A stretch of 64,000 nt of DNA from a candidate division CPR2 bacterium GW2011_GWC2_39_35 (GTDB lineage Bacteria > Patescibacteriota > CPR2), in NCBI GenBank assembly GCA_000995065.1, contig LBWX01000003.1:22304-86303 (forward strand). Reading direction: 5' to 3'. The notes under the pieces were generated by a model. That model did not search any database. It saw nothing but the letters and a program-made list of their open reading frames with translations, and had not been told where the DNA came from. Below are positions 1-64,000 of the stretch, in pieces (within the stretch, counting starts at the first letter, position 1; each line of letters starts with the position of its first letter). The position numbers were made by a program, and so were the translations under genes.

Positions 1-1338
1 TAAAGAGTAATGGATATCACCACCCTGCCGATTGAGGCCATAAATTAAATCACCTTCATCACTTAAGATATAAAGTTCTAAATTAGCAGCCCTGAATTTG
101 TCTAGTGCTTCTTTAATGCCCTGGTTAAACACGGCGCTTTGATAAAGATAATAGTCCTGGCCATCCTTTGAGAAATGTTGGAAGAGATGCATCATATTAT
201 CAAAGAAAAGAGCAAAATCCTGACCATCCGCCCTAACAAGCATTTCTCTTTTAAAATCGCTATTTGCAGGATCCGTTGAAAGGATCTCTTGGCCTTGGCT
301 CGAGATAACAGAATTATACCGAACGCAATCCAAGCCAATGGCTAAGAAATTGGTATCATCAAAAACTTTTTGGAAGCTATCCTTGGAAAGATCTGTTCCC
401 TGAAGTTTACTTGCCAAATCTTCAGCATCGGCTTTATGTAGCTTTAAGTGCTCCGCAAGGGCTAAACCTTCTAAATTATTTAGGCTTTCAATCGATTGCT
501 GAACCGAATCCGATTGATTTTTGTAGAGAAGCTGGGCAAGAATAATTGAAAGCAAAAGCAATGGGATAATGACAGCGAGCACAATATAACTCAAGGATTT
601 TCTTTGAATTGAGCCCATATTTGACAAAAATTCTTGTTTAGAAAACGGCTGATAGAAAAAGATAGCAAGCCAAACAAAGAAAGGCAATGCTGCCTGTAAT
701 ATTTCTGGCTTGGCAGCCCGAGCCGAAAAAAGCAAAAACAAAAGCACACCTGTTGAGAAATAAAAAAATTTGAACGGTTTTTTACGGAAAGCTTCGGAAA
801 AAAGCATCATCAAAGCACTTACAAACAATCCGCCAGCCGAGATTTTGACAATTAAATTTAATGATGGCGGCAAGACAGAATACCTGTCGGGGTATATAAA
901 AATAATCGCGCCAAAGATCACTGCGCAAACACCTGTTGATAGAACGCCAACGTTTACAATTCCTTTTTTAGTTTGCAAACTAAAGCTGTTTAGTAAGAAT
1001 AGGCTGAGGTAGAGGGATCCAAGAGCGAAAAACATAAAAGCAGCAGGAGAATTAACGATTGATCTCGAAGAATAAAAAGCTAGAAAGTAGAAAATAACGA
1101 CGGCTGGAAGCCAGGTAAAACGGCGTAAGTTATGGCGCAAGTACTTGAGATAATGATAATAGTAACAAACCAAGCCATCAACCAGTAAAATTATAGAAAG
1201 AGCAAAGCTGTAGGGAATGGGCGGCGAATTTAAAAACTGGCTGACCTGCACAGGATTAAAGGCAAAAATGATTGCAAAGAAGATCATAAAAACTGATGCA
1301 ATCCAGCCATAAAAAGTTGAAACAAACGTTAGCTTCAC
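1..1338 (-). CDS. partial CDS (N-terminal ~445 aa in window; continues beyond window start): polytopic membrane protein with a C-terminal hydrophilic, possibly extracytoplasmic domain; function unknown
   Basis: Manual minus-strand translation from GTG at 1338-1336 (GGAGGG just upstream) stays open to position 1; about 8 hydrophobic segments followed by a soluble domain. Absent from the ORF track because no stop codon falls inside the window. Confidence 0.45.
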   Translation of the reverse strand, partial: MKLTFVSTFYGWIASVFMIFFAIIFAFNPVQVSQFLNSPPIPYSFALSIILLVDGLVCYYYHYLKYLRHNLRRFTWLPAVVIFYFLAFYSSRSIVNSPAAFMFFALGSLYLSLFLLNSFSLQTKKGIVNVGVLSTGVCAVIFGAIIFIYPDRYSVLPPSLNLIVKISAGGLFVSALMMLFSEAFRKKPFKFFYFSTGVLLFLLFSARAAKPEILQAALPFFVWLAIFFYQPFSKQEFLSNMGSIQRKSLSYIVLAVIIPLLLLSIILAQLLYKNQSDSVQQSIESLNNLEGLALAEHLKLHKADAEDLASKLQGTDLSKDSFQKVFDDTNFLAIGLDCVRYNSVISSQGQEILSTDPANSDFKREMLVRADGQDFALFFDNMMHLFQHFSKDGQDYYLYQSAVFNQGIKEALDKFRAANLELYILSDEGDLIYGLNRQGGDIHYSL

Positions 1339-1659
1339 TATCCCTCCACTTTAAATTCTATCCCCAAAGCCCCAAGGTTGCAATGGGAAGCTACTAGCTC
1401 ATAAAATGGTAAAAATACATCGCCTGAAAGTTATCGTCAAATTTAGCTTCAAAAAGAGAACCGGTCCCTAGGCCCTACCAAGAATCAAAAATAGCTAATT
1501 TTGTATTCAAAAAAAGAACCGTCCCCCTTCCTCCTGACAAAGGAGATTGCTTCGGGCCGATTATATCGGCCCTCGCAATGACATTTGTAATTTAGACTTT
1601 GACATTGATTAGAAATTCGAAATTAGGAATTAGACATTCAAAGAGCTTTGCTCTTTGGC

Positions 1660-4170
1660 TTACTTCCCTTCTTCCACTTTCTCCACTTCTTCTTCAATCT
1701 TTTCCTCCGTAACTAGGGTTACAGACGAAACTTTGTCTTTCTCATTTAGCCTCATTACTCTTACGCCCTGAGTTACTCGGCCGATTTTGTTTACTTGTTT
1801 TAATGGAAGTCTAATTACCACGCCTTGTTTGGAAACAATTACTAAGTCTTCTTTTAGGTCTTCTATAATCCTTACGTCCACAACCGGTCCGGTTTTTGGT
1901 GTAACAGAGGCGGCTTTAATGCCTACACCGCCGCGACGGTGCGGGGCAAATTCTTCCACATCGGTTCTTTTGCCGTAGCCGTTTTCCATAATTACCATCA
2001 TCTGCTGGCCTTTTTTGTCTTTAACTACCACATCGGTACCCATAATTTGATCGGTACCTTTCATCTTCATGCCCCTAACTCCTCTGGCACCGCGACCCAT
2101 TGGTCTAACATCTTTTTCAGAGAATCTATTAGCCATGCCGGATTTAGTGGCCATGATGATTTCGTCTTCGCCTGATGTGGTCTTAACCCAGCAAAGAGCA
2201 TCACCCTTGTCTAGATTTAGGGCAATCAAACCATTTTTTCGAACATTTTCAAATTGCTCAATGGCAACTTTTTTAATAACCCCAAATTTAGTGGCAAAGA
2301 ACAGGTATTTAGCGTCGGTTTTTTCGTCTTTGGAAACAGTGATAACGGAAGTTACAATTTCTTCCGGTGCTAACTGAATGAAGTTTACAATTGGCGAACC
2401 CTTGGCAATCCTGGAACCCATTGGTATTTCGTATACCTTTGTTCTAAACACACGGCCTTTGTTAGTAAAGAACATGATTTCATCGTGGTTGTGGGTTAAA
2501 ATCATGTGCTCCACGATATCTTCTTCTTTGGTTTGCATGCCCATTACGCCCTTACCACCGCGCTGTTGCTGGCGGAAAGTAGAGGCTAAAATTCTTTTAA
2601 TGTAGTTGCCCTTTGTTAAGGCTACAATCACGGTTTCGTTGGCAACTAAATCTTCTTCAGAGAATTCGCCAAGTCTATTTTTGATGATTTTTGACTTTCT
2701 GGCGTCTCCGTATTTAGTCTTAATTTCACCTAACTCTTCTTTAATAACTGCTAAGATTTTTTCCGGATGGGCAAGTAAGTCTTCCAGGTGAGCAATTAAC
2801 TTTTGAAGCTCGGCGTATTCGTCTTCTATTTTCTTTCTTTCCAAGCCGGCTAAAGTTTGAAGCCTCATGTCGAGAATTGCTTGAGCCTGAATATCGGTCA
2901 GCTTAAACTTGGTCATCAAATTTGTTTTAGCTTCTTCTTTGGTGGCGGATGCACGGATAGTTTTTATGACTTCGTCAATTTGACCCAAAGCAATGAGCAA
3001 ACCTTCTAAAATATGAGCCCGCTCTTTGGCTTTTCTTAAATCGTACTCAGCACGGCGAGTAACTACATTTTGCCTGTGCTTTATAAACTCTTCTAAGATA
3101 GTTTTAAGCGACAAAAGTCTTGGCTGAATACCATCAATTAAGGCAATCATATTAAAATGCAAAGCTGTTTGCATGTTAGTCATTTTGTAGAGCTGGTTTA
3201 AGATTTTGTTTGGATAAGCGTCTTTTTTAAGATCCACAACTACGCGCACACCCTTTTTGTCGGATTCATCCCTAAGATCGGAAATGCCCACAATCTTTTT
3301 GTCTTTTACCAAGTCGGCAATCTTGGAAACTAAATCAGACTTGTTAACTTGGTACGGAATTTCGGAAACGATAATTTGGAAACCGCCTTTTTTAGATTCC
3401 ACAATTTCGGCATTTGCCCGGATAATGACTTTTCCGCGACCGGTGCCGTAGGCCTGGGCCACTTCGTCTGCGTAAACAGTTGCCCCGGTTGGAAAGTCCG
3501 GACCTTTTATAAACTTCATAAGGTCTTCAACTGCTGCTTCTGGGTTGTCGATCAAATGCGTTGTTGCGTCTATTACTTCATTTAAATTATGCGGCGGAAT
3601 GTTGGTGGCCATACCCACGGCAATTCCCATCTGGCCGTTTACAAGCAAGTTAGGGATTCTGGATGGCAAGACTACCGGCTCTTTTACGGAGCCATCGTAG
3701 TTTGGCATAAAGTCTACAGTATCTTTTTCGATGTCAGTAAGCATTTCTTCGGCAACTGAGGTCATTCTGGCTTCAGTGTACCTCATTGCAGCAGCTGAAT
3801 CACCGTCCATGGAGCCAAAGTTACCCTGGCCATCTACTTGCGGATATCGAAGCGAGAAGTCTTGGGCCATTCGGACCATGGAATCATAAACCGCCGTGTC
3901 GCCGTGCGGATGGTATTTACCTAAAACTTCACCAACTACGAAAGCCGACTTTTTGTACTTTGCGTTATGCCGAAGCCCAAGAGAATTCATGGCGTAAAGA
4001 ATACGCCTATGAACCGGTTTTAAACCGTCCCTTACGTCCGGCAAAGCACGGGACACAATAACCGACATTGCATAATCTAGGTAAGACTGCTGCATTTCAT
4101 CTGTCATTTCCCGGGGTTTTACGTAACCAACGTTAAACGGAAGTTGTTCACCTGAACTTTTTTTAGCCAT
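1660..4170 (-). CDS. gyrA: DNA gyrase subunit A
   Basis: 836 aa; N-terminal MAKK...[32 protein letters not shown] and the active-site Tyr region typical of GyrA; the C-terminal beta-pinwheel repeats are present. Confidence 0.97.
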
Positions 4171-4385
4171 TTGCTCCTCTTTTTCTAGTTGTCATTGCAA
4201 GCCTTTAGACGAAGCAATCCCGTCCGATATTAACTAGATTGCCGCGATCGCTTAATTCTCCCTCGCAATGACTGAAATATTCTTTCTTAATATGTCTTTT
4301 AACTTATCCATTATACCTAATTTGAAGCTAAAAAACAAGTTTCTCATACAGCTTTTTAAAACCGGAAAATCAAGAGTCTAAAGGG

Positions 4386-4414
4386 TTGAAAAAAAAGCCT
4401 TTTTCTGGTATAAT
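4386..4414 (+). promoter_or_regulatory. sigma70-like promoter TTGAAA-17nt-TATAAT for the plus-strand operon 4502-7715
   Basis: TTGAAA at 4386-4391, 17-nt spacer, TATAAT at 4409-4414, about 85 nt upstream of a GTG with a GTGAGGAGG Shine-Dalgarno. Confidence 0.6.
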
Positions 4415-4501
4415 TCTCTAGCCGCGGAAGCGATAAATATAGATGTTCTAGATAGAAGGTTAAAATTTAAAAAATCGAATATAGTGAGGAGGAAAAACTA
4501 A

Positions 4502-4687
4502 GTGGTAAATGAAGCTAGAAATTCAAGAAAGCTAAGCGTGGGATTACCAGAAGCATTTGTCAGCCACTGGTGGAATGTTGGACTAGAGTATTTGCTCACC
4601 GCTTTAGGCGCTAATATTATCAAGTCTGGTAAAACCACTATGGCCAAATTCAATCGCGGTATCGAACTTGCACTTGCGGAATTCTGA
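4502..4687 (+). CDS. 61-aa ORF with a strong RBS, in the SAME reading frame as the following 277-aa ORF and separated from it only by TGA (4685-4687) plus 4 sense codons; likely the true N-terminus of an interrupted gene
   Basis: 4700-4502=198, divisible by 3; no other stop between 4502 and 5533; GTGAGGAGG SD 6 nt upstream of the GTG start. Confidence 0.4.
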   Translation: MVNEARNSRKLSVGLPEAFVSHWWNVGLEYLLTALGANIIKSGKTTMAKFNRGIELALAEF

Positions 4688-4699
4688 CCGGCAGTTAAG

Positions 4700-5533
4700 G
4701 TGGCAGTTGGCCATGTAGACTTTCTGGCAAAGAATCCGGAAGTCGATATTATCTTTCTTATCCGGCCTGTTGCTGAAGAGAGGCTGGAACTAAATTGCCC
4801 TTACATGTTGGGCTATCCAGACTACACCAGAATGCTCTTAAAGGAGCCGGGCAGGAAGATAAGATCACTACAAGTCGAGTTCAGATTACGGCCAGGAACC
4901 AAAGCCGGACAAGAGATCGAAGGCATCTTTAAATCAGAAATAGCTGAAATCGCCGAGATTTTCGGTGTAAGCTATCACTTGGTCAGGAAAGAATTCTTTG
5001 AAGCTCTGAAGCTGCAAAAAGAGCACGAGCGACAAGTATATCTAAACAAGTTGCTGCCGAACGGCCTGGAACAACCGGAATCCCCAAAATTCCGAGTACT
5101 TGCGTTGGGTCATTCGTACAACCTATGGGATAACATAATGTCGCATCACATCGTGTCAAAGATAATCGACCAGGGAGGACACGTAACCACCAAGGAAATG
5201 CTTGATAAAGAGCTCCTGTCTAAATGTGCAAAGCGCGGTCTTCCCAAAGAGCTATTTTGGACCCAGTCCAAACACCTTGCTGGTGCCGCTTTACAAGCTA
5301 TGAATACGGGATCGGTAGATGGGATTATGTTTATCCAAAGCTTCGGCTGCGGACCTGACGCAACTATCACTCCACTATTGGCTAGGGAAGCCAAAAAAGC
5401 AAAGATGCCTTTTTCGATCATCAACATAGACGTTCAAACTGCTGATGCCGGTATTGATACCAGGGTAGAAGCAACGGCGGACGCCTTGATTGAAGACATT
5501 TTAGAAGGAAGGAAGGTGAGAACGAAGTGTTAA
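4700..5533 (+). CDS. 2-hydroxyacyl-CoA dehydratase-like / DUF2229-family protein fragment (HgdB/YjiM-like), partner of the BadF-type ATPase; possibly one 343-aa gene with the 61-aa ORF, interrupted by a TGA
   Basis: 277 aa; FGCGPDATITPLL motif near the C-terminus as in HGD-D/DUF2229 proteins; no convincing independent start or SD; 7-nt overlap with the next ORF. Confidence 0.45.
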   Translation: MAVGHVDFLAKNPEVDIIFLIRPVAEERLELNCPYMLGYPDYTRMLLKEPGRKIRSLQVEFRLRPGTKAGQEIEGIFKSEIAEIAEIFGVSYHLVRKEFFEALKLQKEHERQVYLNKLLPNGLEQPESPKFRVLALGHSYNLWDNIMSHHIVSKIIDQGGHVTTKEMLDKELLSKCAKRGLPKELFWTQSKHLAGAALQAMNTGSVDGIMFIQSFGCGPDATITPLLAREAKKAKMPFSIINIDVQTADAGIDTRVEATADALIEDILEGRKVRTKC

Positions 5534-6720
5534 AGAAGTTCTTAAACCAAGCTAAATGGCTGCTCACAAAGAAAAAGATAGCAGTTCCAAGAATGGGCAC
5601 TTTGTACTGGCTCCTTTACCCTCTTTCTAAAAGGTTAAAGTTTGAGCTTCAGGAGCAACCCAAAATTACTCAAAAAACGGTTAAGAAAGGATCGCTTCAT
5701 GCCGAAGAAGGTATGTGCTTACCTTTTAAATACGTTTTAGGTAACTTCATGGATGCCCTGGAAAAAGGTGCAAATATTGTGCTCTTTGCTGGTGGAATCG
5801 GGCCATGCCGTTTTGGCTACTACTCGCCCCTTTTTGAAGCCACACTAAAAGACCTGGGCTATCTATTTAGATTAATTTCGATAGAACCATGGTTTACAGG
5901 AAGAGGCTTCATAGACAAGTACCGTTTTTGGCGATCTTTTGCCAAACTAGGCAGGGTTAAAAACCCGATTCGGATTGCTTGGGCAATTTGGGAAAGCTTT
6001 TACATTGCCCAGTGCATTGATGAGATTACCAGTATGCTCAATTACACACGAGCAATAGAAGTCAAAAAAGGCTCAACCAATAGAGCATATAGGAAAGCAC
6101 TGGATCTGCTAGCCAACTCCAAGCATTATTGGCAAGCTAAGCGGAACTTCGAGACAGCCAAAGAGATGATGGCTGCTATTAAAACCGATGCTTCCAAACT
6201 GAAAGGCGTCGTGGGAATCGTTGGTGAATTCTACGTAGTTCTGGAACCATCTGCCAATATGCGAATTATCGAGTGGCTAAATGATCATGGCATTGCTGTT
6301 ATTTGCTCGATATTTGTTACCGATTGGGTTGGCCCGGATACTTCACCCAAGGTTGCCCACATTAACAAAATCAAAGCCCATGAATTGGCTAAAAAGGAAG
6401 ATACATTCCACAGATGGTGTGGCGGCGATTGCACAGCAAACGTTGGTCACGCAGTCTATTTGATGGATCACCTTAACGTAGATGCAATCATCCAACTGCT
6501 TCCATTTACCTGCATGCCGGATACAATGGCAACGGTCGGCCTAATGGCAGTCACTGAAAAACGTGATATTCCGTTTGCCCGTTATATCTACGATGAACAT
6601 TCAGCGCTAGCAGGACTGGAAACAAGATGGGAAGGATTAATCGACACCATCGAGATGAAAAGACTGGACAAAGAACTTCATGAAATAGCTCAGAGAGAGG
6701 CGGTGCGAAGCAAAGTATGA
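5527..6720 (+). CDS. DUF2229 / CoA-substrate-specific enzyme activase-associated domain protein (HgdA/B-like partner subunit)
   Basis: 397 aa; EGMCLPFKYVLGNFMDAL...LFAGGIGPCRFGYY motif recalled from DUF2229 domains fused to BcrAD_BadFG ATPases; translationally coupled on both sides (overlaps 5533 and 6717). Confidence 0.5.
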   Translation: MLKKFLNQAKWLLTKKKIAVPRMGTLYWLLYPLSKRLKFELQEQPKITQKTVKKGSLHAEEGMCLPFKYVLGNFMDALEKGANIVLFAGGIGPCRFGYYSPLFEATLKDLGYLFRLISIEPWFTGRGFIDKYRFWRSFAKLGRVKNPIRIAWAIWESFYIAQCIDEITSMLNYTRAIEVKKGSTNRAYRKALDLLANSKHYWQAKRNFETAKEMMAAIKTDASKLKGVVGIVGEFYVVLEPSANMRIIEWLNDHGIAVICSIFVTDWVGPDTSPKVAHINKIKAHELAKKEDTFHRWCGGDCTANVGHAVYLMDHLNVDAIIQLLPFTCMPDTMATVGLMAVTEKRDIPFARYIYDEHSALAGLETRWEGLIDTIEMKRLDKELHEIAQREAVRSKV

Positions 6721-7715
6721 GAGGCTATTTAGGAATCGATGTTGGATCTGTTAGCACAGACCTGGCGGTGATAGATGAGAAAACTGACAAAGTCGTCGGC
6801 CTTGTATACATACGCACAAAGGGCCAACCAGTCGTCGCGGTCCAAGAAGGATTGAAAGAGCTTCTTGCCCAGTTCCCTAATGGGATCGAGATCATAGGAG
6901 CAGGAACCACAGGAAGTGCACGTAATATAGCCGGGCTTATGATAAATGCCGATCTAATCAAGAATGAGATCACAGCTCATGCAAAAGCAACGGCATTTTT
7001 CCACCCCAAAACAAGGACCGTATTCGAAATCGGCGGGCAAGATAGTAAATTGATACTACTGGAAAATGGCCGTCTAAAAGATTTCGCGATGAATACGGTG
7101 TGCGCTGCGGGAACGGGATCTTTCTTAGACCAGCAAGCCGGGCGACTTGGTATAACAATCGAGGAATTTAGCAATGAAGCTTTAAAAAGCGAAGTTAAGT
7201 GTCGTATTTCTGGACGCTGTGCGGTGTTTGCCGAATCAGATATGATTCACAAGGCCAATGCCGGTTACAGAAGACCAGACATTGTCTACGGGCTATGCGA
7301 AGCCCTTGTCAGAAATTTCCTTAACAATCTTGCAAAGGGCAAGGAGTTAAAAAGCCCCATCGTCTTCCAGGGTGGCGTTGCCGCAAATGCCGGGATGGTA
7401 AAAGCTTTTGGAGAAACAGTGGGAATCGAAATAATCGTTCCTGAATACCATCATTGCATGGGTGCCATTGGCTCATCATTACTGGCGAAGCTGCATATCC
7501 AAAGAACTGGCCTACAAACCACCTTCTCCGGTTTCGACAGTATCAACCTTGACTTCTCCAGTAGAAGTTTCAACTGCGACGGGTGCGAGAACGAATGCGA
7601 AATCTCAACTTTAATGAGAGACGATGAAGTTCTCGCCTGCAAGGGCAGTATCTGTAAGAAATATGACAACGTTACAGGTCATATTGACGAGGTACTTCAA
7701 CTAGCAAACGCCTAG
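6717..7715 (+). CDS. BadF/BadG/BcrA/BcrD-family ATPase (2-hydroxyglutaryl-CoA dehydratase activator HgdC-like) with an extra Cys-rich C-terminal tail
   Basis: 332 aa; LGIDVGSVSTDLAV, IGAGTTGSARN and VFEIGGQDSK actin-fold ATPase motifs; ATGA overlap with the upstream gene; tail CDGCENEC...C...C. Confidence 0.8.
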   Translation: MRGYLGIDVGSVSTDLAVIDEKTDKVVGLVYIRTKGQPVVAVQEGLKELLAQFPNGIEIIGAGTTGSARNIAGLMINADLIKNEITAHAKATAFFHPKTRTVFEIGGQDSKLILLENGRLKDFAMNTVCAAGTGSFLDQQAGRLGITIEEFSNEALKSEVKCRISGRCAVFAESDMIHKANAGYRRPDIVYGLCEALVRNFLNNLAKGKELKSPIVFQGGVAANAGMVKAFGETVGIEIIVPEYHHCMGAIGSSLLAKLHIQRTGLQTTFSGFDSINLDFSSRSFNCDGCENECEISTLMRDDEVLACKGSICKKYDNVTGHIDEVLQLANA

Positions 7716-7749
7716 CGCAAATGCAAGACGAGAGTCTATAAAATACAAA

Positions 7750-7809
7750 GGCGGGAGCCTCAATGGTCTACATGACATTGAGCAACTCCCGTCTTTTCGC
7801 TTTTTATAG
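7750..7809 (+). terminator. intrinsic terminator after the activase operon
   Basis: Imperfect hairpin GGCGGGAGCCTCAATG...CATTGAGCAACTCCCGTC followed by TTTTCGCTTTTTATAGGCTTTTTT. Confidence 0.55.
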
Positions 7810-7815
7810 GCTTTT

Positions 7816-9903
<2,088 letters not shown>

Positions 9904-9970
9904 TTAAATGGATGCATGCGAAAATTAAATATTTTTAGTTTCAATTACCTATCAATTTTAGCATGATTTA

Positions 9971-10019
9971 AGCGAAAAAGCAAAGAAAATAGGGGTCAAA
10001 AACATCTTTGACCCCTATT
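9971..10019 (-). terminator. intrinsic terminator downstream of the 167-aa gene
   Basis: Perfect 13-bp stem AATAGGGGTCAAA/TTTGACCCCTATT with a 6-nt loop, followed on the minus strand by TTTTCTTTGCTTTTTCG. Confidence 0.7.
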
Positions 10020-10032
10020 CGGGACTATTTCT

Positions 10033-10536
10033 TTAACATGTGTAATTTTCCACTTTCTTAAGCTGCATCTGAACCATAATGCCGGTAATTAATTCTGCTA
10101 CTTTGTCCTTCGATACCTCATCACCAACTGCAAGAGTGCCAACAACATTACCAACATACGATTTGAGAAACTGACGAAACTCAGCATCGCCTTCGAACAC
10201 GAAACGAACATCTTTTAACTTCGGCGGATTTTTAACCATAAATATGCCCATATAAACCGCAATTCTTGGCTTCTGGATTACCGAATTATTATGAACGTCA
10301 TCCTGAAGTCTTAAGTAAATCACTAAGGTAATCTGATCTGTTGCCTTAACTTCCTTATGACTATAACGAGTTAAGAGACTCTTAAAGCTCTCTCCCTCAA
10401 CTATCTCTCTAGCCTCGCCATATTTCATAATGCTGTAAAGATTTCCAAGATCTCGCTCATACGGATTTTCAGCCGAACCTGCAAAAGCAACAATGTCATA
10501 TACATCTCCCTTTAATAGATGTATCCCTTCCTCCAT
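10033..10536 (-). CDS. hypothetical protein
   Basis: 167-aa ORF with an SD (GGAGAG) and a downstream terminator; no family recognised. Confidence 0.5.
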   Translation of the reverse strand: MEEGIHLLKGDVYDIVAFAGSAENPYERDLGNLYSIMKYGEAREIVEGESFKSLLTRYSHKEVKATDQITLVIYLRLQDDVHNNSVIQKPRIAVYMGIFMVKNPPKLKDVRFVFEGDAEFRQFLKSYVGNVVGTLAVGDEVSKDKVAELITGIMVQMQLKKVENYTC

Positions 10537-10727
10537 TTCGCTCTCCTTTCTTTTCTGTATTCTGCCTTCTTTCTACAATTTTAACCTAATCTTATATTTA
10601 CTTGCCTTACACTCCGCGCTTTTCTAATTTTTAATTCATACAATCATGACCCATGCATAACAACGGATTCTAGCATAAATAAGTATAAAAAGCAAAGAAA
10701 AGTTAGGGAATAAAATTCTAACTTCTG

Positions 10728-12359
10728 TTAATAGTGTACGATCACCGGGGTTCCGATGGGCGCCCAATCGTAAATAAATTTGGCAACATCTATCGGTGCA
10801 TTCACGCAGCCGTGAGATCCGCTCCAAACATAATCCTGGCCGCCAAAGGCTCGGCGCCAATAAGCTTCATGAACCGCATAGCCGCCATCCCTAAAATAAG
10901 TAACCCAATGAATATTTGGCAAATCATAATAGTCTACCCCTGGAATTCCGCCGGTCATTCTGGTAACCGGAGTCTTATTCATGACATAAGTTGTACCGGT
11001 CGGGGTTGGTGTCGATCTCTTTCCGGTTGTTACCTTCCAGGAAGCCGTTTCCTTATAACCCTCGCCGTCTTTTACAGAGACCGTCATTGCTTGAGTAGTC
11101 AGATTAATGTCGATTTTCTTATTCCAATCGGGAACAATCACATTCTCTTTTACTACTTTTGGCGCAACCTGATTCATTTTTACAACAATTAAATCTTCAT
11201 CGTCCTCGATTGCTCCCATTATCTTACTTTTTAAAAATGATGCGTCAACCTCCCACCCTGCCTTGCCGGGAGTCACCTCAATCTCCTTGGATAAATTTTC
11301 CACTCTCATCTTTTTATCTTCGGACGGCACATTAAACTTTTTGGCAATGTCGCTCTGAATAAAAACCTCTAATTTTTTTTCGTCTAGGCTTGGATTTAGA
11401 TCTTTATCAAAAGTTAAAAACTTGGCTATCTCGTTTGGCCCCAAGATCATGCTTTTGTCCTCATCTTTTAGCACAATTTCTCTATTAACCAATGCTTTAA
11501 CATCTGCCAAGAATTCGGAATCTATGCTACCGCAAGAACCGGTAACTTTCCCAATTTTTTCTAATCCCCTAGAAAGTTGATAAGCAAACAATTCCTTATA
11601 GAAATCTTCTTCTAAACCGGAAGACTGGGCAATAGAATCAACAGACTCTATAACAACGTTTTCGCCCTTAGAAAGATTTGGGAAAATATCGCTAATCTCT
11701 TCCTCTAAAACATCTTCGGAAACGATAAATTTAAGCTCTAACTTTTCTTTATCTTGACTATCACCCGCAACGTACTTTTTATAAATTTCTTTAGCGGCTA
11801 AAAAGTGATTGTTAAAAATATTACTGTCTCGGCCGTAAGAAATAGCTTTTGTAATTACCGTTTCAGAATTGTCTTTAATACCTAATTCCTTAAGGCCATA
11901 AGTTTTTTCGAAATCCCCACTTCTTATAGTTATTCTAAAATCATCAATCTTTTTGTTTATTATAGACCTGATTTCCTCCGGGTTTTTGCCGAGCAAACTC
12001 TCGTTTAGAAGATATGCATCCGTCATCACCATACCGGCATAGGCGTTTTGATAAATAAACGTTACCGACGGAAGCCCCACAAGAAAAAGCAAAATAATAA
12101 AAACAGAAGCAACCTTAAAGATTAATACTCTCTTCTTTTTAGGCTTTATTTTAGTCTTCTTTTGTAGCTCTTTTTCTATTGGCTCATTATGGTGTTTTTG
12201 TTCTTTATCGTCATTTAGCTTCTTTACAGATTTTGCCTCTGTATCGGTATTATCATTTATGTCATAATTTAAAGAACTGTCAGCCCGACTTTTATCGCTA
12301 ACAAAAAAATCCCCCCTGCCCCTTTTGGGCTTTACAATGTCTAAAACTTTTCTTCCCAC
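10728..12359 (-). CDS. membrane-anchored L,D-transpeptidase (YkuD/ErfK domain) protein
   Basis: 543 aa; Lys-rich N-terminus then a TM; C-terminal SGSHGCVNAPIDVAKFIYDWAPIGTPVIV matches the L,D-transpeptidase catalytic His/Cys motif. Confidence 0.7.
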   Translation of the reverse strand: MGRKVLDIVKPKRGRGDFFVSDKSRADSSLNYDINDNTDTEAKSVKKLNDDKEQKHHNEPIEKELQKKTKIKPKKKRVLIFKVASVFIILLFLVGLPSVTFIYQNAYAGMVMTDAYLLNESLLGKNPEEIRSIINKKIDDFRITIRSGDFEKTYGLKELGIKDNSETVITKAISYGRDSNIFNNHFLAAKEIYKKYVAGDSQDKEKLELKFIVSEDVLEEEISDIFPNLSKGENVVIESVDSIAQSSGLEEDFYKELFAYQLSRGLEKIGKVTGSCGSIDSEFLADVKALVNREIVLKDEDKSMILGPNEIAKFLTFDKDLNPSLDEKKLEVFIQSDIAKKFNVPSEDKKMRVENLSKEIEVTPGKAGWEVDASFLKSKIMGAIEDDEDLIVVKMNQVAPKVVKENVIVPDWNKKIDINLTTQAMTVSVKDGEGYKETASWKVTTGKRSTPTPTGTTYVMNKTPVTRMTGGIPGVDYYDLPNIHWVTYFRDGGYAVHEAYWRRAFGGQDYVWSGSHGCVNAPIDVAKFIYDWAPIGTPVIVHY

Positions 12360-12401
12360 ACTTATATTTTGAATGAGAATTGATTGTGATGCAATGGTTT
12401 T

Positions 12402-14771
12402 TTACGCTCTTACCACTGCTCCAAACTTATGCTTTAGCACATCCATCGCTTTCGTGACAAATCCACTGATTTCTTCCTCCGATAAAGTTTTCTCGGTTGG
12501 CTCAAAATAAAGTCTTATAGTTTTTGAGATTTTTCCTGGCTCTTCAAGGCCCAAATAAACATCAAGAAGTTCAATTTCTTTTAGAATAGGTGACGTTTTT
12601 GCCAGACTCTCAGTTATTTCTTTAAAAGTTATTTTTTCGTCGATTATAAAAGATAAATCTCTTTCGACAATCGGATAGCTTGATAGTGACTTAAAAGGCT
12701 TAATTAGATTCGATAATTTAACTAACAACTTAAAGTCAAGATCTAAGATAGCTACCGGTCTCTTAAGCCCAAAAGCATGTTGAAGAGCCGGATGAACCTC
12801 TCCAATAATGCCTATCTTTTGTTCACCAACTACAATTTCTGCCGTTCTCCCGGGATGGAAATTATCATTTTTAGCCGGAATAAACTGAATATTATTTATG
12901 CCGAGTTCTTTAAGAATTAGCTCCGCCGCCCCTTTGGCAATGTAAAAAGTTTTACCATTTGGGTAAATTACCCTCAAATCATCAATCCCTGACACCGCCA
13001 CAACTAGCCCCTTGCTCTCATAAGGTAATTCTTCCTCGCTTGGTAAATAAATATTGGCTAACTCATAAATCTTAATAAAATCAAAATCGTGCTCATTTTT
13101 AGCAATGACTTGTAAAATCGAGGGGATCAAACTTGGACGCATGTATTCATGTTCGCCTGATATCGGATTGGCTACTCTAATGGCTCTTTTTTGATCAAAC
13201 CCAATTTTCTCCAAAGATTCACCCGACATAAAAGAGTAGCTTAAAGTTTCCGTAAAACCGGCGCCTTCCAAGAGGTCTTTAAGCAAAAATTCTATTTTTA
13301 ATTTTTTATCTACTTTAGGCTGAGGTATATCACCTCTTGGTAAAGTTGCTTCAACATTGTTTAGACCATATAATCGGACAATTTCTTCTAGCAAGTCCTC
13401 CGGAATAGATACATCCAAACGCCACCAAGGAACTGTAGCAGAAATAATGCCATCATATGATTTGGCATCAAACCCCAATCTATTAAGATATTTTATAGCC
13501 TCTTCTATAGATAAAACTAAACCTAATTTCTTTAGAACATCCTCTGATTCAAGCTCCACCACTTTTTCTTCATCTTTATAATTTTTAACCGCTACCGTCC
13601 CAGAATATACCTTACCTTCCCCCAACTCCTGCAATAAATAAGCGGCCCTATCGATGGCAATTTGTGCTAACTTAAACGGCAGACCTTTTTCGAACCTGGT
13701 TACTGCTTCTGTCCTTAAGGCTAATTTGGATGAGGTTTTTCTAACCGATACCTTGTCAAAAGTAGCCGATTCCAAAATTGCAAATTTAGACTTTGCAGAA
13801 ATTTCAGAATTTGCTCCGCCCATGACTCCCGCAATAGCAATCGGCTTTTCGGCATCGGCAATAACAAGCATCGAACTATCTAATTTTCTTTTCTGACCGT
13901 CAAGAGTTTCTAAGACCTCGCCGTCATTCGCTCTCCTTACCTCAATTTTTTGATCCGCAATTTTATCACCGTCAAAAGCATGTAGCGGTTGACCGAGTTC
14001 TAACATAACGTAATTTGCAACATCAACCACTAGATTGATTGGCCTAACTCCGGCAGCCTCTAAGTGCCTTTTCATCCAATCTGGAGATTCGCCGATCTTT
14101 TCTATTTGAATTACTCTGGCAAGATATTGGGAGCACAAATCCTTATCCAAAACCTCGACATTTATCCGAGAGTCAGCTTTTTCCTCGGTCTCTTTTAAAT
14201 CGATTTCTGGAAATTTGAGTTCATCACCAGTAACCGCCGCCACTTCTCTGGCGATCCCGATCATGGAATATTCATCAGACCGATTTGGCGTAATTTCGGC
14301 CTCTAAAACAGGCTCACCAACTTCCAATGCTTCCCCTAAAGACGCACCAATCTTAGCAGATGCATTTAGAACCATGATGCCGGTTGATTCCGTAGATAAA
14401 CCAAGTTCCGCCTCGGAAGCACACATTCCGGCCGATTCTACCCCTCTAATATTTACTCTTTTTAGCTCGAAGTCGCCTAGCTTAGCGCCTTCACGAGCAA
14501 AGGCAATTTTTTGGCCAACCTCTACATTGGCCGCGCCGCAAACTACGGTTTGCTTATCCTTGCCGGTGTTTACCGTTACCAATCTTAACCTATCCGCATT
14601 AGGATGTTTTTCGATTTCTAAGACTTCTGCTACATTTACACCGCTCCAAGTAACAGCATGGTTCTCAATTTTTTCGATCTCCGTGCCGGATAAGGACAAA
14701 AGCTCGGCAATTTCCTTATCGCTTTTATCAGTCTTTACATATTCCTTTAGCCATTTGATTGGTACTCGCAT
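12402..14771 (-). CDS. pheT: phenylalanine--tRNA ligase beta subunit
   Basis: 789 aa; N-terminal MRVPIKWLKEY tRNA-binding domain, B3/4 and B5 domains, C-terminal FDBD-like region. Confidence 0.95.
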   Translation of the reverse strand: MRVPIKWLKEYVKTDKSDKEIAELLSLSGTEIEKIENHAVTWSGVNVAEVLEIEKHPNADRLRLVTVNTGKDKQTVVCGAANVEVGQKIAFAREGAKLGDFELKRVNIRGVESAGMCASEAELGLSTESTGIMVLNASAKIGASLGEALEVGEPVLEAEITPNRSDEYSMIGIAREVAAVTGDELKFPEIDLKETEEKADSRINVEVLDKDLCSQYLARVIQIEKIGESPDWMKRHLEAAGVRPINLVVDVANYVMLELGQPLHAFDGDKIADQKIEVRRANDGEVLETLDGQKRKLDSSMLVIADAEKPIAIAGVMGGANSEISAKSKFAILESATFDKVSVRKTSSKLALRTEAVTRFEKGLPFKLAQIAIDRAAYLLQELGEGKVYSGTVAVKNYKDEEKVVELESEDVLKKLGLVLSIEEAIKYLNRLGFDAKSYDGIISATVPWWRLDVSIPEDLLEEIVRLYGLNNVEATLPRGDIPQPKVDKKLKIEFLLKDLLEGAGFTETLSYSFMSGESLEKIGFDQKRAIRVANPISGEHEYMRPSLIPSILQVIAKNEHDFDFIKIYELANIYLPSEEELPYESKGLVVAVSGIDDLRVIYPNGKTFYIAKGAAELILKELGINNIQFIPAKNDNFHPGRTAEIVVGEQKIGIIGEVHPALQHAFGLKRPVAILDLDFKLLVKLSNLIKPFKSLSSYPIVERDLSFIIDEKITFKEITESLAKTSPILKEIELLDVYLGLEEPGKISKTIRLYFEPTEKTLSEEEISGFVTKAMDVLKHKFGAVVRA

Positions 14772-14774
14772 TTT

Positions 14775-14999
14775 TTATTTCTTCTTTATCTTAAAAATAA
14801 ACTTATCCTGAAAGTAAAATAGTATCATAAGCGTTATAAAGGCTGCTGGCAGCGGAATGACCACAAAGGTAAGAACGGGATTTCCGAAAACTATCGCCTT
14901 TTTTACGTTAAAAGCGAGCTCCACCGTCCAAACAAAAAATGTCAAAAACGTGACAAAAATGATTTCCAAAGTAATCAAAATTAATCTTGCTGCTTTCAT
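14775..14999 (-). CDS. small membrane protein (2 TM), inserted between pheS and pheT
   Basis: 74 aa, hydrophobic; stop 3 nt before the pheT start. Confidence 0.45.
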   Translation of the reverse strand: MKAARLILITLEIIFVTFLTFFVWTVELAFNVKKAIVFGNPVLTFVVIPLPAAFITLMILFYFQDKFIFKIKKK

Positions 15000-15050
15000 T
15001 TTATCCCTCCAAATACTTACTATATTTATTTAAAAAAGTCATTTTCATGA

Positions 15051-15278
15051 TTAATATCCTATCAAATACTCATCTTGATAATGGAAAATTCCGGAAAGAA
15101 TCATAGTAGATACCATTAAAACTGCAACGTAATATAAAGCCGGATGCTGGCTGGCAAATCCGCTTTGAGAACAATCTCCGGATATACAAACATATGCAGA
15201 TATCCAAACTAACGAACCAATAAAAAAGATAAGAATCATTTCTACGGCCATTATTACGTAGCGACTATTCTTGGTCAT
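15051..15278 (-). CDS. small membrane protein (2 TM), inserted between pheS and pheT
   Basis: 75 aa; start overlaps the pheS stop by 1 nt (TAATG), suggesting translational coupling. Confidence 0.45.
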   Translation of the reverse strand: MTKNSRYVIMAVEMILIFFIGSLVWISAYVCISGDCSQSGFASQHPALYYVAVLMVSTMILSGIFHYQDEYLIGY

Positions 15279-16309
15279 TAAAACTGCTCCAAAAATCGTA
15301 AGTCATTATCAAAAAACAATCTTAAATCATCAATGTTATTTCTTAGCATCGCCGGACGCTCTATACCAAATCCGAATGCAAAACCTTGGTATTTTTCGGG
15401 ATCAATGCCCCCATTTTTTAAAACGTTGGGATGAACCATACCGGCACCTAATATCTCAACCCAACCGGAATATTTACAAACCCGGCAACCACCCCCCCCA
15501 CAGATACCGCAAGATACATCCATTTCTATCGAGGGCTCCGTAAAGGCAAAGTGATGCGGCCTAAACCGCGTTTTTCTTTCTTCCCCGAAAAAAGCGCGAA
15601 CAAAGGCCTCTAGCGTACCCTTTAGATCAGCCAGTGTTACAGTTTCGTCAACCACCAAACCTTCTAATTGATGAAACATCGGGGTGTGGGTAACATCGCT
15701 ATCCCGTCTGTAGGTTTTACCTGGCACAATCACTCTTATCGGCGGTTTTTCGGTTTGCATTACCCTTATTTGTACCGGCGTAGTTTGAGTCCGTAAAACC
15801 AAATTTTCGTTTATAAAAAAAGTGTCTTGGGTGTCTCTAACCGGATGATCTTTGGGCATATTTACTGCTTCAAAATTATACCAATCCGTTTCTATTTCTG
15901 GGCCCTCGGCGACTGAAAATCCCAACTTAGAGAATATTTCCACCATGTCCTTTATGGTCTGGGTCACCAGATGCTGATGTCCAACTGTATGTTTAATCCC
16001 CGGCGCCGTGACATCAATCCATTCTCCATCGGCAAGATTCTCTCTTTTTAAAGAGGTGATCTCGGAAAGTCTCTTCTCGATCATCGACTCAACTTCTTGC
16101 TTTATTTTGTTCAATTCTTTTCCGGCTTCTTTTCTCTGGTCAATGGGTAGAGTAGCAAGAGAGCTCATAGCCAAAGTAATTCTTCCTTTTCTTCCTAAGT
16201 ATCGAACTCTAAAATTTTCTACCTCGCTACTTAAGCTAGCTTTTTTTATTCCCTCCGTCGCTTCTTTTAAAATATCGTTTAAATTGTTCATGATATGATT
16301 ACGAGCCAA
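15278..16309 (-). CDS. pheS: phenylalanine--tRNA ligase alpha subunit
   Basis: 343 aa; class II aaRS motifs FRPHHFAFTEPS and GAGMVHPNVL. Confidence 0.95.
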   Translation of the reverse strand: MARNHIMNNLNDILKEATEGIKKASLSSEVENFRVRYLGRKGRITLAMSSLATLPIDQRKEAGKELNKIKQEVESMIEKRLSEITSLKRENLADGEWIDVTAPGIKHTVGHQHLVTQTIKDMVEIFSKLGFSVAEGPEIETDWYNFEAVNMPKDHPVRDTQDTFFINENLVLRTQTTPVQIRVMQTEKPPIRVIVPGKTYRRDSDVTHTPMFHQLEGLVVDETVTLADLKGTLEAFVRAFFGEERKTRFRPHHFAFTEPSIEMDVSCGICGGGGCRVCKYSGWVEILGAGMVHPNVLKNGGIDPEKYQGFAFGFGIERPAMLRNNIDDLRLFFDNDLRFLEQF

Positions 16310-16698
16310 AGAACTGGATTCGCAAGAAATGCTAAAGCGGTACTTAAGCCAATATTCTGCTTTTCCCTAAGCTTTAGTAAATACTTAATCAAAGCAAAAT
16401 CCGCAAGGCCAATAATAGCAAAAGTTAGGATAAAGGTAAAGACTACATTACTAAAAACCAAAAAGGACAAAAAGATTGAGATAAATGCAGCCACCGCCGA
16501 TGCCCCAACGACCCCGACCACTGCTGGCCATACGATTTTTCCTTTTACTACAAATTTAAGATAGAGAACGAAAATAGCAAAATTAACGGCATAAAAAAAT
16601 GCAAAAAAGACCAGGAGCGATGGGATCATCTGACCTACTGACGCAATGAGCGGTGAAGATGCTTGCGCATTTTCTAAGTTGCTTAACGATTTATTCAT
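16288..16698 (-). CDS. hypothetical membrane protein (3-4 TM)
   Basis: 136 aa, hydrophobic; ATGA overlap with the upstream 121-aa ORF. Confidence 0.4.
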   Translation of the reverse strand: MNKSLSNLENAQASSPLIASVGQMIPSLLVFFAFFYAVNFAIFVLYLKFVVKGKIVWPAVVGVVGASAVAAFISIFLSFLVFSNVVFTFILTFAIIGLADFALIKYLLKLREKQNIGLSTALAFLANPVLWLVIIS

Positions 16699-17060
16699 AC
16701 TAACCTACCTTTTTTAGATAATAAAAATATTTCAATTAGAATAAAGGCTGTGATTAGGAAAAAGCCGTCCCAAAACCAAAGCAAATTCTGAGATTTAAGA
16801 ATCGCCAAAGAAGTCACCACTATTCCTATAAAAATACCTTCGCGAATAGAGGCTTTGGGCATCTCTATAAAAGTAAGGGATTTTCTTATCTGAAAAGCCG
16901 CAAAAGAACCGATTGAAAAGCCGCTCATAAAGATAAGACCAAAGAATAATACAATTTGCATGAAACCTGCCTTCCATGGATCGACATAAAACAGAAAATA
17001 TAATAAGCCGACTAGCGACAAGAAAACATAAGTTAAAATTTTCATAGAAAAAATACTCAT
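16695..17060 (-). CDS. hypothetical membrane protein (3-4 TM)
   Basis: 121 aa, hydrophobic. Confidence 0.4.
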   Translation of the reverse strand: MSIFSMKILTYVFLSLVGLLYFLFYVDPWKAGFMQIVLFFGLIFMSGFSIGSFAAFQIRKSLTFIEMPKASIREGIFIGIVVTSLAILKSQNLLWFWDGFFLITAFILIEIFLLSKKGRLV

Positions 17061-17112
17061 TGTAATTTAATTATAGTTCATTTTCATTTATTTTGCCAAC
17101 AGAAAGGTCGAA

Positions 17113-17142
17113 TAAAAAATACCCAAACTGGGTATTTTTTAT
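17113..17142. terminator. bidirectional intrinsic terminator-like hairpin
   Basis: AAAAATACCCA-AACT-TGGGTATTTTT: an 11-bp stem flanked by A-run and T-run, so T-rich on both strands. Confidence 0.6.
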
Positions 17143-17512
17143 CTACTATGCATTAAAGATACATAGTTTAACTCCCTACAGGTGGTAGAGAGCCATTGGA
17201 AGATAGCAACAAATAAACCTTACCCTCCAATAAGTTAACTACCACTCCTTTTTTAAAATAAGGTACAAATCGAAATAATTCCTTTTGCTTGCCTCTTTTA
17301 TTTTTGGGCTTGCTTTTTATTTTTGTGTTTAAAGGTTTTTTAAACCTCAGATTATTTAAAACAGTAGGGAAAGTCCAGATTAGAAATAAGGGGGGTACTT
17401 CTAACCTGGGCTTTCACCCACCATTTTTCGCTCCTTCTTAAGCTTCAAATGGCAAGCCAATCGTGATAAGCAAGCCCTTGACATAAGCTATTATGAAACA
17501 GATGTGTGAAAC
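17143..17512 (-). ncRNA. candidate non-coding RNA locus of unknown identity
   Basis: Minus-strand TTGACA-17/18-CATAAT promoter at 17478-17512 lies about 340 nt upstream of the bidirectional terminator, with no ORF over 14 aa between them. The plus strand carries RNase-P-like CR-I (GGGAAAGTCCAG at 17366-17377) and CR-V (ACAGAATCTGGCATA at 17544-17558) motifs with a compensatory CCAG/CUGG change. Identity and strand are unresolved. Confidence 0.25.
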
Positions 17513-17667
17513 ATGTCAATAAAAAAATTGTGAATAAGCAAAAACAGAATCTGGCATAAAGTATTTAGAATATAGGATAAGAATATAGGGCTTAGAATTA
17601 AGAATTATTAGGGCTTTAATATCCTCTAGATTCTTTATTCTATATTAAAGATTCCAAATTCCAGATT

Positions 17668-18726
17668 CTACTCTGCTGGCTTATCCAGCTGCAGAAGTTC
17701 CGAATCTAGACCCTTGCCGGTAATCTTGGTCACATCTTTATCTATCTTTACAAATTCCTTATTGGCTTCGTTATAGGCATTAACCGAAGTCTCTAAAGAC
17801 CTTCCTAATTTAGAGACATAAGTTTGGTAAGCGTTTAAATGATTGCCAAGCTTATGAATATTATCCACGATATCATTAATTGATTCCTGAACCTCCAAAG
17901 CTCGAAGTCCCTGCAAAACGGTCTGTAAATAAGCCGCTAAAGAAGTTGGAGAAACAATTATGACTTTCTTGTTTGTTGCATAATCAATTAAATCTCTGGT
18001 GTTCACTTTTAAGGTTCCCACTTGGTTTACAAGCAAATCATAATAAATTCCCTCCGACGGAATGAACATAAAAGCAAATTCCATCGTTCGCTTCTTGGGC
18101 CGGATATACTTCGCCGTTTCATCAATTCGATTCTTTAAATCCTGCTTAAACAACTTCTGAAGCGATTCACACTTAACTGCGTCTTTTTCTTCGCAAATTT
18201 TATTATAGTTTTCCAAGGAAAATTTAGAATCAATCGGCAAAACTTTGTCTTTTATAAAAAGAACGGCATCGACAATCAGCTCCTTGCCCGTCTTTTCGTC
18301 CGTGCCAAGACTGTATTGCATTTTGTAGGCATTAGGAGAAAAAAGATTTTTAAGGGCTGTTTCTAGATAATATTCCCCCAAAACCCCTCTTTGCTTCGGA
18401 TTTTTTAAGATGTTTTCCAAGCCCTGAAGCTGCTCCGTTATCCCTACCACTTGTTTATTGGTATCTTCCAGCTTAGTTAGTTTTTCGGTTACGTCCCTTA
18501 TTATTCCGGCACTTGACCTAAATTGCTCCTGAATTGTTTTAGATGATTCTACAAGGCCCTTACTTAACTGTTCCGAAACTTGGTTTAGCTGCTGCTGCAA
18601 TAAAAGCACGCTCTTGTCATTTTCTGAATTTATTTTTAGATCGCTGAGCCTCTTATTAATTAAAAAAATGATTACACCAAAACCGGCAACCACAATTGCA
18701 ATTAAAATTATAAACGATTGATCCAT
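17668..18726 (-). CDS. rmuC: DNA recombination protein RmuC
   Basis: 352 aa; N-terminal TM, long coiled coil, C-terminal nuclease-like region typical of RmuC. Confidence 0.75.
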   Translation of the reverse strand: MDQSFIILIAIVVAGFGVIIFLINKRLSDLKINSENDKSVLLLQQQLNQVSEQLSKGLVESSKTIQEQFRSSAGIIRDVTEKLTKLEDTNKQVVGITEQLQGLENILKNPKQRGVLGEYYLETALKNLFSPNAYKMQYSLGTDEKTGKELIVDAVLFIKDKVLPIDSKFSLENYNKICEEKDAVKCESLQKLFKQDLKNRIDETAKYIRPKKRTMEFAFMFIPSEGIYYDLLVNQVGTLKVNTRDLIDYATNKKVIIVSPTSLAAYLQTVLQGLRALEVQESINDIVDNIHKLGNHLNAYQTYVSKLGRSLETSVNAYNEANKEFVKIDKDVTKITGKGLDSELLQLDKPAE

Positions 18727-18773
18727 GAGGATAATTATAGCAATCTTTAGAAAAGATTATAGTATTATTTTTA

Positions 18774-19250
18774 CTATGATGCAGCTTTCGCTTTCTTTTT
18801 CTCTTCTGTAAAAACAAAGAGCCAGGCATACAAAAGAACAAATTCGATTGCAAACATTATAAGATTCAAGCCATCTACTGCCGGACTTGTCCATTTAGCA
18901 GCAAGCCAAAAATTAGCGTTCATCACCATTACAACAATCAAAGCAGCTAGAGTAATTTCTCTTCTAAATTTAAGTCGCTTGTTTAGAAGAATAGTTAAAG
19001 CAGCTAAGGCTAAAATTAATCCAGACAAAAGTTCGCCCCAGCTAACCATAATACCAAACGCTGTGGCATTCGGAATGGCTGTCTCAGAAAGAAAAGACTT
19101 ATAAAGCCCAAAGGGATTTTTGGAAGCAAAGTATCCGAGAGTTTTTTCCATGCCTCCTACAAATTCACCACCGGTTACTTTCTCCCAGCCACCCTTAAGC
19201 CATTCGAGACTAATTATTAGCTGCACTACTACTAACAGTCTTTTTTCCAT
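18774..19250 (-). CDS. small polytopic membrane protein, possibly DoxX-like
   Basis: 158 aa with 4 hydrophobic segments; the start may be internal because the track ORF overlaps the kinase gene by 41 nt. Confidence 0.35.
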   Translation of the reverse strand: MEKRLLVVVQLIISLEWLKGGWEKVTGGEFVGGMEKTLGYFASKNPFGLYKSFLSETAIPNATAFGIMVSWGELLSGLILALAALTILLNKRLKFRREITLAALIVVMVMNANFWLAAKWTSPAVDGLNLIMFAIEFVLLYAWLFVFTEEKKKAKAAS

Positions 19251-21153
19251 ATTCTCCTCCTTTTCTTTTATTCGATTCCTTATTTATGGGTATAGAAACA
19301 TAAAATACCGATCCTCGTCCTTCTATGGATTCGAACCAAATCCTACCTTTAAACCTTTGAACGATCTCCTTTATAATATATAATCCCAGACCATTGCCTT
19401 CATTTTCCCCGGTATTACCCGCTCGATAAAATTTTTGGAACAGATTTTTTTGTTCCTCAATCGGTATACCAATTCCCTCATCCCGAACAGAAACCACTGC
19501 CATACCAATTTCATTTGTGACTTTTACGGCAATGTTCTTACTTTCACCGGAGTACTTACTAGCATTTGATAAAAGATTTTGAATAACCTGCCTAAAATAA
19601 GTCTTATCGGCATCTATATAAAAGCTGCTTTCGCATTCTAAAACTATGGTTTGTTTTCTGGGCTCAATAATTGGTACCATAGATTCGATAATAGCAGCAA
19701 CCGTTTCTTTTAGATCAAGGGTCTCCGCCTTAAGCTTTAATCTGCCAGTTTCGATTCTCGAAATATCCAATAAATCTTTTACAAGTTCTCTCATTTGAGA
19801 ATTTGATTTATAAGCTGATTTTAGAATATTTCTCTGCTCGTCATTCAATTTGCCGAATTTTTCAGAAACAATCACTTCGATTGCCCACTGAACGGCAGTT
19901 AACGGGGAATTGAGCTGATGGGAAGTAATAGAAACAAATTCCGATTTCATCTCATTTACTTCCTTTTCTTTGGTAGCGTCCCTTATAACATAAACTGATC
20001 CAAAATCATGCTCATCAAACTGAAATCTATTAGCCGCTCCCTTAACAGAAATTATACCGCCGCTTTTTTTACTGATATCGCAATAATTCTCCGGCTTGCA
20101 ATAACCCTGATTTGTCAAATTTTTCTGAATATAACCAAAATGTTCTTTTTCCTTAAAAATCAAGATCTTTTCCAGATCTTCATTTAGAGCCTCTGATTCT
20201 CTAAAGCCAGTAATTAGTTCTGCCATAGGATTAAAAATTATTATTTTATTTTCGCTATCTGTAACTATAACTCCGTCGCCGATATTTTCTAAAATTGATT
20301 TAACCCTCTGTGTTTCTTCGCTCATACTGTCATAAGAGACCCTAAGATGCTGCATCATTTTGTTGTAGCTTCTAGCCAAGTTTCCAATCTCATCTTTAGC
20401 AATTTCATTCGCTCTTAAACTTTTTGAAAAATTGGTCTGTTTCATAACTCTTTCGAGGTCAACTAAGGGTTTGTTAATAGTTATATGAATTAAAAACCTA
20501 ATAAGAAGCATCCCGAAGAGAACCAACAAATAAATATATATCATTCCATTTATGGCACCCTTCTTTAAATTGTCGATTTGAAAAATAAGATCTTCTCTTA
20601 AAACCGATATCTTATAATTTACATCCTGAAGATCATAAATGATATCGAAAGTAGCCGGGTGGATTTCTTTATGAATAATTTTTAGCTCATCCTTATTTTT
20701 AGCTTGCAGCGTTTTCTGAGTGAATTGATTTAATTTATCCATCTCTTGGTCAAGAAATTCAGAAAATGATAAATTATTAACTGTCAAATCCGGACTGTTG
20801 TTGCTGTCGTGCCTTTCGCGATATTCAATTTCTATAAACTGCTTCAAGCTATCAAAAGCAGGTTTTAATTCCTCGGATCTCTTTATGAAGAGTACTTTTT
20901 TATCGTTCGAATATTCGTCTGCATATTCAAAATGAGCTTGAGCGTAGTTTATTATTGCCCAATTTGCCTTACCCAGCCTTGATAAAAATTCAACATGCTT
21001 TTGAAGATGAGTACTGGCGTCAGAAATTTTAAGAAAAGTCTTAAAATCGGTTACTAAAGCTAAAACAATAAGCAAAAAGGCTCCGGCAGAAAATATGAGC
21101 GTCTTTTGGTTTATTTTAAGATCTCGGAATTTTTTCCAGACAAAACTAAACAT
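19210..21153 (-). CDS. sensor histidine kinase (2 TM, extracytoplasmic sensor, PAS, HisKA, HATPase_c); no response regulator adjacent
   Basis: PAS segment LENIGDGVIVTD...FNPMAELITG; H-box SHQLNSPLTAV; G-boxes GNGLGLYIIKEIV...GRGSVFYVSIP. Confidence 0.9.
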   Translation of the reverse strand: MFSFVWKKFRDLKINQKTLIFSAGAFLLIVLALVTDFKTFLKISDASTHLQKHVEFLSRLGKANWAIINYAQAHFEYADEYSNDKKVLFIKRSEELKPAFDSLKQFIEIEYRERHDSNNSPDLTVNNLSFSEFLDQEMDKLNQFTQKTLQAKNKDELKIIHKEIHPATFDIIYDLQDVNYKISVLREDLIFQIDNLKKGAINGMIYIYLLVLFGMLLIRFLIHITINKPLVDLERVMKQTNFSKSLRANEIAKDEIGNLARSYNKMMQHLRVSYDSMSEETQRVKSILENIGDGVIVTDSENKIIIFNPMAELITGFRESEALNEDLEKILIFKEKEHFGYIQKNLTNQGYCKPENYCDISKKSGGIISVKGAANRFQFDEHDFGSVYVIRDATKEKEVNEMKSEFVSITSHQLNSPLTAVQWAIEVIVSEKFGKLNDEQRNILKSAYKSNSQMRELVKDLLDISRIETGRLKLKAETLDLKETVAAIIESMVPIIEPRKQTIVLECESSFYIDADKTYFRQVIQNLLSNASKYSGESKNIAVKVTNEIGMAVVSVRDEGIGIPIEEQKNLFQKFYRAGNTGENEGNGLGLYIIKEIVQRFKGRIWFESIEGRGSVFYVSIPINKESNKRKGGEYGKKTVSSSAANN

Positions 21154-21282
21154 CGCCTCCCAAACTCTTATGTATCTATCTTATTATGTGTTTTTTGTCT
21201 TGTCTAGTAGGGAAAATTTGGAGGTTCTACCATAGATGTTTAGAAGAGATTATTTAAAATTGAAGTGTAATAAGGAGAAAAC

Positions 21283-21471
21283 ATGGAATTTTATAATGTA
21301 AAAAAGCGTCAGAAAGTTGACGTTTCTGACAACCATCTTAAAAAAACTATTTATGAAGGAAAAGGCGGCCAAAAACGGTTTGCCGTAAGATCTGTCGATG
21401 ATGACGGCACAAAGCTCACAAAATTTATCTCGAAAGATACTTACGACAGCCTTCAAGTTCCGACAGAATAA
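21283..21471 (+). CDS. small conserved-looking protein (62 aa); resembles small zinc-ribbon proteins of archaea/CPR but with the Cys positions replaced (YNVKKR, DDDGTK)
   Basis: AAGGAGAAAAC SD before the ATG; convergent with the downstream gene. Confidence 0.45.
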   Translation: MEFYNVKKRQKVDVSDNHLKKTIYEGKGGQKRFAVRSVDDDGTKLTKFISKDTYDSLQVPTE

Positions 21472-21474
21472 GTA

Positions 21475-23235
21475 TCAATATGAACTTGATACTTTTACAA
21501 ACCCCTGCTCGCAATCTAATTCGGTCTCTTTGGAATAGGCTGGTACTAAGAGAGACTCCGGCTCTACTAACAAACAAGGCTTAGATAAAACCTTAGAATA
21601 AACTTGGGCAAACAAAGAATTATTTTTTACGATAAAGCCTGCTGATTTAAGCAAACCTGGCAGTAATTCCGGCCATATTTCTTCTAAGACCACGATATCG
21701 TCCTTACCCACCTTTGCAAAATCCAAAATGCTATTTAGTTCTCTTAAAGCTCCCTTAACTTTACCTCGATTAAGAATTTTTCCGCTTATCTCTTTACTAC
21801 CTGTTTTCTTGTTTTGACCTATTATCCACACCTTACCCTCATCCCCATCTAAAATAATTGGATCGCCGTCATGCAATCTCTCTGAAGCCACTTGGGTTGC
21901 AATTATACACGGAATCCCCAACTCTCTGGAAACCAGAGCAGCATGACACGTCACTCCGCCCTCGTCGGTAATGACCCCGGCTGCCCGCCCCATCGCCATG
22001 CCATAATCTGGAGAGGTGGTTTTTGCAACTAAAATATCACCTTTTTCGATTTTATTAAGCTCAGTTTCCGAGTGGATCACCTTTACTTTACCCGAAGCTA
22101 CTCCCTGAGAAGCAACATTGCCGGCAATCGATTCCGGCGGATTTTCATTTTCTGCAATAATGCCGTAGTCATTTATTATCTGACTGATAAATTCATGTCT
22201 GGGAACTATCTGCATTTTAGTCTCCCAAACTAGAATTGCCCAACCCAACTTTCTCCGGTTCATTTCTAAATCATCGAACACTTCTCCATTTAATGCACTT
22301 ATCATTTCTTCTAAGGTAAGCAATTGCGCTTCTTCATAGGAATATGAAGTCCTATCTGCAACTTCTTTGAGTAAGGGCGCAATGCTTGATTCGAACTTCC
22401 GAAGAGCTTCCCTCAGGGAATATTCACCCGACAGATAATCTTGAAACAAGAGAATTTTACTTACAACAGCTTTATCAGTTATTTTAGCTAACTCGGCCGT
22501 AAACATTTTCTTTCTTTCATCCCTTTCCTTAGCTAAAACATCAATTAAAATCTTGGGATCAATTTCATCCATCACCATTCTGGCGCTATTTTCGAAATCT
22601 TGGGTTCCAAGCAACTTATCTGAGAATAGTTTTACTGAGAGGTAAGAATATTTCTGAGCATGTTCGGCGAGTCTCTTTCGGTAATTTTCTGCTAAACCGT
22701 TTTTATAAGCCCCATTTACTATTTCTAAAAATTCATCTATTTCTTTGGATGCCTCGCCGTCATCAGCCAATCCCAAAAGAATTTCATGCTTATCCTTAGG
22801 CAATATTTTCATAAGCCCAAAAGCCATTTCTGTCTTCATAAAAGGGTGAATAAATGTATAAAAGAAAAGGTCCGAAAGATCGGTTTTTAGGGATTTAATT
22901 ATTCTTAAGAGCCCTTCGTTATTGATCTTCTTAAAATCAGAATGAAAAAGTTCATCCGATAAAACTTGAATTTTCCGAAGAAGCCTTTTTAAATCCTCAC
23001 TTTTGGCCGAGGAATAATCCGGACTACTCTTTAGCTTTTTCACTATTGATTCGGAAAGCTTGTCGTATTCATCATGAGTTATATATGAAGAATGAATTAA
23101 ACCATTATAAAAATAATAATTAATTTTAAATCCAAATTCTTTTTCGATCTTTTTTAGAAGCATTTGGACAAATTCATATTTTAGAAAAATGCAGGTGCTT
23201 GTATGATTTTTCTTTATCCAGTTAATCTTTGACAC
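21475..23235 (-). CDS. PEP-utilising-enzyme mobile (phosphohistidine swivel) domain protein with an unknown N-terminal domain and a degenerate second swivel-like repeat
   Basis: GDILVAKTTSPDYGMAMGRAAGVITDEGGVTCHAALVSRELGIPCII matches the PEP-utilizers mobile domain including the phospho-His. The following about 100 aa repeat the pattern with NNSLFAQV in place of the His box. Confidence 0.65.
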   Translation of the reverse strand: MSKINWIKKNHTSTCIFLKYEFVQMLLKKIEKEFGFKINYYFYNGLIHSSYITHDEYDKLSESIVKKLKSSPDYSSAKSEDLKRLLRKIQVLSDELFHSDFKKINNEGLLRIIKSLKTDLSDLFFYTFIHPFMKTEMAFGLMKILPKDKHEILLGLADDGEASKEIDEFLEIVNGAYKNGLAENYRKRLAEHAQKYSYLSVKLFSDKLLGTQDFENSARMVMDEIDPKILIDVLAKERDERKKMFTAELAKITDKAVVSKILLFQDYLSGEYSLREALRKFESSIAPLLKEVADRTSYSYEEAQLLTLEEMISALNGEVFDDLEMNRRKLGWAILVWETKMQIVPRHEFISQIINDYGIIAENENPPESIAGNVASQGVASGKVKVIHSETELNKIEKGDILVAKTTSPDYGMAMGRAAGVITDEGGVTCHAALVSRELGIPCIIATQVASERLHDGDPIILDGDEGKVWIIGQNKKTGSKEISGKILNRGKVKGALRELNSILDFAKVGKDDIVVLEEIWPELLPGLLKSAGFIVKNNSLFAQVYSKVLSKPCLLVEPESLLVPAYSKETELDCEQGFVKVSSSY

Positions 23236-23311
23236 AAAAACCCTCCATTACAATAATAAACACAAAAATGCTAAGTAACAAGTTCAAAATTTAACAGATT
23301 GCTATACAGCT

Positions 23312-23782
23312 TTAACGCTTCAGAAGAAAAGCATATCTCTTTATCTTCTTTCTTCTAACTTTTCGCTTTGTGGCAACACGAGGATGGTGGCTGTCTAAAA
23401 AATTTTTCCAATTTTCTTTTAGCCATCTTTTTTGCAAAATTAAGATATCCTCAAGGCCCCTTGTGGCCATTTCTTTTCCTACCACACCGCCTTTATGAGG
23501 ATGGTCAAACCTTTTAAGATGAGGGGAAGAAAAACCATGCGCATAATGAACAAGCTCATGAGCAATTGTTCCCTGGATTACAAACTCCGGCACTTCACCG
23601 ATCTTGAGCAGAGAATTAATGGTAATAAGAGTAGAGCCATCATCTTGTTTTTTAATCGAGCCAAGCCTTGTCCGAGCCTTCCGTCCAAAGCGAATCTTAA
23701 CATCATTTAATTTTTCGATATCCAAAAAATATCTGTTCCAAATATCCTGAAGTTTTAGCTCTAACCATCGATTGTCTCTCAT
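23312..23782 (-). CDS. DUF45/YgjP/SprT-like zinc metallohydrolase
   Basis: 156 aa; RLGSIKKQDDGSTLITINSLL followed by the HELVHYAHG HExxH motif. Confidence 0.6.
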   Translation of the reverse strand: MRDNRWLELKLQDIWNRYFLDIEKLNDVKIRFGRKARTRLGSIKKQDDGSTLITINSLLKIGEVPEFVIQGTIAHELVHYAHGFSSPHLKRFDHPHKGGVVGKEMATRGLEDILILQKRWLKENWKNFLDSHHPRVATKRKVRRKKIKRYAFLLKR

Positions 23783-23846
23783 AAAAAAATCTCATCTTAC
23801 AACATAAGAGCTTTGCTAAGCTCTTATTTAAATTATGAGCTCTAAA

Positions 23847-24359
23847 TCACTCGTCTTTCTTGATATTTTTCTTAAAATTATCAACGACTTGCTTTCCGTA
23901 AAAACGAAACATCTTCGAAAACACATTAACATTCCTAACCGCTTGATGCTCTAAGTCATGAACCAAATCTTCAGCAATTTCTTTGTTTTTAATACCGACA
24001 TTTTTATAAGCCGAGAGATCAAATCCTAATTTTTCGTGAGCAATATTTGACTCTTTCTTAACAGTTGTCTCGCCTATTTTAATGTTTTCCAGCTTTTCCC
24101 TTACCTCTTCTCGGGCAACCTCCTCAACCTTTTTTGATGGTTCGCTAAGGCTACCAGCGGCTTCTTCTTTGGCAATCAATTCTTCGACACCGCTATCATT
24201 TAAGCCCGAAGGCGTAATGACTTTTTGTCCTCTAATATTTGATGAATTATCCTTGTCATTTGCTCTAAGCTGCTCATAAGAAAAAACTCGGCCACAATCC
24301 AAACAGACATAATGACCTTCGTCGTAAACTACTTGTCCGCCACAATACAAACATTTCAT
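23847..24359 (-). CDS. zinc-ribbon domain protein
   Basis: 170 aa; N-terminal CxxG...C-x2-C ribbon (MKCLYCGGQVVYDEGHYVCLDCG), remainder charged and low complexity. Confidence 0.45.
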   Translation of the reverse strand: MKCLYCGGQVVYDEGHYVCLDCGRVFSYEQLRANDKDNSSNIRGQKVITPSGLNDSGVEELIAKEEAAGSLSEPSKKVEEVAREEVREKLENIKIGETTVKKESNIAHEKLGFDLSAYKNVGIKNKEIAEDLVHDLEHQAVRNVNVFSKMFRFYGKQVVDNFKKNIKKDE

Positions 24360-24475
24360 ATTAATATTTTAGGCTAATAGACTAAAGGGTCAATACCAAT
24401 TAACAATAAGCAATAAGCAAAGAACAATTTAAGAATCGAGATTTGTGCATTTATTCTTGTTTATTGTTTATTTTT

Positions 24476-25384
24476 TTAAGCCATAGCCTTAAGACGTTTT
24501 ATTCTTTCTTCCACCGGAGGATGAGTATTAAAAAAATTGATAAACCATCCCCTCGATGATCCTTTATGTTCTTTTAGAGGATTTTCTATATATAGATGGG
24601 CCGTAGCTTTGTTAGCCGCTTCCAAAGGTTCTGTATCAGCCGCAATCTTTTCTAAAGCTTTGGCGAGGCCTTCTGGATATCTAGTCAGAAGTGCTCCCGT
24701 AGCGTCGGCTAGATATTCTCTCTTCCTGGATAACGAGAGTTGTATTAAGCTCGCAAAAATAGGCGAAAGAAGTGCCAAAACGATACCGGCTACCATCAGA
24801 ATAAGCCCTAATTGACCGGACTGACGATCGTCATCACGACCGCCCCAAAAGCTCATTCGGAGAAAAAAATCGGCCATTAAGGCAACAATCCCAACCATCA
24901 CCACCATTACTGTCATAAGCCGTATATCATAATTTTTGATGTGAGACATCTCATGGGCAATTACGCCTTCCAATTCTGTTTTCTCCAATTTTTCTAAAAG
25001 TCCCCGAGTGACAGCAATCGCCGAATGATCCGGATTCCGGCCCGTAGCGAATGCATTAGGCGCACTATCATTAATTATATAAACTTTAGGCATCGGGAGA
25101 CCGCTTGCAATAGATAGATTCTCGACAATGCGGAAAAGCTCCGGATTATCATTCTTTAAAACCGGTTTTGCACCGGAAACCGCAAGAGTTATTTTATCGG
25201 AATAAAAATAACCGGCCCAAGCTTGAACTAATGAAAAAATCACCGCAATCGGCAAAATAACAGGATAGCGATAAGAAAAAACATATGCCAGTCCGATTAC
25301 AAACGCAGGAAACAAAATCATGATAATGACAGTTTTTATTTTATTAGACTCAATTTCTCGATACATAATCCTCCTTACCACCAA
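24476..25384 (-). CDS. htpX: M48 family protease HtpX
   Basis: TM segments, HEMSHIKNYD (HExxH), second TM pair; the classic pairing with lemA upstream. Confidence 0.85.
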   Translation of the reverse strand: MVVRRIMYREIESNKIKTVIIMILFPAFVIGLAYVFSYRYPVILPIAVIFSLVQAWAGYFYSDKITLAVSGAKPVLKNDNPELFRIVENLSIASGLPMPKVYIINDSAPNAFATGRNPDHSAIAVTRGLLEKLEKTELEGVIAHEMSHIKNYDIRLMTVMVVMVGIVALMADFFLRMSFWGGRDDDRQSGQLGLILMVAGIVLALLSPIFASLIQLSLSRKREYLADATGALLTRYPEGLAKALEKIAADTEPLEAANKATAHLYIENPLKEHKGSSRGWFINFFNTHPPVEERIKRLKAMA

Positions 25385-25524
25385 GACAAAAATACAATAT
25401 AGAATTTGGAATTTAGTATCTAGAATAGGAATGAAGAATAAAAAAATTTAGAATTATTCAGCACTACATTCTGTATTCAATATTCCTATTCCAAATTCTA
25501 AATACTACACTCTAGATTCTTTAG

Positions 25525-26079
25525 CTAGAATTTCACCTCGACATTTTCCCTCTCCTCCGGATTTTCTATCTCAAACAACTCTTTCTTTTGAAAGTGGAAT
25601 AATGAGGCAATTATACTAGAGGGAAATTGCTCAATACTTATATTAAGGTCTCTGACATTGCCGTTGTAGAACCTTCTTGAGGCCTGAATTTTATCTTCGG
25701 TATCGGTTAATTCATCCTGAAGCTTCTGAAAATTATCCGAAGCCTTTAAATCGGGATAATTTTCTGCCACCGCAAATACCGATTTTAAGGCGTCCGTTAA
25801 CACATTTTCTGCCTTGCCTTGCTGCTCAATGCTCCGAGCATTAATAGCTGAAGTTCTAGCTTTGGTTACTTCTTCAAAAACGCTTTTTTCATGAGTAGCA
25901 TAACCTTTTACCGTTTCCACTAAGTTCGGGATTAAATCATGCCTTCTTTTCAATTGGACATCTATATCGCTCCAAGCTTCTTCCGATCTCGTTCTTAGTG
26001 ATACCAGCCGGTTAAAAGCAAAGACAATATACAGGCCAAAAACAATTGCGAGAATAGCAACTATCAAAAGTGGGTTCAT
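25525..26079 (-). CDS. lemA: LemA family protein
   Basis: 184 aa; N-terminal TM then [33 protein letters not shown], a typical LemA sequence. Confidence 0.85.
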
Positions 26080-26203
26080 TTTTCCTCCTTTTTTGTTTAG
26101 CGAACAAAAATAATAAGCAATAAACAGTTAACTATTAAGATCTAAAAGTATTATAAAACGTTTTTTATTATTTGTTTATTGTTTTTATTTACTATCTTAG
26201 TTC

Positions 26204-26662
26204 TTAGGGAATGATTAATTTCTGGCCAATTTGCAGGTCTTCGCCATCCATATTATTAGCTTTTTGGATGGCCTCTACCGTAGTGTCATATTTAGAAGCA
26301 ATAGTCCAAAGAGTGTCGCCTTCACTAATGGTATGCGTTTTGTCAGATGATAATGGCGTTGGAGTTGGCGTGGGAGCAGGAGTAGCAGTCGGTGCCGGAA
26401 CTGACGGCGCCGGAGAAGTTGTTGGATTCGGTGTCTCGGTATTTTCGGCCTGCTTAGATTCGCTTTGGGGCGGATAGGATATTTCTTGAGTCGGCGTTAC
26501 ATTGGTATTGTTCATCGGCTTATAATAAATCTTCCAGAAGAATGCAATCATTCCGATTGCTAAAAAACCGGTTACCGGCCAAACCAACATATATTTTCTA
26601 GCTTCCTTTTTTTCTTCTTTTAGTTCTTTCTTTAAGTCTTCTGATAGATGAGGTTGAGACAT
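26204..26662 (-). CDS. LysM domain membrane protein with a Pro/Thr-rich linker
   Basis: C-terminal HTISEGDTLWTIASKYDTTVEAIQKANNM...GQKLIIP matches a LysM motif; N-terminal TM. Confidence 0.75.
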   Translation of the reverse strand: MSQPHLSEDLKKELKEEKKEARKYMLVWPVTGFLAIGMIAFFWKIYYKPMNNTNVTPTQEISYPPQSESKQAENTETPNPTTSPAPSVPAPTATPAPTPTPTPLSSDKTHTISEGDTLWTIASKYDTTVEAIQKANNMDGEDLQIGQKLIIP

Positions 26663-26783
26663 ATTAATTACCCCTTTTTACGATTTCATTATAGCACACC
26701 TTCCAAAATGGTAAAGCTAGTTAGCAATGTTCTTAATAACAAGCTAATTGATCCAATTTATAACGAAATCCCCCGATTAACTA

Positions 26784-27362
26784 TTAAATCGGGGGGTTAC
26801 TTCCCTTGCACAAATTATTAAGACCATAGCCACCCTCAATCTTTCTCTTGAGGCGCGTTATTTCAGTGATAACTGATTCGCCTTTTGGATCTATGATATG
26901 CCCTAATAAATATAGAGGTTCGAAGATCCATTGACGATGGAAAGGTATGTGATAGTCCATGCCATGTTCCACGGCCGAAACGCCGTAAGCTTTAAAAACC
27001 ATCACTAACCTTTTTGCATGAGTCTTGTGGCTTACGATAGTTACTCGAGGGTTATTAATACCAAGCTTTCTTAACATTAGTATCAAGCAGATGACATTTT
27101 GATAACCATCTAGCGGCCTATAGCCGGTCTCGTTCCGGATTATCTGCTCCTCCGGGATGCCAAATTCCGCAAACTGATCGGCCATAACATCGCCCGGCGG
27201 TCGTTCTTGTGTTTTCTTTACGATGTCGCCAATCGATGCCACGTAATCATATCCACCCTCAGACCACATATTCTGACCTTCTTCAATTCTCCAGCAAGAC
27301 TCCTTATCCTCACCATCCCATGCCGGCAGCACAAATAGTATTTCCGTGTATACATTCGTCAA
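26784..27362 (-). CDS. DUF218 (YdcF/SanA/ElyC-like) domain protein
   Basis: 192 aa; ...IRNETGYRPLDGYQNV... and RVTIVSHKTHAKRLVMVFKAYG resemble the DUF218 E..S.nT.eN and vTs.yHm.Ra motifs, recalled from memory. Confidence 0.4.
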   Translation of the reverse strand: MTNVYTEILFVLPAWDGEDKESCWRIEEGQNMWSEGGYDYVASIGDIVKKTQERPPGDVMADQFAEFGIPEEQIIRNETGYRPLDGYQNVICLILMLRKLGINNPRVTIVSHKTHAKRLVMVFKAYGVSAVEHGMDYHIPFHRQWIFEPLYLLGHIIDPKGESVITEITRLKRKIEGGYGLNNLCKGSNPPI

Positions 27363-27596
27363 TCCATCTCACCTCTATTCTTATCTTAAGATACCCAACT
27401 AATTAATCTAAAAAGCTGACCGGTTATTGTATAACAATTTTCTTAATTTAGCAATCAAAAAACCGCTTGGTGTCGACAAAACCACAACAAACCCAGCATA
27501 AAAATATTGCCAATTGAATTCATATCTGACATAATGGTATATTACTTACGCTTGATGGTTCATTTAAATAATCAATAGGTAAAATGAGTAAAGGAG

Positions 27597-27830
27597 ATGG
27601 GTATGGCCAAAACGGCACTGGCACCAGAAAAATATGTCAGAATCGAAGTCGAAAAGGATGGTGGGGTTAGATATGCTTACTATAACCTACTAAACAAGAC
27701 CTACACTTGGGATCCATATTTTATCCCTGAAAATGCAATCATTATGGATCAAGTTGCAAAAATAGACCTACCAAAAGGCCAGGTACTTACCTCAGAAATG
27801 ATAGAAGCAAAAGGACCATTTATCTTTTAA
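27597..27830 (+). CDS. hypothetical small protein (77 aa)
   Basis: AAAGGAGATGGGT SD; followed by a strong terminator. Confidence 0.45.
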   Translation: MGMAKTALAPEKYVRIEVEKDGGVRYAYYNLLNKTYTWDPYFIPENAIIMDQVAKIDLPKGQVLTSEMIEAKGPFIF

Positions 27831-27855
27831 TGGCCTGTAGATTTTTATGCTTCTA

Positions 27856-27935
27856 AAATCTCCGAATGGAGTTGCAATAAGTTTGAGCACCCGCTCAAGC
27901 CGCAACCCACCATTCGGAGATTTTTCTTTTAAACA
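27856..27935 (+). terminator. intrinsic terminator with nested stems
   Basis: AAATCTCCGAATGG...CCATTCGGAGATTT 14-bp stem containing an inner GAGC/GCTC stem, followed by TTTTCTTTTAAAC. Confidence 0.6.
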
Positions 27936-28056
27936 AAAAAAATCTTTTTGGCTGCTCTTTTACCAATGATACCCGGCCTTCGATTAACTCAGGGTTTACC
28001 ATGTTATAATAAATAAAAGCCTTTAAGATCTAAACAATAGTAAGCTTGTCAAACTA

Positions 28057-28145
28057 TGGTGCCCGGGGCGGGACTCGAACCCGCAAGGTGTCGCCACCAC
28101 TGGATTTTAAGTCCAGCGCGTATACCAATTCCGCCACCCGGGCGC
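28057..28145 (-). tRNA. tRNA-Leu (anticodon TAA), long variable arm, CCA encoded
   Basis: The reverse complement folds as GCGCCCG acceptor, anticodon loop CTTAAAA, T-arm GGTTCGAGTCC, 3' CACCA. Confidence 0.85.
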
Positions 28146-28234
28146 TTTTAGAATTAAGAATTATGAATAACGTATAAAGAACATACAAAAAAATAATACT
28201 TAATTCTTAACTCGTTATTCTTTATTCCGAATCA

Positions 28235-28308
28235 TGGAGGCCTCGACCGGATTTGAACCGGTGTACGCGGTTTTGCAGACCGCTGCGTAGCCACTCCGCC
28301 ACGAGGCC
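28235..28308 (-). tRNA. tRNA-Cys (anticodon GCA), CCA encoded
   Basis: The reverse complement GGCCTCG...anticodon loop CTGCAAA...GGTTCAAATCC...CGAGGCCTCCA. Confidence 0.85.
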
Positions 28309-28311
28309 AAA

Positions 28312-28761
28312 TTATCGTAGGGCAACTTGATCCGGTGCAATTATTTTGCCGAAATCATCCGCTCTTTCAGCCGTTTGATCGTTGATTCCCAGACTTAGAT
28401 AGCTACCATCAGCGGCCTTAAAATCCCAAAACTTTTCCGATTCACCCTTTTTAAATATCTCTTCTCCGAACGTCTCTTCAGCAGTCGCACGAGCAGTAAA
28501 AAGAAAATCAAGCCTCTTTCCCATAAATTCCAGGCTTTCTGGAAAGGGCTCCTCAAAAGGAGTCTCAATCGGTTTTACCAAAATATAACTATTGGATTCT
28601 TCATCATCGGCAAACACATAACCGCCACTCAAAAAACATTTTACATAATATGTTCCATCATCAAAACGAAATTTAATAACTTCTTTTACAGAGAATTCTT
28701 TACCTTCAACCAGTAACTTCGCATTCGGTTTAATTTTTGAACGAAACACATTAACTTCCAT
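28312..28761 (-). CDS. hypothetical protein embedded in the tRNA array
   Basis: 149-aa ORF between tRNA-Gly and tRNA-Cys; acidic, no TM; no family recognised. Confidence 0.45.
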   Translation of the reverse strand: MEVNVFRSKIKPNAKLLVEGKEFSVKEVIKFRFDDGTYYVKCFLSGGYVFADDEESNSYILVKPIETPFEEPFPESLEFMGKRLDFLFTARATAEETFGEEIFKKGESEKFWDFKAADGSYLSLGINDQTAERADDFGKIIAPDQVALR

Positions 28762-28780
28762 CTTCTACCTCTAAATTAAA

Positions 28781-28855
28781 TGGAGCGGACGAGCGGAATC
28801 GAACCGCCATCTTAGCCTTGGCAAGGCTACGTAATAACCACTATACGACGCCCGC
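28781..28855 (-). tRNA. tRNA-Gly (anticodon GCC), CCA encoded
   Basis: Anticodon stem TAGCC/GGCTA, loop TTGCCAA; T-arm GGTTCGATTCC. Confidence 0.85.
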
Positions 28856-28918
28856 ATATTTATTTATTTTTCAAATTCTCTATAAAACAAGCCTATCCAA
28901 TTGTAAAAGAACTTTATA

Positions 28919-28993
28919 TGGTGGCGAGGGGCAGAATCGAACTGCCCACGCAAGGATTTTCAGTCCTTCGCTCTACCACTGAGCTACCCCGCC
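28919..28993 (-). tRNA. tRNA-Phe (anticodon GAA), CCA encoded
   Basis: The reverse complement GGCGGGGTAGCTCAGTGGTAGAGC...loop CTGAAAA...GGTTCGATTCTGCCCCTCGCCACCA; the plus-strand ORF 28918-29115 is therefore spurious. Confidence 0.9.
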
Positions 28994-29169
28994 GTGTTCA
29001 GATTTCGGATATCAGACATCGGATTTCTGAAAATCCGACCTCCGAACTCAGATATCTGACATCCGAATTTGGCTTGCCATTTGAAGCCATTCACGAAACT
29101 TGGTTGTTAAACTGAGCAGTCCTACTACGCTAAAGCTTCGTAGGACATTTTTCGCCTCGCGGCGAAAAA

Positions 29170-29246
29170 TGGTGGGCGCTACAGGACTCGAACCTGTGAC
29201 CTACTGGGTGTAAACCAGTCGCTCTAGCCAACTGAGCTAAGCGCCC
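29170..29246 (-). tRNA. tRNA-Val (anticodon TAC), CCA encoded
   Basis: The reverse complement GGGCGCTTAGCTCAGTTGGCTAGAGC...loop TTTACAC...GGTTCGAGTCC...GCGCCCACCA. Confidence 0.9.
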
Positions 29247-29402
29247 GTGTTTCTTTTTCATACTCAAAACAGCAAAAATATATTAACATAAAAACAAAAA
29301 TTTTGGAATAATTTTTAAGCAAGGATTAAGAATAAAGTATAAAGAATGAAGGTTTTTAAAATTGCTTAATGCTTACTACTTAATACTATATACTTCTTCA
29401 AC

Positions 29403-29489
29403 TGGTGCCGAGGACAGGACTTGAACCTGCACAGGCTTGCGCCCACATGCACCTCAAGCATGCGTGTATACCAATTCCACCACCTCGGC
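29403..29489 (-). tRNA. tRNA-Leu (anticodon GAG), long variable arm, CCA encoded
   Basis: The reverse complement GCCGAGGTGGTGGAATTGGTA...loop CTTGAGG...GGTTCAAGTCC...CCTCGGCACCA. Confidence 0.85.
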
Positions 29490-29623
29490 AAAAATAATTA
29501 TTAAGACCCAAATATTATACTAAAAAAACACTATTTCGTAAATAATTTCTATCTTTAAAAACCACTTTAGTATTTACACAACTAGCTAGCTATAATTATA
29601 CTAACGATATAAGGAAAACATTA

Positions 29624-30640
29624 ATGATATCAATATTTGAGCGTCCTAGTTTTATAGGTATTGAGATTGGTTACAGATCAATTAAGCTTGTTGAGCTAGA
29701 AAAGAATAAGAAACAGCACAAGCTTTCAAAGGTTGGAGAAATGCCAATTCCTGCAGGAATATTGATGTCCGAAAATAAAGATGACCTAGAAATAATCTCC
29801 AAGTCGATAAAGGATCTGGTAAAGATGCTCGGCTGCAAAACAACAGATGTTGCCTGCGCCATATCATCAGGAGAAATATTTGCTGCTTCCATAGACCTTC
29901 CGTTAATGACTGCTGCCGAAGTGGAGTATGCAATGAAATGGGAAATTAAAAAACGAATTCCGGGAAAAATCGAAGATACGCATGCCAAATGGATAGTAAC
30001 CAACCAAAGAGAAAAAACCGAAGTCTTAATAGTGGCTATTCCCAAACGTATTATTAAAAGATACTTGGAAGTCATAAGTAACAGCGGTCTCATACCCGGA
30101 ATTCTAGAAATCGAACCGTTTTCATTGGCAAGATCATTAACTCAGCCAGGGCAAGGATCAATAATTAACATTCATGTCGGCTCTTCTCTCACAACTGTAA
30201 ATTTTATACAAGATGGAGCCCTAAGAATCAGCAGATATATAAAAGCTGGTGAAGAACAAATTATTGAATCCATGATAAGTTTTTCTAAATCCATAAGTCC
30301 AACGAAAGTGGCAATTGTCAATAAATATACCGTCAAAAAAAATGAATCCGAACAAAATATTAACTATAGACAAAATCCAATTTTAAGAGAAATTATCGAT
30401 GAATTTAAAAAGCTTTGTCATTTTTCGATGGAGAATGGCAAGGAAATATCTCAGGTCGTTCTTTCCGGAGAATGCGCCCTTATCCCCAATTTTCCAGAAT
30501 ATTTGGGAAACGCTTTAGAAAAAGAGATTAGCATTGCCAATACGTGGCTTAAGATAGATTGTTCATCACACGAATCTCCCGCTCAACTAAAAAAAATTAG
30601 TCCAAGATTTGCAGTGGCAGCAGGGCTTGCGCTGGCCTAA
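29624..30640 (+). CDS. pilM: type IV pilus assembly ATPase-fold protein PilM
   Basis: 338 aa; IGIEIGYRSIKLVEL actin-like N-terminus; the gene order pilM-N-O-C follows. Confidence 0.8.
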   Translation: MISIFERPSFIGIEIGYRSIKLVELEKNKKQHKLSKVGEMPIPAGILMSENKDDLEIISKSIKDLVKMLGCKTTDVACAISSGEIFAASIDLPLMTAAEVEYAMKWEIKKRIPGKIEDTHAKWIVTNQREKTEVLIVAIPKRIIKRYLEVISNSGLIPGILEIEPFSLARSLTQPGQGSIINIHVGSSLTTVNFIQDGALRISRYIKAGEEQIIESMISFSKSISPTKVAIVNKYTVKKNESEQNINYRQNPILREIIDEFKKLCHFSMENGKEISQVVLSGECALIPNFPEYLGNALEKEISIANTWLKIDCSSHESPAQLKKISPRFAVAAGLALA

Positions 30641-30672
30641 AAACTAGACTATTATTATATATAAGAGGCAAA

Positions 30673-31224
30673 ATGACATTAAATCTAATTCCAGAAGAAG
30701 AAGAAAAAAGGATACTTTTCTTTCCTAAAACTATTAAAACAGTCGTAATCGCTATGGTCGTCGGCGGCATCTCGATCTCTATCTTAGGATTTAGATTTGT
30801 TGCTAACAAAGGACAAGTTTACGCCTTACAAAACGAGAAAAAGTCTTTAGACGTTGAGCTTATATCACTCGATGAAGTAAGAAGTAGCTATCAATATTAT
30901 ACGAGCAGTAAAAGCAAGGACTTGCTTTCTAACCGTACTGTGTTCTCAAAATTCTACAACAATATCCAAGCTGCTACTCCATCAACAGTCTGGCTTAATA
31001 ATGTTAGTTTAAGCGAAAACGATAATTTGACAATAGATGGAAAAACTACGGGGAGATCGGGTGATGAGAAAGCTGAATATACAGAAATCTCCAAATATAC
31101 TTCATCTCTTAAAAAAGCTGGTTTTATTGATCCTAAGATTCAATCAGCATCGATAGACCAAAAGACTAAAGTTGTGACATTTAGAATAGATACCAAAATA
31201 ACAAGGGCCATGATCAGTGAGTGA
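30673..31224 (+). CDS. pilN: PilN-like type IV pilus inner-membrane protein
   Basis: 183 aa; LNLIPEEEE (INLLP-like) N-terminus, single TM, coiled coil. Confidence 0.55.
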   Translation: MTLNLIPEEEEKRILFFPKTIKTVVIAMVVGGISISILGFRFVANKGQVYALQNEKKSLDVELISLDEVRSSYQYYTSSKSKDLLSNRTVFSKFYNNIQAATPSTVWLNNVSLSENDNLTIDGKTTGRSGDEKAEYTEISKYTSSLKKAGFIDPKIQSASIDQKTKVVTFRIDTKITRAMISE

Positions 31225-31768
31225 TATCGACAACCAAGCAAAAGAGAAATTAGAAAAAGTCGTAAGTAAGAATACTTTCAAGTTTTTTAATGCTTTGATA
31301 TACTTTGCGATTATCGGCACCTCAATTTTAATAACTTCTTTTCTAAGCAATATGATCAAGTCTCAAGAAGAAACAATGAGCAAACAAAGGACAGAAGTAG
31401 CTACTAAAAGAGAAGAAGTTGAGGAACTTAAAAAACTTAAAAACGAATTTCCAGATTTCCCCGCCAAAGTTAATGCGCTTAAAGAGATCGAAACAAAGCA
31501 AAAAGATGCTAGTCAAATTTTAGCCCAGATGAGCCAAGCCGCTAGTGAATCCGGTATCTCTCTTATTAACTTTGCGCCAACTTACACCAAAGGCATTGAA
31601 ATTAAAATAACTTTAACCGGCCCTCATAACAATTTAAAGAAGTTTCTAGAGAATGTCGAAAAGAATAGATTAATTATAAATTCAGTTAGCACTATTGCTA
31701 ATGTTAATATGAGCAAAGCCAATATATTACCAATATTCGAATTAAAAATAAAGCCGGCGGGGGGATAA
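31217..31768 (+). CDS. pilO: PilO-like type IV pilus inner-membrane protein
   Basis: 183 aa; TM plus coiled coil, position in the cluster, 8-nt overlap with pilN. Confidence 0.45.
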   Translation: MSDIDNQAKEKLEKVVSKNTFKFFNALIYFAIIGTSILITSFLSNMIKSQEETMSKQRTEVATKREEVEELKKLKNEFPDFPAKVNALKEIETKQKDASQILAQMSQAASESGISLINFAPTYTKGIEIKITLTGPHNNLKKFLENVEKNRLIINSVSTIANVNMSKANILPIFELKIKPAGG

Positions 31769-32026
31769 GTGGATCACAGTATTAAAAATTTTCACAGAAA
31801 CCTAATTATGCTTTCCATATTAATTCTAATTATCGAAATCGCTCATTTTTTTGTTTATCCTATCGTAAAAAATTATTCGGAGCCTCTAAAAGAAAATACT
31901 GTTAATATTCAACGGATAGATATCAAAAAAGAAAAAGCTTTCTTTGCGAAACTGGAAACATTGCAAGATAAAAGCGTTAACATTAATGAGCCAGTTAAAT
32001 CAGATGAAGACCCTTTTACTCCCTAA
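31769..32026 (+). CDS. small membrane protein (PilP-position ORF)
   Basis: 85 aa, one TM; abuts pilO. Confidence 0.35.
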   Translation: MDHSIKNFHRNLIMLSILILIIEIAHFFVYPIVKNYSEPLKENTVNIQRIDIKKEKAFFAKLETLQDKSVNINEPVKSDEDPFTP

Positions 32027-32041
32027 TAATCAGGTTTTAAT

Positions 32042-33250
32042 ATGCCAACTTACACATATAAAGCAAGAGATAAAGATAATAAACTTATTGTCGGTACCAT
32101 TGATTCGCAAACCGAAGAAAGTGCGGCCAATTTGTTGTCGGATAAGGGCCTTGTGCCAACCGGCATGGTGGTAAAAGAGAAGTTTAAAGGCTTTGATCGT
32201 TTAATCATAAAACATTCTTCTGTTTCTTTAAAAACACTGATGATTTTTTCTAAAGAGTTATCAATTATGATAAGCGCTGGCATACCTATAGCGAGAGCTT
32301 TTAAAACTCTGGTAGACGAAGAGGTGAATCTAAAGTTTTCGACCATAATTGCCGGTATCGCCAAAGATATAGAAGATGGAGAGCCTCTGCATAAATCCTT
32401 CCAAAAATATCCGGATGTTTTTCCTTCAATGTATATAAGCGCCGTTAAGGCTGGTGAAGCATCAGGTTCCTTGGATCGCATGCTTATAAAGTTGTCTGAT
32501 CAATTAGAAAGTGATTATGAGACTATTCTCCGAATTCGCAGCGCCATGGCATACCCAATCTTTATTTTAGCCGTCTTAGTCTTTACGGCAGCCGTTGTTA
32601 CAATTTGGGTTTTGCCTCAAATAAAAACTGTGTTTGATGAGGCCAGTGCTCAGTTACCCCTAATAACCAGAATAATTCTCTCCATTAGTGACATTGTAAG
32701 AGCTAATGGAATAGCAACGATTCTGATCCTTGGAATCCTTGTCTATTTTCTAAGATTGTGGATGAAAACCGACAAAGGCAAAATTACCCTCGATAACATG
32801 AAGCTAGTTATCCCAGTTTTTAACAACATCTACAAGAAAGTGTATATGGATCATTTTACCGGGACTTTGGCTACACTACTCTCCGGAGGACTCCCGATAC
32901 TTGAATCGCTAGATATCGTTGCCGATGGCATGAATAACAGGTTTTATAAAGAGAGCATCTTAAGAGTTAGGGATAAAATAAAAGACGGAGCGACTCTTTC
33001 TAAGCCGTTACGCGAAGACCCGTTATTTCCAAAAATGATCCCCCAAATGATTGCCATCGGAGAAGAAACGGGTAAAATTGATGAAATTCTTTTGAAATTA
33101 TCAAAGTTTTACCATAGCGAAGTCGATAATACAATTAAAGGCGCTTCTTCTCTTATTGAACCGATTATGCTTTTACTTATTGGAGTTGGAGTGGGGTTTT
33201 TGGTTGCAACTATAATTCTGCCAATTTATAACCTCTCTCAAGTTTTTTAA
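32042..33250 (+). CDS. pilC: type IV pilus platform protein PilC (GspF family)
   Basis: 402 aa; two T2SSF repeats, 3 TM. Confidence 0.85.
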   Translation: MPTYTYKARDKDNKLIVGTIDSQTEESAANLLSDKGLVPTGMVVKEKFKGFDRLIIKHSSVSLKTLMIFSKELSIMISAGIPIARAFKTLVDEEVNLKFSTIIAGIAKDIEDGEPLHKSFQKYPDVFPSMYISAVKAGEASGSLDRMLIKLSDQLESDYETILRIRSAMAYPIFILAVLVFTAAVVTIWVLPQIKTVFDEASAQLPLITRIILSISDIVRANGIATILILGILVYFLRLWMKTDKGKITLDNMKLVIPVFNNIYKKVYMDHFTGTLATLLSGGLPILESLDIVADGMNNRFYKESILRVRDKIKDGATLSKPLREDPLFPKMIPQMIAIGEETGKIDEILLKLSKFYHSEVDNTIKGASSLIEPIMLLLIGVGVGFLVATIILPIYNLSQVF

Positions 33251-33253
33251 AAG

Positions 33254-33655
33254 ATGTTTAAAATGATTCATTACCAAAAGAAAAAGAATGGCTTTACTAT
33301 TATAGAAGCCCTTATTGCAATATCCTTAATCGGGATAATTACTGTTTATATTATTCCTGTTTATCTAAATAGCATTCAAGCAAATCGCAAGAGTGCCAAT
33401 AAAACAAAAGCCGTTAACCGCGCTTTAGCCCAGATCGAAGAATACCGAAGAAAGGATTATGCTAGTATTCCAGAAAACCTAACAAGTTTTAATATCCCTG
33501 AACTCAAACTGCCAGAAGGAAAAGGAGAGATGTTTGTCACCGAAGACACTAGCTTAAACATTAAAAAGGTTGAAATTACAATTAAATGGAAAGAAAAAAA
33601 TAAGAACGAACAGATTGTTATCCCCACTTATATTGCTGACAAAGGAGTATTCTAA
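33254..33655 (+). CDS. prepilin-type N-terminal cleavage/methylation domain protein (minor pilin)
   Basis: KNGFTIIEALIAISLIGII class III signal peptide. Confidence 0.65.
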   Translation: MFKMIHYQKKKNGFTIIEALIAISLIGIITVYIIPVYLNSIQANRKSANKTKAVNRALAQIEEYRRKDYASIPENLTSFNIPELKLPEGKGEMFVTEDTSLNIKKVEITIKWKEKNKNEQIVIPTYIADKGVF

Positions 33656-34260
33656 TGAAAAAAAGGGGCTTTACTCTTGTTGAACTCTTAATTATTGTAG
33701 CCATTGCTGGCATACTTGCAATGGCAATCAGCTCTCTCGCGGTGCTTTCTATTAGAACTTATAGCGAACAATCCGAAGTAAGCAATCTTCAAACCGAAAA
33801 CCGAACTACCATTAATAGAATAAAAAACGAGGTTTTGCAAGGATCTGAGTTTCTACCAACATACGACTCGCGAACCGTTACAATTAATGCAGCCAACAAT
33901 AGCAATACTTTAATTATAAAAATACCCTCCATCGACAATACCGAAAGCTGGATTATCGACCCAATAACCAAGGAACCCAAAATCGACTACTTTATATACT
34001 GGACAGATTCTGGAGATCTTTATAAAAAAGTTGTACCCGATCAATTAAGCACTAGAAATGCTGAATACGGTATTATTTCAAGAAATACTGAAATTAGTTG
34101 CGAATATACAATAGAGGGGCTAGAAAGTATTAAAGCGGGGGAGGAGAGTAAAATCTCTGGAGCGGATCGCGTGCGAATCACCCTAAAGTCTTCTAAAACC
34201 TTAAGGAATAAATCGCTAGAAGCCACAAATACCACCGAAGCTAACTTAAGGAATCGTTAA
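33655..34260 (+). CDS. prepilin-type pilin-like protein
   Basis: KRGFTLVELLIIVAIAGILA class III signal peptide. Confidence 0.7.
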   Translation: MKKRGFTLVELLIIVAIAGILAMAISSLAVLSIRTYSEQSEVSNLQTENRTTINRIKNEVLQGSEFLPTYDSRTVTINAANNSNTLIIKIPSIDNTESWIIDPITKEPKIDYFIYWTDSGDLYKKVVPDQLSTRNAEYGIISRNTEISCEYTIEGLESIKAGEESKISGADRVRITLKSSKTLRNKSLEATNTTEANLRNR

Positions 34261-34261
34261 C

Positions 34262-35599
34262 ATGAGAAATCAAAAAGGATCAATAGCTGCAACAGTATTA
34301 GTTTATAGCTCCGTTATGGTAGTCGTTGGCATGGCAATTATTGGTTTAGTTATTGCTAATCTTAAATCAAGTCGTTTTAACTATGAACAATCATTAGCCC
34401 TTCAAGCTGCTGAGGCCGGAGCCGAAGAAATGCTTGCGAGAATAAATAATGAACCTGAAAAATATGGCGAAGAAGGTGCAGAAACTCATCCACCAATTAA
34501 TGGAACATTTACATATGATAGCAAAGACTTATCTTCTTATGAAACAAAAGTTACTAGACAACCGGACAAAAGCCAAATAATTAATTCTATCGGATACTCG
34601 CCAAATGTTTTAAACCCAAAAAAAGTTTTAAAAGAGATCAAAATAACAATTGCGATGAACAAACAAACAGAAGATTCTATTTTTAAGTATGCGGTTCAAA
34701 GTGCAAGTAACGGCGTTAATTTTGGTGGAACTATCGAAGTACAGGGACATGTCTATTCCGGAAACGATATTACCGGGGGCTCAGGATCTTTAGAACTATT
34801 TGGAAATGCCTATGCTGCTAACGCAATCGATGACAAAGTCAAAGGAGCCATCAAGACTCCTCTCGCCATCCATCCGCCATATTCGGCGTATGATTATCTC
34901 AACAGTTACACCGAGGGACAGCTCCAAGCTCTTATCGGCGAAAGGGAACTACCCAAATTGCCCGAGATCAATTATGCAGCTTGGCAAGAAGTTTGTGAAA
35001 AAAGCGGTAATAAAATTGATGCCGCAATATTACCGCAAAGCACCATAAACACTTCTGATCCCCTTATAAAAAACATGTCTGATGGACCAGTCGTTATTGA
35101 CGGTAATTTAAGCGTTGATGATGATTGGGAAATAAAAGGAGCCTATTGGATTACCGGTAATATCACATTTAATGGGGGGGATATCAAATTAAATGATACT
35201 ATTTTTTCTTACGGTAAAGATGATGAGGGTAATTTAAGGCCGCTATTTACCTTTATCATCACAAATGGCAAGATAACCGTCACTCACGACAGCGTCAATT
35301 TCTTGCCTAATAGCTCAGACCATTTTCCAGTCTTTATCTCGAGATATAGCGAAGGATCGGAAGTAGCGGTAAATTATAATGGGAAAAATCCAAATTCAGT
35401 TGGCTTTTTTGCCCCCTCTGGAGAAATCAAATTCGATGGAGCATCAAACGATGGAACCACCTCCTTATTAGTAGGACAAAAAATAGATTTTCAAGGAAAT
35501 GGGAAAGTAATATTTAACGACAAACTAAAAGACGCGCTGTTTCATACTGGAACAAAGCCCGGAACTCTGATTTCAAAAAGATGGCAAATAATCAAATAA
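34262..35599 (+). CDS. large PilX-N-like minor pilin / putative tip-associated protein
   Basis: 445 aa; N-terminal MRNQKGSIAATVLVYSSVMVVVGMAII resembles the PilX N-terminal domain; rest Gly/Asn-rich. Confidence 0.4.
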   Translation: MRNQKGSIAATVLVYSSVMVVVGMAIIGLVIANLKSSRFNYEQSLALQAAEAGAEEMLARINNEPEKYGEEGAETHPPINGTFTYDSKDLSSYETKVTRQPDKSQIINSIGYSPNVLNPKKVLKEIKITIAMNKQTEDSIFKYAVQSASNGVNFGGTIEVQGHVYSGNDITGGSGSLELFGNAYAANAIDDKVKGAIKTPLAIHPPYSAYDYLNSYTEGQLQALIGERELPKLPEINYAAWQEVCEKSGNKIDAAILPQSTINTSDPLIKNMSDGPVVIDGNLSVDDDWEIKGAYWITGNITFNGGDIKLNDTIFSYGKDDEGNLRPLFTFIITNGKITVTHDSVNFLPNSSDHFPVFISRYSEGSEVAVNYNGKNPNSVGFFAPSGEIKFDGASNDGTTSLLVGQKIDFQGNGKVIFNDKLKDALFHTGTKPGTLISKRWQIIK

Positions 35600-35627
35600 C
35601 TTACCTTTTAAATAAAGAATTTATCGC

Positions 35628-36194
35628 TTAAGATTTCTTTAAATAACCAAGATAATGAAGAGCCCGTAAGACCGCTAAAATAGTTTGGCCGTCGCTAATC
35701 TCGCCGGAATCCACAAGGTCAAAAAACTCTTCTATCTTAACTTTCTTAACCGCTGTTATTCCTTCTTCTTCCTGTTTATGGCTTCCCGTTTCCTTAAGAC
35801 TCCTCGCCACAAATAGATGGGTTGCTTCACTCGAAAAGCCATTTGCGGTAAAATATGATCCCACTTTTTCCCAACTTGATGCTAAAAGACCAGTTTCTTC
35901 TTCTAGCTCTCTTTTGGCTGCTTCTAAAGAGTCCTGCCCTTCCGCATTGCCGGCCGGTACTTCCCAAGAGTAATTATTTGTCGGATATCGAAATTGTCCA
36001 ATAAGATATACTTCGCGGTCTCTAGAAATAGGAACTATAAAAACTGCATCTCCTCTTGTTTGAACAAAACTATAATTACCCTTCTTGCTTTCAGGAGTAA
36101 TGACGCTATCTTCAATAATCTTAAGCCAAGGCGTCTCGTAGGCCACCCTGGACCCTAAAGTTTTCCATTTACTCGTCTTATCGACTTCTTTCAC
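35628..36194 (-). CDS. NUDIX hydrolase (ADP-ribose pyrophosphatase-like)
   Basis: Nudix box GNAEGQDSLEAAKRELEEETGL. Confidence 0.8.
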   Translation of the reverse strand: MKEVDKTSKWKTLGSRVAYETPWLKIIEDSVITPESKKGNYSFVQTRGDAVFIVPISRDREVYLIGQFRYPTNNYSWEVPAGNAEGQDSLEAAKRELEEETGLLASSWEKVGSYFTANGFSSEATHLFVARSLKETGSHKQEEEGITAVKKVKIEEFFDLVDSGEISDGQTILAVLRALHYLGYLKKS

Positions 36195-36277
36195 CCAATC
36201 TCCAAATTAGATTAATTATACCAGCGAAAAGCAGTAAATCCAATTCACCCAATTCACCCATTAACCAATCTGCCTAT

Positions 36278-37999
36278 CTAAATCTTATTCTCTTTCTTGG
36301 TCTTTACAAACCAATCATAAATGCCATTGAATCTAGAGGAAGGATCAATCATTTTTACGTGTTTAACCCCTTTAAAGTTTTTATTAACGGCATATATAAA
36401 GCTCGGGTTATATAAAAATACTGCTGGCATTTCATTTTGAATTATTTTCTGAGCCGCTATCAATTTATCTCTTTTTAATCCCTCATCCTTACTTTGCCTC
36501 GCTGCTTCTAAATACTTATCCAATTTGTCATTTGCAAACTGAGATAGATTAAGACCAGGATCAGTAATCTGAGTTGAGTGCCAATACCCATATAGATCCG
36601 AATCTGCGCCTAAAGATTCTCCGATTAGGATTGCTTGATATCGTCTCGGTTTAATGTATTCTTGCTGTAAAACGTTTATATCGACATCCTTTATGACAAC
36701 ATTAATCCCTAAAGGCTTTAATTGATTCTTAATGTTTTCGCTAGCTCTCTTTAGCTCTAACGAGTTATTGGTAATTACCTCGAACTCTAATATTTTATCA
36801 CCCTTTTTCCTGAAGTCTCCTTCCTTTTTCCAACCGGCGTCGTCTAAGATCTTATTAGTCTCTTCTAGGTTTTGAGTGATTTTTGGAATATCTTTCGAGT
36901 AGCCGACTAAGCCCGGCAAAATAGGATAATTAGTTACCATACCCAAAATCTTTGTATCACTAATTAAAGCATCTTTATTTATCGCTTTAGAAATTGCTTT
37001 TCTTAAATTCACATCACTAAAAATACCATCTTTTACATTGAAAAATAGGGCAACATATCTTGGAAGCTGCATCTCTATGTAATTTAAATTATTGAACTTT
37101 TTAGAGGTCTCATAATCTTCTAAAGTAAGGCCGGCAATACCATAGATATCCTTTTTTGAGTATGCTTTTAGAAGATCAGATTTTTCTTTAAACGTTTTAA
37201 AGACTATTTTATCTAAAAAGGCCGGGTGAGGAAAATAATCGTTACTTGCAATAAGAGTTAATTCCTGACCATGCTGTTTCTCACTTAGGGATTCAAACTC
37301 AAAAGGGCCGGAACCAATTGGATCCAAATTGAATTTAGAAACAGACATATTTTTAGCCGGAACCTCCTTAAATGAGGATTCAGGAATAATTCCCACTGTC
37401 GTCAGTTCTAAAAATGAGTAGTTAGGATGCGGAAGCACAAACTTAACCGTCCAATCATCCTGAACTTTTGCCTGAACACCTCTCCAATTCTCTTTTAAGG
37501 GACTTCTGGTATCGGGGTTCTGGATTGCATTAACCGTGAAAACTACATCCTGAGCTTTTACAAACTCATTCGATTTGTGCCACTTTGCATTTCTGCGGAG
37601 CGAAAACGTATATTCTTTGCCATCATCCGAAACCGTCCAGTTATAGGCTAAATCCGGCACAATTTCCCTAAGTTCGTTATATTTTGTCAAACCGCTAAAA
37701 ATTAAGGAAGAAACCTCGGAATTTGTACTGTTAGTAGAAGCAAATACCGGATTTAAGTTATCAACTGTTCCTGTAACGCCTTCGCTATAAACACCTCCGA
37801 AATCCGGTTCACTCACTTTAAAATAATTAGGCAACCTGTTAAAAGATTGCCAAAACATCATGCAAATTGCCCCCACCACCAAAAGCAGAGTGAAAACAAA
37901 TCGTTTTACATGAAGCAGTTTAGGGAATTTATCATAAAACCCCAAAATATTCTTTTGGAATTTTAAAATCCGCTTTTTGTGGTTAAGTTTCTTAAACAC
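36278..37999 (-). CDS. ABC transporter substrate-binding protein, family 5 (Opp/Dpp-like), lipoprotein or anchored; no permease genes adjacent
   Basis: 573 aa; N-terminal TM; SBP_bac_5-like sequence through FSGLTKYNELREIVPDLAYNWTVSDDGKEYTF. Confidence 0.7.
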   Translation of the reverse strand: MFKKLNHKKRILKFQKNILGFYDKFPKLLHVKRFVFTLLLVVGAICMMFWQSFNRLPNYFKVSEPDFGGVYSEGVTGTVDNLNPVFASTNSTNSEVSSLIFSGLTKYNELREIVPDLAYNWTVSDDGKEYTFSLRRNAKWHKSNEFVKAQDVVFTVNAIQNPDTRSPLKENWRGVQAKVQDDWTVKFVLPHPNYSFLELTTVGIIPESSFKEVPAKNMSVSKFNLDPIGSGPFEFESLSEKQHGQELTLIASNDYFPHPAFLDKIVFKTFKEKSDLLKAYSKKDIYGIAGLTLEDYETSKKFNNLNYIEMQLPRYVALFFNVKDGIFSDVNLRKAISKAINKDALISDTKILGMVTNYPILPGLVGYSKDIPKITQNLEETNKILDDAGWKKEGDFRKKGDKILEFEVITNNSLELKRASENIKNQLKPLGINVVIKDVDINVLQQEYIKPRRYQAILIGESLGADSDLYGYWHSTQITDPGLNLSQFANDKLDKYLEAARQSKDEGLKRDKLIAAQKIIQNEMPAVFLYNPSFIYAVNKNFKGVKHVKMIDPSSRFNGIYDWFVKTKKENKI

Positions 38000-38218
38000 T
38001 TATTTTACAAAAATTAAAGCAAAAACAGCGCCAAAGAAAAAAAGGCTTGCTATGATCGTTAGATAAAATAAAAGCTTCTCTGCGCCTCTTTTTACTTTAT
38101 ATATATTAGTACTTGCACCGAATACGGCACCCAAACCAGTTCCCTTGCTTTGAAGTAAAATAGAAGCCACTACCAAGATAGCTGACGCATAAATTGTAAC
38201 TAAAAGAAAAGTTTTCAT
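38000..38218 (-). CDS. secG: preprotein translocase subunit SecG
   Basis: 72 aa, 2 TM, LLQSKGTGLGAVFGAS matches the SecG LLQ.GKG.GLG..FGG motif. Confidence 0.65.
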   Translation of the reverse strand: MKTFLLVTIYASAILVVASILLQSKGTGLGAVFGASTNIYKVKRGAEKLLFYLTIIASLFFFGAVFALIFVK

Positions 38219-38434
38219 GTAACTCCCTTTAATTCTACTTAGAGCATTTTAGCATAAATTGCCCAATAAAGCAAAGCGCTCAAAACAGAAACAAAAAGGT
38301 AAAGGCGAGGGCAAAGAAACCGGTATGGTTTAGGGTTAGAGCAAAGTCTTTTTTAATACTTCACCCTTACCTCCTTACCAAACTGGCTTCCTAATCCTTG
38401 CCCTAACCTAAGTCAAAAGATTTTTATGTTTTCA

Positions 38435-39451
38435 TCATTTTTTACTAAGTTTACCCTGAGCATTTAGGATTGACCTTGAGTTTTGATCCCGATCTAATAC
38501 TTCCATTATAGCCGCTGCAATTTTATCCGAATCGTGTCTGATAAAAGATCGTTTTATCATGTCTGCCCTAGACTTAGCCGCAATCTGATTGCTTATTAAA
38601 TCCAACCTAATAACATTTTCTAAGTTATCGTTTTTCATCTTTACGGGAGTTTCTTTGTGAGCGAGATATCTTTTTTTAACCTCCGTACTCGGTTCAGTGA
38701 CGTTAAAAAGAACTAAATCAAAACCCCTACCGGAATACTTCTTGAGCTCCTCTAAATAATCTTCTAAGCACCAATCCTCATTTTCCTCAGGCTTGTTAAC
38801 CAGATTAGAGATATAAATAAACTTAGCCTTGGTCTTTTTTAGCGCTTCCGGAAACCCTTTCACAACCAAGTTGGCGAGCAAACTTGTCGATAGAGTTCCC
38901 GGAGACAAAACAACTAAATCAGCTTCCAAAATAGCTTTTTTAACTTTTGGATTGATTTTCCCTTCGGGTTCAAGATAGAATTCCCGCTTCTTGTACTTCC
39001 TGAAATCAAACTCATCTAGCTTGTGTTCTCCTTTTACGATTCTTCTATTATCTAACTTACAGCAAAGTCTTACATCGTCAGTGGTAACTGGTAAAACTTT
39101 GCCCTTAACCTTTAAGATATCGCTAGCTTCCTCGACTGCCTTCTCAAAATTCCCTGTCACTCTTTCCAAGGCAGTGATAAAAAGATTACCAAAAGTATGA
39201 CCGAAGAAAACGCCTCTGTCAAAACGATAATTAAAAAGTTTTCGAAGTAGTTCTGATTCCTCCGAAAGAGCTACCAAACATTGCCTAACGTCACCGGGAG
39301 GCAAGATACCAAATTCGTCCCTTAATGCCGCGGTTGAGCCACCATCATCTGCCATAGCCACCACTGCCGTTATATCTAGAGGGTATTCCCTTAATCCAGA
39401 GAGAATCGTAAAGTTACCGGTGCCGCCACCGATTACAACAACTTTTTTCAT
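38435..39451 (-). CDS. YvcK/CofD-family protein (gluconeogenesis factor, UPF0052)
   Basis: KVVVIGGGTGNFTILSGL...AMADDGGSTAALRDEFGILPPGDVRQCLVAL. Confidence 0.85.
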   Translation of the reverse strand: MKKVVVIGGGTGNFTILSGLREYPLDITAVVAMADDGGSTAALRDEFGILPPGDVRQCLVALSEESELLRKLFNYRFDRGVFFGHTFGNLFITALERVTGNFEKAVEEASDILKVKGKVLPVTTDDVRLCCKLDNRRIVKGEHKLDEFDFRKYKKREFYLEPEGKINPKVKKAILEADLVVLSPGTLSTSLLANLVVKGFPEALKKTKAKFIYISNLVNKPEENEDWCLEDYLEELKKYSGRGFDLVLFNVTEPSTEVKKRYLAHKETPVKMKNDNLENVIRLDLISNQIAAKSRADMIKRSFIRHDSDKIAAAIMEVLDRDQNSRSILNAQGKLSKK

Positions 39452-49439: not shown

Positions 49440-49682
49440 CTAGAATAACCCCTTATGGGGTAGATAGATCCAACTTGCAACAAAAATTGCTAACAAAGCA
49501 GCCGCAATATATAAAACTGGCACAATTGCCCTCTCGACGATCTGTAATTCCTCAGCAGCGATAGCAACAACTTCTTCCTTATCACTGCTAAAAAACTGCA
49601 ACATCCAGGAAATGATACCTGATAATGGCGTCATTTGTGTTTCTCGGACTACAATTCCTCCCCGTTTTTTTGGTATTTCCAA
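49440..49682 (-). CDS. hypothetical small protein with a C-terminal TM (80 aa; the start is uncertain)
   Basis: Preceded by the AACTATTGACA motif at 49700-49712. Confidence 0.35.
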   Translation of the reverse strand: MEIPKKRGGIVVRETQMTPLSGIISWMLQFFSSDKEEVVAIAAEELQIVERAIVPVLYIAAALLAIFVASWIYLPHKGLF

Positions 49683-49811
49683 TCTAGTTCCGCCTTTCTG
49701 TCAATAGTTCTAACATTTTTTCTTGCAACAAATAACTATACAACAAAAACTCCAAAAAGTCCATATTTTTTGCTGGAACCATGTGCACTTTTTTAAAACC
49801 CCCCAGTAATT

Positions 49812-49889
49812 GTCATTGCGAGCGACTGGAAGGAGCGCGGCAATCTTGTCTTTAAACCGATTAGATTGCTTCATTTCATTCGCAATGAC
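49812..49889. repeat. GTCATTGCGAG palindromic repeat element, copy B (78 bp)
   Basis: GTCATTGCGAG (49812-49822) ... TTCGCAATGAC (49879-49889) with an inner GCAATCT/AGATTGC stem; homologous to 4191-4272 and the half-copy at 1571-1582. Confidence 0.6.
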
Positions 49890-49967
49890 ACCTACACAAA
49901 CGTTTTTAGGAAAAGTGCACGTGGGTCAGATTTTTTTTAAAAAGCATCTTGGCTTTAAAAAAGTCTT

Positions 49968-52043
49968 TTATCTCTTCTTTCCTAATATCTTCTTTTGAGT
50001 CTTACTTTCTTCTACCTGAGTTCTAAGGACTATAATTTGATCTCTTACAGCCGCCGCTTTTTCAAAATTAAGCTCCTTAGCATGAAATTTCATTTGCTTT
50101 TCGAGGTCAACAATTATTCTTTCTATCTCGTCTTTTGGCGCTCTTATAATATCCAGATTATGAATCGACTCTTTTTCTTCTTCAGCTCCTCTCATATTTT
50201 CTCTAATCCCCTTTTTAATAGTCTGAGGGGTGATGCCGTGCTTCTTATTATGTTCTTCTTGGATTTCTCTTCTTCTAGCTGTTTCCTTCATGGCCCGATC
50301 CATGGAACCGGTAATCTTATCGGCATACATTATTACCTTTCCCTCCTGATGACGTGCCGCCCGGCCGCAAGTCTGGATAAGAGAAGAAGCCGATCTTAAA
50401 AAACCTTCCTTGTCGGCGTCTATTATGACGACCAAGGAAACCTCGGGCAAATCCAAACCCTCTCTTAAAAGATTGATGCCCACCAAAACGTCATAGACTC
50501 CAAGCCGCAAGTCTCTTAAAATCTCCGGCCTCTCCAAAGTATCGATATCAGAATGCAAGTAAGCCACTTTTATACCGTGTTCTTGTAGATAATCCGCCAG
50601 ATCTTCAGCCATTCTCTTGGTAAGCGTGGTTACTAATATTCTTTGCTCTTTTTTAACTCTCGCACGAATTTCGCTCATCAAATTATCAATCTGATTTTTA
50701 GAAGGACGGATTTCCACAATCGGATCTAAGAGTCCGGTAGGCCGGATAATCTGACTAGCAATGCCTTCAAACTTATGGCCTTCCTCAACTTTTTCGTAAT
50801 ATTCCAGCACGGTAGAAAACTTCTCCGGCGACTGATTGCTCTTAACCATTTCGGCATCCTGGGGTGTCGCCGAAACATATATCGCCTGATTAATTATTTG
50901 ATCAAACTCAATAAATCTTAACGGTCTATTATCCTTAGCCGAAGGAAGCCTAAATCCATGCTCCACCAAAGTTGATTTTCTGGCCTGGTCGCCATTGTAC
51001 ATACCCCGAATCTGCGGCAAAGTAATATGGGATTCGTCAACAAACATCAAATAATCTTTAGGAAAGTAATCTATAAGGGTGATTGGCGGACTACCCGGCT
51101 CCCGTCCGCTTAAGTATCTGGAATAGTTTTCGATACCGCTGCAATAACCGGTTTCGAGCATCATCTCGATATCATGATTTGTCCTCGCTTTAATTCGGTG
51201 CGCCTCCAACTCTTTTCCTTCTTTTTTTAACTCCCTTACCCTCTCTTCCAACTCGGCCTGAATGTCCCCAATGACACTCAAAATCTTTTCTCTTGTAGTC
51301 ACAAAGTGCTTAGCCGGGAAAACCATAATATCCGTAAAAGTTTTTATTATCTGACCGGTAAGAGCCTCAATCAGTTTTATAGATTCGATTTCGTTTCCAA
51401 AGAATTCTAGCCGAAGCACAAAATCCTCATAAGGCGGGTAGATATCCACAATATCGCCCTTTACCCTCAGCCGCCCTCTTATAAGCTCCGTATCGTTTCT
51501 TTCGTATTGGATGTTTATAAGCTGACGCAAAAGTTCACTTCTTCTTATCTGCTGGCCTTTTTTGAGTCTCAAGGTCTGGCCCATATAATCTTGGGGCGAA
51601 CCGATTCCGTAAATGCAAGAAACCGAAGCCACAATTATGGTGTCGCGCCTGGATAAAATAGATGAGGTTGCTCCGTGCCGCAAACGATCGATCTCATCGT
51701 TTATGGAAGTTTCTTTTTCGATATAGGTATCGGTCCGAGGGATGTAAGCCTCGGGCTGGTAATAGTCATAATAAGAAACAAAGTACTTGACCGAATTTTG
51801 AGGAAATAGCTCCTTAAATTCTAGATAAAGCTGAGCAGCTAAGGTTTTGTTATGAGAGATCACCAAAGCCGGCCGGTTTGACTCCTCTATAACATTCGCC
51901 ATTGTTAGAGTCTTGCCGGATCCTGTAACGCCAAGTAGTGTCTGATCCCGATAGCCTCTCTTGAGCCCATCTAAAAGCTTAGCGATAGCCTCCGGCTGAT
52001 CCCCCTTAGGCTTATATTCACTTGTAAGTTTAAAACTATTCAT
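49968..52043 (-). CDS. uvrB: excinuclease ABC subunit B
   Basis: 691 aa; helicase motifs (GVTGSGKT), beta-hairpin region, C-terminal UVR domain. Confidence 0.97.
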
Positions 52044-52097
52044 GACTAGATATTATAGAGGAAAGTTAAAGTTTAGGGAAGAGTTTAGATTTTTAAA

Positions 52098-52160
52098 AAG
52101 AGAAAGAGCAGGGTTGTCGCATCACACTGGAAATAATTGTGTGAGGCAACTCGCCTGCTC
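52098..52160 (-). terminator. intrinsic terminator after the 136-aa gene
   Basis: AAGAGCAGG...CCTGCTCTT outer 9-bp stem with an inner CACAC/GTGTG stem, then TTCTCTTTTTAAAAA on the minus strand. Confidence 0.55.
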
Positions 52161-52174
52161 TTTGCCCATGAAAC

Positions 52175-52585
52175 TTATGATTCTTTTCTGCCGCGTGTAT
52201 TAAACACAAGAATTCGCTCAACCGAAGTTGTTTCAAATTTCGTTCCATCGACATTCCCAGTTTGATACGCTCTCATATGATGCCCGACTTCGATTTTATC
52301 AATTATCATTGACCCGAAGTCCTTAAATGGATCAATCTTCACAACCCTGAATTGTAGCCCTTGCAGGATCGCTTCCTGCTCCAGATAGTATTTGCTGCCA
52401 CTTTTAGTTTCTACAATGACATGATAACTGGACAGGCATTGGTTCGTACTGATAGCATCAGCAATCCGTAGATCATACGATGCAAACAAGTTGAGCACGC
52501 TTTCCACTTCTGTGGTTCTGTTATTAGACGCATCCATCGCAATCGATCTCCTCTCGGTCTTAAAAGCTTTAAGCTTCATGAACAA
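52175..52585 (-). CDS. hypothetical protein (136 aa)
   Basis: ORF with a strong upstream promoter; no family recognised. Confidence 0.5.
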   Translation of the reverse strand: MFMKLKAFKTERRSIAMDASNNRTTEVESVLNLFASYDLRIADAISTNQCLSSYHVIVETKSGSKYYLEQEAILQGLQFRVVKIDPFKDFGSMIIDKIEVGHHMRAYQTGNVDGTKFETTSVERILVFNTRGRKES

Positions 52586-52599
52586 TTTGTCAAACGTAA

Positions 52600-52646
52600 C
52601 GTATTGTTACATTATCCCTTATACCACATTTTTTTCATTTTGTCAA
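52600..52646 (-). promoter_or_regulatory. strong sigma70-like promoter TTGACA-17-TATAAG with an extended AAAAACTA upstream motif
   Basis: The minus strand reads AAAAACTATTGACAAAATGAAAAAAATGTGGTATAAGG, about 35 nt before the ATG of the 136-aa gene. Confidence 0.6.
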
Positions 52647-53262
52647 TAGTTTTTGAGAAAATCGCTTTTTCCTTATATAATTCTGGCTTTGGAAAGGGGA
52701 ATATTTATTCTTAAATTATCGACAATTGGCCTATCTATCCACTAATAATCTACCACCGGCTCTCGAGCCGGTGGTATTTATATTGCCCGACGGGCTACCT
52801 TGGACCCAACATTTCGAAAGAATTGAGATGGACTTGTCGAAGTGAACATCTCAAAAACAGCTGTTTAAGGAAGTCCTCTGACGAGTTCTGCTTTTTGAGA
52901 GTGAACGAGACTTAGTCCTAATCCAATTCTGAAGATCGTTGGGCAGTTTTACTCCACTTTTGCTGTTAAAAGTGGAAAAGAAAATAACTTTAGAAGTTTA
53001 TATATAATTTAAATATCCTTTAAACAAACGAGCTTAAAACAAATTTTACTAGCTTCGCTTTAAACGTACACACCAGCTAACGCTGGTGGTTTATAGCTTG
53101 TAACAGAAAAGACCTCGTTGCCGAGGCCTCTTTTAATTTTGAGTTTAAACTTGCACTTTTGATTTTTGAACTTTGAATTACTATACGGTAGTTCTCCACC
53201 CCCGATGGACATCGGGGAGTCGAACAATATCACCCATTAGCCTATTCGCCAATTAGCCAACC

Positions 53263-53451
53263 TTACTCTTCTACCTCAATGGCGCCGGCGGGACAAGATT
53301 CCGCAATTTCATTAAGATCGCATGATTCACAATTACAGCTTTCTGCCTTTACATGACATTTATTATCATCTCGAAGCTCAAAAACTTCCTCGCAGGAATT
53401 TACACAAACCCCACACCCGATACATAAATTTTGATCTACAGTTACTTTCAT
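53263..53451 (-). CDS. 2x[4Fe-4S] ferredoxin
   Basis: 62 aa; CIGCGVCVNSC and CNCESC...C motifs. Confidence 0.85.
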   Translation of the reverse strand: MKVTVDQNLCIGCGVCVNSCEEVFELRDDNKCHVKAESCNCESCDLNEIAESCPAGAIEVEE

Positions 53452-53870
53452 TTTTCCTCCTTAAAAGATTGAATAACAATACCAACATTTTAAGCCAAGC
53501 TCAACCATTTTGCAAGCCTTCCTAAAAACAACTTCACCAAAAACACACCTGTAATTATCAATTAAGACTAGAAGTAAAAAGAGACATTTAAGAACGATGA
53601 TGTTTTCGATCTCTTTTATTTCACGATCGTGAGATAAAAGAGATCGCATTGTGACTAATAATTCCTCAAAGCTCTTCTGCAAAACCTTACTGGATAAACT
53701 TCCATGGGCTTAAGCCACATGGTATTAGCCGTTTCGATCCTGAACTCGTCCAAAATCCCTAGGATTTTGGACGCACTTTATCCCTAGGCTTGCACCAAAA
53801 TTATTGTGGATGAAGAATAAAACGTGATTTATGCCCTCAAGATTCCTCATTAAGCCGTTTCGCGGTTATT

Positions 53871-54320
53871 TTAAGATTCTGCACCTACTAGCACAAATCC
53901 AATCTTTGATGCAGATTCAACCGGAAGCTTGTTGGCTAGCCAATCATCCATGCCCCCTTGATGTACAAAAACCGATAATTTATTTTCTTTAAACAGATTT
54001 ATTGCCTCAGAAATATCATTGGTATCCTTACCGGTAACAATATAAGACCTGTCTTTGGGCAAATTTTCGATTACTTTTCTAAGATCATCGATATTATAAT
54101 TCATGGCATTCGGAATATGGCCACTCTTAAATGAAGATGAATCTCTAATATCTAAAATAATATATTCATTATTATTTTTCTCGACTATTTGATAGACCTG
54201 GTTTGAGGTTATTATTCCTTCGTGTTTTTCACCTGTCATTCTTTTAGCCAGAACGCCGCCCTGCCAGACCACCATAACAAGAACAACAAACCAACAAATC
54301 GGTACATATTTTTTTAACAT
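53871..54320 (-). CDS. rhodanese-like domain protein (membrane-anchored or secreted); the catalytic Cys is apparently absent
   Basis: 149 aa; N-terminal TM; rhodanese fold signature LDIRDSSSFKSGHIPNAMN, but the active-site loop reads YIVTGKDTND (no Cys). Confidence 0.6.
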   Translation of the reverse strand: MLKKYVPICWFVVLVMVVWQGGVLAKRMTGEKHEGIITSNQVYQIVEKNNNEYIILDIRDSSSFKSGHIPNAMNYNIDDLRKVIENLPKDRSYIVTGKDTNDISEAINLFKENKLSVFVHQGGMDDWLANKLPVESASKIGFVLVGAES

Positions 54321-55102
54321 TCTCCCTCCTTGCCATGAGTCGAATGGTGTGTGGCTCCGCCGTGTTTCAAATGGTTCATAGGCCCTTTCAAATTATCACC
54401 GGATTCCAGCAAATCCGGCCTCTTTTCTTTTGTTTTCTCTAAAGATTTTTCTTCTCGCCACTTTTCGATGTTTGCGTGATGTCCCGAGAGTAGCACTCCC
54501 GGCACTTTTTTTTCCATAAACTCCTCCGGACGCGTGTATTGAGGATATTCCAACAAACCATCTGTAAACGATTCTATTTCCGTCGCCTCCTCTTTTGTGA
54601 GAACACCGGGGATCAGTCTGAAAACAGCCTCAACAACTGCCATTGCCGCTACTTCGCCACCATTTAAAATAAAATCACCAATTGATAATTCTTCGTCCAC
54701 AAAATCTCTAATCCGCTCATCAAAACCTTCGTATCGCCCGCAAATAAACAAAACATTCTCGTATTTTGTAAGATCCTTGGCCTTAGGCTCATTAAAAACT
54801 TTGCCCTGAGGCGTAAGTAATACTATTCTACTCTTTGCCCGATCCCATTCTTTAGTTATTTCTCTAATAGCTCTTACAACAACTGGCGCCATCAAAACCA
54901 TACCTGTGCCGCCTCCATAAGGCGAATCGTCAACTTGTTTATGAGGGCCAATACCCCAATCTCTAAGACTATAAAGATGAACGCTAATTAAGCCTTGCTC
55001 TTTAGCGCGGTAAAGAATGCTCTCAGTTAAAAAACCGGAAAATATATCGGGAAATAATGTTAGGATGTGGAAATTAAGCATAAAATTAGAGAAATTAGAC
55101 AT
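54314..55102 (-). CDS. trmD: tRNA (guanine37-N1)-methyltransferase TrmD with a His-rich C-terminal tail
   Basis: HILTLFPDIF...GGGTGMVL...ICGRYEGFDERI SPOUT/TrmD motifs; the start may be the Met at 55081. Confidence 0.9.
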   Translation of the reverse strand: MSNFSNFMLNFHILTLFPDIFSGFLTESILYRAKEQGLISVHLYSLRDWGIGPHKQVDDSPYGGGTGMVLMAPVVVRAIREITKEWDRAKSRIVLLTPQGKVFNEPKAKDLTKYENVLFICGRYEGFDERIRDFVDEELSIGDFILNGGEVAAMAVVEAVFRLIPGVLTKEEATEIESFTDGLLEYPQYTRPEEFMEKKVPGVLLSGHHANIEKWREEKSLEKTKEKRPDLLESGDNLKGPMNHLKHGGATHHSTHGKEGEC

Positions 55103-55130
55103 TATTAAAAGCCCCTTTTGGGGCTTTTAA

Positions 55131-55466
55131 TTATAATTCAAGATCTTTTGCTAATTCTTGTACTTCGTCTTGTGCGGACTTTTCTTTTCTTTCTGGAGTT
55201 CTTTCTCCATCTTCTTTGCCTGGTTCAACAATCTTTAAGTTTAGTCTGGCATCATGTTTAGCACCTAGAACTCTAAGTAAAGTTCGAATTGATTTGGCGG
55301 TTTTACCGTCCTTACCAATAATCTTACCCATATCTTCCGGGGCAACGCTGAGTTCTAGCAAAACTCCCATTTCATCAATTGTCCGGTTGACTTCAACCTG
55401 TTCAGGATTGTCAACAATAGACTTTACGACAAATTCGACAAATTCCTTGTCAGCGATCTCTGCCAT
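55131..55466 (-). CDS. KH-domain RNA-binding protein (KhpA/YlqC-like)
   Basis: GKIIGKDGKTAKSIRTLLRV KH motif; lies between rpsP and trmD as in many bacteria. Confidence 0.8.
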   Translation of the reverse strand: MAEIADKEFVEFVVKSIVDNPEQVEVNRTIDEMGVLLELSVAPEDMGKIIGKDGKTAKSIRTLLRVLGAKHDARLNLKIVEPGKEDGERTPERKEKSAQDEVQELAKDLEL

Positions 55467-55544
55467 TTTTTCCTCCTTACCTTAACGGTTTACCAAGTAC
55501 CATGAAATGGCACGTGGTTGGCTATAATTTGTTAATAAAACTAA

Positions 55545-56024
55545 TTATTTAGCTTCTTTTGACTTTTCCTCAGCTTCTTCGGTCTTTTCTTCTTTCTCTT
55601 CCTCAGGAGCTTCGGTAGCTTCAGTCACTTCTTCGCTCGTTACCTCTTCGGCCTCCGCTGTTACTTCTTCAGTCTTGGTTTCAGGTACTTTTCCTGTTGC
55701 AGCCTCTTCGGCCTTAACTGGCTTCTCTTCTTTTACTTCTTTCTCTTCCTTTTCCTTAGGTTCAACTCTCTTAATTTCCACCCATTCCGGCATCTTAATT
55801 TTGTGACGCTCAAACAAAATAGCCAAAGAATTAGATGGTTGAGCACCCTTATCGAACCAGCTTTTTACTTTAGCTTCATCAACTTTGAACTCTTTGGAAT
55901 GCGGGTTGTACCAGCCAAGATATTCAATAACTTTTGCGGTAACGTGTCTTCTTGAATCTGCAACAACGATTCTCCAAGTAGCGTACCTTTTCTTCCCTGT
56001 ACGGGTTAATCTCATTCGGATCAA
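55545..56024 (-). CDS. rpsP: 30S ribosomal protein S16 with a long Glu/Lys-rich C-terminal extension
   Basis: MIRMRLTRTGKKRYATWRIVVADSRRHVTAKVIEYLGWYNP. Confidence 0.92.
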   Translation of the reverse strand: MIRMRLTRTGKKRYATWRIVVADSRRHVTAKVIEYLGWYNPHSKEFKVDEAKVKSWFDKGAQPSNSLAILFERHKIKMPEWVEIKRVEPKEKEEKEVKEEKPVKAEEAATGKVPETKTEEVTAEAEEVTSEEVTEATEAPEEEKEEKTEEAEEKSKEAK

Positions 56025-56101
56025 GATTTACTCCTTTTTTCTAAACTTTACTGCTTACTTATTATACATAAAATAACTAAAAAGTCAAATGTCATTCAAA
56101 T

Positions 56102-56182
56102 AAAAAAGAGGCTCTTTGTCGGACTAGAAGGATGGGTATTTGGGTATATACCCATCCTTCTAATCTTTTGAGCCTCTTATAC
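56102..56182 (-). terminator. strong intrinsic terminator after the 82-aa gene
   Basis: Nested perfect stems AAGAGGCTC/GAGCCTCTT and AGAAGGATGGGTAT/ATACCCATCCTTCT, then TTTTTTATTT on the minus strand. Confidence 0.75.
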
Positions 56183-56425
56183 TGCTACTGCTTCGTATAA
56201 ATGCCTGACCGTTGCTCGGGTTGGCACGCACTTTGAACTGATAAAATCAGTCACCTCACAAACCCCCCTGCAACGTTCTCCGGCATTTAAATAGGCTAGG
56301 AAGTGAAATGACATATTGGGATCAATAAGACCCTGCTCCACTCCCTTTCTCTGCTCAATACAGATAGTACATCTACAGATACGTACTATCGCACTATTCT
56401 TCATCAGCATCCCCCTCTTAGACAT
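56177..56425 (-). CDS. Cys-rich small protein (82 aa; CxC-x2-C...C-x3-C), translationally coupled to the upstream gene; GC-richer cassette
   Basis: TAATG overlap with the 182-aa ORF; RICRCTICIEQ...CRGVCE. Confidence 0.45.
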   Translation of the reverse strand: MSKRGMLMKNSAIVRICRCTICIEQRKGVEQGLIDPNMSFHFLAYLNAGERCRGVCEVTDFISSKCVPTRATVRHLYEAVAV

Positions 56426-56973
56426 TAACCGGAAGGCGTTGGAGCTGCATATACAGCACCCGCCGATCTAACCACTTTCCCCGCTCTTGCCGTAAATCTA
56501 ACACACGCTTCACCGCAAAGCAACGGAACAACGACCTGTGTTTGATTGAAGTTGATTATTTCCTCTTCAATCTCTTCTTTGCCAGTCGTATTCAATATCA
56601 GTGCCTGTAGTCTTAATGCTCTTATAAACCGTTCGGTCTCCTTGTGCCCATAGAGACCTTTTGATGCAACGAATGTCATCATGAGCATAGAAACCAAGAA
56701 TGTTAGATCGGGGCCAAAACGATCTAAGCTGACCGAATCGAATTCGAGCCTTCCATTCTTTCTCATTTGAAGCACTTGTGCTGGAGACAAGTACTCCATT
56801 GTGACCGGAGCGGAACTCCCGCTTGCCCGGTCGACCGTAATTTTGCCATCCTTGCCACGGGATACCTTAAACACATCAGCTTCTTCTTTATAGACTTGGA
56901 CAAGTTTTTCCCAGGTAAGAGGAAGACACCCTTTAGCCTGATTTTGCGAAGATTTCCTCTCTTCTTGCGCCAT
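56425..56973 (-). CDS. hypothetical protein (182 aa), GC-richer cassette
   Basis: AAAGGAGTTGTC SD before the ATG; no family recognised. Confidence 0.5.
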   Translation of the reverse strand: MAQEERKSSQNQAKGCLPLTWEKLVQVYKEEADVFKVSRGKDGKITVDRASGSSAPVTMEYLSPAQVLQMRKNGRLEFDSVSLDRFGPDLTFLVSMLMMTFVASKGLYGHKETERFIRALRLQALILNTTGKEEIEEEIINFNQTQVVVPLLCGEACVRFTARAGKVVRSAGAVYAAPTPSG

Positions 56974-57257
56974 GACAACTCCTTTTGTGTTTTTCGAATC
57001 TACAATTCTTGTTACCTTCTCTTGTTTTCTCCGTGGGCAGGACAGCGCTCTTGCTGCGACAAGACTGAATCTCTAACACCTCCTTTAGCATAAATATTTG
57101 ACTATACCCTTGGGCGGGCAGGACATGAGAATGCTGATTTATTATAAATTTAAGGAACTTTTCATAAACTGATATATTTAAAAACTGTACATGAAATTAT
57201 ACAAATAATTAGTGATTATGTCAATGTTTTGTTGGGTTTTACCCATAAATAGCCAGA

Positions 57258-60200
57258 TTAGCCTACATTCTCCAGCTTCACCGAAAGCAGGCTTGAGATA
57301 TGGTTTTCGTCCATGGTAACGCCGTAAAGAATATCGGTCACTTTCATGGTTTCCCGATTATGAGTTATAAAAACGAATTGGGTTTTTTTAGAAAGCTCTT
57401 TTATAATCTTTAAGAATCTCTCGGTATTAGATTCGTCTAAAGCCGCATCCACCTCGTCTAAGACTACAAAAGGACTCGGATTAAGATCTAAGATTGCCGC
57501 CAATAATGACAGCGCCGTTAGAGTCCTTTCTCCACCGGACAAGGCATTAATGTTATCCATTCTTTTTCCCGGTGGTTTTGCGCTAATATCAATATTGCCT
57601 TCAGCATCAATTTTTAATTCCGCTTTCCCGCCCACAAAAAGAATCTCAAAATAGCGGCTAAAGTTCTGAGCAATTTTATTAAATGCCGCGTTAAACTGAT
57701 TTTTGATCTGCCGATCCAGTTCCTCTATCACTTTGGATAGATCCTCTTTAGCCCGAGATAAATCTACCAGTTGTCCGGACAAAAAAACATAACGCTCGTC
57801 TACTTCCATATATTCTTCCCTAACCAGAGGATCAATGTCGCCAATTGAAATCACCTTGATGTTTAACTTTTCAATTTTGCGCTCCAGATCTAGAAAAATG
57901 TCTTTAGGCAGATCAACTATCTTTATCTTGCCGCTTTCTAGATTTTCTACGAAAGTGGTTCCAAGCTCTTTTTTGGCTTCATATTCCAAATCATCCTTCT
58001 TGGTTTCCAATTTGGCAATCTCAATCTTAAGAGATGATATTTGTCCTTCTATTTCGTGGATTAAAGACTGCTTGCTTCTTATCTTAGACGTAAGTTCGGA
58101 AGTTCCTTCGCTTCGAAGACCTTCCCCCTCTACTTTATTTAACTCGTCACGCTGTTTTTCAATTTCTTTTTCTTTCAGGTCCAATTCTTTTTTAAGCCCC
58201 TCCGAGAAGCTTGAGATCTCATTTACTTCCTTATTGGCCTCGACAGAATCTTGCATCTTACCCTTAAGCTTTTCTATCTCCTCACTGAGTTCTCTTTTTT
58301 CGGCCTCTCTAGCCCGAACATCCATCTTTACTCCAGAGATATCCGCCCGAAAAGCATCAATCAGACTATAAATCTCTTGCCTTAAATTCGAGGAGCCATT
58401 AATATCCTCTTCTTTTTCCACTTCTCTAAGTTCCTCTTTTAGAGTATTTATTTCTTTTTCTTTTTTATCTAAATCTGTTTTCAGCTCGGATAAATTTTTT
58501 TCTAACTCGCTAATCTCTTTCCCGGCCCCTCTTATCTTGTTTATTTTTTCATTTAGTTGACGAATTTCTTCATTTATATTTTTTTCTTCAAACTCTTTGG
58601 CGCTCACAACCGCTTTTATTTTAGAAGCCTCGCTTCTAAACAGATCAATTTGTTCGTAAAGTTCTTGCTTTACTCGTACCTTCGAATTAATTTCTTTTTC
58701 TAAATCTACAATTTTATTAAAGGTATCCGATTTCTCGGGTTTTACCTTGCCCAAGAGATCCTTTAACTTTTTCTCAGTATCTGCTAGCAGACTTTTCAAA
58801 CCGGATAATTCATCGAAGCTGCCAACGTTTTGCACTTTAGCTATAAGACTTAAAAATAAATCATAAAAAACGTTAAATTCGTCGGCAAAGGCAAGCTGGT
58901 CGAATTTGGTCTCTTTCTTTAAATTCTGGATGATCTCTTCGTAATTTTTAAGTTTGTCATTTGTTTCTTCAAGTCTGTTTTCCGCTTCTTCTAATCCCGA
59001 TACCTTCGACTCCAATTCTTTTACGAGGTTCCCCATCTCTTTAATTAAGTCATCCAATTTTGATTTTTTTTCATGAGCCAAATTCTCCAAATCCTTTAAG
59101 CTAACTCCCGTCATCGCTCTATTGACATCTAATTTGCTGGAAACCTGCAAGTATTTTTCTCTTATATCTTCTTTTTCCCTAACATTTTTGTCTATTTCTG
59201 CTCTTAGATTTTTTAAGCTCTCCAGCCTTTGGTCTTGCTTTTTTCTGGCGCTTTCATTTAAATCTTTAAGTCTTTCTTCCGCCCCGTGGAGTTTAGTAGT
59301 CTCTTCGTAAAGCTCAGACTGAAGATTGCCAATAATAAAACTTACGTCTTTTAATCTGATGTTTAACTTTTCGATATCTTTTTCCAGTTCCTTAGTATTT
59401 AAGTTAGCCAGAACCCTTTTTACTTCCAATTGGCTCGATATTTGAATTTGCCGGCCCCTAATACTTTCTCTCTGTGCTAGTTTTTGCTCGAGCTCTAGAC
59501 GTAATTTCCTCAAATTTTCGACTTTTTGGCGTTCTTTAGAAAGGCTTTCATCAAGCTCTTTATTGATTTGATCAAGCTCTTTTTTAATGGAGGCCGCTTC
59601 TTTATCAAGTTCGTTAAAGTTTTCCTTATTTATAAGAAGCTTGGAATCGATCTCGCCCCACACAGCAGCGTAATATTTTTCCTGAAGACCGGTTAACTCA
59701 TTTACGAACTCTTCTCTGGCTTCAGCTCTTTTAAATTGGCTTTTTAAGACTCTAAGGCGAGGTTCTAATTCCGTCACAATATCCTGAACCCGAACTAAGT
59801 TTTGTTCGGTGGCCGAGAGCTTCCTTACAGCCTGATCTTTCTGAAGCTCAAATTGCTTAACTTGCGCCGCTTCGCTAAAAAAAGCCTTTCTCTCTTCGGC
59901 ACCTAAAAACAGAAACTGATCCACCATTCCCTGGCCAATTACCGAATAGCTGGACCGCCCAAAACCGGCTTTGGCGAGTAACTCCTGAATATCAAAAAGG
60001 CGCGCCTTCTTACCGTTAATCATGTACTCGTTGTCACCGTTTCGGTATAGGCGCCTTGAGATCGAAACCTCGTTAAAATCGATTGGAGCTTTATTGTCTG
60101 AATTATCAAAAAGAAGTGAAACCTCAGCAAAAGAAGATCTGGATTTTTTTGCACTGCCCGCAAAAATGACGTCTTCACTCTTTTTGGCCCGAAGCAATTT

Positions 60201-60359
60201 ATAACTCTGCTCACCCAAAACCCACCTTATGGCATCTGAAATATTGGATTTTCCGGAACCGTTCGGACCAACAACGCCAACAATGCCCGGCTCGAAATCC
60301 AAAGAGTATTTCCCGGCAAAAGATTTAAAGCCGAATAGTTCGATTTTCTTTAAATACAA
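57258..60359 (-). CDS. smc: chromosome segregation protein SMC
   Basis: 1033 aa; Walker A GPNGSGKSN, long coiled coils, hinge, C-terminal LSGGE...DEVDAALD. Confidence 0.9.
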   Translation of the reverse strand: MYLKKIELFGFKSFAGKYSLDFEPGIVGVVGPNGSGKSNISDAIRWVLGEQSYKLLRAKKSEDVIFAGSAKKSRSSFAEVSLLFDNSDNKAPIDFNEVSISRRLYRNGDNEYMINGKKARLFDIQELLAKAGFGRSSYSVIGQGMVDQFLFLGAEERKAFFSEAAQVKQFELQKDQAVRKLSATEQNLVRVQDIVTELEPRLRVLKSQFKRAEAREEFVNELTGLQEKYYAAVWGEIDSKLLINKENFNELDKEAASIKKELDQINKELDESLSKERQKVENLRKLRLELEQKLAQRESIRGRQIQISSQLEVKRVLANLNTKELEKDIEKLNIRLKDVSFIIGNLQSELYEETTKLHGAEERLKDLNESARKKQDQRLESLKNLRAEIDKNVREKEDIREKYLQVSSKLDVNRAMTGVSLKDLENLAHEKKSKLDDLIKEMGNLVKELESKVSGLEEAENRLEETNDKLKNYEEIIQNLKKETKFDQLAFADEFNVFYDLFLSLIAKVQNVGSFDELSGLKSLLADTEKKLKDLLGKVKPEKSDTFNKIVDLEKEINSKVRVKQELYEQIDLFRSEASKIKAVVSAKEFEEKNINEEIRQLNEKINKIRGAGKEISELEKNLSELKTDLDKKEKEINTLKEELREVEKEEDINGSSNLRQEIYSLIDAFRADISGVKMDVRAREAEKRELSEEIEKLKGKMQDSVEANKEVNEISSFSEGLKKELDLKEKEIEKQRDELNKVEGEGLRSEGTSELTSKIRSKQSLIHEIEGQISSLKIEIAKLETKKDDLEYEAKKELGTTFVENLESGKIKIVDLPKDIFLDLERKIEKLNIKVISIGDIDPLVREEYMEVDERYVFLSGQLVDLSRAKEDLSKVIEELDRQIKNQFNAAFNKIAQNFSRYFEILFVGGKAELKIDAEGNIDISAKPPGKRMDNINALSGGERTLTALSLLAAILDLNPSPFVVLDEVDAALDESNTERFLKIIKELSKKTQFVFITHNRETMKVTDILYGVTMDENHISSLLSVKLENVG

Positions 60360-60435
60360 AAAAGCCTCACTTTGTTACTGCCCTATCATAGCAAAATCTT
60401 TTGATTAAATGAAGCTTAACCAAAAATTAAAAAAA

Positions 60436-60558
60436 TCCAAATGACAAAGCCCAAATGTCAAATCAAATCCAAATTTCAAATGACAAAGAAGATTATTTGG
60501 TCATTAAATCATTTGTCATTCATTTGACATTTGTAATTTGAGCTTTGACATTTGAAAA
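60436..60558. repeat. array of six about 11-nt motifs AAATG[AT]CAAA[GT], three direct then three inverted, forming an about 120-nt imperfect palindrome between rnc and smc
   Basis: CCAAATGACAAAG, CAAATGTCAAAT and CAAATGACAAAG on the left; CATTTGTCATT, CATTTGACATTTG and CTTTGACATTTG on the right. Confidence 0.55.
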
Positions 60559-61260
60559 CTACTTATAGTTTTTCAACGCGTCTTCGGCGGCAGATTGTTG
60601 CGCTAGCTGCTTTGATGGCCCTTTGCCTTTTCCAAGCATCTTCTCGCCTAGAAAAACACCGATCACAAACTCTTTGGCGTGATCCGGTCCGTATTCTTCG
60701 AGGACTTTGTACGACGGAGTTATGCCTTCTCGGTCCTGAGCTAATTCTTGAAACCTGCTCTTTGGGTCGATATATAATTCTTTTTCTAAAATAGTCGGCA
60801 ATTCACTAATAATATCTTTTAAAATAAACTGTTTGGCCACCTCATAACCCTGATCCATGTAGATGGCGCCAATTATGGCTTCCATCGCATTGGCAAGAAT
60901 CACGTCCCTTGCTCGGCCGACACTCTTTTTTTCACCCCTGCTTAAAAGGAGATAGTCTTCGATATCCAAGCTTTTAGCGACTTTAGATAAGTTTTCGGCT
61001 TTTACCAAAGCAGAGCGCCAGTTTGTTAGCTCGCCTTCCGGATTGGGATAATTGTCGTACAAATAATGAGTGACCACCAATTCCAAAACTGCATCGCCCA
61101 AAAACTCTAGCCTTTCATTATGCCCAATCTTAAAATCGGAGTGTTCATTAAGATAAGACCTGTGCACCAAAGCCTGTAGCAGAAGATCTTTATTTTTAAA
61201 GCTTACCTTTAATCTATCTTCGAGTTTTTGAATTTTGAGTTTCTCATCAATCATTGTCAT
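60559..61260 (-). CDS. rnc: ribonuclease III
   Basis: ERLEFLGDAVLELVVTHYLY signature plus a C-terminal dsRBD. Confidence 0.93.
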   Translation of the reverse strand: MTMIDEKLKIQKLEDRLKVSFKNKDLLLQALVHRSYLNEHSDFKIGHNERLEFLGDAVLELVVTHYLYDNYPNPEGELTNWRSALVKAENLSKVAKSLDIEDYLLLSRGEKKSVGRARDVILANAMEAIIGAIYMDQGYEVAKQFILKDIISELPTILEKELYIDPKSRFQELAQDREGITPSYKVLEEYGPDHAKEFVIGVFLGEKMLGKGKGPSKQLAQQSAAEDALKNYK

Positions 61261-62173
61261 GTTTCTTTGTAATTATCCTTATCGCTTCGTTTATTAAATC
61301 TTCTGTATTTTCGTAACCGGCATTGTGAACGGCATTTTCGGCCTTAAACCATCTTACGTCTTTTACTTCCGGATCAACCACCTTAGCCATATCAATATTT
61401 TCTTCGTTTGTCCTAATTAGGAAAACTTCCACTTTCTTTAAAACTTTCTCGCCGTCTTTTTTGGAATGAAGTTCAAATCGTCCAAGCTTACTTTCTATAT
61501 TTAAATCTTTAATGCCGGTCTCTTCCGAGGTTTCTCTTATAGCTGCTTTTTCGGTGTCTTCATCATCTTCGACTCTACCCTTCGGAACAGTCCATTTCTC
61601 AAACCTGTCCTTAATAAGTAGAAAATAAATATCATCGTTTTCTTTTCGATAAACAAGGCCGCCAGATGCTTCCACTGCTTCCGCCTCTTCTTCGTAAATA
61701 TCCGAATTCCGGTAAACCGTACCCAAGACCCCGTTTACAAATTTAGATGAGTTCTCGCCTCCAAATGCCTTAGCTAACTCCACTGCCTCATTTATGGCAA
61801 CTTTAGGCGGCACTTCTCTTGAAAATATTAGTTCATAAATTCCAAGCCTCAAAACCGCCTTATCAACGCCGGCGATTTGGTCGATTGGCCATTCCGGCGC
61901 AGCAGGTGCTAAGATAGAATCAATTTCTTTTACATTATCTAGGGTTCCACCTACGAGGACGCTAATAAAATCGATATTATCAATACTTTTTGCAAACTCT
62001 TCAGTATTTCTCTTTAAAACTTCTAGTATTTGCTCTCTGGGGATCTCTTCACCAAGCTTTATCTTTCTAAAATCCCATTCGTATAATGTTTGCATCGCCA
62101 CAATTCTTGCTAAGTGACGGTTGGAGGCCATTTTTTCTCCTTTTTTTGTTGGCAAATGGGTTAATCGACTCAT
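61247..62173 (-). CDS. nusB: NusB (transcription antitermination factor) N-terminal domain fused to a C-terminal NUDIX hydrolase domain
   Basis: HLARIVAMQTLYEWDF...AINEAVELAKAFGGENSSKFVNGVLG (NusB) then GRVEDDEDTEKAAIRETSEETG (Nudix box); likely start at the MASNRH Met (62131). Confidence 0.75.
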   Translation of the reverse strand: MSRLTHLPTKKGEKMASNRHLARIVAMQTLYEWDFRKIKLGEEIPREQILEVLKRNTEEFAKSIDNIDFISVLVGGTLDNVKEIDSILAPAAPEWPIDQIAGVDKAVLRLGIYELIFSREVPPKVAINEAVELAKAFGGENSSKFVNGVLGTVYRNSDIYEEEAEAVEASGGLVYRKENDDIYFLLIKDRFEKWTVPKGRVEDDEDTEKAAIRETSEETGIKDLNIESKLGRFELHSKKDGEKVLKKVEVFLIRTNEENIDMAKVVDPEVKDVRWFKAENAVHNAGYENTEDLINEAIRIITKKHDND

Positions 62174-62226
62174 GGGCGAATGGGATTCTTTTTCCCATCG
62201 GCCTACTCACCAATTAGCCTATAAGC

Positions 62227-62400
62227 CTATTTAACTTCTTTTCTCTCTTTGCCAGCATAAAAACCGCATGTTGGGCAGATGATATGAGAAGCCGTAACTT
62301 CGCCGCACTGAGCACATGTGGAAAGACTTACACTAATTGTGTGATGAGATCTTCGTTTAAGGGTTCGTGTTTTTGATGTCTTCTTCTTCGGAACAGCCAT
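62227..62400 (-). CDS. rpmF: 50S ribosomal protein L32
   Basis: MAVPKKKTSKTRTLKRRSHH...CAQCGEVTASHIICPTCGFY; the track ORF is extended upstream to 62526, but the L32 homology starts at the Met at 62400. Confidence 0.85.
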   Translation of the reverse strand: MAVPKKKTSKTRTLKRRSHHTISVSLSTCAQCGEVTASHIICPTCGFYAGKERKEVK

Positions 62401-62462
62401 TATTTCTCCTTTTTCTAATTTTACAGAAACTTGATTTAGATTACCAGATTTTTGACATTTAG

Positions 62463-62876
62463 TCAATCTTCGAGATTTAGATTTCTGCCGCAACTTGGAC
62501 ACAGTCCTTTGCAGCCTTCGTCGCATAAAGGCTTTATGGGAAGAGCAAGTAATACCTCTTCTCGGAGCGACTCTTCGATATCAATCTTAAAATCTTTTAT
62601 CGGCAAAAATTCTTCGCCAGGCAATTGGCTAAACTCCCTGTCAAACTCCGCTTCCACCATAAAGTCAAAGTCCAAAAGGCACCTCGCACAGTTGATTTTA
62701 GCAATAAGGCGAATATAAAAATGACCGACGATGCTTTTTTCTAGTCGGATAAGGCGATACTTGCCTTCGATCGGTTCAATTAGCTCTAAATCCTCAATCT
62801 TAAGAGGGTGGGAAAACCGATCCTCCTGAATTGATCCTATTTCTTGACTTAGTAAGTTCTTAACGTTTAGCTTCAT
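62463..62876 (-). CDS. yceD: YceD/DUF177 family protein (23S rRNA accumulation protein)
   Basis: C-terminal CDEGCKGLCPSCGRNLN motif and the position immediately upstream of rpmF. Confidence 0.8.
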   Translation of the reverse strand: MKLNVKNLLSQEIGSIQEDRFSHPLKIEDLELIEPIEGKYRLIRLEKSIVGHFYIRLIAKINCARCLLDFDFMVEAEFDREFSQLPGEEFLPIKDFKIDIEESLREEVLLALPIKPLCDEGCKGLCPSCGRNLNLED

Positions 62877-63045
62877 AATAATTAAATAATTTTCTAATTG
62901 ATCTAATTAACCTAATAAAACTCCAATTTCTAAATCCAAAATAACTCAATAATTGTTTTGGGCCATTAGACATTTTATCATTAGCATTTCTTTAGAGCAA
63001 TTAGAAATTAGATAGATTAGAAATTTTATAATTGTTGCCCTTTAT

Positions 63046-64000
63046 CTACTTCACTACTATATTTATCAACTTTCCCGATACAAATATATGTTTTACTATC
63101 TGTTTTCCTTCTATCCATTTTTTGACTTTTTCTAAATCTAAAGCTTGGCGCAACGCCTCGTCTTCGGCGATAGCAATTGGAACCGTAACCTCATCTCTTA
63201 GTTTGCCATTCACCTGAATTACTAAGGTATAGACTTCTTCTTTGATTAATTTAGAGTCGACTTCCGGCCATTTCTCGGTAAAGATACTTTCCTTGTTTCC
63301 AAAATCACGCCATAACTCCTCTGCAATATGAGGAGCAAGAGGAGAAATTATCAAAAGAAAAATTCTCAACGCTTCCGTATAGGCATCATCCCTAATTACC
63401 TCCTGCTTCTTTGCTTCGGTTTCCAAAAAATTTAGAAGCTCCATTAGAGAAGCAACAGCTAAATTAAATTTGAAAGATTCGTAATAGCCATCGATCTTTG
63501 CTAACGTTTGGTGGGTCTTTTTTAAAACCAATTCAGAGTTAGTACTCTGGCCTTCTTTAGCTTTGATGACAGATTGCGACCAGCTCCACAAACGAGTTAA
63601 GAAACGATTGACTCCCGAGACACCATTAGTACTCCACGCAACACTCTGAGAAAAAGGTCCCATAAACATTTCGTACATTCTTAAGCTATCAGCGCCGTAT
63701 TCTTTAACAATATCATCCGGATTAACTACATTATCCCATCTTTTTGACATCTTTCGTCCGTCTTCCGCCAAAATTAAGCCTACGTGAATAAGCCTCTCGA
63801 ATGGTTCGATGGTCGAAACAACACCAATATCGTAAAGGAACTTATGCCAAAACCTGGCATACAAAAGATGCCTAGTTGCGTGTTCCGCCCCGCCAACGTA
63901 CAAGTCTACCGGCATCCATTCTTTTTCTTTTTTAGGATCCACAAGCTCTTTATTGTTATCAGGATCGATAAATCGAAGATAATACCAGCTTGAACCCGCC
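63046..64000 (-). CDS. leuS: leucine--tRNA ligase, C-terminal portion (gene continues beyond the window end)
   Basis: DLYVGGAEHATRHLLYARFW and KMSKRWDNVV (KMSKS) class I motifs; anticodon-binding C-terminus. Confidence 0.88.
   Translation of the reverse strand, partial: AGSSWYYLRFIDPDNNKELVDPKKEKEWMPVDLYVGGAEHATRHLLYARFWHKFLYDIGVVSTIEPFERLIHVGLILAEDGRKMSKRWDNVVNPDDIVKEYGADSLRMYEMFMGPFSQSVAWSTNGVSGVNRFLTRLWSWSQSVIKAKEGQSTNSELVLKKTHQTLAKIDGYYESFKFNLAVASLMELLNFLETEAKKQEVIRDDAYTEALRIFLLIISPLAPHIAEELWRDFGNKESIFTEKWPEVDSKLIKEEVYTLVIQVNGKLRDEVTVPIAIAEDEALRQALDLEKVKKWIEGKQIVKHIFVSGKLINIVVK

Follow-up and report, generated by a model that had tools for sequence, protein, structure and literature searches.

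The window, i.e., the whole stretch of 64,000 nt analysed here, belongs to the candidate division CPR2 bacterium GW2011_GWC2_39_35, a groundwater organism (GCA_000995065.1 LBWX01000003.1:22304-86303). A plus-strand unit of three genes, referred to as A, B, and C, lies in it between minus-strand gyrA and gyrB. The features of the locus, in window coordinates, are as follows:

1660-4170, minus strand: gyrA (PF00521, PF03989)
4386-7815, plus strand: three-gene unit A-B-C
4386-4414, plus strand: sigma-70-type promoter TTGAAA-17 nt-TATAAT with TG extended -10 (11/12 consensus matches)
4486-4492, plus strand: Shine-Dalgarno sequence GAGGAGG, 9 nt 5' of the GTG start of gene A
4502-4684, plus strand: gene A, N-terminal part, 61 codons, ending in ...LALAEF (N-terminal part of DUF2229)
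4685-4687, plus strand: in-frame TGA in the context TGAC, at the family Cys of E-x-C-x-P-x-K
4688-4727, plus strand: stem-loop directly 3' of the TGA, candidate SECIS, apical loop AGUUG at 4705-4709
4688-5533, plus strand: gene A, C-terminal part, 281 codons and stop, same frame as 4502-4684 (rest of DUF2229 and HGD-D-like C-terminus)
5527-6720, plus strand: gene B, 397 aa, paralogous DUF2229-type subunit (PF09989, 39.1 bits; cut-off 29.4)
6717-7715, plus strand: gene C, 332 aa, HgdC-type activase (PF01869, 153.2 bits, cut-off 31.5; TIGR00241, 187.8 bits, cut-off 125.4)
7730-7815, both strands: predicted bidirectional intrinsic terminator common to convergent gene C and gyrB
7816-9873 (alternative end 9900), minus strand: gyrB

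The first-pass annotation had described a self-contained plus-strand operon with its own promoter and terminator between gyrA and gyrB, and the coordinates, the promoter match, and the terminator fold all bear this out. The promoter scores best among the sites in 4100-7900. At the other end, a folding energy of -41.3 kcal/mol was obtained for 7716-7815, the 100 nt 3' of gene C (z = -6.8; equalled by 0/200 shuffles), and the predicted terminator comprises a GC-rich hairpin (7746-7799) and a T-run (7797-7809), with an A-tract on the opposite side. Genes A, B, and C are translationally coupled, as the first-pass annotation had noted for the two HgdB/DUF2229-like proteins: the GTG start of gene B at 5527 and the stop of gene A at 5531-5533 produce a 7-nt overlap, and genes B and C share ATGA at 6717-6720.

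In gene C, the ASKHA phosphate-binding motif GIDVGSVS is conserved, the segments MNTVC129AAGTG and GRC168AVFAESD align with MNDKCAAGTG and SSTCTVFAESE of HgdC (1HUX), and a Cys4 tail (C-x2-C-x3-C-x18-C) is present at the C-terminus. The HgdC cysteines equivalent to Cys129 and Cys168 are presumably the ligands of the subunit-bridging [4Fe-4S] cluster. Among solved relatives, the best PDB match of gene C was MbdQ (2.4e-38), and HgdC and HadI matched at 1e-33 to 1e-35. The products of genes A and B each have three conserved Cys. Those of gene B are Cys64 (C-L-P-F-K), Cys94 (G-P-C-R), and Cys329 (F-T-C-M-P), all invariant, and 19/19 invariant columns are kept. Two of those of gene A lie in its C-terminal part (Cys99 in N-C-P, Cys283 in F-G-C-G-P-D).

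The family assignments of the first-pass annotation were borne out by profile searches of the three proteins. BcrAD_BadFG was found for gene C and DUF2229 for genes A and B, the former only when read through its TGA: once joined, 4502-4684 and 4688-5530 score 90.1 bits against PF09989 (cut-off 29.4 bits) and cover its positions 2-218 of 218. The HGD-D model fell short, with PF06050 scoring 23.3 bits (cut-off 28.4) on the C-terminal third of gene A only and not matching gene B; NCBIfam gave no match for either. The structural model of an A-type homologue (pLDDT 93.5) matches DCCP, HadBC, BzdNO, and MbdON at a probability of 1.0 and a TM of ~0.5. In the A family, the FGCGPD segment lines up with its Cys-containing counterpart in DCCP and HadC, and the A-family profile matches just 68 C-terminal residues of HadC. 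Judged from this model, the likeness of A to HGD-D appears to be one of fold only.

No other feature of the locus has consequences as far-reaching as the in-frame TGA of gene A, which the first-pass annotation does not mention. Because it interrupts the frame, gene A is annotated by every gene caller as two products of 61 aa and 277 aa, and as sequenced it cannot give rise to a full-length protein via standard decoding. The codon aligns with Cys in all five aligned homologues (5/5). Among the 150 nearest cluster representatives, all 122 that are N-terminally complete carry Cys at the equivalent site, and the ten loci read as DNA (7 split, 3 fused) have TGT or TGC at this codon, so that TGA was found there in 0/122 and 0/10 cases, respectively. 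The TGA replaces the first of the three conserved Cys of gene A, a predicted cluster ligand. Since it falls on an invariant Cys position, gene A either is a broken copy or encodes a selenoprotein that has gone unrecognised.

Operons of the same order A-B-C were found at seven other loci, and the arrangement recurs in anaerobic Firmicutes and Actinomycetota. Furthermore, three fused proteins of ~1400 aa, named “CoA-substrate-specific enzyme activase,” are collinear with the operon as C-C-A-B, in line with the first-pass view of the unit as a split version of such proteins. Gene C aligns to both fused activase domains and corresponds to the second, i.e., the one with the Cys4 tail, while A aligns to the first DUF2229 unit (24-27% identity) and B to the second (21-23%). 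A and B are only 24-38% identical to anything else found, and the CPR2 proteins form the longest branch for all three genes. CoA-transferase, acyl-CoA, dehydrogenase, or other fermentation genes were found beside neither this operon nor 8 related split operons (9 neighbourhoods).

Activases of Aquicultor and other Actinomycetota, of Clostridia, and of similar groups share 55-64% identity with gene C, whose named matches include no CPR other than CPR2 itself. It is plausible that the operon was acquired horizontally by the CPR2 lineage from anaerobic Firmicutes or Actinomycetota, and given that A and B are only 24-38% identical to anything else, such a transfer would be ancient. The low ceiling of GyrB identity (at most 60% to anything) and the GC maximum of the window at the operon also favour a foreign source. 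The difference in composition from the host is modest and marks of mobile elements are lacking, which speaks against a foreign origin.

Taken together, the unit is best explained as a self-contained three-gene operon encoding a split member of the benzoyl-CoA reductase/2-hydroxyacyl-CoA dehydratase (BCR/HAD) superfamily, DUF2229 branch, and to this explanation, including function and horizontal origin, we assign a probability of roughly 0.55. In the proposed mechanism, a homodimer of gene C, bridged by a predicted [4Fe-4S] cluster on Cys129 and Cys168, would be reduced by a low-potential donor, e.g., ferredoxin, and would then, driven by ATP hydrolysis, pass a single electron to a heterodimer of the paralogues A and B, each predicted to bind one [4Fe-4S] cluster through its three conserved Cys. 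On this cluster, reduction of a carbonyl or ester substrate would proceed via a ketyl-type radical. Because CoA-type neighbours are lacking at the nine split-operon loci and the proteins are collinear over their whole length with PlsA/Ger-type proteins, a non-CoA ester is the most likely substrate. Tentatively, this may be the sn-1 acyl ester of a glycerophospholipid, as in ether-lipid formation, although we would not expect this particular assignment to hold with even odds. The low identity to the fused proteins and the single activase gene, as opposed to two domains, count against the lipid reading, and the long branch of the CPR2 proteins counts against the explanation as a whole.

Whether the operon is functional depends on gene A. 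An explanation that comes close to an even chance is a recent, fixed nonsense mutation (TGC/TGT to TGA), in which case the operon would be what remains of a module gained by horizontal transfer and only just inactivated, without present function, the enzyme would be dead in this population, and the hairpin behind the TGA would be coincidental. One base change suffices, and this genome uses TGA as an ordinary stop, at the end of 7/31 long ORFs. In addition, the TGA is unique in the family, streamlined genomes tend to lose accessory genes, and the conserved Pro two residues past the Cys is displaced as well (U-P-A-V-K vs C-x-P-x-K of the family). The TGA is identical across all independent assemblies; these are 100% identical over 3645 nt and all represent one clone, and because the population is clonal, a recent mutation would look fixed. 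Against an inactivated gene, only 2.1% of nonsense mutations (3/141 single-nucleotide paths) would fall on any of the three conserved Cys codons, no second lesion was found across the 3.2 kb of coding sequence, and the hairpin stands out at the ~5% level even with the peptide sequence controlled for.

It is also possible, if doubtful, that gene A truly encodes a selenoprotein, with UGA-62 read as Sec via SelB under the direction of the hairpin at 4688-4727, Sec at the position of the first cluster ligand of the A subunit, and a fully functional operon. The exact coincidence of the TGA with a Cys kept in every homologue checked, the low share of nonsense paths, and the constancy of the TGA across assemblies fit this explanation, as do the intact promoter, RBS, coupling, and terminator, the retention of all invariant residues in B and C, and a divergence of gene A from its family no greater than that of gene B. 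Moreover, the context TGAC differs from that of the genuine TGA stops in the window, all 7 of which read TGAT or TGAG. The 45 nt 3' of the TGA fold at -14.5 kcal/mol, placing them in the top 1.05% among 14,649 coding positions in the window, and the apical loop contains G-U and begins 18 nt past the TGA, a combination of geometry and energy reached by 0.2% of these positions; Cys-encoding homologues fold more weakly at this place (-1.4 to -9.3 kcal/mol). However, when the same peptide is recoded synonymously, 4.4-5.5% of the variants fold equally well, as do 1.75% of the positions inside the operon, and the hairpin, though stable and SECIS-like in geometry, is only marginally significant. Neither tRNA-Sec nor selA, selB, or selD was found in the window and its flanks (~78 kb, part of genome GCA_003500505.1), and a literature search turned up no Sec use by CPR bacteria or within the DUF2229 protein family. 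The absence of TGA from the relatives, none of them close to this lineage in the databases searched, likewise argues against Sec, and a change from Cys to Sec in a horizontally acquired all-Cys family would be in an unusual direction.

The first-pass annotation had further placed the operon inside a usually conserved gyrB-gyrA pair, and its reading, in which a foreign island recently entered an ancestral gyrB-gyrA operon and split it, is unlikely. The orientation opposite to both gyrase genes, the separate promoter and terminator, and the non-CPR relatives of the activase would suit such an event, and gyrA follows directly downstream of gyrB in ~23/80 loci. However, these ~23 loci are all non-CPR, and among the best 20 GyrB loci, mostly CPR-labelled, gyrA was found in the flank examined in 0/20, at least 12 of which had 5-10 kb of downstream sequence. 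Hence, the premise of a conserved pair does not hold for this clade, and insertion into one is not demonstrable: presence and absence at the site cannot be compared because no relative exceeds 60% GyrB identity, and there is no empty-site comparison because all assemblies are one clone. The claim of a GC content above that of the flanks stood insofar as the unit is the GC-richest 3.4-kb stretch in the window (44.6% vs 39.3%, +2.1 SD) and the 120-nt sample at 6721-6840 has exactly 50% GC. The excess over gyrA/gyrB (42.8-42.9%) is, however, just 1.8 points and does not leave the range spanned by other conserved host genes, and the codon-usage distance falls inside the host range. Flanking or direct repeats, integrase, transposase, or other mobile-element genes were not found at the locus. 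A classical 2-hydroxyacyl-CoA dehydratase (HgdAB and HgdC) for amino-acid fermentation, as suggested by the NCBI/UniRef name of gene C (“activator of (R)-2-hydroxyglutaryl-CoA dehydratase HgdC”), its matches to HgdC and HadI, and the HadBC-like fold of A, is very improbable given the subthreshold PF06050 score, the short match to HadC, and the nine neighbourhoods devoid of fermentation partners.

Among known systems, bacterial selenoprotein genes with Cys homologues resemble gene A in their in-frame UGA at a conserved redox- or metal-binding Cys and in a hairpin directly 3' of it with a G-U apical loop at fitting distance, and differ in that here neither a Sec-containing orthologue nor Sec machinery (~78 kb) nor a precedent in the family or in CPR bacteria was found. 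For class I BCRs (BcrABCD, BzdNOPQ, MbdONPQ; PDB 8S02, 9GAI), the likeness lies in MbdQ as closest solved relative of gene C and in the fold matches of A to BzdNO and MbdON. These enzymes have two different ATPase subunits and aromatic-degradation clusters, whereas one ATPase gene and no aromatic pathway are present here, and NCBIfam BCR equivalogs score far under their cut-offs. Of all solved structures, DCCP/DCCP-R (PDB 6ENO, 7YYL) match the A family best, both by fold and by profile, and gene C is related to DCCP-R at 7.6e-21. DCCP requires a seven-Cys motif for its [8Fe-9S] cluster (bioRxiv 10.1101/2022.07.06.499078); A and B, with three conserved Cys per subunit and no NCBIfam match, were rejected as double-cubane cluster proteins of the NF040772 type. 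With HgdAB/HgdC and HadBC/HadI (PDB 1HUX, 4EHT, 3O3M), the operon has in common a clear activase homologue with both Cys-containing motifs, an A-type fold matching HadB and HadC, and the combination of two paralogous [4Fe-4S] subunits (predicted here) with an ATP-driven activator. The PF06050 scores of A and B under the threshold, the lack of CoA-transferase neighbours, and the additional Cys4 tail of the activase set it apart.

The fused architecture had been called uncharacterised, which is outdated: BBD(H)D(H) has been published for Ger, and among the cited papers, the lipid ester reductases PlsA/PlsR and Ger are the only characterised proteins known with this domain architecture (PMC13159169, PMC9702350, PMC12838417). 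Ger is a glycerol ester reductase and a modified PlsA with conserved BBD (PMC13159169), represented by Tmari_0479 of Thermotoga maritima and SHJ90043 of Desulfatibacillum alkenivorans, while PlsA/PlsR is the plasmalogen synthase (PMC13159169, PMC9702350, PMC12838417), encoded by CPE1194-1195 in Clostridium perfringens and as single-gene PlsA in Enterococcus, Lactococcus, and Bifidobacterium. CPE1194/1195, EF1327, Tmari_0479, and SHJ90043 are the members with experimental tests behind them. The reaction that defines the group, by which anaerobes make ether lipids, turns the sn-1 ester into a vinyl or alkyl ether under anoxic conditions. The operon deviates in having three genes A-B-C instead of one or two genes B-B-D-D and a single activase gene instead of two activase domains; compared to fused forms of this type, A and B are just 21-27% identical and the first ligand Cys is a TGA. 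Compared via published architecture, not sequences, the same Pfam blocks are shared (PF01869, PF09989, and a PF06050-like C-terminus), and the genes of both stand alone without CoA-pathway neighbours. From end to end, fused proteins of this architecture are collinear with C, A, and B, and the conserved Cys motifs of their first DUF2229 unit (E-x-C-x-P-x-K, F-G-C-G-P-D/N) and of their second (C-x-P, G-P-C-R, C-[ML]-P) are shared with this operon.

The three genes between gyrA and gyrB, here called A, B and C, form one plus-strand unit with the following features.

1660-4170, minus strand: gyrA
4386-4414, plus strand: promoter TTGAAA-17-TATAAT with a TG extended -10 (11/12 positions match)
4486-4492, plus strand: ribosome-binding site GAGGAGG
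4502-5533, plus strand: gene A, interrupted by an in-frame TGA
5527-6720, plus strand: gene B
6717-7715, plus strand: gene C
7716-7815 (100 nt): terminator hairpin with T-run after gene C (-41.3 kcal/mol, z = -6.8)
7816-9873, minus strand: gyrB

The promoter is the best promoter-like site of the region and is followed by a leader of 80 nt up to gene A; no riboswitch or structured leader was found in this 5' UTR (no Rfam match at the gathering score, fold z = -0.9). Genes A and B overlap (GTG of gene B at 5527, stop of gene A at 5531-5533), as do genes B and C (ATGA at 6717-6720), and the hairpin at 7716-7815 terminates transcription in both directions, from gene C and from the convergent gyrB. 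The first-pass annotation had described a plus-strand unit with its own promoter and terminator between the minus-strand gyrA and gyrB, and this anatomy is correct. The operon is real and correctly located, and it is a divergent split form of a known kind of enzyme in an unexpected host. The divergent intergenic region between gyrA and the operon is flanked by a 16-nt inverted repeat (4195-4210 and 4376-4391, 88% complementary), the right arm of which overlaps the -35 box of the operon; this repeat could be a regulatory site shared by gyrA and the operon.

The profile searches proposed in the first-pass annotation were run, and both BcrAD_BadFG (gene C) and DUF2229 (genes A and B) matched. Gene C (332 aa) was assigned to PF01869 (153 bits) and TIGR00241, "acyl-CoA dehydratase activase" (188 bits), both far over the cut-offs, and its nearest solved relatives are MbdQ, HadI and HgdC. 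In the alignment with HgdC, both Cys-containing motifs (Cys129 and Cys168, whose equivalents in HgdC we take to be the cluster ligands) are kept together with the ASKHA nucleotide motif. Gene C further carries a conserved C-terminal tail, C-x2-C-x3-C-x18-C (7569-7661, residues 285-315; alignment A3), which is absent from HgdC and HadI and may form an extra metal or Fe-S site. Gene B (397 aa) matched PF09989 (DUF2229) at 39 bits. For gene A, any match depended on joining 4502-4684 and 4688-5530 into one frame: the joined product matched PF09989 over its whole length at 90 bits and, with a score below the cut-off, the C-terminal third of PF06050. A PDB sequence search with gene A alone returned almost nothing, and with a profile of the A family the match was limited to the C-terminal 68 residues. 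An A-type homologue was modelled with AlphaFold at high confidence (pLDDT 93.5), and the model matched the catalytic subunits of DCCP, HadBC, BzdNO and MbdON, with no other convincing structural match. Based on these family and fold matches, the unit consists of an activase and two paralogous catalytic-type BCR/HAD subunits.

The A-B-C order is repeated in seven other loci, and a metagenome scan found three fused proteins, each about 1400 aa long. Both N-terminal activase domains of the fused proteins align with gene C, the next DUF2229 unit with gene A and the last with gene B, and the Cys4 tail of gene C is shared with their second, not their first, activase domain. This collinearity supports the earlier description of the operon as a split version of large activase proteins. 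The label "uncharacterised" given to these proteins is out of date, as the BBD(H)D(H) architecture has been published for Ger, a glycerol ester reductase presented there as a modified PlsA (PMC13159169). In anaerobes, plasmalogens are made by PlsA/PlsR, a synthase placed in the BCR/HAD family (PMC9702350, PMC12838417).

The feature of the locus most worth attention, overlooked in the first-pass annotation, is the in-frame TGA of gene A (4685-4687), which in alignments coincides exactly with the Cys in the motif E-x-C-x-P-x-K. This Cys is kept in all five nearest database homologues. A search of 1.84 billion representatives, with the 281-aa part after the TGA as query, gave the 150 nearest cluster representatives; 122 of these are complete at the N-terminus, and all 122 have the Cys. 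At the DNA level, the codon is TGT or TGC in 10/10 related loci (seven split, three fused). Two further Cys of gene A are conserved, in N-C99-P and F-G-C283-G-P-D; the segment around Cys283 can be aligned with its Cys-bearing equivalent in DCCP and HadC, and gene B carries three Cys equivalent to those of gene A. The three Cys of each subunit are predicted to hold a [4Fe-4S] cluster. Next to the TGA (residues 62-66, 4685-4699), the sequence reads U-P-A-V-K, with the Pro conserved in C-x-P-x-K lying one position away from its usual place, a lineage-specific change beside the predicted cluster ligand. Public annotations all split gene A into two "hypothetical proteins".

Several other explanations were ruled out. 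An assembly or sequencing error is excluded by 100% identity over 3645 nt, including the TGA, in all assemblies with the locus (JGI with two samples, NCBI GCA_003500505.1, ENA and Logan), which cover several sequencing runs. An alternative code (UGA read as Gly or Trp, a reassignment seen in some CPR relatives) is excluded, as TGA ends 7 of 31 long open reading frames; no other gene of the window is interrupted by a TGA flanked on both sides by long coding segments. Re-initiation at GTG 4700 would leave a 277-aa protein missing the conserved N-terminal third, ruling out a functional product, and no usable ribosome-binding site was found upstream of this GTG. Three truncated-looking homologues of gene A (P0037, P0047 and P0069) were traced to their DNA and are not supported as further TGA-interrupted genes: two have the Cys upstream, the truncation stemming from a mis-called start or N-gaps, and the third breaks off where its contig ends.

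The reading we rate highest, with a probability of roughly 0.45, is that the TGA is a nonsense mutation and gene A a null allele; an acquired module would then have been caught at the first step of its loss. Gene A is the most divergent member of its family at conserved columns (14/50 deviate). Decay specific to gene A was ruled out, since, with the same taxa compared for each gene, the branches of genes B and C are just as long; the divergence therefore reflects the long CPR2 branch, not pseudogene decay. The rest of the operon is intact, which speaks for a second, tentative reading in which gene A encodes a Sec-containing subunit of a PlsA/Ger-like radical enzyme, with selenocysteine (Sec) in place of a Cys predicted to be a [4Fe-4S] ligand. 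The chance that a random nonsense mutation falls on any of the three conserved Cys codons is 3/141 (2.1%), and the codon context TGAC differs from that of the real TGA stops of the window. Downstream of the TGA, the first 45 nt form a hairpin of -14.5 kcal/mol (window mean -5.8 ± 3.3) whose 5-nt apical loop AGUUG begins 18 nt past the TGA; equal folding occurs at 1.05% of 14,649 coding positions, with the geometry also present at 0.2%, and folding is weaker at the same place in Cys-encoding homologues. However, when the peptide is kept and its codons are swapped for synonymous ones, 4.4-5.5% of the recoded sequences reach an equally stable fold; with the protein sequence held constant, the significance of the hairpin is thus marginal. 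Further against Sec, TGA occurs at this site in no relative checked, no tRNA-Sec or sel gene was found within ~78 kb (window plus flanks), and a literature search returned neither Sec use in CPR or CPR2 nor a selenoprotein of the DUF2229/BCR-HAD family. If the TGA did encode Sec, gene A could be the first selenoprotein of this family and the first case of Sec decoding in CPR, none having been found reported; Sec use would be extended to CPR and to a new enzyme family, and the gene would provide a natural example of Sec as a ligand in an iron-sulfur site. Some other form of read-through is unlikely.

The organism is labelled "candidate division CPR2 bacterium" from aquifer groundwater. Relatives of gene C number at least 8,000 proteins at ≤ 1e-20; the best 120 matches are stand-alone proteins of about 320-340 aa with 55-64% identity, the named sources among them being Actinomycetota (Aquicultor, Geothermincolia, Coriobacteriia), Clostridia, other Firmicutes and Anaerolineae, with no named CPR source except CPR2 itself. 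Best identities were 38% for gene A and about 30% for gene B; genes A and B evolve much faster than C, an asymmetry common to the whole family. The phyletic pattern is best read as horizontal acquisition from Firmicutes or Actinomycetota, and the acquisition is old. No flanking repeats or mobility genes were found around the unit. As the first-pass annotation had noted from a short sample, the operon is GC-rich, with the highest GC of any 3.4-kb stretch in the window (44.6% vs 39.4 ± 2.5%; GC3 0.43-0.47 vs 0.374 ± 0.042), but the excess is modest: it amounts to just 1.8 points over gyrA and gyrB, and uvrA and a few other genes match it. That the operon splits a conserved gyrB-gyrA pair is not demonstrable. 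Directly after gyrB, gyrA follows in about 23 non-CPR loci, whereas it is absent from the fetched flank of the 20 most similar GyrB loci (56-60% identity, mostly labelled CPR), a comparison in which no genome exceeds 60% GyrB identity and all assemblies of this organism represent one clone.

Some side observations concern the window and its surroundings. Left of the window, past gyrA, locus L091 (12833-20603) encodes two very large sensor kinases of the PAS/HisKA/HATPase_c type (951 and 987 aa), which directly adjoin gyrA together with three stand-alone response regulators, and a 647-aa PAS kinase lies inside the window (19210-21153); the signalling gene load seems large for a reduced genome. 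A c-di-GMP-II riboswitch (RF01786, 49075-49160, minus strand) was matched at 62.4 bits, against a gathering score of 53.5; the gene downstream of it encodes a 115-aa protein without Pfam match (about 48555-48902). A second-messenger riboswitch seems unexpected in a CPR genome. The split pheS in the ENA scaffold ERZ28564383 (loci L082 and L087) is an N-gap effect and no real difference.

From the families involved, the gene C dimer would be reduced by reduced ferredoxin, ATP hydrolysis would drive the transfer of a single electron to the cluster in the A/B heterodimer, and a cluster-bound carbonyl or ester substrate would be reduced via a ketyl-type radical. A candidate electron donor for the activase is a 62-aa 4Fe-4S ferredoxin (about 53263-53451, minus strand), 45 kb from the operon and adjoining trmD; a 149-aa rhodanese-domain protein (about 53871-54320, minus strand) also adjoins trmD. 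CoA-transferase or acyl-CoA genes were found in none of the nine split-operon neighbourhoods examined, which disfavours a fermentative 2-hydroxyacyl-CoA dehydratase. The putative substrate now has a concrete candidate, a lipid ester.

In Firmicutes, the A-B-C operon repeatedly lies right behind spoVA, spoVAF(GerA) and other sporulation genes. In four loci of spore formers (L114 3935-11018; L099 257-6152; L104 1137-7005; L100) it is directly downstream of spoVAC/D/E and the GerA-family spoVAF, in L114 overlapping the stop of spoVAF, with spoIIAA, spoIIAB and sigF further upstream. This context suggests a sporulation-linked role of the split form and is a second lead to its role; a literature search returned no study of the split A-B-C form and nothing on its spoVA link. 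The non-sporulating CPR2, in contrast, has no counterpart to the spoVA context.

CPR bacteria have tiny genomes and are generally regarded as lacking lipid biosynthesis and living on host-derived material. An ATP-consuming, oxygen-sensitive radical enzyme akin to bacterial ether-lipid synthases would be an unexpected investment for such cells, and CPR2 could thereby turn scavenged ester lipids into ether lipids. The fused proteins have the domain order BBD(H)D(H) published for Ger, and the absence of CoA genes around the split operons would suit a putative enzyme that acts alone on lipids, as PlsA or Ger does.

Follow-up and report, generated by a model that had tools for sequence, protein, structure and literature searches.

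A predicted small RNA with a conserved cytosine loop, encoded between rmuC and the pheS-pheT operon in CPR2/WS5-like Patescibacteria

The window analysed here, a 64,000-nt stretch of a contig from a candidate division CPR2 bacterium, contains a gene-free interval at 17061-17667, located between two genes on the minus strand. The absence of any ORF after rmuC had been pointed out in the original prediction, and both the ORF listing and the Pfam searches agree that no credible ORF is present. Upstream lies rmuC itself, and downstream a 121-aa ORF encoding a membrane protein, followed by a 136-aa ORF and then by pheS. When compared to shuffled sequence, the region is strongly structured on both strands, with folding energies of -130.1 kcal/mol (z -7.9) on the minus strand and -105.2 kcal/mol (z -6.2) on the plus strand, the better fold of the minus strand being due to G-U pairs. 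The earlier claim that a structured element is encoded here is supported by a minus-strand promoter placed so as to drive an RNA and by comparison to relatives, and the sequence features on which it was based are real, apart from small errors in their coordinates. The nearest relatives of the RmuC protein all derive from metagenome-assembled genomes of Patescibacteria and share at most 72% identity with it. An identical RmuC protein is encoded on contigs from Rifle groundwater, in which the intergenic region is that of the window, except for one contig with a 19-nt deletion. The features of the locus, in the direction of transcription, are the following:

17668-18726, minus: rmuC (Pfam RmuC, E 1.4e-51)
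17541-17669, minus: AT-rich palindromic repeat after the rmuC stop codon, closed by AGAAUCUGG/CCAGAUUCU (an inverted repeat with a fold z of only -1.3)
17490-17519, minus: promoter of the small RNA, with -35 TTGACA at 17519-17514, an 18-nt spacer and -10 CATAAT at 17495-17490 (11 of 12 matches)
17358-17484, minus: predicted small RNA, short form, about 126 nt (start placed from the -10 box, end from the U tract)
17358-17427, minus: long hairpin of 31 bp with two 1x1 internal loops (from folding and alignment)
17143-17357, minus: lineage-specific 3' extension of 215 nt (several hairpins, fold z -4.6)
17112-17142, both strands: perfect 14-bp hairpin, ATAAAAAATACCCA/TGGGTATTTTTTAT, resembling a bidirectional terminator, at the end of the extension
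17070-17099, minus: promoter P2, TTGGCA-18-TATAAT, with a very short leader (11 of 12 matches)
16695-17060, minus: 121-aa ORF, membrane-protein gene (no Pfam match)

The TTGACA/CATAAT promoter on the minus strand, previously placed at 17478-17512, is real and has a spacer of 18 nt, but it is situated at 17519-17490, and the distance to the distal hairpin is about 370 nt and not the 340 nt given before. The short form of the predicted RNA consists of a 5' region with two GGCUUGC motifs, the long hairpin with its loop of cytosines and a terminal UUUU, and folds at -50.8 kcal/mol (z -5.3). The part of the hairpin that is conserved in the family comprises 23 bp (17418-17396 paired with 17388-17366) and is capped by a 7-nt apical loop, CCCCCCU, at 17395-17389, in which the six cytosines occupy 17395-17390. 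The hairpin is followed by UUUU and AAAU, the U tract being located at 17361-17358. Since this tract numbers 4 U only in the window, and these are paired with an upstream A run, termination at the hairpin may be inefficient. Judged from the sequence, a promoter of its own, an intrinsic terminator formed by the hairpin and the U tract, and recurrence in 11 species mark the element as an independent gene. Within the small RNA, on the same strand, a good Shine-Dalgarno sequence (GAAGGAG, 17437-17431) is followed after 6 nt by a 7-codon ORF, MVGESPG (17424-17401), which overlaps the 5' arm of the hairpin and is absent from relatives; indeed, neither this nor the other small ORFs on the minus strand are conserved in relatives.

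Ten other species of Patescibacteria possess this gene, complete with promoter, hairpin, N-CCCCC-U loop and U tail. The first homologues, L004 and L005, were recognised on inspection of the sequence following rmuC in the closest relatives, where a TTGACA/TAnAAT promoter precedes a long imperfect hairpin with a five-cytosine loop and a U run. A hairpin scan then gave L002, and loci reached via RmuC homologues gave L089, L173, L175, L176 and L177, all with the homologous hairpin downstream of rmuC. No DNA similarity was detected between the whole intergenic region and 80 rmuC loci of relatives (blastn, nhmmer); homologues came to light only through inspection of the loci and through structure. 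A metagenome scan with RmuC as bait retrieved mostly distant relatives (53-62% identity), only one of which (L089) carries the RNA. For nine sequences, RNAalifold returned a 23-bp stem with a 7-nt loop, and a covariance model (R1) was built from these nine. R1 scores 66.3 bits on the minus strand of the window versus 24.2 bits on the plus strand, finds one copy in the 64 kb, and shows the same preference for the minus strand in every relative. Two members outside the training set were recognised by the model, L184 (88.9 bits, E 1.4e-21) and L185 (44.7 bits, E 2.5e-9).

In the MAFFT alignment of the 11 species, 90.1% of the cells pair, compared to 34-41% when the partners are slid by 1-3 columns, and both partners have changed in 16 of the 23 stem pairs; on each of the five measures, all of 500 column shuffles fall short of the real alignment. 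All 11 species share, without change, the five cytosines, the A-U pair that closes the loop and the U after the cytosines, so that a conserved unpaired run of cytosines, N-CCCCC-U, tops the covarying stem. The sequence flanking the loop differs in a compensatory manner between the window (AGAAGUA-CCCCCC-UUAUUUCU) and the other species (AUAAGCAA-CCCCC-UUGCUUGU), and the upper stem is nearly invariant in the two main clades (GAAUCAUAAGCA.CCCCCUUGCUU.UGAUUC). The RNA gene is considered real because the hairpin is conserved among relatives, and comparative folding supports this view.

The promoter is also maintained, nine of the ten relatives having at least 10 of 12 matches at the corresponding position, which makes 10 of 11 species with the window included; that of L177, read by eye, is TTGACA-17-TTAAAT. 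The predicted start lies 43-63 nt upstream of the C run in 9 of 10 relatives and 88 nt upstream of it in the window, from which RNAs of 78-102 nt are predicted for the relatives, compared to about 126 nt for the window, the 5' region being poorly conserved. The gene is always located between rmuC and the operon of a ~122-aa membrane protein, pheS and pheT, with extra genes inserted in some species. In a third RmuC clade (L169, L170, L172) this gene order is kept and the RNA is absent from the same position. In phage and plasmid records no similarity to the C-loop RNA was found, and a search of IMG/VR with the exact apical 17-mer gave six hits, all of them unrelated short hairpins or bare matches of at most 23 bits. 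By these alignments and model matches, the family extends over CPR2/WS5-like Patescibacteria and comprises at least eleven species. It is not present in Rfam and is previously undescribed.

Some further observations were made at the loci of the relatives. At L184, the public gene call at 1894-2385 starts a 163-aa ORF (MSNPLACDS...) inside the hairpin of the small RNA; the start codon is probably mis-set, owing to the unannotated RNA, an example of gene callers placing spurious ORF starts inside the C-loop RNA. Between rmuC and the small RNA of L002 (5133-5268) and L004 (5074-5208) lies a conserved Cys-rich ORF of ~45 aa (M..CSECS.Y.EID.TKGDCFGHEV...). Six of the ten RNA-bearing relatives (L002, L004, L005, L089, L173 and L176) have a tRNA-Pro(CGG) gene at most ~1.1 kb upstream of rmuC, and RNAduplex gave no pairing above shuffled controls between the relatives' RNA and this neighbouring tRNA-Pro.

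Two strings on the plus strand had been likened to the CR-I and CR-V motifs of RNase P RNA, joined in a compensated P4 pairing (CCAG/CUGG). Both are present as written, and CCAG could pair with CUGG, but each motif turned out to be one arm of a local hairpin and not a P4 strand. The CR-I-like string, GGGAAAGTCCAG at 17367-17378 (plus), corresponds, on the opposite strand, to the 3' arm of the minus-strand hairpin that covaries in 11 species, and its sequence varies among the homologous hairpins of the relatives. The CR-V-like string, ACAGAATCTGGCATA at 17544-17558 (plus), lies upstream of the small-RNA promoter and inside the AT-rich palindromic repeat after the rmuC stop codon, within the 3' arm and U tract of this repeat, and a second copy of this element occurs at 25.4 kb. 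The two motifs are 166 nt apart, where the P4 strands would be expected within a core of 300-400 nt, and the sole strong promoter nearby points the opposite way. Rfam 15 at gathering score identifies six tRNAs and one c-di-GMP-II riboswitch in the whole window and nothing else, with no match to RNaseP_bact_a, RNaseP_bact_b, 6S, tmRNA or SRP on either strand, and ARAGORN likewise detects no tmRNA in the window. A permissive Rfam scan of 16950-17800 (851 nt, both strands) yields noise only, such as microRNA models, and none of RNase P, 6S, tmRNA, SRP or T-box at E<=10. As no covariance-model match exists, the RNase P assignment is refuted, and an RNase P RNA, or a shortened RNase-P-like ribozyme, encoded on the plus strand is barely conceivable. 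The likeness of the region to bacterial RNase P RNA amounts to two short resemblances, on the wrong strand with respect to the promoter, with the wrong spacing and outside a P4 context. A false lead is thereby removed, as the region is not a minimal RNase P.

Other known classes were discarded in a similar manner. A T-box leader was considered because pheS-pheT lie downstream, and was rejected as no T-box match was obtained for the window region or for L175-L177, the latter matching no Rfam family at E<=1, and as a separate promoter is located between the hairpin and the gene. Membership in the 6C or RsaE families was rejected, there being no Rfam match at E<=10 here or at E<=1 in the relatives, and the C-loop RNA therefore at most works like them. 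A type I toxin-antitoxin system was also rejected, since the small ORF on the opposite strand is not conserved: the 50-aa plus-strand ORF at 17289-17441 has no Shine-Dalgarno sequence, no Pfam hit and no conservation, its frame being shifted among relatives because the loop has six cytosines here and five in the relatives.

The interpretation we favour, with a probability of roughly 0.55, is that the gap after rmuC holds a stand-alone small-RNA gene on the minus strand, the C-rich loop of which would pair with G-rich RNA sites. At the level of sequence comparison, the anatomy, the strand and the conservation with compensatory changes in 11 species are established. By analogy to 6C or RoxS, the RNA is most likely a trans-acting base-pairing RNA that operates via its C-rich loop. 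A sigma-70-type promoter (17519-17490) would set the start of transcription near 17484, and the hairpin together with the U tract would terminate it at about 17358. The 7-nt loop, N-CCCCC-U, would then be displayed at the hairpin's tip as the putative working part of the RNA, and this loop may pair, without a chaperone, with G-rich single-stranded sites, for instance ribosome-binding sites of the AAGGGGG type, and so lower the translation or the stability of the target. Read-through of the 4-U tract would probably carry some transcripts into the 215-nt extension, as far as the strong hairpin at 17142-17112. Candidate G-rich ribosome-binding sites are found in the window (for example at 26671, 50208 and 56411), AAGGGGG is not enriched there (4 sites versus 9.4 expected), and no targets of the loop or of the stem arms were found in the loci of the relatives.

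The closest functional counterpart may be the 6C sRNA of Actinobacteria (B11 in Mycobacterium), which is also a small stand-alone RNA with hairpin loops of about six cytosines. These C-rich loops bind G-rich sites in mRNA targets directly, without Hfq, ProQ or other chaperones (PMC6486639), a mechanism that we infer for the RNA described here. However, 6C has two C-loop hairpins, a different sequence and a distribution in high-GC Gram-positives, whereas the C-loop RNA of low-GC Patescibacteria has only one such hairpin, with a far longer stem (23-31 bp). In Firmicutes, RoxS/RsaE and other C-rich sRNAs (IsrR, RNAIII hairpins) carry unpaired C-rich motifs that pair with Shine-Dalgarno regions, and, like the RNA predicted here, these sRNAs are encoded separately, each with a promoter and an intrinsic terminator of its own. 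They have several C-rich regions and known regulators and targets, whereas the C-loop RNA has one C run, targets that are candidates only, and no sequence or model similarity to them. On these comparisons, the C-loop RNA would belong to the known functional kind of C-rich-loop regulatory RNAs.

Other explanations of the hairpin have to be weighed against this. The element is always found upstream of the membrane protein-pheS-pheT genes and in the same orientation, and the U tract in the window is weak, both of which would fit a cis-acting leader or attenuator of this operon, with most transcripts from the upstream promoter stopping at the hairpin and regulated read-through contributing to the expression of the operon. 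However, in the window the hairpin is separated from the downstream gene by promoter P2, which precedes the 121-aa membrane-protein gene with pheS-pheT beyond, and comparable promoters (TTG...-TG.TTATAAT) were read by eye in the same interval of the relatives. Genes intervene in L002, L004 and L173, one of them on the opposite strand, a further strong terminator lies in between in the window, and neither a match to a T-box or other leader model nor a Phe-rich leader peptide was found. A role as a cis-acting leader is made unlikely by the second promoter, by the intervening genes in some species and by the extra terminator in the window. The notion that the region has no RNA function at all, and is a DNA palindrome or the plain terminator of rmuC, draws on the presence of a long inverted repeat beside a gene end, and is highly improbable in view of the conserved promoter that the element possesses, the separate hairpin with a U run that follows rmuC, the strand-specific G-U pairs and model scores, and the invariant loop on a covarying stem.

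If the upper stem and loop were themselves recognised, in an RNA that binds a protein, acts as a scaffold or serves as substrate for a double-strand-specific enzyme, this would in turn account for the unusual length of the stem (23-31 bp) and for the 31 nt around the loop, which are almost identical in clades with RmuC proteins that are only 73-77% identical. The near invariance of the upper stem in two clades gives a protein partner a small but real chance. Against it, the upper stem of the window has been changed by compensatory substitutions with the C loop kept, and the neighbourhood offers no consistent candidate partner besides RmuC and PheRS. One more alternative concerns this genome specifically, in which the RNA would be an antisense partner of a tRNA operon transcript located 11.6 kb from its gene, altering the processing of the pre-tRNA or being sponged by the spacer. 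The sites involved are the following:

17442-17460, minus: block 2, UUGGCUUGCCAUUUGAAGC, 19 nt, perfect complement of the spacer transcript at 29087-29069
17417-17431, minus: block 1, GCGAAAAAUGGUGGG, 15 nt, at the 5' foot of the hairpin, perfect complement of 29176-29162
29069-29176, minus: remote partner, the 3' end of tRNA-Val(tac) and the spacer before tRNA-Phe, with two complementary sites

Block 2 is directed at a hairpin in the 176-nt spacer before tRNA-Phe, and block 1 at the CCCA-CCA that ends tRNA-Val together with 8 nt of trailer. The complementarity to the tRNA spacer is statistically solid, as 2000 dinucleotide-shuffled versions of the RNA did not once produce a 19-nt match to any part of the window. 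The two perfect blocks occur in the same order and orientation at both places, and since their flanks are unrelated and their spacing differs, a maintained pairing is suggested, rather than a decaying duplication. The spacer is strongly structured (z -6.4) as well as long, and the 3'ETS-leuZ of E. coli offers a precedent. On the other hand, the complementarity has been observed in a single species, the relatives of which carry different 5' regions; a patchy inverted duplication of recent date would look identical, and block 1 is buried in the stem of the hairpin. A functional antisense pairing of this kind is therefore a tentative and rather doubtful alternative to the stand-alone C-loop RNA. 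The tRNA-Val/tRNA-Phe spacer itself (28994-29169, minus) is unusually long and contains four to five hairpins, and may give rise to a stable RNA.

The 3' extension of the C-loop RNA is probably reached by read-through of the weak 4-U tract, and in this genome only. No relative has anything equivalent, coding signals are lacking, the sequence is not repeated in the rest of the window, and tblastn did not reveal the extension as a recognisable pseudogene of the ORFs that occupy the same interval in relatives. Two GCAAGCC-type sites in the extension, at 17315-17306 and 17297-17290, are complementary to the two GGCUUGC motifs in the 5' region and correspond to the nested long-range complementarities described earlier, which were recovered at 17306-17315/17468-17477 (10 bp, perfect) and at 17290-17296/17451-17457. 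The bidirectional terminator proposed at the far end of the extension was confirmed as a hairpin at 17112-17142, a perfect 14-bp inverted repeat. With an A run in one place and a T run in another along its arms, it resembles a bidirectional terminator, and it is part of the minimum-free-energy folds of both strands; it was not listed by a terminator scan of the window. In the strain variant L088, a 19-nt deletion (CAAAAATAAAAAGCAAGCC) between short direct repeats, at about 17303-17321 of the window, removes one of the two GCAAGCC sites, and thus represents variation at the population level.

Combining these observations, the small RNA and the tRNA operon might form a regulatory pair, in which the RNA would clamp the unprocessed 3' end of tRNA-Val and the spacer by perfect duplexes of 15 and 19 nt, and the extension, having two copies of the target site, would act as a self-sponge. 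This combined scheme is speculative and, in our estimation, unlikely. The small-RNA gene adjoins the phenylalanyl-tRNA synthetase genes. If the scheme were true, the processing of a pre-tRNA, or a sponge derived from its spacer, would be tied to the activity of the RNA, and if relatives were to show matching complementarity, a conserved circuit of small RNA and pre-tRNA would exist in minimal-genome bacteria. Work by Lalaouna et al. from 2015 reportedly found that the 3'ETS-leuZ tRNA spacer of E. coli sponges the sRNAs RyhB and RybB. The likeness consists in a transcribed spacer of a tRNA operon with a site complementary to a small RNA, whereas in the present case there is complementarity alone, in one genome, and the pairing also covers the unprocessed 3' end of tRNA-Val; unlike for 3'ETS-leuZ, we know of no Hfq context for the RNA here. 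A functional pairing with the spacer would extend the idea of tRNA-spacer sponges well beyond enterobacteria.

Bacteria of the Candidate Phyla Radiation have tiny genomes with few classical regulators, and none can be cultured alone. To our knowledge, very few regulatory RNAs have been described in them. With its support from covariation, its fixed genomic address and its simple putative working part, a loop of five or six cytosines, the C-loop RNA offers a concrete entry point to post-transcriptional control in these bacteria, and R1 is a ready tool for annotating the family. The family is new and supported by covariation, and the putative link to the tRNA spacer, seen in this genome only, is the single unexpected element.

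The AT-rich palindromic repeat between rmuC and the small-RNA promoter is terminator-like, because GUUUUUG follows its closing helix, and has a second, diverged copy at 25388-25528. Both copies are about 125 nt long, are made up of AGAAT/ATTCT units, end in TTTTT and are located just after a gene end (rmuC and LemA, respectively); the palindrome may represent a terminator-like repeat or else a small mobile element. A 17-nt identity on the minus strand, ATAATTCTTAATTCTAA, at 17592-17608 and 28148-28164, links the region upstream of the small-RNA promoter with a segment 5 to 21 nt upstream of tRNA-Leu(taa), and may be a shared promoter-proximal element. Elsewhere in the window, another long hairpin of 31 pairs (about 47810-47900, minus; -36.6 kcal/mol), whose large loop includes CCCCC, is not matched by R1. 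In the tRNA cluster, a 149-aa ORF at 28312-28761 (minus) lies between tRNA-Gly and tRNA-Cys and shows a weak match to DUF4178, below the Pfam gathering score. Finally, the cyclic-di-GMP-II riboswitch of this CPR2 genome, at 49075-49160 (minus), scores 62.4 bits, above the gathering score of 53.5.

Follow-up and report, generated by a model that had tools for sequence, protein, structure and literature searches.

The cry3A mRNA of Bacillus thuringiensis carries a 5' stabiliser, STAB-SD (Agaisse and Lereclus, 1996; reviewed in PMC4113751). This element resembles a Shine-Dalgarno sequence, lies in a long 5' untranslated region without initiating translation, and is fully complementary to the 3' end of 16S rRNA. 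Among described systems, it comes closest to the leader of the locus considered here. The closest counterparts of the coding part are coupled bicistrons, in which stop and start codons overlap as TAATG or ATGA, and toxin-antitoxin pairs of the MqsR/MqsA type. The locus also resembles the orphan genes of candidate phyla radiation (CPR) genomes, having no homologues outside one species and carrying only a hypothetical annotation, but it differs from them in that its regulatory frame is retained in related lineages.

The locus is a pair of small genes between smc and rpsP in a candidate division CPR2 bacterium, and it was analyzed within a 64-kb stretch of DNA, the whole of which is called the window. 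The two-gene unit is real and carries strong signals. On balance, the pair is probably the form taken in this CPR2 species by an operon of fast-evolving small proteins whose position between smc and rpsP is conserved, and not a foreign insertion. The features of the unit, in the direction of transcription, are as follows:

57220-57233, minus strand: 14-nt block AACAAAACATTGAC, just upstream of the -35 element and including part of it
57196-57224, minus strand: predicted sigma-70-type promoter, TTGACA-17-TATAAT, with 12 of 12 consensus positions
56974-57189, minus strand: AT-rich 5' leader (37% GC) of about 216 nt, a length derived from the predicted promoter
57116-57125, minus strand: C-rich box 1, TGTCCTGCCC (core TCCTGCCC), the upstream repeat of the original prediction
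57077-57084, minus strand: AGGAGGTG, a perfect Shine-Dalgarno-like sequence without a start codon, between the two C-rich boxes
57035-57044, minus strand: C-rich box 2, TGTCCTGCCC, the downstream repeat of the original prediction
56979-56984, minus strand: Shine-Dalgarno sequence AAGGAG of ORF1, 5 nt before the ATG
56425-56973, minus strand: ORF1, the first cistron, encoding a soluble protein of 182 aa with a pI of 8.8
56411-56419, minus strand: Shine-Dalgarno-like AAGAGGGGG, 6 nt upstream of the ORF2 codon M8 and kept in a natural deletion variant
56177-56425, minus strand: ORF2, the second cistron, encoding a basic protein of 82 aa with six cysteines (75 aa from M8 at 56404)
56098-56178, minus strand: nested-hairpin intrinsic terminator with a U-run, overlapping the stop codon of ORF2
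56061-56088, minus strand: rpsP promoter TTGACT-16-TATAAT, with 11 of 12 consensus positions, the downstream boundary of the unit

The two cistrons and their products

The ORFs of 182 and 82 aa had been described as an isolated pair overlapping in TAATG, and this was borne out: an own promoter, ribosome-binding sites and a terminator were all found, and the stop codon of ORF1 shares one base with the start codon of ORF2. Of the shuffles of the region, 0.17% contained an ORF as long as ORF1, and the probability that the frame stays open from its ATG by chance was 5e-5. An ORF of 82 codons alone is not improbable (P = 0.35 in shuffles). When coding was scored in six frames, the annotated frame ranked top for both ORFs; the codon score of ORF1 lies at the low edge of real genes, and that of ORF2 lies below all 41 reference genes and within the top 8% of shadow ORFs. 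In its style, the AAGGAG of ORF1 matches the site of rpsP and other strong ribosome-binding sites in the window. The alternative start of ORF2, M8, is preceded by a Shine-Dalgarno sequence of its own, GAGGGGG, and a gene caller began ORF2 at this codon (75 aa) in one variant contig.

The cysteines of ORF2 (residues 17, 19, 22, 52, 56 and 66) form the pattern CxCxxC ... Cx3C ... C, the first five of them fitting the CxC-x2-C ... C-x3-C arrangement that had been noticed originally. CxCxxC (17-22) and Cx3C (52-56) are spaced 29 residues apart, and for the predicted Cys-rich protein the binding of a metal (Zn or Fe) is plausible; no zinc-ribbon or zinc-finger profile of Pfam or NCBIfam matched it. 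The likeness to MqsR/MqsA-type systems lies in two small adjacent genes, one of them with paired cysteines about 30 residues apart. The pair differs from them in having no sequence or profile similarity and no HTH domain, in its sizes and gene order, which do not fit, and in being a single-copy chromosomal locus at a fixed position.

Neither protein belongs to a recognisable family, in agreement with the original prediction. No match at E <= 0.1 was obtained for either of them among the Pfam, NCBIfam, PADLOC and PHROG profiles, none at E <= 1 in PADLOC-DB, and none in a sequence search of the PDB. An exhaustive phmmer search with ORF1 among 1.84 billion representative proteins detected no homologues beyond its own population, and no homologues of either protein were found outside one species among about 15 billion proteins. 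A word-indexed search with both proteins and the phmmer search with ORF1 matched sequences of the same clonal population only, which belongs to a groundwater bacterium of candidate division CPR2, and these are recorded as hypothetical proteins only (KKR18067.1 and HBG81907.1 for ORF1, and KKR18066.1 for ORF2). The pair was not found elsewhere as a conserved two-gene module in these searches, its sequences being confined to their own CPR2 population. One match to a 13-fold repeat protein was discarded as spurious, since it aligned on a 27-residue stretch only. A literature search on CPR2 hypothetical proteins gave nothing relevant. Among the neighbouring genes, 8 of 22 are likewise without any Pfam family.

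Structure prediction was also carried out. The AlphaFold2 single-sequence model of ORF1 had a pLDDT of 37 and was unusable. The model of ORF2 consisted mostly of beta strands with a C-terminal helix, at low confidence (pLDDT 64.7), and Foldseek found nothing for it in the PDB at E < 0.1.

The pair had been described as richer in GC than its flanks, at about 48%, and as a candidate for horizontal acquisition. The content is indeed raised by about 6 points, but the actual value is 45.8% for both ORFs combined (46.3% for ORF1 and 44.6% for ORF2), against a mean of 39.3% in the window. Among 797-nt windows, the coding part ranks in the top 3.3%, and several other places are equally GC-rich. GC3 is 43-45%, which is within the range of ordinary genes, and the excess resides in GC2. 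A recently acquired foreign two-gene cassette between smc and rpsP, encoding a regulatory, metal-binding or toxin-like pair, would agree with the raised GC, with a codon usage that does not rise above the low edge of host genes and with protein sequences found only in this species. The host-like GC3 and the ordinary regions of the window that are as GC-rich argue against such a cassette. Moreover, no integrase, transposase, tRNA or flanking (att-like) repeats were found, and searches of viral contigs, phages and plasmids gave no match to the pair, leaving it without a donor.

Promoter, leader and terminator

The predicted promoter of the pair is the only perfect match to the consensus within the 64 kb, in which 0.02 would be expected, and it puts the predicted transcription start near 57189. 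The AACAAAACATTGAC block has one copy in the window and one in the related lineage L018 (at 5950), both identical and both at this promoter. No terminator was found between smc and the promoter, so that read-through from smc is possible. At the other end of the unit, a very stable nested-hairpin terminator with a T-run had been predicted, and the calculations agree with it: an inner stem of 18 bp sits within an outer stem of 9 bp, the U-run follows, and the fold reaches -42.6 kcal/mol (z = -10.1 versus shuffles). No repeats of the terminator arms were found elsewhere in the window.

Two direct repeats flanking a TATAGT -10-like box had also been reported upstream of ORF1 and proposed as operator sites. 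The repeats are real, but their coordinates (57034-57046 and 57113-57124) and their spacing of 78 nt had to be corrected: GGGCAGGACA is found exactly at 57035-57044 and 57116-57125, 81 nt from start to start, and the window holds just these two exact copies. A repeat of at least 10 nt appeared in 5.9% of shuffles of the 284-nt spacer, and a GC-rich 10-mer repeat in 0 of 2000. The TATAGT box does lie between the repeats (57101-57106, minus strand), but it is not the promoter; only a 3/6 candidate -35 element could be seen by eye, and the promoter scan did not report it. Since the perfect TTGACA-17-TATAAT promoter is located at 57224-57196, both repeats belong to the transcribed leader (positions about +66 and +147 of the predicted transcript), which does not agree with a role as operators around a -10 box.

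Between the two boxes lies AGGAGGTG, which has three copies in the window when both strands are counted (128 kb of strand). By direct reading, no ATG, GTG or TTG was found 4-14 nt downstream of it in the window or in the related lineages L018 and L020. Its predicted duplex with the anti-Shine-Dalgarno sequence, assumed to be canonical because the 3' end of the 16S rRNA of this organism lies outside the window, has an energy of -16 kcal/mol, against -9.5 to -12.3 kcal/mol for the ribosome-binding sites of the ORFs. As in STAB-SD of cry3A, a Shine-Dalgarno-like sequence, fully complementary to the (canonical) 16S 3' end, is thus placed in a long 5' untranslated region without initiating translation, about 110 nt upstream of the real start, and it is conserved across lineages. 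In contrast to STAB-SD, AGGAGGTG lies farther from the predicted 5' end (about 105 nt) and does not adjoin it, unless the RNA is processed; furthermore, it is flanked by conserved C-rich boxes, which the cry3A element lacks, and its host is a CPR bacterium. By analogy, the putative leader element may have a STAB-SD-like role in binding 30S subunits and protecting the mRNA from 5'-3' decay.

The leader has no stable fold. Compared with shuffles, its fold had a z-score of +0.99, and those of the leaders of the two relatives were +0.67 and +1.37, none of them better than shuffles; the RNAalifold consensus energy of the leaders was -1.5 kcal/mol. A search of Rfam with the leader gave no match at E <= 10. 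A riboswitch or another Rfam-type cis-regulatory leader was therefore rejected, there being no relevant match and no stable conserved fold, and so was a switch based on the pairing of a box with the Shine-Dalgarno-like sequence or with a ribosome-binding site, as no stable, consistent or covarying pairing was observed.

The same site in related lineages

The lineages L018 and L020 share the gene order rnc-smc-gap-rpsP-KH-trmD-fdx-uvrB with the window, and their rpsP products are 74-78% identical to that of the window over the first 85 residues. A scan of the genome collection with TrmD gave only distant phyla, at no more than 52% identity. When the gap was compared by blastn with those of L018 and L020, only about 44 nt from the rpsP promoter to rpsP and the 14-nt promoter block aligned. 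Each of the two gaps nevertheless contains a promoter with 11 of 12 consensus positions on the same strand, and the leaders of the window, L018 and L020 have a common order of box, AGGAGGTG, box, and then a Shine-Dalgarno sequence and ATGGC, a homology made up of short motifs in three lineages, two of which are close to each other. The boxes follow TCCYGCCC; the equivalent of box 1 is TCCCGCCC in both relatives, and that of box 2 is ATCCGCCC in L018 and degenerate in L020. The 17 kb of L018 and the 10 kb of L020 hold one copy of AGGAGGTG each, and in both cases it lies in this leader. A nested-hairpin terminator was found at the matching place in L018, the relative in which it was folded (-34.6 kcal/mol, z = -4.1). 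In the more distant lineage L021, a unit of promoter, ORF and terminator also lies upstream of rpsP, but without the leader motifs.

In both L018 and L020, the leader is followed by a first ORF and by an overlapping or adjacent small Cys-rich second ORF (ORFb), the overlap in L018 being 4 nt. The first ORF has 182 aa in the window and 59 or 62 aa in the relatives, and in all three lineages its frame is uninterrupted between the conserved start and the second ORF, with chance probabilities of 5e-5, 0.025 and 0.023. Its sequence cannot be aligned even between L018 and L020. No similarity was detected between ORF1 and the first ORFs of the relatives, nor, at the level of DNA or by tblastx, between the ORFs of the pair and the gaps of the relatives. 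An overlap of the two cistrons is seen with one base here, with 4 nt in L018 and as TGATG in the deletion variant, and what is unusual for a coupled bicistron is a first cistron unconstrained in sequence and length among lineages. This lack of constraint (59, 62 and 182 aa) suggests that the translation of the first cistron matters more than its product.

ORFb encodes basic proteins of 63-65 aa whose 5-6 cysteines are grouped in two clusters, one N-terminal and one central, and these proteins are also orphans, confined to their own lineage. Like ORF2, it lies on the same strand as a second cistron of similar size, with a hairpin terminator and then the rpsP promoter downstream of it. Between L018 and L020, ORFb shows 17, 18 and 40 differences at the first, second and third codon positions (64 sites per position), with pN of 0.26 and pS of 0.91, and this clear third-position excess of substitutions indicates that the second cistron of the relatives is coding. 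It also evolves fast: identity between these two lineages is 54% for ORFb, 86.5% for SMC and 97% for S16. Since SMC identity falls to 44% at the distance between the window and the relatives, an orthologue of ORFb would be expected to be unrecognisable in the window. The best signal between ORF2 and ORFb was a weak 16-column hhalign match of CKISVCIAEAAGV to CRCTICIEQRKGV (P = 0.028), and when alignments were compared with shuffles, P was 0.016 for L020 and 0.19 for L018. The matched segment is C-terminal in ORFb and N-terminal in ORF2, and the two proteins do not align significantly. No within-lineage hypervariability was found in the relatives, and hence nothing points to an active diversification mechanism.

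These comparisons also bear on an RNA feature, in which the functional element would be a leader or small RNA that is strongly transcribed and carries C-rich boxes and a 30S-binding site, and the ORFs would be fortuitous or marginally translated. The conservation between the window and the relatives is limited to the promoter, the leader motifs and the terminator type, the codon scores of the ORFs are borderline, ORF1 has no confident fold and the first-ORF region is unconstrained between L018 and L020, all of which would be compatible with it. We consider it unlikely, given the 182 codons of ORF1, which are improbable by chance, its strong and correctly spaced Shine-Dalgarno sequence, the third-position excess in the second ORF of the relatives, and leaders that have neither a stable or covarying structure nor a match in Rfam.

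In the Bacillus-type gene order, ftsY follows smc and ffh precedes rpsP. The remark that these genes usually sit here is correct for that order, and a decayed remnant of ftsY, ffh, ylxM or another known gene would be in keeping with it. The relatives L018, L019/L020 and L021/L022 also lack both genes at this site, so that the absence is ancestral and unconnected to the two-gene unit. In addition, a Pfam scan of the two ORFs and of all other reading frames of the region gave no match, no SRP54-type GTPase domain was detected in any frame, and no SRP-type P-loop (GxxGxGKTT) was found anywhere in the window. A remnant of this kind is effectively refuted.

The promoter block, the leader motifs, the ORF layout and the type of terminator are therefore common to the same site in the relatives, and this also speaks against an imported cassette, in spite of the absence of DNA or tblastx similarity between the ORFs and the relatives' gaps. 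Because the promoter, leader and terminator frame is kept and the coding sequence is not, rapid divergence at a fixed locus accounts for the orphan status of the pair better than import does, and we regard acquisition as improbable. Two observations had been named in advance as speaking against the acquired pair. A lack of conservation of either ORF was found at the protein level. To the other, orthologues of ordinary composition at this position in all relatives, the locus comes close in an altered form: position and regulatory layout are conserved, and protein sequences are not.

Possible function and natural variation of the pair

A type II toxin-antitoxin or small defence/conflict module under arms-race evolution was considered, in line with the toxin-like or regulatory character originally suggested. 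Two small genes coupled through TAATG under a single promoter and a single terminator, the rapid sequence turnover at the locus, a region between conserved core operons that differs among lineages, and the repeated boxes of the leader, which would be autoregulatory operators, are all compatible with such a module. However, no match to PADLOC, Pfam, NCBIfam or PHROG profiles was found, including those of HTH, RHH and AbrB antitoxin domains, and BLASTP of ORF2 against an E. coli MqsA sequence entered by hand gave nothing (E = 2.9). The pair is single-copy: no paralogous DNA was found elsewhere in the window, nor has the pair spread to other genomes. The boxes, located well downstream of the promoter, are retained among the lineages, in contrast to the proteins, and this argues against the latter as binders of the boxes. 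A toxin-antitoxin or conflict module is thus hardly likely.

For the positionally conserved small-protein operon that we favour, the following mechanism is proposed. The pair would be transcribed strongly and independently of its neighbours from the perfect promoter. The start-less AGGAGGTG may bind 30S subunits and stabilise or load the mRNA, as STAB-SD does in Bacillus, and ribosomes ending ORF1 would re-initiate on ORF2. ORF2 is the likelier functional product, possibly a small basic protein that binds Zn or Fe with its CxCxxC and Cx3C motifs. ORF1 might encode a partner protein specific to the lineage, or serve mainly as a translated spacer that brings ribosomes to ORF2. The cellular role of the pair is most likely accessory.

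A further and more doubtful reading is that CPR2-type bacteria keep a high-expression slot upstream of the S16 operon, which may be composed of the promoter, the leader with its C-rich boxes and start-less anti-16S sequence, and the terminator. The first cistron, unconstrained, continuously translated and freely turning over, may then act as a cradle of new proteins, and the second would be a fast-evolving orthologue involved in conflict or host interaction. If so, ORF1 would be a de novo or radically re-written protein, dated by the regulatory frame of its locus.

Taken alone, the pair adds two more hypothetical proteins to those of a CPR genome, and describing it as a toxin system or an acquired island would be unwarranted. 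Its value is modest, methodological and evolutionary, and lies in a regulatory skeleton that survives in relatives while the first cistron has been wholly replaced and the second is diverging very fast, which makes the locus a dated frame in which an orphan protein sequence arises. Additionally, the leader motif, C-rich boxes around a start-less Shine-Dalgarno sequence, is compact and testable, in a group whose gene regulation is almost unstudied.

All contigs matching the pair come from one clonal population, and as they are clonal their variation is of no use for selection tests. This variation consists of one SNP, at 56449 in ORF1, which is synonymous, and one deletion variant, the natural contig L001, which lacks the following segment:

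56418-56512, minus strand: segment absent in L001, an in-frame deletion of 96 nt when a one-base ambiguity at the junction is counted

The deletion cuts ORF1 after Cys153 and removes codons 1-3 of ORF2. ORF2 as read from M8 and its Shine-Dalgarno sequence remain intact in this variant, and the deletion re-creates a stop/start overlap, TGATG, with M8.

An orphan two-gene unit between smc and rpsP

The minus-strand unit lying between smc and rpsP, comprising ORF1 and ORF2, is best read from its sequence and position as an orphan operon whose locus is conserved in position and evolves fast. It is a real feature, and the original description of it held except for some details corrected below. The following features were located in the window.

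Features of the unit
57224-57196, minus: predicted promoter, TTGACA-17-TATAAT, perfect match (12/12 consensus)
57035-57044 and 57116-57125: repeat GGGCAGGACA, exactly two copies in the 64-kb window
56425-56973, minus: ORF1, 182 aa, 3 cysteines, mildly basic, soluble
56177-56425, minus: ORF2, 82 aa (75 aa from M8), mildly basic, soluble
56098-56178, minus: nested-hairpin terminator followed by a U-run, -42.6 kcal/mol, z = -10.1 versus shuffles

A predicted autonomous unit can be read directly from the DNA: the promoter fits the consensus, the leader is long and unstructured, the two cistrons are coupled, and the terminator is strong, as originally described. The coupled pair was also recovered as predicted: TAATG is a one-base overlap of the ORF1 stop and the ORF2 start, and ORF2 is indeed Cys-rich, with six cysteines (residues 17, 19, 22, 52, 56, and 66).

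An ORF of 182 codons was reached in 0.17% of region shuffles, and AAGGAG is found 5 nt 5' of the ORF1 ATG, resembling the sites of rpsP and other strong sites in the window. Six-frame codon scoring of ORF1 was positive in the annotated frame only; without stop codons, its score lay at the bottom end of the range of 41 reference genes and at the top end of that of 53 shadow ORFs. The codon score of ORF2 was below all 41 reference genes and within the top 8% of shadow ORFs, and its length by itself was not improbable in region shuffles. ORF2 runs from the ORF1 stop to the terminator, its stop codon falling within the outer stem of the nested hairpin, and a GAGGGGG Shine-Dalgarno is situated 6 nt 5' of the alternative start M8.

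The population is clonal. ORF1 was found exactly in 24 contigs, all ten aligned loci with full-length ORF1 matched the window at ≥99.8%, and the single SNP (56449) is third-position and synonymous. A short variant contig of the same population (L001, 1-1168, JGI 3300024999) has lost 96 nt, in frame, spanning the ORF1/ORF2 junction (window 56418-56512, one base of microhomology). ORF1 is cut short after Cys153, and the first three codons of ORF2 are gone. The Shine-Dalgarno of ORF2 and M8 are kept, and a TGATG overlap is re-created.

Both proteins, deposited as hypothetical (ORF1, KKR18067.1 and HBG81907.1; ORF2, KKR18066.1) from this groundwater candidate division CPR2 bacterium, lacked a family in Pfam, NCBIfam, PADLOC, and PHROG, as had been anticipated, and the idea of a toxin-like or regulatory pair found no backing there. 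A word-indexed search of 5.8 billion clusters returned only the proteins of the deletion variant. Exhaustive phmmer of ORF1 against 1.84 billion representatives added only a 1194-aa repeat protein, regarded as spurious since it matched 13 times on a 27-residue stretch. Neither protein had a match in the PDB sequence search, and searches of the other reading frames of the region and of the rest of the window gave nothing. The predicted model of ORF1 was unusable (pLDDT 37); that of ORF2 (pLDDT 64.7) showed beta strands and a C-terminal helix, and retrieved nothing at E < 0.1 with Foldseek. Of the two, ORF2 would more probably be the functional product, and its cysteines may bind metal; ORF1 could be a partner specific to the lineage, or serve mainly for coupling.

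The unit had been proposed as a candidate horizontally acquired cassette of about 48% GC. Its coding GC is richer than the window (39.3%), but reaches 45.8% (ORF1 46.3%, ORF2 44.6%), which puts it among the top 3.3% of windows of that size, together with several ordinary regions. GC3 is 0.43-0.45, normal for the genome, and the excess sits in GC2; therefore, the GC reflects amino-acid composition. Acquisition is disfavored by this normal GC3, by the lack of matches among viral contigs, phages, and plasmids, and by a layout common to relatives at the same site. The GC maximum among window ORFs (53.7%) belongs to an 89-aa gene at 42549-42818 (minus), SpoVS-like by eye.

Promoter and leader

The perfect TTGACA-17-TATAAT was the single match in the window in the promoter scan, versus 0.02 expected, and no terminator was found between smc and this promoter. 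The predicted leader is about 216 nt long and AT-rich, is no more stably folded than its shuffles (z = +0.99) and has no match in Rfam. In spacer shuffles a repeat of at least 10 nt arose in about 6%, and a GC-rich one in 0/2000. The two repeats of the original prediction, which correspond to the two C-rich boxes (TCCYGCCC-type leader motifs), do occur exactly twice, but not around the promoter: given its position, both repeats and the TATAGT box fall inside the predicted transcribed leader. The boxes did not pair consistently with either Shine-Dalgarno element, and no covarying structure was found in the leaders.

The same site in related lineages

Scanning metagenomes with the N-terminus of S16 retrieved three related lineages: L018 (also L025, L026), L019/L020 (also L027-L029), and the more distant L021/L022. 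The order rnc-smc-[gap]-rpsP-KH is kept in all three, and trmD-fdx-uvrB also in the longer contigs L018 and L021/L022. The locus had been noted as the usual place of ftsY/ffh. These genes are missing here, and no SRP-type P-loop was found anywhere in the window, but this is not peculiar to it: the gap lacks ftsY/ffh in all three related lineages, so the absence is ancestral to the group.

At this same position L018 and L020 hold the unit layout. No ORF in the gaps of the related lineages resembles ORF1 or ORF2; blastn aligned only a 14-nt block and some 44 nt of gap DNA at the rpsP promoter. An initial impression of a variable slot with unrelated orphans gave way to the layout conservation found afterwards, for which three lineages were informative. 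In each, the unit shares its strand with smc and rpsP.

Conserved layout, in 5' to 3' order
Promoter: window 57224-57196, 12/12; L018 5959-5986, 11/12; L020 6467-6494, 11/12
C-rich box 1: window TCCTGCCC; L018 TCCCGCCC; L020 TCCCGCCC
Start-less Shine-Dalgarno: AGGAGGTG in all three
C-rich box 2: window TCCTGCCC; L018 ATCCGCCC; L020 degenerate
Leader fold z: window +0.99; L018 +0.67; L020 +1.37
First ORF (strong Shine-Dalgarno, begins ATGGC): window 182 aa; L018 59 aa; L020 62 aa
Junction: window 1-nt overlap; L018 4-nt overlap; L020 19-nt gap
Cys-rich second ORF: window 82 aa (75 from M8); L018 65 aa; L020 63 aa
Nested-hairpin terminator and U-run: window -42.6 kcal/mol, z = -10.1; L018 -34.6 kcal/mol, z = -4.1
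Next element 3': rpsP promoter in all three

AACAAAACATTGAC is exactly common to the L018 and window promoters. AGGAGGTG occurs three times in the window's 128 kb of strand and once each in L018 (17 kb) and L020 (10 kb), both lone copies being in this leader; for TCCYGCCC, the window has roughly one copy per 16 kb of strand. Chance is a very unlikely explanation for finding these motifs together, in one order and behind a common promoter block.

The second ORF of the relatives (ORFb), a Cys-rich orphan of 63-65 aa just 5' of rpsP (L018 6311-6508; L020 6853-7044; L019 3991-4182), is 54% identical between L018 and L020, versus 86.5% for SMC and 97% for the S16 N-terminus. Substitutions at codon positions 1, 2, and 3 (64 sites each) number 17, 18, and 40; this third-position excess, with pN 0.26 versus pS 0.91, identifies it as a real, fast-evolving gene. 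SMC is 44% identical between the window and L018, a distance at which an ORFb orthologue would be expected to be unrecognizable. The sole trace is a 16-column hhalign match of CKISVCIAEAAGV to CRCTICIEQRKGV (P = 0.028; shuffle tests, P = 0.016 and 0.19), only suggestive of kinship between ORF2 and ORFb. The C-terminal ISVCIAEAAGVSRMSIN stretch of ORFb has a truncated helix-turn-helix-like look.

Even L018 and L020 did not align with each other in the first-ORF region, whether as DNA or in any frame. In 3/3 lineages, the frame that begins at the conserved Shine-Dalgarno and ATG is kept open as far as the second ORF (chance 5e-5 for the window, 0.025 and 0.023 for the other two). An open but unalignable first ORF would fit selection to keep the region translated better than selection for a particular protein. 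Hypervariability was not found within the individual lineages.

Possible role of the leader, and other features

With the canonical form assumed, the start-less AGGAGGTG would pair with the anti-Shine-Dalgarno; the duplex is computed at -16 kcal/mol, versus -9.5 to -12.3 for the ribosome-binding sites of the ORFs. No start codon lies at initiation distance from it in the window, L018, or L020. The closest precedent may be the STAB-SD stabilizer of cry3A mRNA, a start-less Shine-Dalgarno where 30S subunit binding blocks RNase J1 (PMC4113751). Because the boxes are conserved, unlike the proteins, any binder of the boxes is more likely to be a conserved host factor than ORF1 or ORF2. The locus is a known kind of thing, and its regulatory frame is modestly interesting.

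In L019/L020, an extra 247-aa membrane protein without significant Pfam family (L020 5646-6389, minus) is encoded between smc and the conserved promoter on the opposite strand, so the smc-side part of the gap is also variable. Directly 5' of rpsP, the more distant lineage has a small autonomous unit as well (L021 9461-9957), in which an 11/12 promoter is followed by an orphan ORF (about 96-155 aa) and a GC-rich hairpin terminator, and then by the rpsP promoter; it is without C-rich box and AGGAGGTG motifs, and has broken EamA transporter fragments upstream. Codon 24 of rpsP is TAA in L020 (7641-7643) and TCA in L018, the window, and the near-identical L019; the TAA is probably due to a sequencing error or to a rare nonsense allele. 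S16 itself (55545-56024, minus; 159 aa) has a long acidic Glu/Lys/Thr-rich C-terminal extension, present and poorly conserved in relatives. A rhodanese-domain gene overlapping the trmD end (53871-54320, minus) is another lineage-specific gene of the neighborhood; L018 lacks it, and there a ferredoxin gene directly follows trmD. Elsewhere in the window, a cyclic-di-GMP-II riboswitch aptamer (RF01786; 49075-49160, minus; 62.4 bits versus a gathering score of 53.5) lies upstream of a 115-aa ORF (48555-48902) with no Pfam hit on record, and six tRNA genes are clustered at 28060-29489 (minus).

Follow-up and report, generated by a model that had tools for sequence, protein, structure and literature searches.

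A palindrome of opposed heptamer arrays between rnc and smc of a CPR2 bacterium belongs to a dispersed non-coding repeat family

The gap between rnc and smc in a candidate division CPR2 bacterium contains an imperfect palindrome of 120 nt, which is one copy of a dispersed non-coding family of opposed, degenerate heptamer arrays and which was inserted or expanded within a short rnc-smc spacer in this CPR2 lineage. As one of a family dispersed over gene ends, the element looks generic rather than like a dedicated RNase III control site. It might be hypothesized that it is a repeat-family hairpin acting, in a REP-like fashion, as terminator or insulator and as a barrier at the 3' end, a reading to which we give an even chance. 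Cleavage by RNase III, as for any long duplex, is possible, while an rnc-specific autoregulation through the element is not supported. All positions refer to the window, i.e. the whole 64-kb stretch of DNA that was analyzed.

The palindrome in the rnc-smc gap

All genes at the rnc-smc locus are carried on the minus strand. The stop codon of rnc (TAG) occupies 60559-60561, and the gap towards smc, 199 nt in length (60360-60558), is made up of the palindrome, hereafter element J, followed by a U-tract, a candidate promoter and a Shine-Dalgarno-like sequence. The public record of the identical rnc protein reads ribonuclease III, candidate division CPR2 bacterium. The locus occurs in 10 public contigs in which the gap is 100% identical and shows no variation in copy number; thus, these contigs provide no information on covariation or indels. 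The features of the locus are, in the order of transcription:

60559..61260, minus strand: rnc, encoding RNase III (233 aa); open reading frame, with Pfam Ribonuclease_3 and dsrm on the identical protein in public contigs
60436..60556, minus strand: element J, heptamer-array hairpin, based on the inverted repeat, the period-7 arrays, the fold and the identity in 10 public contigs
60509..60556, minus strand: 5' arm in transcript sense, A-rich, TTCAAATGTCAAAGCTCAAATTACAAATGTCAAATGAATGACAAATGA
60488..60508, minus strand: central region with apical loop, TTTAATGACCAAATAATCTTC, partly paired in the minimum-free-energy fold
60436..60487, minus strand: 3' arm in transcript sense, U-rich, TTTGTCATTTGAAATTTGGATTTGATTTGACATTTGGGCTTTGTCATTTGGA
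60422..60435, minus strand: T7-AA-T5 run, candidate terminator U-tract, read from the sequence
60385..60413, minus strand: candidate smc promoter with -35 TTCATT (60413-60408), 17-nt spacer and extended -10 TGCTATGAT (60393-60385)
60365..60370, minus strand: Shine-Dalgarno-like GTGAGG, 5 nt ahead of the smc TTG, read from the sequence
57258..60359, minus strand: smc (1033 aa, TTG start); open reading frame, with Pfam SMC_N on the identical protein in public contigs

Element J begins 2 nt past the rnc stop codon and follows the unit pattern (CAAANNN)x7 then (NNNTTTG)x7, its sense RNA being 5'-(NNNCAAA)n and then (NNNUUUG)n with internal loops and about 41-45 bp. The arms of the inverted repeat, located at 60438-60483 and 60509-60554, are 46 nt long each and 72% complementary. 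An initial, sequence-only reading had described three direct and three inverted copies of a motif of about 11 nt, AAATG(A/T)CAAA, filling the whole gap of about 200 nt. The imperfect palindrome and its strong enrichment in the motif proved to be real. In contrast, TRF identified a heptamer as the repeat unit (period 7, with 7.6 copies at 60438-60487 and 5 copies at 60521-55), of which the proposed motif represents one and a half; each arm comprises about seven heptamer units rather than three copies, and the palindrome covers 120 of the 199 nt. Within the 64-kb window, AAATGWCAAA occurs 10 times compared to 0.8 expected, a number reached in none of 100 shuffles, and five of the ten copies fall in 60439-60553, so that the motif is not merely common in AT-rich DNA. 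If one mismatch is allowed, CAAATGWCAAA is present on the plus strand at 60438, 60452, 60470 and 60477 and on the minus strand at 60523-33, 60530-40 and 60544-54. No open reading frame of at least 40 aa was found inside element J.

A long imperfect RNA duplex in the rnc transcript, as had been proposed from the letters, was borne out by folding. The region 60423-60556 in rnc sense yielded -40.1 kcal/mol as RNA (z = -5.98 against 200 shuffles) and -24.5 kcal/mol as DNA (z = -4.6), and the fold of element J itself is more stable in sense than in antisense orientation (-40.3 vs -31.0 kcal/mol). The basal helix of the hairpin consists of 18 near-perfect base pairs. No Rfam family matched the element, the only hits being to eukaryotic miRNA hairpin models at chance level (E about 1). 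In the direction of rnc sense only, a U7AAU5 tract starts at the base following the last hairpin pair; the opposite flank of the element reads GAAAACTAC and lacks a T run. The same T7-AA-T5 run is also positioned at about -40 to -60 of the candidate smc promoter, where an UP element would be expected. This candidate promoter, which is located downstream of element J and would drive smc, is partially retained in relatives: the -35 and the TGnTAnnAT box are found at the same place in L011, in which the GAGG of the Shine-Dalgarno-like site is conserved as well, and TGnTAAAAT is present in L015 and L018.

Sister hairpins, public copies and relatives

The architecture of element J is not specific to rnc or smc. 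The window harbors at least eight further hairpins with 7-nt-periodic arms that are built from other heptamers, among them GAATTTG, AGAATTA, TCTAATT and CAATAAG, and that are located behind unrelated genes or between tRNAs. All nine hairpins of heptamer build in the window are intergenic; in eight of them the 5' arm is A-rich and the 3' arm T-rich, six start 0-5 nt downstream of a stop codon or the 3' end of a tRNA, and three occupy tRNA spacers; another gap holding a hairpin is that between leuS and yceD. Correspondingly, self-similarity at lag 7 covers 217 intergenic and 0 genic nt of the window, and all nine period-7 segments are intergenic; at lags 2-21 other than 7, 12 and 14 it amounts to 0 nt. 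Of element J itself, the 64 kb of this genome contain one full copy and one 28-nt fragment. This fragment and two of the sister hairpins are:

25396..25524, minus strand: hairpin of 129 nt, heptamer GAATNNN / NNNATTC, starting 4 nt after the upstream stop codon
28144..28234, minus strand: hairpin of GAATTAA / TTCTTAA units, filling the entire spacer between tRNA-Cys and tRNA-Leu
1579..1606, plus strand: 28-nt fragment matching 60525-60552 at 25 of 28 nt (E = 9e-5 within the window), inside a heptamer array (1604-1642) downstream of a gene

Element J can be aligned end to end with other copies of a CAAATGN/CAAAGCC element at 77-81% identity, and such copies occur behind unrelated genes in many other genomes of Patescibacteria, Thermodesulfobacteriota and other phyla. 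Among 120 public loci, motif spacings of 7, 14, 21, 28 or 35 nt were observed in 199 cases compared to about 28 at other spacings, and inverted motif pairs were present in 9 of 17 Patescibacteria loci and in 9 of the 103 others. A consensus built from 111 metagenomic copies reaches past the 20-mer used for the search, and it shares with the window copy the irregular step CAAATCA-AATC-CAAA, showing that the order of heptamers is conserved; the 3' arm, on the plus strand CAAATGACAAAGCCCAAATGTCAAATCAAATCC..., matches this family consensus including the irregular +4 step. The A-rich arm almost always comes first (45:1), and either strand reads 5'-(CAAANNN)n ... (NNNTTTG)n-3'. The distance to the upstream stop codon has a median of 13 nt, and it is this stop codon, not the downstream start, that the placement follows. 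Several foreign contigs carry two copies within 2-8 kb, some copies reside in apparent operons, e.g. between Hdr/Qmo-like genes in L117, and five are located in divergent gaps. With respect to transcription, the CAAARCC arm was oriented in sense in 21 and in antisense in 34 cases (p = 0.10). A viral origin was rejected, as only five matches, about chance level, were obtained in IMG/VR; a DNA uptake sequence was rejected since the motif is not spread through coding DNA, with five copies outside the element in 64 kb. Literature searches with the motif strings returned unrelated primers only, and those for terminators or hairpins in CPR bacteria returned nothing.

A comparison with five relatives that share the synteny and possess an RNase III of about 70% identity (L011, L015, L018, L264 and L265) indicated that the hairpin is not tied to rnc. 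The sequence-only reading had proposed to look for a long hairpin between rnc and smc in relatives, and had named its absence beforehand as the outcome that speaks against it; the palindrome follows rnc in none of the five. In L015, L018 and L265 the rnc-smc spacers measure 32-68 nt, in L264 a 59-nt gap leads from rnc to rpsP, and in L011 two small genes are inserted after rnc. The hairpin of the leuS-yceD gap is similarly missing from L015 and L018, where leuS and yceD overlap, and in one relative this gap contains (CACCAAT)n, an array of another heptamer.

Possible roles and origin of the element

Element J probably forms the 3' end of the rnc message. The transcript would fold into an imperfect, AU-rich hairpin, about 45 bp long and directly followed by U7AAU5, and hairpin and U-tract may then act like a REP-type or an intrinsic-terminator element, by which read-through from nusB-rnc into smc would be stopped or attenuated. 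The remaining 3' hairpin would block exonucleases, smc would rely for its expression on a -35/extended -10 promoter of its own immediately downstream, and RNase III may shorten the long duplex. As the arms are A-rich on the 5' and U-rich on the 3' side, an A-tract and a U-tract border each inner sub-hairpin, which is the geometry of a bidirectional terminator. Hairpin formation alone does not impose a polarity of 45:1; a terminator geometry would. The suggestion of a terminator made in the initial reading is thus upheld with respect to the hairpin and the sense-only U7AAU5, but the stem is long and AU-rich, and a consensus terminator scan did not call element J. Several observations speak against this role: the AU-rich stem is far longer than canonical ones and the U-tail is not general in the family, copies reside within operons and divergent gaps, where a full terminator is unexpected, and the T-run could instead be the UP element of the smc promoter. 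Across the family, a run of at least five T following the element was found in 5 of 40 cases on the sense and in 2 of 40 on the antisense side, which is not significant. For 58 members in co-directional gaps, the sense RNA exceeded the antisense RNA in stability in 36 cases and fell short of it in 21 (Wilcoxon p = 0.04), with 249 G-U pairs in the sense and 179 in the antisense folds. This asymmetry is weak, and a skew in strand composition could account for it.

The proximity to rnc had also led to the proposal of a dedicated RNase III substrate, through which the enzyme would control its own or the smc mRNA by cutting the long duplex. Immediately 3' of rnc, a duplex of about 45 bp whose basal helix is near-perfect over 18 bp represents a plausible substrate, and this part of the proposal stands; other members of the class occupy tRNA spacers, in which processing would be expected, and RNase III cuts the Correia/nemis hairpins of Neisseria as well as the rnc leader of E. 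coli. The autoregulatory part does not hold, as no relative keeps the element with rnc and the family is dispersed behind many unrelated genes. In addition, the known autoregulatory site of E. coli lies in the 5' leader and not at the 3' end, and nothing in the sequence sets element J apart from the other copies. We consider a dedicated substrate very unlikely.

It is less improbable, albeit still doubtful, that the element is a selfish or neutral heptamer repeat which has no function at the rnc-smc locus and of which the hairpin and the U-run are by-products. Such a repeat would originate and spread by slippage, by unequal exchange or as a non-autonomous mobile element, and would persist only where it is harmless, namely in the short stretch that separates a stop codon from the following promoter. 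The lack of the element in the syntenic gap of all relatives examined is in line with this reading, as are the (CACCAAT)n array in the leuS-yceD gap of a relative and the differences in array length between related contigs, the array of L201 being expanded relative to L162, L171 and L253. Similarly, the ends of the elements are ragged in heptamer steps (48 elements), the AT-rich sequence has been retained in host contigs of 37-52% GC, and the similarity extends over the full length across phyla.

The lack of covariation between the arms also fits a neutral repeat. At the variable positions of the two arms, complementarity was no higher than in shuffles; native arm pairs did not fold better than swapped arms (-22.5 vs -24.4 kcal/mol), the window copy ranking 25 of 45; and RNAalifold on 17 elements returned a consensus of -0.54 kcal/mol with a covariation term of +0.23 and hence no supported consensus structure. 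As all three tests were negative, they do not demonstrate that pairing rather than the heptamer sequence itself is under selection. Other observations speak against a selfish or neutral repeat. The repeats flanking 48 elements, tested as target-site duplications, were chance-like, being 0 nt in 24, 1 nt in 12 and 2 nt in 8 cases. Within a limited sample of 240 loci, no arm pairs 0.26-6 kb apart that might represent long versions with cargo or a transposase were identified. The sole pair of filled and empty sites, L247 and L189, is not clean, since the 530-nt indel is bounded by CTTTGC repeats and includes other DNA. Furthermore, the array does not vary in copy number among the 10 public contigs of the locus, and pure slippage explains neither the 45:1 polarity nor the conserved heptamer order.

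As the arms conserve their sequence rather than their mutual complementarity, models based on sequence recognition stay alive. One of them, an array of binding sites at the DNA level, had already been considered in the initial reading; a protein bound to it would affect smc transcription or local DNA structure. TTGACA/TGTCA-type sites would be repeated every 7-14 bp in each arm, with the arms facing outward, and might be bound by region 4 of sigma-70, which recognizes TTGACA, or by an unknown factor. The variable position N7 is T in 41 of 59 copies, rendering TTGACA the commonest form; the genome has canonical TTGACA -35 boxes, and the array adjoins the candidate smc promoter. Nevertheless, none of the TTGACA boxes of the arms is followed by a -10 box after 17 nt, and the placement tracks the upstream stop codon instead of the downstream start. 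A sigma-70 promoter within the arms was rejected, as the only promoter-like match in the gap, ATGACA-16-AATAAT, is at chance level (1 found vs 1.8 expected). Since the sister hairpins of the window use unrelated heptamers, no single binding specificity explains the class. A binding array appears very unlikely.

Period 7 in all class members, whatever their heptamer, would be explained if the element served as a platform for a cold-shock-domain (OB-fold) protein which melts the hairpin and renders termination or processing dependent on temperature or growth. Csp proteins are antiterminators. For CspB of B. subtilis, binding to T-rich heptamers at a ratio of one protein to one heptamer has been summarized (PMC4679880). 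As each Csp covers about 7 nt of U/T-rich single strand, the (NNNUUUG)n arm would be coated. The arms at the 5' position, however, are A-rich and not U-rich, and a published alternative ascribes the excess of heptamers to polymerase slippage (PMC4692102). Of all readings, we regard this platform as the most far-fetched. It might further be speculated that the CAAATGN/CAAAGCC palindrome is a previously undescribed cross-phylum element of which the sequence itself is maintained. It would then be either a bidirectional terminator or insulator that is encoded in heptamers and recognized by a universal factor covering 7 nt, such as RNA polymerase itself or a cold-shock-domain protein, or a new non-autonomous mobile element without target duplications; we consider this rather unlikely.

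Comparison with known repeat systems

REP-type elements are 3' exonuclease barriers and partial terminators. Like REP/BIME elements and the REPINs of Enterobacteria and Pseudomonas (PMC3116915), the family described here is extragenic, imperfectly palindromic, present in multiple copies, probably co-transcribed with the upstream gene and found between the genes of operons. In contrast to element J, REPs are GC-rich, about 35 nt long, devoid of an internal period and restricted to lineages, and REPINs are tied to RAYT transposases. The family also resembles the Correia/nemis elements of Neisseria and ERIC, which are intergenic palindromes of 100-150 nt. These are co-transcribed with their neighbors, their hairpins are cut by RNase III, and they sometimes provide terminators or outward promoter boxes. 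They possess defined termini and TA target duplications, whereas the elements of our family are ragged, lack a duplication and have internally repetitive arms. Terminal inverted repeats (the 46-nt arms), an overall length of 120 nt and the lack of coding capacity are MITE-like traits of element J; a classical MITE was rejected because of the missing target-site duplication, the ragged ends and the absence of a cargo-bearing or autonomous relative among 240 loci.

With intrinsic bidirectional terminators, the element shares the succession of A-tract, hairpin and U-tract, the position directly after a stop codon and, in element J, the U7AAU5 tail; the stems of such terminators are composed of 5-14 GC-rich bp with a small loop, while that of element J has about 41-45 pairs, is AU-rich and contains internal loops. 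As in the E. coli rnc leader, a long hairpin that RNase III could cut would be present in an rnc transcript. The autoregulatory site of E. coli belongs to the 5' untranslated leader and has been retained together with the gene, whereas element J is located 3' of rnc, is missing in relatives and is one member of a dispersed family. TIGR arrays (TIGR-Tas), which are frequent in CPR bacteria, are likewise short-period repeats without strong sequence conservation. Their units comprise 36 nt (edge repeat, spacer A, loop repeat, spacer B) and lie beside a Tas gene with a Nop domain (PMC12045711). A TIGR array was rejected, as element J has a period of 7 nt and no spacers, occurs as dispersed single copies and neighbors rnc and smc.

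An RNase III self-regulation at this locus, being unsupported, is thus replaced by a testable, generic gene-end hairpin that would insulate rnc from smc. The sequences given here provide concrete substrates for assays of termination, RNase III cleavage and Csp binding, and the lag-7 signal together with inverted arms may serve as a signature of transcript ends in CPR genomes, in which terminators are poorly defined.

Since about 1990 (STRR), and anew in 2007-2015, an excess of 7-nt repeats has been described for bacterial intergenic regions, and to our knowledge no function has been accepted for it. Heptameric repeats include the STRR of cyanobacteria, TAACTGA of Beggiatoaceae, cyanobacteria and Bacteroidetes, and GGGAATC of Xanthomonas (PMC4679880, PMC4692102). 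The family shares with them tandem, degenerate 7-nt units (4-5 fixed nt plus NN) that are almost exclusively intergenic, array lengths that differ between some related contigs, albeit not among the 10 contigs of this locus, occasional inverted arrays with the potential to form stem-loops, and the occurrence of one heptamer across phyla, a CAAATGN array being common in Nostocales genomes. Cyanobacterial copies of this heptamer are for the most part direct arrays on one side only; unlike STRR, the family consists of polar inverted pairs (45:1), that is, hairpins of 80-130 nt abutting stop codons, and conserves the order of different heptamers. The heptamers described here are organized into polar inverted arrays with a conserved unit order that are placed after stop codons or in tRNA spacers, and such organized arrays are common to CPR bacteria and unrelated phyla. 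Should the terminator or the mobile-element reading hold true, a function or an origin would be provided for a heptamer excess that has so far been unexplained.

Anatomy of the rnc-smc palindrome

The motif AAATGWCAAA occurs ten times in the window (0.8 expected), with five of the ten occurrences at 60439-60553, and the gap between rnc and smc holds CAAATGWCAAA, with at most one mismatch, four times on the plus strand and three times on the minus strand. The inverted-repeat arms (60438-60483 and 60509-60554) are 46 nt each and 72% complementary, and the predicted folds, both of the rnc-sense RNA at 60423-60556 (-40.1 kcal/mol, z = -5.98) and of the element as DNA (-24.5 kcal/mol, z = -4.6), are far more stable than expected. 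Thus, the palindrome which the sequence-only reading had placed here is real and non-random. The unit of about 11 nt proposed by the same reading had to be revised, as Tandem Repeats Finder returned a period of 7 nt, with 7.6 copies at 60438-60487 and 5 copies at 60521-60555; the 11-mer amounts to one and a half heptamers.

The minus-strand gene order is leuS, yceD, rpmF, a nusB-NUDIX fusion, rnc, a 199-nt gap and smc, and the palindrome is positioned between the rnc stop codon and a candidate smc promoter.

Features of the rnc-smc junction, listed in rnc sense
60559-61260, minus strand: rnc (Pfam match on the identical protein in public contigs)
60561-60559, minus strand: rnc stop codon TAG
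60556 down to 60436, minus strand: hairpin, starting two bases past the rnc stop
60435-60422, minus strand: T7-AA-T5 after the hairpin
60413-60408, minus strand: -35-like TTCATT, followed by a 17-nt spacer
60393-60385, minus strand: extended -10 TGCTATGAT
60370-60365, minus strand: GTGAGG ahead of the smc TTG start
57258-60359, minus strand: smc, TTG start (Pfam match on the identical protein in public contigs)

The T-run is confined to the sense side of the hairpin, the opposite flank being GAAAACTAC. Among relatives with about 70% identical RNase III, the -35 and extended -10 boxes are found at the same position in contig L011, and TGnTAAAAT lies about 30 nt ahead of the smc start in L015 and L018; judged by these recurring boxes, smc therefore seems to be served by a separate promoter in the window organism and in all three relatives. 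NusB and a NUDIX hydrolase domain share one 308-aa ORF (61247-62173, minus strand) which overlaps the rnc start; they are separate adjacent genes in L264, and other relatives have NusB only. The 5' arm in rnc sense has an AUG 10 nt past the rnc stop and an 11-codon frame, MSKLKLQMSNE, followed by a stop (60536-60501, minus strand). The 7-nt period brings AUG and UGA into all three frames along this arm.

Syntenic junctions and further heptamer hairpins in the window

In ten public contigs with an identical RNase III the gap is 100% identical and, therefore, uninformative on conservation. The next relatives, in which RNase III is 67-72% identical and synteny is kept, do not carry the palindrome as a conserved junction feature, the test which the sequence-only reading had itself named: it is absent between rnc and smc in L015 (68-nt gap) and L018 (65-nt gap), the gap in L265 measures 32 nt, rpsP, not smc, follows rnc at 59 nt in L264, and two small genes are inserted between rnc and smc in L011.

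A scan for inverted and tandem repeats revealed further long imperfect palindromes in the window, whose arms are period-7 arrays of other heptamers. When the 64 kb was scanned for 28-nt windows whose self-identity at a given lag reaches 75%, lag 7 covered 217 intergenic nt and no genic DNA, and lags from 2 to 21 other than 7, 12 and 14 covered nothing.

Further heptamer hairpins in the window
17540-17667: behind an unrelated gene
24398-24475: behind an unrelated gene
25396-25524: behind an unrelated gene
26100-26203: behind an unrelated gene
62893-63030: behind an unrelated gene, in the leuS-yceD gap, TCTAATN-type
28144-28234: filling the tRNA-Cys/tRNA-Leu spacer exactly
28998-29075: in a tRNA-cluster spacer
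29317-29398: in a tRNA-cluster spacer

An A-rich 5' arm is combined with a T-rich 3' arm in eight of the nine window hairpins, and in six the first paired base lies 0-5 nt past a stop codon or tRNA end. In addition, 28 nt at 1579-1606 match one rnc-smc arm at 25 of 28 positions. The leuS-yceD hairpin has no counterpart in L015 and L018, where these two genes overlap, and the leuS-yceD gap of L264 (1182-1240) contains a different, direct array, (CACCAAT)n; the differing heptamers point to repeated, independent gain of arrays at this site. The tRNA cluster at 28057-29489 comprises six genes on the minus strand (Leu-TAA, Cys, Gly, Phe, Val, Leu-GAG), and the hairpins in three of its spacers hint that they take part in pre-tRNA processing or that the genes are transcribed as separate units.

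The roughly 480 nt downstream of one heptamer hairpin (17061-17539, minus strand) lack an ORF of at least 90 aa and an Rfam match at gathering threshold, and hold a TTGACA promoter-like site, a very stable predicted structure and a canonical GC-rich terminator at the end; this region may be an unannotated RNA or small gene. A cyclic-di-GMP-II riboswitch aptamer (49075-49160, minus strand; Rfam RF01786, 62.4 bits, gathering score 53.5) sits in a 1-kb gap without a called ORF of at least 90 aa.

A dispersed family of polar heptamer arrays

With each species represented by a single genome, a scan for pairs of AAATGWCAAA motifs separated by 1-25 nt gave at least 120 loci. The matches listed come from Nostocales and other cyanobacteria, 17 Patescibacteria, Acidobacteriota, Planctomycetota, Bacteroidota and others, and among them the motif recurs at spacings of 7, 14, 21, 28 or 35 nt in 199 cases and at all others in about 28, so that it is part of heptamer arrays everywhere. 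Among the same matches, 9 of the 17 loci in Patescibacteria and 9 of the other 103 had inverted array pairs, and the CAAA array came first in 15 of these 18; the Patescibacteria examples (Komeili-, Roizman-, Uhr-, Yanofsky-, Magasanik- and Saccharibacteria, Microgenomates) are intergenic hairpins that share the heptamer vocabulary of the window copy. Searching metagenomes for CAAATGNCAAARCCCAAATG yielded at least 119 loci, and 57 of the 121 matches listed have an inverted partner (at least 15/20 positions, within 260 nt). The consensus of 111 distinct copies among these matches runs past the 20-mer (...tCAAATcAAatcCAAAtg), and about half share the irregular +4 step of the window copy (CAAATCA, AATC, CAAA). 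IMG/VR gave only five matches, about chance level. The whole window element aligns to elements of other contigs at 77-81% identity over 96-127 nt; the one in L117 is flanked by genes for Hdr/Qmo/MvhD-like redox proteins, its host thus being a genuine non-CPR bacterium. The element is AT-rich throughout, although the GC content of its host contigs varies between 37 and 52%.

Two other features were observed. A GC-richer palindrome family with arms GTCATTGCRA...TYGCAATGAC (five arms in the window, 0.12 expected) is present at 1573-1582, 4191-4272 and 49812-49889, in L011 (1640-1730) and in the loops of L022, L062 and L084; in other Patescibacteria such a palindrome is nested in the loop of heptamer hairpins. 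In nine metagenome contigs (L162, L171, L201, L219, L221, L232, L244, L252, L253), a non-coding block of about 400 nt, conserved at 80-95% identity between contigs, is flanked by variable-length CAAATGN arrays on one side and a TAGAGAC/TGGAGAT heptamer array on the other.

Among the matches listed, 58 elements lie in co-directional, 8 in convergent and 5 in divergent gaps, and in co-directional gaps they start a median of 13 nt, most often 3-7 nt, past the upstream stop codon. For 87 listed arms with enough flank, the inverted partner was downstream in 45 and upstream in 1. This polarity is not imposed by hairpin formation alone, which would allow both arrangements; only one of them would be expected if the family descends from one element or keeps the A-tract/stem/U-tract geometry of a terminator. 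Also among the matches listed, the more stable fold belongs to the sense RNA in 36 elements and to the antisense RNA in 21 (Wilcoxon p = 0.04), and sense and antisense folds contain 249 and 179 G-U pairs, respectively, a suggestive bias confounded by strand composition skew. Runs of at least five T follow 5 of 40 listed elements in sense and 2 of 40 in antisense and are not a family trait, and the orientation of the slightly asymmetric arms relative to transcription (21:34, p = 0.10) was not significant among these matches.

Variable heptamer positions were no more complementary than in shuffles, exchanging arms between elements did not make folding any worse (native -22.5 vs swapped -24.4 kcal/mol; window copy ranked 25 of 45), and RNAalifold on 17 elements gave no supported structure. 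As none of the three tests detected covariation, arm complementarity comes from the shared heptamer vocabulary. Since sequence and not pairing is kept in the arms, the element may be recognized by a protein, which could bind DNA, for example at the TTGACA-like sites, or single strands, as would cold-shock-domain proteins with their 7-nt footprint (PMC4679880). Array length varies between related contigs, and the single filled/empty pair differs by a compound indel of 530 nt; element ends are ragged, and neither target-site duplications nor long versions were found in the sample. The main rival to a local role is that the repeat is selfish or arose by slippage, and is tolerated here without any local function.

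Possible role and comparison with known repeats

With good confidence, the rnc-smc element belongs to a dispersed family whose members are polar, inverted heptamer arrays, and the lineage of the window organism acquired or expanded this copy in its rnc-smc spacer. The full terminator anatomy, the smc promoter downstream, the placement of the class behind stop codons and tRNAs and a polarity like that of bidirectional terminators together lead us to favor a REP-like or terminator-like role. The hairpin would weaken read-through from rnc into smc and might also shield the 3' end. Of the RNA functions originally suggested, a terminator thus agrees with the anatomy of the rnc transcript, and RNase III autoregulation was not borne out, nothing tying this copy specifically to rnc regulation. 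Cleavage of the duplex by RNase III could occur by analogy to the Correia/nemis hairpin repeats of Neisseria, which are cut by this enzyme.

An excess of heptameric repeats, occasionally in inverted arrays, is known from bacterial intergenic DNA: cyanobacteria have STRR, Xanthomonas has GGGAATC, and TAACTGA occurs in Beggiatoaceae, cyanobacteria and Bacteroidetes (PMC4679880, PMC4692102). One origin proposed for such repeats is polymerase slippage (PMC4692102). Our searches of the open-access literature yielded no account of polar heptamer palindromes in CPR or of an AAATGWCAAA-type motif. Another kind of array common in CPR, the TIGR array, differs from the rnc-smc element in period and gene context.
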